Under the pieces are notes generated by a model. That model did not search any database and was not told where the DNA came from. It worked only from the letters and a program-made list of their open reading frames with translations. The position numbers and the translations under genes were made by a program. Positions 1 through 20,297 of a stretch of 20,297 bases of DNA are shown one piece after another. The stretch comes from Vitrella brassicaformis CCMP3155 (Eukaryota > Protista > Chromerida), in NCBI GenBank assembly GCA_001179505.1, contig CDMY01000783.1, forward strand, positions 1 through 20,297, read 5' to 3'. Position 1 is the stretch's first letter, and each line of letters opens with the position of its first letter.

Positions 1-2588
1 CACTGAGTGGTCCCTACCCGGGCCCGACTCCCATGCCTCCCCAGCAGACGACTGTGTTGCCATTGGCGAGCCTGCAAAGAGATCGGACAGACGCAGTCCG
101 TTGGTGTCCTGTACCATGTCAGCTTTCACTGAGTACGGACCTCTGTGTGCTCCCGTTGGCCAGCGAATAGATGCTACGATTGGCACTGTACTGCCAAATC
201 TTAGTGGCGGTTTTGCCCTTGTGGTCGAGCTCGTACTCGACGGCTCTCGCAAAGTCCTCGTCCGACTCGACGTGGTTATCGAACATGAGAATCCCTGGTG
301 GACAAGGACAGGAAGGCATATGAATGGGCTACTGGTCGACCAGAAGGACGTGTGCTCATCCGTACTGTTGGTCTCCCTCTCTTGCGCATCGTGCTGCAGA
401 GTGAAGGGGCGGTGCTCGTTGGTGTACTTGAAGTCGCTGAACCCATGATGGGCGCCGAATCGCCACATGATGTCGCCGGTGCCCCTGTCGACCTTGATCA
501 CGCCTATGAACACGAATGCCACGCAGGTATGCAATGCTACTGAGTCCGTGTGTTGGGTGCCGACCCATGTGCCTGAATGAGATGATGATGTTCCCGTCGG
601 CTGCCCACGACGCAGTGTTGGGGTGCTGAACAGCAGCAGATAGGCATGTTGTATGCATGACGAGAGATGAGAGCCTGGCGTCCCTCTCCTCACCGCTAGA
701 TCGCCATCCTTGTTGCGCACGGTGTATTTGAGCATCTGCTCGACGGTCAGGTGGTCCCACTAAGCACAAAGAAACCAAGGGGTAAAAATGGGCGCGCACA
801 TCTGTGTACGTTAGCTACCATTCGCCATTCGAAAATGACGTTGCCGTGTTTGTCTTGCTCGGTGACAACGGCGCCCTTAATGAAGACCCTGTTACCCTTG
901 GCATCGCGGGCCTCTTGCGGGTCGACGTGGATCATCAACGCATTCTCCTCCTGCCAGACGAGAGAGAGAATTGCGTTTGATATCAATGTACCTTGATCGA
1001 TCAACAGATGTCGAGGTACCTCGTTGATTTTGAAGTCGTGGCCTGAGCACATTCGAGTCCTTCAGCCATTACCGATCCCTCAGCCATTTTGTCTTTGTGC
1101 ATGTGAGTGAGCGCATACCGTCCTTTTTGTAGCCATGGGGCGAGGCGTATCTCCGTATGTTGTGGTATTTGTGATCGAATAAGAATGAGCCGAAGGACAG
1201 GAGGCCGCCGCTGTCGATCATTCAAGAAGAGAAACGTACACGTGCACAAGTAGTCCGACCCTCAATTCGAGCAGTCATCACCTAGTCAGCACAAAATTGC
1301 CTCGTGCGCCGTATCGCTCTGGCGTCTCGAGATAGAAGACCAAGTCGCCATCGTTGTCCAAGACAAGCAGCCTGCACAAACACACAATGAAAGGCATTCT
1401 TCCCCGATTGCTGCGGTGATGTCACTGTGGATGAATCAGACTATATATACCATGGGTGCTTGACTTCGTCGACGGGCACCTTCTTTGGCGTCCGCCGGTT
1501 TGTGAAGAAGACGTAGCCCCGCTCCGCTCCAGGCTTTGCCTCAACTGACATACGAACTTTTGGGAAGTGCTTCGTCGGAACGGTGACATAGCCCCTGCGA
1601 TTTCAGAGAAGACACATCGCATACGCCAGGATGCAATATCACGCGTCTGCCCTTTGTGCCCCTCAACACGCTTACATGCTCATGTATTTCGCAACAGGAA
1701 GGGTGTCCATGAAATCAAACCTTGATGGACAAACAAACGCCAGCCAGTCAGACACTCGCCACCATTTCTCAGTCGGACGAGCCTACCCATTGACGAAGTG
1801 GCCGCCCCGGAGGAATGTCCCGTTCAGGTTGAGATGTGTCACATTGTTCTGCATCCATCGAAAGCAAGACAGGACCAGTCAAGGGCCTTCTGCTTCCCTT
1901 TTGCTACCTTAAGGTAAGGGGTGTCACCCGAAAACGGCGGGGGGTCCAACGTGAAGACGCCATTCTTCTCCCTGATTGTAGCCTTATTCTCTGCCTCGGT
2001 CACCTCTGCCTCTATGAGGGAGGGCTTTCGCTTCGTCGTCTCGTTCGTTTGGTTCATGTGCGAGAGATAAAACCTCCATTGCATCCCGCCGAGCTTCTGA
2101 CCATCGGCTGTCGTGAGACCCTCTCGCACTTTGACTCGCACCATCTCACCCCTTGCGAAGTCCTGGAAGCTTCGGAAGACGACGGTCTTCCCATCTGCAC
2201 GCGAAGACGCACACGACAAGGGGCAGATGACCACTTGACGAGCGTTGCCTTTCTTACCCGCGGCGAGCACCAGCTTGCCCTTGACCTTCCCTGACTTGTT
2301 GCCGCGGACCCTCAGCTTGCCTCGGATGGACCCCGGCTGGAGGCTGCTTCCCTCGCGAAGGGCTATAGTGGTGAGGGGCGACACCAGCCCGGCCTCAGGC
2401 CGAGGATGAATGTACCTGCCATAAGCAGACAGTGCAAATGCGCGAGGGCAAGCACGAAGAGGAGATCTTTACTCAAAGGCCCCGAAGCGCTTGTGTGTCT
2501 TGGCGCCGTCAGTGAGCTTCAGCCCATGAAGCACATCAGCATGGCTCAGGCCAAAGAGAGAGCACAGGGCGAGAACGCACCAGATCAT
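1..2588 (-). CDS. Secreted arylsulfotransferase (ASST-type aryl-sulfate sulfotransferase) with N-terminal bacterial Ig-like domain; multi-exon, 3' end runs off the window
   Basis: Manual splicing on the minus strand gives ATG 2588 MIWCVLALCSLFGLSHA (signal peptide; in-frame TGA just upstream), intron 2472-2416, then EYIHPRPEAGLVSPLTTIALREG...DGKTVVFRSFQDFARGEMVRVKVREGLTTADGQKLGGMQWRF (Ig-like), ...KDGHDFKINEEENALMIHVD...EQDKHGNVIFEWRM|WDHL...|HPNTASWAADGNIIISFRHM|GVIKVDRGTGDIMWRFG...FTLQHDAQE...ILMFDNH...ARAVEYELD...GSTQR|LANGNTVVCWG. These match the ASST motifs H(D/E)F, HxN, SxR, QHD, FDN, RAVEY and GSxQRLxNGN. Exon boundaries are inferred; those in about 1260-1900 were not traced. Confidence 0.88.
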
Positions 2589-2793
2589 CTTCAGTCAGCT
2601 CGTTGCCAAACCGTCCAGGGCCTTGTCTACGTGCGGCCGCTTTGGTGTGCGCACTCTCACCTCTCTTCTTGCAGCCGTCCTCTCGTCCCTTGTCGATGGC
2701 ATTTTCAGCAAATGGGACGAAAATAATAATTCTGGAGAATTCCGTTGGAGAGAACCCACCCGAGCCTGAAAGTCCCTGCTGCTGGCTGATTCT
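2589..2793. promoter_or_regulatory. Candidate bidirectional promoter between the divergent ASST paralogues
   Basis: About 205 bp separate the two inferred start codons. An AT-rich patch (aaaataataatt, about 2720-2731) lies near the middle. Positional inference only. Confidence 0.45.
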
Positions 2794-5700
2794 ATGCCTC
2801 GCTTCCTTGAGCGGCAACCGCCTCGACTGCACTTTGTAGCTTCACACGTGTCTTTCTCTGTCCTTCTGTCCATTTTGTGTCTGTACTTATTTTTCGACCG
2901 CTCTACTGCTCTTTCAGACAACCACGTCGCCAAGAAGAACTCCAGGCAAGTGCTGGCGGCCCTCAGTGGTTTCGGCATGGCGCAAGAGGTGACGAGCCTC
3001 AGAAAATATGGCAAAGGCGCGAAGAAGAGCAGTGCTGATGTCAGCCTGCTCGATATGCTCGAGAGCAAGACGCCATATACCTACGCGCACCCATTGCCCG
3101 GCGCAGCGCTCATCTCGCCATTCACAACTGTGGCGTAAGGCAGAGAGTCAGTCGACCACCCTTGTTGATTTGCCGGCGGTTCTCTCTTTGGCTTCAGGTT
3201 CAGGACAGATGAGCCAATCGACGGCAGCACCGCCTTTGGGAAAATAAGCCTCAAGGGCGCCAAGTCAGGCGACCACTCCAAAGGAGAGACGGTGCTGCTC
3301 TCTGGGCGCACAGTTCACTTTCGGCCGGCCCACCCGTTGGCACCTGGGGAGCAGGTGCATGTCAACGTTGCCGAGGGCATCAAGACAGGCAGCGGCAAGT
3401 CACTGCCGGCAGTCGAATGGTCGTTCCACGTGTCTTGGAGGAAGCTGGATACCTATCACCGTGTGTTCCTGCCGCTGTCCGTCAATGGGAGCCACTCGAG
3501 CACGCACTCGTCACGGGCGAACCTGCATTTGCTTAAGAAGATCCGTAGCGACCATTTCCTACTGGGGCTCGGGGCGAAGAAGCACGCGAGGGAGCGACAG
3601 AGCACCCGCATGGTAAGACCACTGTGAGCATGGGACGAAGCTTGTCATGTTTCTCTCCTCCACTGTGTTTGCCGTCGCTTTTGACCGTCCAGTCGATTGG
3701 AGATGAGGGTGGGCAGGAGATCGAAGAGACTATCGTGCCGAACCCCGCCTATCGCACACTGCCCCCCAAGTATCCTCGAGCGGTCATGAGGAAGCTGGGT
3801 GACCTCTCGAAGCTATCGCCAGGGTACCTCTTCACAGCCGAAATCGATCAGGACCCAGACGAGAAAACGGTGCGTCTCGCTCGTGTAGCATCAGGGATGG
3901 ATATGCATACACACATACGTGATGGGAGTGTGTGGGTGAGCAGATGAAGGTGATCATGACTGATCGCGGAGACCCCGTCTTCTACGAGCTCGGCACTCTT
4001 CCAACATTCGCGCCGACACACGTACGGGGGACATCTGCACTGGCCTATTGGACCTGTATATTGGGGTCCATGACTGCGTGTCACATGTTCGCAGAACAAG
4101 CAGCTGGTCATCCGCCAAAGCGACAACGCTGTAAGGACACTCGAGTCACGTTTACACTCGAGTCACGTTTGTCTAAAGTTCGCGCCATCCGTCAATTTGT
4201 GTATTCAATGCAGATTGTGGTTGCGGGGAACGACTACAGAAAGAAAGCCAGGTTCCAAGCGCAGCACGGCCACATCATCAATCACCACGGTACGAGCCCG
4301 ACCTGATGAGCATACATCCTCCATCTACCAACCATACTTCTCTTCGAATGGCTTCGCTTGCGCCCACGACGAACCCGATAGAATTCCAGATGCTGAGCAA
4401 TGGCAACAGTCTCATCCTCATGTAAGTGTTCTATGCACCTATCTATGTGCGTGGGGCCACGGAAAGGAGAAAGGGGCTCACACGACTGACGCGCATACGT
4501 ACACCCTGTGTTGGTGCAGCTACGACCCCCAACTGGTGGATGCAAAGAAGATCCGCCCAGGTACGCAATGAGGATGTACACACGAGCGGCATGTCATGTC
4601 AGTCCACCAAGACATCTGTCTGTCCCATGCAGGGGTGTCGGGCGCGACGAGGGATACCTGGGCAGTCGGACTGATCATCCAGGTACGTGAACTCACCAAA
4701 CAATCACCCCTGTAGCCTTGACTTATGTGTGTTATCACCCAGGAAGTGACGCCTAAAGGTACTGACGGGTGTGCGCCTACACGTATACCCGGAGACGTCC
4801 GTGTACGCGATTCTCATTAGGCCACGTCGTGTTTGACTGGCGCTCGTGGGACTTCCTTCCTCGCGTGTGGTGGGAGACCAACATGGTGGTCGAAAACCGA
4901 GTTTGGGACCTGACACATGGTATGTATTCCACACTGCGTGAGTGCTGGGGAGCACACAAACAAAGCTGGTGTGCACCTAGGCAACTCACTCGAGGAAGCG
5001 CCGGATGGCAACATCATCGTGTCCATGAGAGCACTCTGGCAAGTGACCAAGATCAATCGGTGACGATATATACCCGTCGATTTGTGCACACACGTATACG
5101 CCCTGCGCACGTCTCTCCCGCAGAAACAGTGGACGAATCATGTGGAGGCTGGGAGGCGTCTCTGGCAATCTCAAGGTGGCGAAAGGTACGCATGAGCGAG
5201 CTGGCTCCCTTCAGTGGCAGGATTTCCCGCCTATATTCCTGCAGATCCCAACGGCCTCTTCAGTGGGCAACACGACGCGCGCCTGCACGATGGCCTGCTC
5301 ACCGTTTTTGACAACAGCGTCAAGACGGGCAGCCGCACTGCACGAGCCGTCGACTACAAGTTGGACGGCAGCAAGGCGACCATGGTGTCCCTCTATGACA
5401 CGGGCATCGCTGCCTTCGCCAAAGGCAACTATCGCCGAATGCCCAACGGTGTGCTCCGTCACTCACAGACGTACCTATGTTTCCTGTTTGCTGTATGTTT
5501 GCGTGTGGGCACCTGATTAGGCAACCGTGTGATCTGCCTGGGCCTCAAGCTGCCGCCGGGCGTCAAGGGCGAGAGGAGGAATCCTTGGTACCTGGAGGTG
5601 CGTATCCGAGCTCAAAACAACGCATACGCGTGTGCGTTTGCATTGGTGGATCAATGGATGAATGTCTGTGCAGACCGACGACAAAGGCAGGCCGTTGGTC

Positions 5701-6288
5701 CAGATGCAGTGGCGAAGGGAGACGCACTCGTATCGTGTCGTCAAAGGGCCGTGGCAGGGCTTCCCCAGGTGGCAGCCAAAGGCCATAATCGACAACAAGT
5801 GAGAACGCACACGAGCCCTCACCGGCTCTCCACGACCCATTCGATGCCTGTTTGTGCGTTGCTGACGTTTCTACAGCAATTCCGCTGGACAAATGCGGTT
5901 GCACTTCTCGTGGAACGGCGCGACTGAGGTGGACAGGTAGGTAGCATTGCCTACATATGACTGTGCACGCGGCGCGGATGTGTGCCCTTGTGACGCAATC
6001 GATCGATGCACTCCATGCATGCAGGTGGCGTGTGTACCGAGGAGAGGAGAAGATAGCTGACCTCAAGAGGACACAATTCGAGCACTGGGTCGACATTCCT
6101 GAAGCAAGAAACAGCTGCCAGAAGTACCAGGTCGGTCCACTCATCAGACATTCACACACAAGTGTTCGGGGAACACACGAATGAGTAAATTGCCGAATGA
6201 ATGCGGGTGCGTCAAGGCCGTCGCTGTTGGTCGAGACGGCAGGGAACTGAACCGCTCGAAAGTGGCCAAGTCAAAGCCATGCAGGTAG
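2794..6288 (+). CDS. Secreted/membrane-anchored arylsulfotransferase (ASST-type) with N-terminal Ig-like domain; many short exons
   Basis: A hydrophobic N-terminus (FSVLLSILCLYLFF) is followed by PYTYAHPLPGAALISPFTTVA|FRTDEPIDG...GRTVHFRPAHPLAPGEQVHVNVAEGIKTGSGKSLPAVEWSFHV (Ig-like), YRTLPPKYP...PGYLFTAE, INHHE|FQMLSNGNSLIL, VGLIIQ|EVTPK|GHVVFDWRSWDF, THG|NSLEEAPDGNIIVSMRALWQVTKINR|NSGRIMWRLGG, FSGQHDARLHDGLLTVFDN...ARAVDYKLD, SYRVVKGPWQGFP, LHFSWNGATE, RTQFE and AVAVGRDGRELNRS...PCR, ending at TAG 6286-6288. All ASST catalytic motifs are present. The start codon is uncertain. Confidence 0.9.
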
Positions 6289-6705
6289 AGCGACGGGAAC
6301 GACGGAATATGTACATAGCAGACACCCTGTGTATGTGTATGTGTATGTGCAGTGACGAAAAGACAAAGGTGAAGAAGGGCGGCGGTGTCAAGCGAATAAA
6401 GTCGTCCTCACCCGCTTGTGACGTCATCTGGCGCAAGAGGGAGAACTGTGCCGCCGACCGGCTAACAATATCTCAGAACGAATGTGAAGGTGCGCTAGGA
6501 CGTCAACCAATATGTTTTGTGTGTATTCTGTGTCTTTCGTCAGCCCGAGGGTGTTGTTACAAGGGAGGTAAAGGTCAGACTGTGGAGGGCTTAGTGCGGT
6601 GCTTCAAGTCCAGTAATATCTAGGACAAAGACTGCATGAGCGCGTAGCACACATCCAGCCCCCTTTTGGCTGGCAAGCACATATCCCGATCTTTTCCCAC
6701 ATCAA

Positions 6706-7452
6706 ACGAGAGACGCTCATTGTCTATATCGTGGCAGAGTCTTCACAGCGACTCGCGAATCTTTTGGCAAGAGCCATACAAACACTGTTGCGCGCCGTCC
6801 GATCCCGCCATCATCTGCGCGTCAATGACTTGGTGGTTCAGCGAGCTGCAACCCGAGAGGCAGCAGAGTCTTTGTGGCTTCCCCGTGTGATTCAAAAGGT
6901 GACTTCGCGACACAAACCAGACACAAGCCACCAGAAAGTCTTCGGAGTCCATACGCACAAGAAAGTCAACCAGTCATGTCTCGAGCCGCATCTCGGTCGC
7001 ATCGGGTTTCCTCCAATGAGCATCTTAACTGAGAGAAACGGCACTGAGGCATTTTCCTCGTCACAGAGGGATCCCTTCTCCCCTTTCAAAGACCCCAAAA
7101 AATCATGTTCGAAATCCTATCCCCAGCCATTTCTCGCCAACGGTCAAGGTTTCTCTTGCACCCGAGCTGTTCAGTTCAAAAAACTATGCCATGCTGCCGT
7201 CTACCATCCAGACGAGGATTTCATACGCGTTACACGAGCCCCAAAATTGGTCAGAAACGATGTCGTGTCTCTGACCCCAGCCAGTGGCCCCTGCGTGTGT
7301 CTCTGACACACAGTCGCAGACATAAGGCACGTCACCACACTCGTGATATCTTTCTGTCCCGAGCAATGCAGACCTCCAAAATCACATTGACAACACGACG
7401 CGCGTGCATGCGATCATGCCATCGTGAACTCACCGTAAAACCGCGCACCCTA
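6706..7452 (+). repeat. Repeat A copy 1 (~740-bp non-coding dispersed repeat)
   Basis: Colinear with 15151-15864 and 19401-20123. Shared strings include gggtttcctccaatgagcatcttaact, cgccaacggtcaaggtttctcttgca and ttacacgagccccaaaattggtcagaaa. All copies end in accgcgcacccta. Confidence 0.92.
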
Positions 7453-7646
7453 TCTCCTCAAATTATCCTGGCGCCGCAAAAGGAAGGGGAAGGTACACAC
7501 GCTCTGAGCTCCTGCGTGACGAGGATTCAACAATCAACCAATCAACAGGTGTGCGTGAGAAAAGAGGGGAAGATGTCATAGGTCGTGGTATGTTTGGATG
7601 TGGATGTTATGGTGTGTCGCAGGCGTGTGTGTGTCCCCTTTGTTCA

Positions 7647-8225
7647 ATGGTGTACGACATCAGTGGCCCTGGGCCGAGAGAGCGTGAAATCTGGTTGAAC
7701 GACCTGTCGGAGGAGGGGATTGAGGTGATTTGCTCCGAAGACTTCGGCATTGAGTACCTCTCAGTGTCGGCAGGCTGCCAGGAGAAGGTCAGTGGTCGGG
7801 AGGGTAAGGTTTGGGGCGCCAACAACTACCTCGTGGTCCCTATGGCATGCCGTGACTACATCTCCAACTCGCCCAAGTCGTACAACGTGTTGTTTGTCGT
7901 CGCGACGGTGACATCGGAGACCTACCTCAGCGCCAAGAACATGGGCGTTCTCCGACAAGACGCCGATCACTCCATCGTACCCGATGGCGTTCGCGGGACA
8001 CCATCGATGTATGTGGACATCGAAGGTGTGGCGGTGCACTGCTACCAATCACACGGCCACTTCGCTGATGCCAACGTGCTCGGGATGGGGGCCCTGCGGG
8101 ACCTCGGGTGGTCGCCGATGATCAACTGGGCAGACAACACATTCATGCTGACCTCTCTCACGGATCTGCCGCAACTGTGTGCCCATGGGACGATGCTTAA
8201 ACCAAGGTCAAGGCACGGGGGGTGA
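7647..8225 (+). CDS. Single-domain retropepsin-like (clan AA aspartic protease fold) protein with degenerate catalytic motif; intronless
   Basis: MVYDISG...YNVLFVVATVTSETYLSAKNMGVL...HFADANVLGMGAL. The spacing matches the (F)LVDTGSPxTxL ... NVLG(M)DxL pattern, but D-T-G reads A-T-V (codons from 7902). The ORF is open from 7551; ATG 7647 is preferred because the upstream part looks like GT-rich intron/UTR sequence. Confidence 0.6.
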   Translation: MVYDISGPGPREREIWLNDLSEEGIEVICSEDFGIEYLSVSAGCQEKVSGREGKVWGANNYLVVPMACRDYISNSPKSYNVLFVVATVTSETYLSAKNMGVLRQDADHSIVPDGVRGTPSMYVDIEGVAVHCYQSHGHFADANVLGMGALRDLGWSPMINWADNTFMLTSLTDLPQLCAHGTMLKPRSRHGG

Positions 8226-8953
8226 TGCAGCACCGCCATCGCCACCATCGCAGCCCCCAGACACCCAGCTCTGCCCGCGATGGGGGGAGAGGGCGGGTGC
8301 GCATTTGTCTGCTGCATTGGTGCGGGCTGCTGGCCTGTGTTTGAGGGGCGGGAGGCTGTCATGGCGTAGTATTGGGGCGATGGACGGCGCTGGAGTGTTG
8401 TCATCGGATGAGTGAGCGTGGCCTTTGTGCAGAGGCATATGTAGAAAAATTCATGCGGACGATGTGTGGACAAGTGAGTGCATGGATGCGATCTGTCAAT
8501 TATCTCTCTCGTTCAAACCTTGTTTGCGGGCAGCCGACGGGAAGGGTGGGTGTTTGTAGCCGGCTGCCGCTCATACACTCATCCTCAGTCACCCGCGTTT
8601 AAGGATCTCGACAGAAAGGGTGCTTATCTGGATTTGGTGATACGGTGTCACGTGTGACAGTGGAGATTCGGCATCGTATACATGACAATTTCCAGAAGTG
8701 ACAGCTTCGACGCCACACAGCTGCATTCGACAGACTCAGCAGGGAAAGCGATGCACGACTGCGTCTTGCATCTGTTCCAGAGAGTTTGTCCATGGGTCAC
8801 AGAGAAAATCTGTCTAAGCGTCCATATTTCCACGGCTCACAGAATCTACAATCAACGAAAAAGAGGGCATCGACCGGCTGGCACATGACTGGCAAGCAAC
8901 GGGAAGCCATCTATCTCAGGCGACCGTCAACGTTGACCGTCGCCGCCCTTCCC

Positions 8954-11147
8954 TCACTCATACTTCCGTTCCGTCAAGAAGCTGAATGGGCATGTCTCCG
9001 CCAGGGAAAATCCCACGAACACCCTCAGAGACGACTGAGAAGGATAGTACAGCGGCGTGCCCTTGATGTAATCCGTTTTGTCTTGTCTTGTCGAGCCGCC
9101 TGCTTTGCGGCAGCTGTAGGTGTTGCAAAGGATGTCGGTGCGTCGCCTTGCAGCCACACGGTGTGGATCTCCAGACCATCGAGAAGACCCTCGTTCCCGA
9201 GGGCCTCGAGAGCCCGCTCGATTGTCGGCTTCCTGTCTTCTGGCCCCTGGTCGGCTTCCTTGTTCTGGTAGCCCCAGATCTGGCGCAGCTCGCCGTCCTT
9301 GGTCACAAAGACGAAGGAGTCCCAGCCCTGGAATTGGGGGTTTCCAGGGTCAAGCAAGTAGGACACGTAGCCTTCGTTCATCTCCTTCCGCACTCCGTAA
9401 CGATTGAAGCACTCAATGAGCTGCGGCAGGTCCTTCGCGTCTTGAACAGGCACTCGCACGATCCCTCCGAATGGGCAGCCACGGGTACTGATCACCGGAG
9501 GCGGCAGAAGGTCTGCTGGCGTGCCGGTCAGCAACGATGTGGGCGACTGGGATCCATCCATTGCCATGGTGTGGCTGTCCAGCAGTCGTAGAAGTACGGC
9601 AGCCTTGGTCACCCCCTCCCACCGCTTCCCAGAGCCTCGCGGCAGCAGCACCTGTCGCAGATATTTGTCCACCATGCCGATGCAGTTGATGAAAGGGCCG
9701 CCGAACTTGGTCACCAGCTGCTCGTTCTCCGAAAGGGACATTGCTTCGCCCACAAATGTACAAGCCTTTCCCAAGTAGCAGGGAGGCCACACGCAACCCT
9801 CGCCGTAGACGTCCAGACTCGCCGTCATCGCGCCGAGCGACTCAAAAGTAGGCAGCGCTTGGATCTCCCTTGAGTGCCGTGCGGATGACAGCCGGGGCTG
9901 TGGACGTGTCAACGGATTTGCTGCTAGTGAAGTGCTCCAGCACATCGCCCTCATTCGATGAGGTCTCGCTCCGCCGGTAAAGCTCGAACAGCAGGGCAGG
10001 TGCCCGGCCAGTCCAACATATCTCTCCTTCGCTTGCAGAGGGGCTGATGGCCAGCGCCTCGGTCGGCTCCTCGATACGGGGGATCTCGAGCCTGTACACG
10101 TCACGTGCGCTTCTCCGGTCGACCCAATAATCCCTGATGCTCTTGCCCACTGTGGCGACGTGACTACTGAAGACGAAGTAACGATCTTCCGCTCCGAGGC
10201 AGCTAAGGATGAACTCAGCTACCGCCCTCGCCTCCGATCCTTCAACAGTCAGTGCCGGCAAGGCCTCCTTCGTGAGAAGCTGGTTTAACTTGTCAACAAG
10301 GAGAATCAGGGGCCCGGTGAGCCATCTCTCCAGGAGAAGCGGATCAAGAGAGACGTGATCTATCCAGTCTTCGAACGAGATGTCATCCGGATCCTTGCCG
10401 ATCTGCTTCGCCAGACTCGCGACTGTCTCCTCTCTTGCACACGCCCACGTAATCCGCAGCACTATCGAGTCCAGCAGAGTCAACTCGCTGCGCTTGTGGA
10501 GCTGGGCCTCATGCTCGTTGAAGCGAGTTTGGCCGCTGAAGGTTATGAAAAGCACCGGCTTGCCGCGTCGTTGCAGCTCGCTCCCGAGCTCCTTGAGGGC
10601 ACGCGACTTGCCGCCTCTCGCGAACCGCGTCAGCACCACAGGGCCCACCCGAAAGTCCGTCGTGTCATAGCTGGCGAACCGTGGCAAAATGTAGTCGTCC
10701 ACGACGTGTAGCAGTCTGGTGAGGCCGACGTACTGCTCAGGATCTGGACGCTCGAGTCCGCGAGCCCGCGGGGGCTCTGGCGTGAGCGCGGGGACGTGTC
10801 GGGACTCACGCTGAGCGTTGGGGTCTGTGAGCTTTGTCAATTGAGATGAGGTGGCTGTCCGTGATCAAGAAGTTGCGAGAGCGGCGGACTCCTCCAGGTC
10901 CGGTGTCTGAGGGCCAGCAGAAACAGGAGAAATGTGCGAGAGCCAGATCCTCATCCCGCCCTGTTTTACAGTCCCCACCTGCTTCACTCATGCGAAGGAT
11001 GGAGGGGGAGCTGACAGATTGGCCCTTCTTGGTTTTCAGTGGTGTACGTCTGGAGAGGGCCATACGGTGCAGGAACGCATTATGGCCAGGTAATGAAGCA
11101 GAGGCCACAGACAGAGTAAGGAGCAAGATCCACAGCATCACGGCCAT
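8954..11147 (-). pseudogene. Crinkler/RHS (CR)-type P-loop NTPase + PD-(D/E)xK-fold nuclease gene with two frameshifts; putative signal+transit leader exon upstream
   Basis: ORF 9842-10840 has Walker A-like RVGPVVLTRFARGGKSRAL and Walker B-like LILLVDKLN (K where E is expected). The protein continues in another frame (ORF 9025-10104: WPPCYL, GSGKRWEG, nuclease-like FQGWDSF...IWGYQNKE) and finishes in ORF 8954-9157 (LYYPSQSSLRVFVG). Frameshifts lie at about 9865 (apparent 2-nt loss) and about 9082-9091 (5-nt tandem duplication). Leader: ATG 11147 MAVMLWILLLTLSVASA; its splice link to the body is inferred. Confidence 0.72.
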
Positions 11148-11390
11148 CAGACGATTAAGCGAAGTGGCGGAACAACGAGTCAAGGGCGACCCTGAGCAAT
11201 ACCTGAGCAACAGAACAGCAAACAAAATAGGCGCCAGAGGTGAACAAGGATGTGTGAATGACCTCTCTCTTAATCGCTTGACATCTCAGCCACGGGCAAC
11301 ACTGTGTTGGCACAAATGTGCGCACAACACTGGTGGTGCCCTCTGGGGTACCCTGTGAAAGCTTTCTAGTGAGGTGGAACCCTTGTCAAC

Positions 11391-12112
11391 GCGTGTTTGT
11401 CCTGCCGTGCTCCTTCTTTCTTCTCTAAACAGCCTTCGGCCCGGAGATCTGGATGGCGATGGCGGTTGCAACGCGGCGGTTGCAACGGAGGCGCCCAAAA
11501 CGGCGGGAGGACGACAAGAGAAGCGCCACGACGGGCAACGGAGAGCCGGGACTCTTTGAGTGCTTCTCTACGGCGCCATGTTGCGGCCCGCATGTGTGGT
11601 GCTTCTGGTCCTCGCGGGGCTGGTTGTGGGTGGTGCAGACGTCCGCTCCCTTCAAGTGAAGCCCGCGCCGAGCCATCCCCACAAGGGCCAACATCCACCT
11701 CACCCAAAGAGCGGGCCGACTAACAGCAAGGGAAAAGGCAAGGAACAAGGAGGGAAGGGCAAAGGCAATGGCAGCGGCAAGGGGAAGTGGCAGACGAAGG
11801 ACCTCACATGCCAGGTAAGACGACCCTCACAGACAAGCGGCGTGTCGGTCGGGAAGTGGCTGATTGTGCGCGGTGTTTGCAGAGTGACGTTCTTCTAAGC
11901 GCGTCAGAACAGTCGTCCGAAAGCAGGGCCATCTCTGACATTGTCACCCGTAAGTCTGGCGTGCCGCTGCTCGTCACGACACATGAGGTGAACCAGTGCC
12001 CTCTCTGTGCCTGTCTGTGCATGTGTGTATGTCAGCGTCGGACAGTCAGCAAGTGCCCATCGGTGTCGAGGTTCAATCAGGCTTCGCCGAGCTTGGTGTC
12101 AACGACATTCGG
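11391..12112 (+). repeat. 5' duplicated block of paralogue X1 (upstream region plus first exons/introns)
   Basis: Aligns with about 15925-16643 at an offset of about 4529. By eye, 11541-11807 is identical to 16070-16336. Confidence 0.92.
11461..11486 (+). promoter_or_regulatory. Tandem GGCGGTTGCAAC x2 (contains palindrome GTTGCAAC) about 90 bp upstream of the X1 ATG
   Basis: Direct 12-mer repeat with period 14, exactly conserved at 15993-16018 upstream of X2 while neighbouring bases vary. Function is inferred. Confidence 0.4.
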
Positions 12113-14638
12113 ATCGTCGGTGTGAATGAAGGTTTTCTCTTCACGGAGCTTCGGCTTGACTGTGGATCGAACCCTACTCCACTCGGTGAAGTGATCGACG
12201 CTTCAGTCACTTTCCGGTTTGGCGTTCCTCTCGGCGATGGCTCCTATGATGCGACTGAGGATGCGATCTGCAACGTGCAAGTGCAATGTGGATCAATAGG
12301 TGAGGTGATGCAAGGCTTGCTTTGGCGGCACCCGTCCTGGTTATCTGTCCCTCTGCCTTCACCAGAGCCGCCAACTGAAGCGCCTGCGCCAACAGAGGCA
12401 CCGACACCCACGTGCAGGGTTAGAGCAAGAGGCGTTCCATCCCATGATATCGCGCTCCATGTGCTTGTTCAACCGCTAATTTGGACTCGTTTTGAACAGG
12501 ATGTGTCGTTGTCGACGAGGCAAGGAAACAAATTTTCTCGCGACATCGCACAATTTGTCGGATGTAAGAGCTATACAGCCTCCATTTTCCCCCCATGTGC
12601 CCATGCCTATATTTGCGCTTCGAACAGCGACGCCTGACAGGGTGGTGACTAGAGTCGATATCCCGGCAAAATTCGAATCTTTTGGTAGCAACGATATCAA
12701 GATAACGGCGCTGCAGGAGGACTCGCCGTCAAGACGATTCACGGCTGTGGAATTGGAGTGCGGCGACGATGCCAGTCCCCTGGACCGTAGTGAGACAATC
12801 GCGGTACCCGTACATGCCTCAAGACACAGAAGAAGTAAAATTGAAACGTGGCTGGGGCTATGTTGCACAGATCACGTTCGAATTTGCGAGGCCCACCGGC
12901 GATGGTGGTTACGTCGATCCAGTCAGCGCCACGTGCGATGTGCGAATCGACTGCATGTCGAGAGGTAGGTATGGAGGAAGCACGATAGAGGCCACTTGGC
13001 TTCTGACAGTGATAGTGTGGCTTGGGTGTTGTCACATTTTCAGACGAGCCGCCTCCAGCGCAGCCTCCCCCACCACCCCCTCCTCGTAAGCTGTCGAGAG
13101 CACAGAAGGCACCCAAAAGCTGATATGAATCTGTTTCGCTTCTCCTTCCTTCCGTGCGCCTGATTCCCTTCGTGCAGCTCCGCGGCCGCCTCCTCCACGT
13201 AGGATGGGCTAACACATGAGACACCAATACGAAACGAAGGAATGCTCTCCTCTCCCAGCGCCACCTCCTCCTGCTCCTCCTCGCCCGCATCCACCTCCCC
13301 CACCACGTGAGCAACCGAGTGATCAGCCAGCAAGCAAGACTGAGCTCATTTTGTGGTGCGTCTGTCGGTGCCATGTGTGTTCCTTACAGCCCCTCCCCCA
13401 CCCCCACCACCACCTCCTCCCCCGCCGCCTTCTCCTCAGCCGTCAGTCACATGTCGGGTGAGCGGTGGAGTGCCAATGGTGCACCGGCTTGGGTGCTGAT
13501 AGTGTGCATGTTATATTTCGTGCAGGATGGGCATATCTCTGCGCCACAGTCATCATTCAACTTCAAAGACATCGCTGAGTTCGCCAGTAGGCTAAGCCGG
13601 CAGCATTCGTAGATATGAACGTGAATTTCTGCATTTTGTGCACACTTGTCAGCGTCGTCGGATCGTTTGGTGATTGGTATAAACGTGCAGGCTCCGTTTG
13701 ATGAGCTACGCACCAACGACATACGGTAAGCCGGGGCCCACTGACCCACAAATCGCCAGGTGTAACATGTGATGTTGTCACCTGGCGATTCAGATTGTCT
13801 GGGAAGAAGAATGACCCTGACAAGCCGTTCAGGTTCACAGCACTTAAGCTGCAATGTGGCAAGTTCCCCAACCCACTAGACAGAGAAGTCGATGTGCCGG
13901 TAAGTGGAGCTAAGACATTTGTGCATTACGCCGTGTGCGTATCCTGTTTTATCGCGTGGCAGGTAAAGTTTAGCTTTGGCCGGAAGCCCAACGGTGGCGA
14001 ATACGTGGACACTGTGTCGGCCGAGTGCAACGTGCGGGTAACCTGCACTTCGGAACGTAAGGAGGGAAAGAAAGGTCCCGAGAGGGATGACTGTGATGAC
14101 TTTCTTGACATCTGATTGACCCTCTTTCGCTCGCTCCAGCCGATTACAGCCCCCCTGCCGTCATCTGCAACAAAGCGCAGGCAAGAATCACAACCCACTT
14201 GGACTCCAAGAAGCTCAAACAGATCACGTAAGGACAAATGCGCAGGCACACGAGGATTGCAGGAAGACGTCTGTCTGCCATGTGTGTTGTCGTCCATTAG
14301 GCGATTTGCGTTCGTCAAGGGCTATGGATTCTGGCGAGCGAGTGAGGTTGTCGTGCCATTCCCGTTTGACAAGACGAGGGGCAGCATCTACCACTTTGGT
14401 CGAAATATCAAATTGAAGCCAAAGCTCGACATCCAGGCACTCAAGCTCAAGTGCGGCAGATTCGCGACTCCAAGCAACAAGGTATGGACACGTATCCGTC
14501 TACTGATGTCAATGAGTCTTTCTTCGTATGTGCTGTGAGCAGACTGTCCGCCTGCCCGTCTTCTTCAAATTCCGCGACGACATAAGCGGCAACGAAGTCT
14601 TCCGAACATGCCCCGTATCTCTGAAGTGTACATTCTAG
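11578..14638 (+). CDS. Secreted proline-rich modular protein X1: signal peptide, H/P- and K/G-rich segment, four ~110-aa 4-Cys domains with polyproline linkers
   Basis: MLRPACVVLLVLAGLVVGGA is the signal peptide. Domains: D1 TCQ|SDV..LDCG..ICNVQVQCG; D2 TCR|DVS..LECG..TCDVRIDC; D3 TCR|DGH..LQCG..ECNVRVTC; D4 ICNK..LKCG..TCPVSLKCTF, ending at TAG 14636-14638. Canonical GT-AG sites join the exons in frame. Confidence 0.82.
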
Positions 14639-14739
14639 CACACTACTGACTTGTTGTTCTTTTTTGCCCACGGCGACACGCACAAGCTTTTGACGGATGA
14701 GGTGCGGTGGGGTTGAGTGACCGTTGGCTTCCTGTGTCC

Positions 14740-14948
14740 CTTTTGTGAGAGGCAGAGTGGTGGGCTGGGGTATGGATTGCACACAGAGGAGCCCTTTTGT
14801 CCAGTGAGATCGTGAGCTATTTGGTGCGTGTGATGCGCGAATTTTCCGGAGAGATGGGGAGGGGAGGTGCACACTTCTGGCCGCGCATGCGCCACTGCCA
14901 ATTTTCGCTCACATTGTCCTGACGGCTGCTGTCCCTGGACCGCGTATT
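14740..14948 (+). repeat. Repeat B copy 1 (3'-flank block of X1)
   Basis: 209 bp with only 4 mismatches to 18967-19175 by eye. Weaker similarity continues to about 15150/19400. Confidence 0.92.
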
Positions 14949-15150
14949 GGTGTCCGTTTTGTACTTGTATGCTTATCTCTGTACTCCCTAACCACGGTAT
15001 CCTCCGTGTGCTTGGCTGGTGGGCTGAGGGGGTCGCGCTCATCACATCATTTGCCGCCATGCTTGTCTATCGCACATCATTCACACGATAGAAGGCCCAC
15101 TTGTTTTCTTCACTTTGAGTGATTTTTCTGAACTGTGCTTGCGCCAAAAG

Positions 15151-15864
15151 ACGACAGACGCTCCTTTTTATCGTGGCAGAGCCTTCACAGCGAATCATGA
15201 AACAGTGTTGCGCGCCTAAGTTCCGCCATCATCTGCGGCGTCAATGACTTCAAGTTGGTGGTGGTTCAGCAACTTTTTGGCTCCCCCGTGTGATTCAAGA
15301 GGTGACTTCGCGACACAAACCAGACACAAGCCACCAGAAAATCTTCCATATGCCAAGAAAGCCCACCCAGTCATGTCTCAAGCCGCATCTCAGCCGCCCC
15401 GGGTTTCCTCCAATGAGCATCTTAACTGAGAGGAACGGCACTGAAGCATTTTACTTGTCACAGAGGGATCCCTCTGCCCCTTTCAAAGACCCCCAAAAAT
15501 CATTTTCGGAAATCCTCTCTCCGGCCGTTTCTCGCCAACGGTCAAGGTTTCTCTTGCATCCGAGCTGTTCAGTTCAAATAAACCATGCCATGCTGTCGTC
15601 TATCATCCAAAGGTGGATTTCATGCCCCTTACACGAGCCCCAAAATTGGTCAGAAAATGAGGTGGTGTCTCTGACCCCAGCCAGTGGCCCCTGCTTGTGT
15701 CTCTGACACACAGTCGCAGACATAAGGCACGTCACCAGACTCGTGATATCTTTCTCTCCTGAGCCAATCAGATCTCCAAAATCACACAATAGCCTGCTGC
15801 CACGAAAAGATGCCCATGCATGCGCTCATGCCATCGTGAACTCACCGTAAAACCGCGCACCCTA
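15151..15864 (+). repeat. Repeat A copy 2
   Basis: Colinear with copies 1 and 3, with small indels near its 5' end. Ends accgcgcaccctaa. Confidence 0.92.
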
Positions 15865-15924
15865 ATCACCTGATGACACGTGCTTCTTGATGGGATAGAT
15901 CTCACAGAGCGAGATCTCTCTCTT

Positions 15925-16643
15925 GTGTGTGCCCTGCCCTGCTCATTCTTTCTTTGCTAAACAGCCTTCGGCACTGGGATCTGGATGGCGGCGGCGGTTG
16001 CAACGCGGCGGTTGCAACGGAGGCGCCCAAAACGGCGGGAAGACGACAAGAAGCGCCAGACGGGCACAAGAGAGCCGGGACTCTTTGAGTGCTTCTCTAC
16101 GGCGCCATGTTGCGGCCCGCATGTGTGGTGCTTCTGGTCCTCGCGGGGCTGGTTGTGGGTGGTGCAGACGTCCGCTCCCTTCAAGTGAAGCCCGCGCCGA
16201 GCCATCCCCACAAGGGCCAACATCCACCTCACCCAAAGAGCGGGCCGACTAACAGCAAGGGAAAAGGCAAGGAACAAGGAGGGAAGGGCAAAGGCAATGG
16301 CAGCGGCAAGGGGAAGTGGCAGACGAAGGACCTCACGTGCCAGGTAAGACGATCCTCACAGACAAGAGGCGTGTCGGTCGGGAAGTGGCTGACTGTGTGC
16401 GATGTTTGCAGAGTGACGTTCTTCTAAGCGCATCAGAACAGTCGTCCGAAAGCAGGGCCATCTCTGACATCGTCACATGTAAGTCTGGCGTGCCACTGCT
16501 CGTCACGACACATGGGGTGAACCAGTGCCCTCTCTGTGCCTGTCTGTGCATTTGTGAATATGTCAGCGTCGGACAGGCAGCAAGTGCCCATCGGTGTCGA
16601 GGTTCAATCAGGCTTCGCCGAGCTGGGTGTCAACGACATTCGG
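15925..16643 (+). repeat. 5' duplicated block of paralogue X2
   Basis: Near-identical partner of 11391-12112. Confidence 0.92.
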
Positions 16644-18861
16644 CTCGTTGCCCTGAATGAGGACCCGGCATCCCCAACACGCTTCACGGCGCTTCGGCTT
16701 GACTGCGGCGCCAACCCTTTCCCACTTGGCGAACCCACCGATGTGTCAGTGGACTTTGAGTTCTGCTCTCCCCTCTGCAATGAGCCGGGCTATGACGCTG
16801 AGACTGTCACGTGCAGCCTACAAGTTCAGTGTGGCTCGTCAACTACTCCAAGTAGGGAATGCCCGACGGTCTGCATCTTCGTATTGCAGCGCTTTGTCCC
16901 TTCCAGTGGTGTCGACCTTACCGCCTTCAGAGCCGATCGTGACTCCCCCTCCACCACCACCGGCTCCTGTCCAGCCCCCTACCTGTCGGGTACCTATGCC
17001 GTGCACCGCACTTATCATTCCGCACGAATGTGAGTTGTTTCTCTCTCTCTCGTTCCGTTTTCTCTTTTTTTTGCAGAACTTCTTCCTCTCTACGACCCAG
17101 GGATCATCGGCCAGCAAGGGCCTCGCCTCCTTTGGTAAGGGAGAGACAGCGATGTTCCTTTTACAGACCCGATTGGAGTATGGATGGCTGTTGTGACTCA
17201 GTGACGTCTGAGGGATTGGCCATTGGAGTCAATGTGCCACAACCATTCAAGCAACTCGGCCCCAATGGCATCCGGCTGGTTGGTTTGCGAAATGACGCTG
17301 AAATGGATCAGAAGTTTACCGACGTCCAGCTGACCTGCGGCCCGTCTCCGCGCCAGCTGGGCCAGACTCTGACTGTCCCAGGTAAGCAGCAGGGCACGAG
17401 AATCCACCTGAGAGTACTTCATCATGTGCTCTGGCTGACAGTGACCTTTGATTTCGGAAAGAGAGCAAACGGGGGCTATGAGGAGACTGTCAGCGCGACC
17501 TGCGGCGTCAGAATCAGATGCAATGCGAGAGGGCCGCCTCCGCCACCACCCCCACCACCGCCGCCACCTGTCCCCCCACCGCCCCCACCCCCTCCCCCTC
17601 CCCCACCCCCTACTTGTCGGGTAATATACCCACCGCACTTATCCTCTGCACTGATGTGGGTTGTTTCTCTCTTTCTTTCTCACTCTCTTTCTGCGTTGCA
17701 GAATTTCTTCCTTTCCACGACGCAGGGCTCCACCGTCAAAAAGGGGATTGACTCGTTCGCTACATGTAATTAGTTTTTCTGTTTCACGGTTTCCATATAG
17801 GATGTGCCTTCCTGTTGATTTACTTCAGCAACGTCTGACCGAGTTGTCATCGGCGTCAATGTACCATTCCCTTGGACATTCATGGGTCCCAACGACATTC
17901 GCCTGCTGGGTTTGCGAAACGACCCCGCCATGGAGAACCGATTCACCGCCATCCAGCTGAAGTGCGGGGCCTCTCCGCGCCCTCTCGGGCAGACTCGAAC
18001 CGTCCCAGGTCGGTTGACAGCAAGAGAATGGACAGGAGCAGACACATGCTTTTATTGACTGATTTCGAACGCAGTCGAATTCGAGTTTGGCAAGAAGGCT
18101 AATGGTGGGTATACAGATACCGTCCGTGGCACATGCGATGTCCGAATCAGATGCAACCAGAAGAGTGAGAAGACAAGCAACTGAAGCGTCTATCCATGTG
18201 ATGTGATATTTCTTGTCCTTATCAGGCCCTCCGCCTCCCCCTCCCCCTCGCCCACCTCCCCCACCACGTGAGCCACCGAGTCATTAGCCTACAAGAGTGA
18301 GCTCATTTCATGGTGCGTCTGTCGGCGCCTTGTGTGTTTCATGCAGCCCCTCCCCCACCCCCTCCGCCGCCGCCAGGCCCACAGCCCAAGATAGTGTGCA
18401 GGAGGAGGAGAATCTTCACCACAAGAGGGACAAAGACGCTCAAAGCCGTCACGTAAGGGCACCATGCAGGATGACGTCGGCGCAGGCAAATGACTCCCCT
18501 CTTCCATACGTTCTTGACAGGACCTTCGCCGCCGTCCGTAATGCTGGTGTTGGTTGGCGTGCGGTTGGTGCCAGGGTGCCGGTGGCATTCAGGACGCTGG
18601 CCGGCGGCCGGAACCAGTTCGCCAGGGACATCAAGCTCCAGTTCAAGAAGAACAGGCAGCAAATCAAGCTCAAGTGCGGCAGATTTCCCAAGCCACTGGG
18701 CAAGGTGAGATGAAAACGGCTGATGTTTGGAGCAGTGCACCCGCATTCAGCTGCTGGTTGTTTTCATTCTGCAGCAACTCACGGTCCCGGTCTTCTTCCG
18801 GTTCAGACGGGGGAATCATGAGCTCTGCAAGACCTGCGACGTTTTCGTCACTTGTCAATAG
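16107..18861 (+). CDS. Secreted proline-rich modular protein X2 (paralogue of X1), four 4-Cys domains with polyproline linkers
   Basis: Same signal peptide and exon 1 as X1. Domains: D1 ..LDCG..TCSLQVQCG; D2 TCR|NFFLSTTQG..LTCG..TCGVRIRC; D3 TCR|NFFLSTTQG..LKCG..TCDVRIRC; D4 IVCRRRR..LKCG..TCDVFVTCQ, ending at TAG 18859-18861. A near-pure poly-Pro linker lies at about 17534-17612. Confidence 0.82.
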
Positions 18862-18966
18862 ATGTTTGCACTGCTTTCTATGAGCACCAACGAACGGCTG
18901 CTGCAAAAGGAAGATCCGTACACGTGGTTGCGTGAGGGAATTGTGTATCCCTTTTGCTCTCCCTGT

Positions 18967-19175
18967 CTTTTGTGAGAGGCAGAGTGGTGGGCTGGGGTAT
19001 GGATTGCACACAGAGAAGCCCTTTTGTCCAGTGAGATCGTGAGCTATTTGGTGCGTGTGATGCGCGAATTTTCCGGAGAGATGGGGAGGGGAGGTGCACA
19101 CCTCTGGCCGCGCATGCGCCACTGCCAATTTTCGCTCACGTTGTCCTGACGGCTGCTGTCCCTAGACCGCGTATT
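18967..19175 (+). repeat. Repeat B copy 2 (3'-flank block of X2)
   Basis: About 98% identical to 14740-14948. Confidence 0.92.
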
Positions 19176-19400
19176 TGTGTCTGTTTGTACTTCTGTGCTC
19201 CACATCCAGTCGGTATCTGTGTACTACTTCGTAAGCGCCGTGTCCTTCATGTGTTTGGCTGGTTGGCTGAGGGGATCGCTTGCATGCTCATCACATCATT
19301 TGCCGTCATGCTTGTCTATCGCACACCATTCAAACGATAGAAGACCCATTTGTTTTTCTTTCGTTTGGGTGGTTTTTCTGAACTGTGCTTGCGCTTAAAG

Positions 19401-20123
19401 ACGAAAAATGGTCATTGTCATGACGGAGCCTTCACAGCGACTCACGAATCTTTTGGCAAGAGCCATGCAAAGAGTGTTGCGCGCCCTCCGATCCCTCCAT
19501 CATCTGCGCGTCAATGACTTGGTGGTTCAGCGAGCTGCAGCCCGAGAGGCAGTAGAGTCTTTGTGGGCTTCCCTGTGTGGCAGTCATTTCGCGACAAAAC
19601 AAAACTTAAGCCACGACAAAGTCTTCGGAGTCCATACGCACAAGAAAGTTCACCCAGTCAAAGTCTCGAGCCGCATCTCGGCCCCGGTCGGGTTTCCTCC
19701 AATGAGCATCTTAACTAAGAGAAACGGCACTGAGGCATTTTCCTCGTCACAGAGGGATCCCTCCTGCCCTTTCAAAGACCCCAAAAAATCATTTTCGAAA
19801 TCCTATCTCCAGCCGTTTCTTCGCCAACGGTCAAGGTTTCTCTTGCACCCGAGCTGTTCAGTCCAAACCAGGGCACGCTATCGCCTACCATCCAGAGGAG
19901 GATTTCATACGCGTTACACGAGCCCCAAAATTGGTCAGAAAATGAGGTCGTGTCTCTGACCCCAGCCAGTGGCCTCTGCAGCTTGTGTCTCTGACACACA
20001 TCTCAGACATCAGGCACGTCACCAGACTCGTGATATCCTTCTCTCCCGAGCCATTCAGACCTCCTCCCGCGCCAGACGCCCATGCATGCTCCCAGGGAAC
20101 TCTCCGTAGAACCGCGCACCCTA
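19401..20123 (+). repeat. Repeat A copy 3
   Basis: Colinear with copies 1 and 2. Ends accgcgcaccctaa. Confidence 0.92.
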
Positions 20124-20297
20124 ACCCCCGCAGCAATTTGATCTGGACTGGGACGAAAACCGTTTTCATCATTCTTGTGCGAAAAAGGCCGGTGAGGACC
20201 TTTCCTGTAGTTAGCTGAATAGAGGATCTGCTGGGCGGTAAGTCCCAGAGTAAGAGTGCTTTTACTTTAATAAGACCGATGGACTGGCCAGTCAGTC

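Follow-up and report, generated by a model that had tools for sequence, protein, structure and literature searches.

A gene-bearing block in a tandem array of Vitrella brassicaformis is probably a one-off composite insertion

Double-strand-break repair can insert captured or duplicated DNA, either as end-joining 'filler' or as small segmental duplications. Host gene copies are also carried to new sites by gene-capturing transposons such as Helitrons and Pack-MULEs. Among proteins, the closest described systems are the retropepsin-like proteases of clan AA and the Crinkler/RHS proteins, whose C-termini consist of a P-loop NTPase and a restriction-endonuclease-fold nuclease (Zhang et al. 2016, as summarised in PMC5289972). 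The Crinkler genes of Phytophthora infestans lie in Helitron-rich regions (PMC5289972). Here, we analysed a window of 20,297 nucleotides from contig CDMY01000783.1 (C783) of the chromerid Vitrella brassicaformis CCMP3155, in which a 3.9-kb block with two convergent genes (7453-11390) lies within a tandem array. In the original prediction, the block was a mobile unit pairing an NTPase-nuclease with a protease. We consider instead, with a probability of about 0.7, that it is a locus-specific, one-off composite insertion in the spacer between repeat A and the array gene X1, and that it does not move as a unit. As such, it would be a documented case of a chromerid tandem gene array remodelled by a one-off insertion that parted an array gene from its upstream repeat A.

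The repeat matches within the array were far above chance, with E-values down to 1e-300. Repeat A copy 1, on the left flank of the block, occupies 6706-7452 on the plus strand (self-comparison match 6719-7452), copy 2 occupies 15273-15864, and copy 3 extends from 19408 to 20064 and beyond, up to 20123. In the alignments, the three copies end on identical bases at 7452, 15864 and 20123. The B repeats, 14740-15171 and 18967-19421 in the window self-comparison, form a single continuous repeat of about 1.1 kb together with A. In unit 2, the uninterrupted A-X spacer at 15865-15924 provides an 'empty site' reference, and the distance from A to the X 5' block is about 58 bp, whereas that in unit 1 is 3.9 kb. 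The alignments therefore agree with the spacing first reported, where A ended at 15864, the X block began about 60 bp on, and unit 1 had a 3.9-kb gap. The right junction and the X1 5' homology block were located at 11379-12129 on the plus strand, with the X 5' match at 11393-12129 against 15925-16660 in X2. The X1 start codon, at 11560, is preceded by the insertion at a distance of about 180 bp, and X1 is head-to-head with the broken ATPase-nuclease gene of the block. A high-copy element of about 320 bp, with copies 97-100% identical, starts 52 bp after A3 (20176-20297, plus strand), and the contig ends inside it.

Elsewhere in the genome, repeat A runs into the same short spacer on contigs C919 and C372, and into the start of X on C919 and C514. 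The A-spacer-X arrangement predates the array. The copies A1, A2 and A3 are 89-90% identical to each other and 82-87% identical to the dispersed copies of A, so A1 belongs to the array, and an independent arrival of repeat A at this site is unlikely. Considering that A elsewhere adjoins the spacer or X and that the array copies of A are closest to each other, we regard the block as a derived insertion, and the proposal that it interrupts an older A-X arrangement holds. About 12 nt past 7452 and about 14 nt ahead of 11393 resemble the spacer, although both similarities are short and weak. The former, at 7453-7465, is a probable remnant of the spacer start and matches the post-A bases on C514 at about 10 of 12 positions. 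With these ends set aside, the block proper is roughly 7465-11378. About 35-40 bp from the middle part of the spacer were lost at the insertion site, which is a deletion and not a duplication.

It is unlikely that the block is instead ancestral at this place and was lost from the other units, or that A1 was placed upstream of both genes independently. While the uninterrupted junction is found in just one other unit of the array (unit 2), C919 also has A-spacer-X, C514 has part of it and C372 has A-spacer, and all of these are more diverged than the array copies. The dispersed repeat A breaks off sharply at its 3' end in seven places, which would allow an independent placement, but A1 groups with A2 and A3, and spacer-like remnants flank the block on both sides. 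Two observations suit an ancestral block: the age of the retropepsin-fold gene, for which there is no close paralogue, and the presence of a block segment (8162-8289) in the vicinity of an A copy on C809. In contrast, the ATPase-nuclease copy appears to be about as old as the array, judging from its dS of 0.16 and the divergence of about 10% among the A copies.

The plus-strand gene of the block is annotated as database model P0005 (7408-8225, 247 aa). Its exon 1 (7408-7548) begins inside repeat A and is joined to exon 2 (7623-8225) across a 74-bp GT..AG intron at 7549-7622. The predicted structure of P0005 (pLDDT 80.5) matched Rickettsia APRc with a Z-score of 8.8 and an rmsd of 3.2 Å over 104 residues, followed by DDI1 protease domains (Z 7.0-7.5) and retroviral proteases (Z 6-7). 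A Foldseek search with the model gave an E-value of 3.6e-4 and a probability of 1.0. Retropepsin-like proteases filled the first 13 VIA-align rows and accounted for all five Foldseek matches with E ≤ 0.001, and lobes of the pepsin family came next. According to the predicted model, the gene has a retropepsin fold, in line with its first description as retropepsin-like.

P0005 resembles the clan AA proteins, namely APRc, the DDI1 protease domain and retroviral proteases, in its predicted fold, which matched nothing else, and in its sequence pattern of a hydrophobic strand, x-T-G and, further on, N-x-L-G. Unlike in clan AA, the catalytic Asp of P0005 is replaced by Ala (motif ATVT, with Ala-Thr-Val for the Asp-Thr/Ser-Gly triad), and no Pfam model was matched at threshold. 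Scans of P0005 and its relatives, including RVP, gag-asp_proteas and Asp_protease_2, gave nothing at threshold, and the distant relatives scored only 16-17 bits against a cut-off of 28. Within the family, the catalytic position is D, N, S, V, Q or H, the paralogues have DTT, QTG, HTG and VTG, and DTG is found in some members only. The members are small standalone proteins with records from Caenorhabditis, Auanema, a chytrid fungus and Vitrella, the nearest atlas clusters are those of Nematoda and Mucoromycota, and none of the 10 scanned members had a reverse transcriptase or integrase domain. The family is cellular and lies outside Pfam coverage. Consisting of standalone proteins in nematodes, fungi and Vitrella, it does not serve as a marker of mobile elements. 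As a by-product of modest value, the analysis describes a widespread eukaryotic family of small retropepsin-fold proteins that Pfam does not model and in which the catalytic aspartate is often absent.

The minus-strand gene is a pseudogene with ATPase and REase motifs. Genome matches and the indel map place its main exon with short flanks at 8833-10909, and its upstream intron and leader region, delimited by ORFs and the indel map, at 10910-11225. The leader includes a hydrophobic, signal-peptide-like stretch and resembles the leaders on C514 and C866 at the protein level only. Walker A (GGKT/S) and Walker B motifs are present, and the Walker B Glu is Lys in both the block copy and its closest paralogue. 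Fold searches returned AAA+, ORC, Cdc6 and STAND proteins at Z 8-9, a list that includes transposition ATPases such as TnsC, and relatives of the gene showed weak ATPase_2 and AAA_22 matches. In the C-terminal region, an invariant Glu, Asp and Gln-x-Lys (E...D...QxK) follow the order seen in PD-(D/E)xK nucleases, and suggest a putative nuclease. The whole-protein model had a pLDDT of 62, its fold matches all fell on the ATPase domain, and the atlas returned unnamed clusters only. No model of Pfam, NCBIfam or PADLOC was matched at threshold by either block protein or by their relatives, and sequence and profile searches of the PDB gave nothing significant. Based on the predicted structure, we describe the minus-strand gene as an AAA+/ORC-like P-loop ATPase with a nuclease-type motif. 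Of the earlier assignment as a CR NTPase-nuclease, the P-loop ATPase fold and the PD-(D/E)xK-like motif order were recovered, while the nuclease part stays putative.

Compared with Crinkler/RHS proteins, the minus-strand family is alike in having an N-terminal P-loop ATPase with a C-terminal nuclease motif, the latter putative, and in its expansion, with 30 or more loci in a single genome, as Crinklers expanded in oomycetes. In contrast, neither the intact paralogue nor the window ORFs gave a Pfam match to the Crinkler header, a ubiquitin-like translocation domain; the Vitrella genes have a hydrophobic leader at the N-terminus and no Pfam match. Furthermore, the host is an alga that lives freely or with corals, not a pathogen, the block copy is a pseudogene, and its Walker B Glu is changed to Lys.

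The 2-kb main exon of the minus-strand gene is 89.5% identical to an intact reading frame of 695 aa on C514, but its frame is broken at about 10835, 9847 and 9092, and an early stop is found at 8956. With a dS of 0.163, a dN of 0.097 and a dN/dS of 0.59, the copy reads as a frame-broken pseudogene under relaxed constraint. A splice acceptor at about 10909 is common to all four close paralogues. Because this acceptor and the upstream leader are kept, the copy arose by DNA-level duplication. Retroposition was rejected on the same grounds and for the absence of a poly(A) trace at the 3' end; the family, moreover, normally has long reading frames with few introns. The description of the two genes as convergent was correct, and that of their coding bodies as intron-free calls for some qualification, considering the P0005 intron, the leader upstream of the acceptor and the broken frame of the 2-kb exon. 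The copy is further evidence, of modest value, that a large Crinkler-like ATPase-nuclease family in Vitrella turns over by DNA-level duplication and decay.

The frame breaks and the repeats also bear on whether the block is an assembly artefact, with the contig a chimera formed through repeats and the breaks due to sequencing error. In favour of an artefact, the two edges of the block fall where repeats have theirs, the 5' blocks of X1 and X2 share 98% identity over 300 bp, and many contigs, C783 included, terminate in the high-copy element. Of the three frame breaks, two affect a single base within a short homopolymer run. However, the 5-bp tandem duplication and the substitution that makes the stop are atypical of read errors, the divergence of A1 from A2 and A3, about 10%, is too great for assembler confusion, and the P0005 gene model crosses the junction between A and the block. 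We therefore hold an artefact to be highly improbable.

The search of the source genome covered a 72.7-Mb assembly of 1064 contigs, which is fragmented and breaks at repeats, so that further copies of the block could be missing from it. No second copy of 7453-11390, either full or with the same boundaries, was found in this assembly. The only matches besides the block itself were of gene size, to three ATPase-nuclease paralogues, or came from a repeat of about 210 bp and one 128-bp piece. The dispersed repeat (8297-8508) lies between the convergent genes, has sharp ends and is present in at least 40 copies of 83-90% identity; it had no match in Rfam, and an Rfam scan of the block gave one chance-level match only. 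The 128-bp piece (8162-8289), identified by the genome search, comprises the last 21 codons of the retropepsin-fold gene and its 3' flank. Its sole other copy, with 92% identity, lies about 340 bp downstream of the A copy on C809, an observation that a one-off insertion leaves unexplained.

The retropepsin-fold family was found at no fewer than 12 loci on 13 contigs, and the ATPase-nuclease family, at its 30 or more loci, on about 33 contigs. The two contig lists overlap only at C783. Their nearest relatives also differ greatly in age, as the closest paralogue of the ATPase-nuclease copy shares 89% identity with it, while the retropepsin-fold gene is without any relative at the DNA level. At the block ends, a search for inverted or direct terminal repeats and for a target-site duplication found none, as the original prediction had stated. 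Helitron-like ends with a hairpin and CTRR, sought by eye in repeat A and the block, were not convincing, although such a judgement is weak. Five ORFs of the block were scanned against Pfam and yielded no domain of any kind, hence none of a transposase, reverse transcriptase or integrase. Neither gene looks, from its sequence, capable of driving mobility, as the catalytic Asp is missing from the protease-fold gene and the frame of the ATPase-nuclease gene is disrupted.

These results bear on whether a new mobile element, carrying an ATPase-nuclease and a retropepsin-like protease, inserted itself into the array. Its derived state as an insertion would fit such an element, as would the occurrence of TnsC in the list of ATPase folds. 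ATPase and REase modules have also been linked to transposons (Zhang et al. 2016, in the summary given by PMC5289972). Against this are the single copy with no common boundary elsewhere, the two gene families being unlinked at all other loci, which was the outcome named beforehand as refuting the idea, the lack of terminal repeats and target duplication, the unlike ages of the two genes and their sequence defects. Like Helitrons and Pack-MULEs, the block is a non-autonomous stretch with host gene copies at a new site. Unlike them, it has no termini, whether a recognisable hairpin-plus-CTRR end or a TIR, no target duplication and no other copies. The predicted mobile unit thus finds no counterpart in the assembly, where dispersed copies with shared boundaries are absent and the target shows a deletion, and we give it hardly any credence. 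Had the block represented a new class of mobile element, its importance would have been considerable, but the results speak against this.

Returning to the one-off composite insertion, the most likely mechanism would be capture during break repair, by end joining or by copy-and-paste segmental duplication. The material may have been brought in at once or in steps. It would consist of a long-diverged member of the cellular retropepsin-fold family, an ATPase-nuclease gene copy of about the age of the array with its intron and leader, unique filler and, probably later, the small dispersed repeat. Because no donor locus with both genes was found in the assembly, a single-step origin cannot be demonstrated. 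The block is similar to break-repair filler in being single-copy, in having no terminal repeats or target duplication, in the small target deletion and in its patchwork from unrelated sources. It differs in its large size (3.9 kb, with two complete gene bodies), and its mechanism is inferred. As a likely consequence of the insertion, X1 would be separated from the repeat A that normally lies upstream of it, and the retropepsin-fold gene would now sit behind A, with its annotated exon 1 starting in A.

A more general reading, which we consider speculative and very unlikely, is that ATPase-nuclease genes spread by break-and-capture. Their own nuclease, or fragile neighbourhoods, would break DNA, and gene-sized copies would then end up at unrelated loci, joined untidily and at times accompanied by neighbours. 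The block would then be one such event and the retropepsin-fold gene a passenger. ATPase-nuclease members were found on two (C514 and C372) of the four other contigs that bear repeat A, which hints at a non-random co-location and is a point against a one-off insertion. Their occurrence together with A copies on these two contigs is compatible with spread by break-and-capture.

B and A form a single continuous repeat of ~1.1 kb, and in the junction alignment the 3' end of repeat A falls on identical bases in all three units, at 7452, 15864 and 20123. In unit 2, ~58 bp separate this end from the X 5' homology block (from 15925), whereas in unit 1 the same block begins at ~11379-11393, leaving ~3.9 kb in between, so that the repeat layout and the unequal A-X spacing described in the original prediction were recovered. 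When the assembly (72.7 Mb in 1064 contigs, of which the window makes up all of C783, 20,297 bp) was searched, with bacterial ORF lists used only as a guide because the host is a eukaryotic alga, repeat A was also found on contigs C372 (L046:6839-7557), C809 (L047:4714-5547) and C919 (L048:5829-6421), together with a 125-bp end fragment on C514 (L045:5587-5881). The repeat is present in few, dispersed copies that differ in where they start on the 5' side but have a single, sharp 3' end. On C919, a single unbroken alignment covers A, the spacer and the X 5' block; on C514, X 5' sequence lies within ~20 bp of the A end, and on C372, the spacer known from the array comes directly after A. Identity between dispersed and array copies is 82-87%, compared with 89-90% among A1, A2 and A3. 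Based on these arrangements and identities, the A-spacer-X order predates the array, with A1 a genuine array member and the 3.9-kb block derived, which agrees with the proposal that the array was interrupted by an insertion. That the block is ancestral, or that A1 arrived independently, is unlikely given these loci, the grouping of A1 with A2 and A3, and spacer-like remnants of ~12 nt after 7452 and ~14 nt before 11393, seen as short matches in the junction alignment, although a 128-bp piece beside the A copy of C809 is unaccounted for and would favor an ancestral block. A chimeric assembly is also unlikely, since A1 differs by ~10% from both A2 and A3 and a database gene model, P0005, crosses the A/block junction. 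Two of the four other A-bearing contigs, C514 and C372, also carry genes of the ATPase-nuclease family 6-14 kb from A, which suggests a variable genome compartment common to them. C919 further has a match to the gene region in the left part of the window (L048:8892-8982 with 2097-2187; 91 bp, 85% identity) and may be paralogous to this locus over a wider stretch.

The block had been interpreted as a mobile cassette pairing its two genes, a reading that the assembly contradicts. With 7453-11390 as the query, no second copy of the block was found in the whole 72.7 Mb. In six-frame protein searches, the family of the plus-strand gene was located on 13 contigs (28 of 28 candidates scored) and that of the minus-strand gene on ~33, and the only contig common to both was that of the window, an outcome set beforehand as refuting a two-gene cassette. 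The nearest relatives of the two genes also differ in age: the minus-strand copy shows a dS of 0.163 to its C514 paralogue, comparable to the ~10% divergence among A copies, and the plus-strand gene has no relative at the DNA level, its best paralogues being 45-65% identical in protein sequence. Neither terminal inverted repeats, direct repeats nor a target duplication were found at the block ends, as the first inspection had already noted for inverted repeats and target duplication. In the assembly search, the block broke down into five pieces. Positions 7453-8160 are unique in the assembly; 8162-8289 recur a single time, on C809 at ~340 bp downstream of the A copy; 8297-8508 are a sharp-edged dispersed repeat of ~210 bp (at least 40 copies, 83-90% identity) with no match in Rfam; 8833-10909 match three paralogous genes, on C514 (89%) and on C757 and C866 (75-78%); and the remainder is unique. 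The C809 alignment (L047:5846-5985 with window 8156-8289; 92% identity) comprises the end of the plus-strand gene and its 3' flank without the gene body.

The plus-strand gene is represented by the database model P0005 (247 aa), whose ATG at 7408 falls within the final 45 bp of repeat A. The coding body had appeared intron-free in the original prediction; the model carries a GT..AG intron at 7549-7622, followed by a second exon of 603 bp ending at 8225. Sequence searches of Pfam, NCBIfam and the PDB with this gene gave no match. An AlphaFold model built from an alignment of 14 Vitrella paralogue segments (pLDDT 80.5) matched aspartic proteases only, namely Rickettsia APRc (Foldseek E 3.6e-4, probability 1.0; Z 8.8, rmsd 3.2 Å over 104 residues), DDI1 protease domains (Z 7.0-7.5) and retroviral proteases (Z 6-7), with pepsin lobes ranking lower. 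Because the matches are confined to aspartic proteases, the predicted structure bears out the retropepsin fold that had been proposed. The catalytic Asp position is occupied by Ala in this protein (ATVT) and by D, S, Q, H, N or V in Vitrella paralogues, Asp being kept in four of 11 aligned members, and family members are probably often non-catalytic. Among 1.84 billion representatives searched with a profile, 785 relatives were found at E ≤ 0.001, mostly of 150-250 aa. The named ones belong to Caenorhabditis, Auanema and a chytrid, and Nematoda and Mucoromycota provide the nearest atlas clusters. No curated family covers these relatives, with gag-asp_proteas matches sub-threshold only. The family is cellular and not a marker of retroelements. 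With its 785 representative clusters, it lies outside Pfam (window 7623-8222; P0006, P0012, P0016). On C242, two retropepsin-fold domains occur in tandem within one reading frame, and such members resemble pepsin in layout.

The minus-strand gene was compared with its paralogues in a seven-member alignment, in which Walker A (GGKT) is present and Walker B consists of four hydrophobic residues followed by D-E, replaced by D-K in the window and C514 copies (window 10200-10260 region; residues 240-246 of the C514 protein, L002). The intact C514 protein may therefore be incapable of ATP hydrolysis. The C-terminal part contains an invariant Glu, Asp, Gln-x-Lys series. In the C514 model (pLDDT 62), the N-terminal domain matches AAA+/ORC/Cdc6/STAND ATPases (Z 8-9), and the match lists of the whole model are filled by this domain, so that the ATPase half of the predicted CR NTPase-nuclease is supported by structure and the nuclease assignment is at motif level. 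In a summary of Zhang et al. 2016 (PMC5289972), an ATPase plus nuclease architecture is attributed to roughly a quarter of Crinkler/RHS C-termini, which the family resembles in its ATPase and putative nuclease series; unlike Crinklers, no Crinkler header was detected in the window ORFs or the intact paralogue.

While the C514 paralogue has an uninterrupted frame of 695 aa, the window copy, 89.5% identical over 2.08 kb, is broken in frame by indels at ~10835, ~9847 and ~9092 and meets a premature stop at 8956. The codon differences between them are 52 synonymous and 107 non-synonymous (dN/dS 0.59). Considering these breaks, the stop and the dN/dS ratio, the window copy is best interpreted as a pseudogene, provided that the assembly is correct at those points. 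Position 10909, where a CAG forms a splice acceptor both in the window and in C514, is the common limit of DNA homology to all three close paralogues; the leader upstream of it is diverged and includes a hydrophobic stretch common with C514 and C866 at the protein level. Since acceptor and leader are retained, retroposition is ruled out and the copy is the product of a DNA-level duplication including the intron. The intron-poor body had been taken as a sign of mobility; the main exon is indeed long, but long frames with few introns are typical of the family, so they do not indicate recent movement. The C757 and C866 paralogues (L003, L004) contain an insert of ~76 bp, spliced out in P0001 and absent from the window (10028-10035) and C514; here the family has either gained or lost an intron.

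The start codon of X1 (11560) is ~180 bp downstream of the insertion, which has left X1 and the broken gene in a head-to-head arrangement and repeat A immediately followed by the retropepsin-fold gene. The 35-40 bp in the middle of the spacer are missing from the unit 1 junctions in the same short-match alignment. A unique patchwork, repeat-less junctions with a small target deletion and cargo of unlike ages make the capture of DNA while a break was being repaired, or else a segmental duplication of small size, the most likely origin, whether in a single step or more. One cargo gene is an intron-bearing copy from a family duplicating and decaying genome-wide, the other is of quite different age, and the ~210-bp repeat was a later arrival. 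Taken together, the insertion is real and the folds are largely as guessed, while the event itself is ordinary. The same junction region has been hit a second time in unit 3, where an element of ~320 bp (20176-20297; also L053:329-649 and L056:341-662) begins 52 bp after A3 and the contig stops inside it. Copies 97-100% identical occur at very many contig ends, with at least 139 candidates; the element, at which the assembly breaks, looks young and probably remains active.
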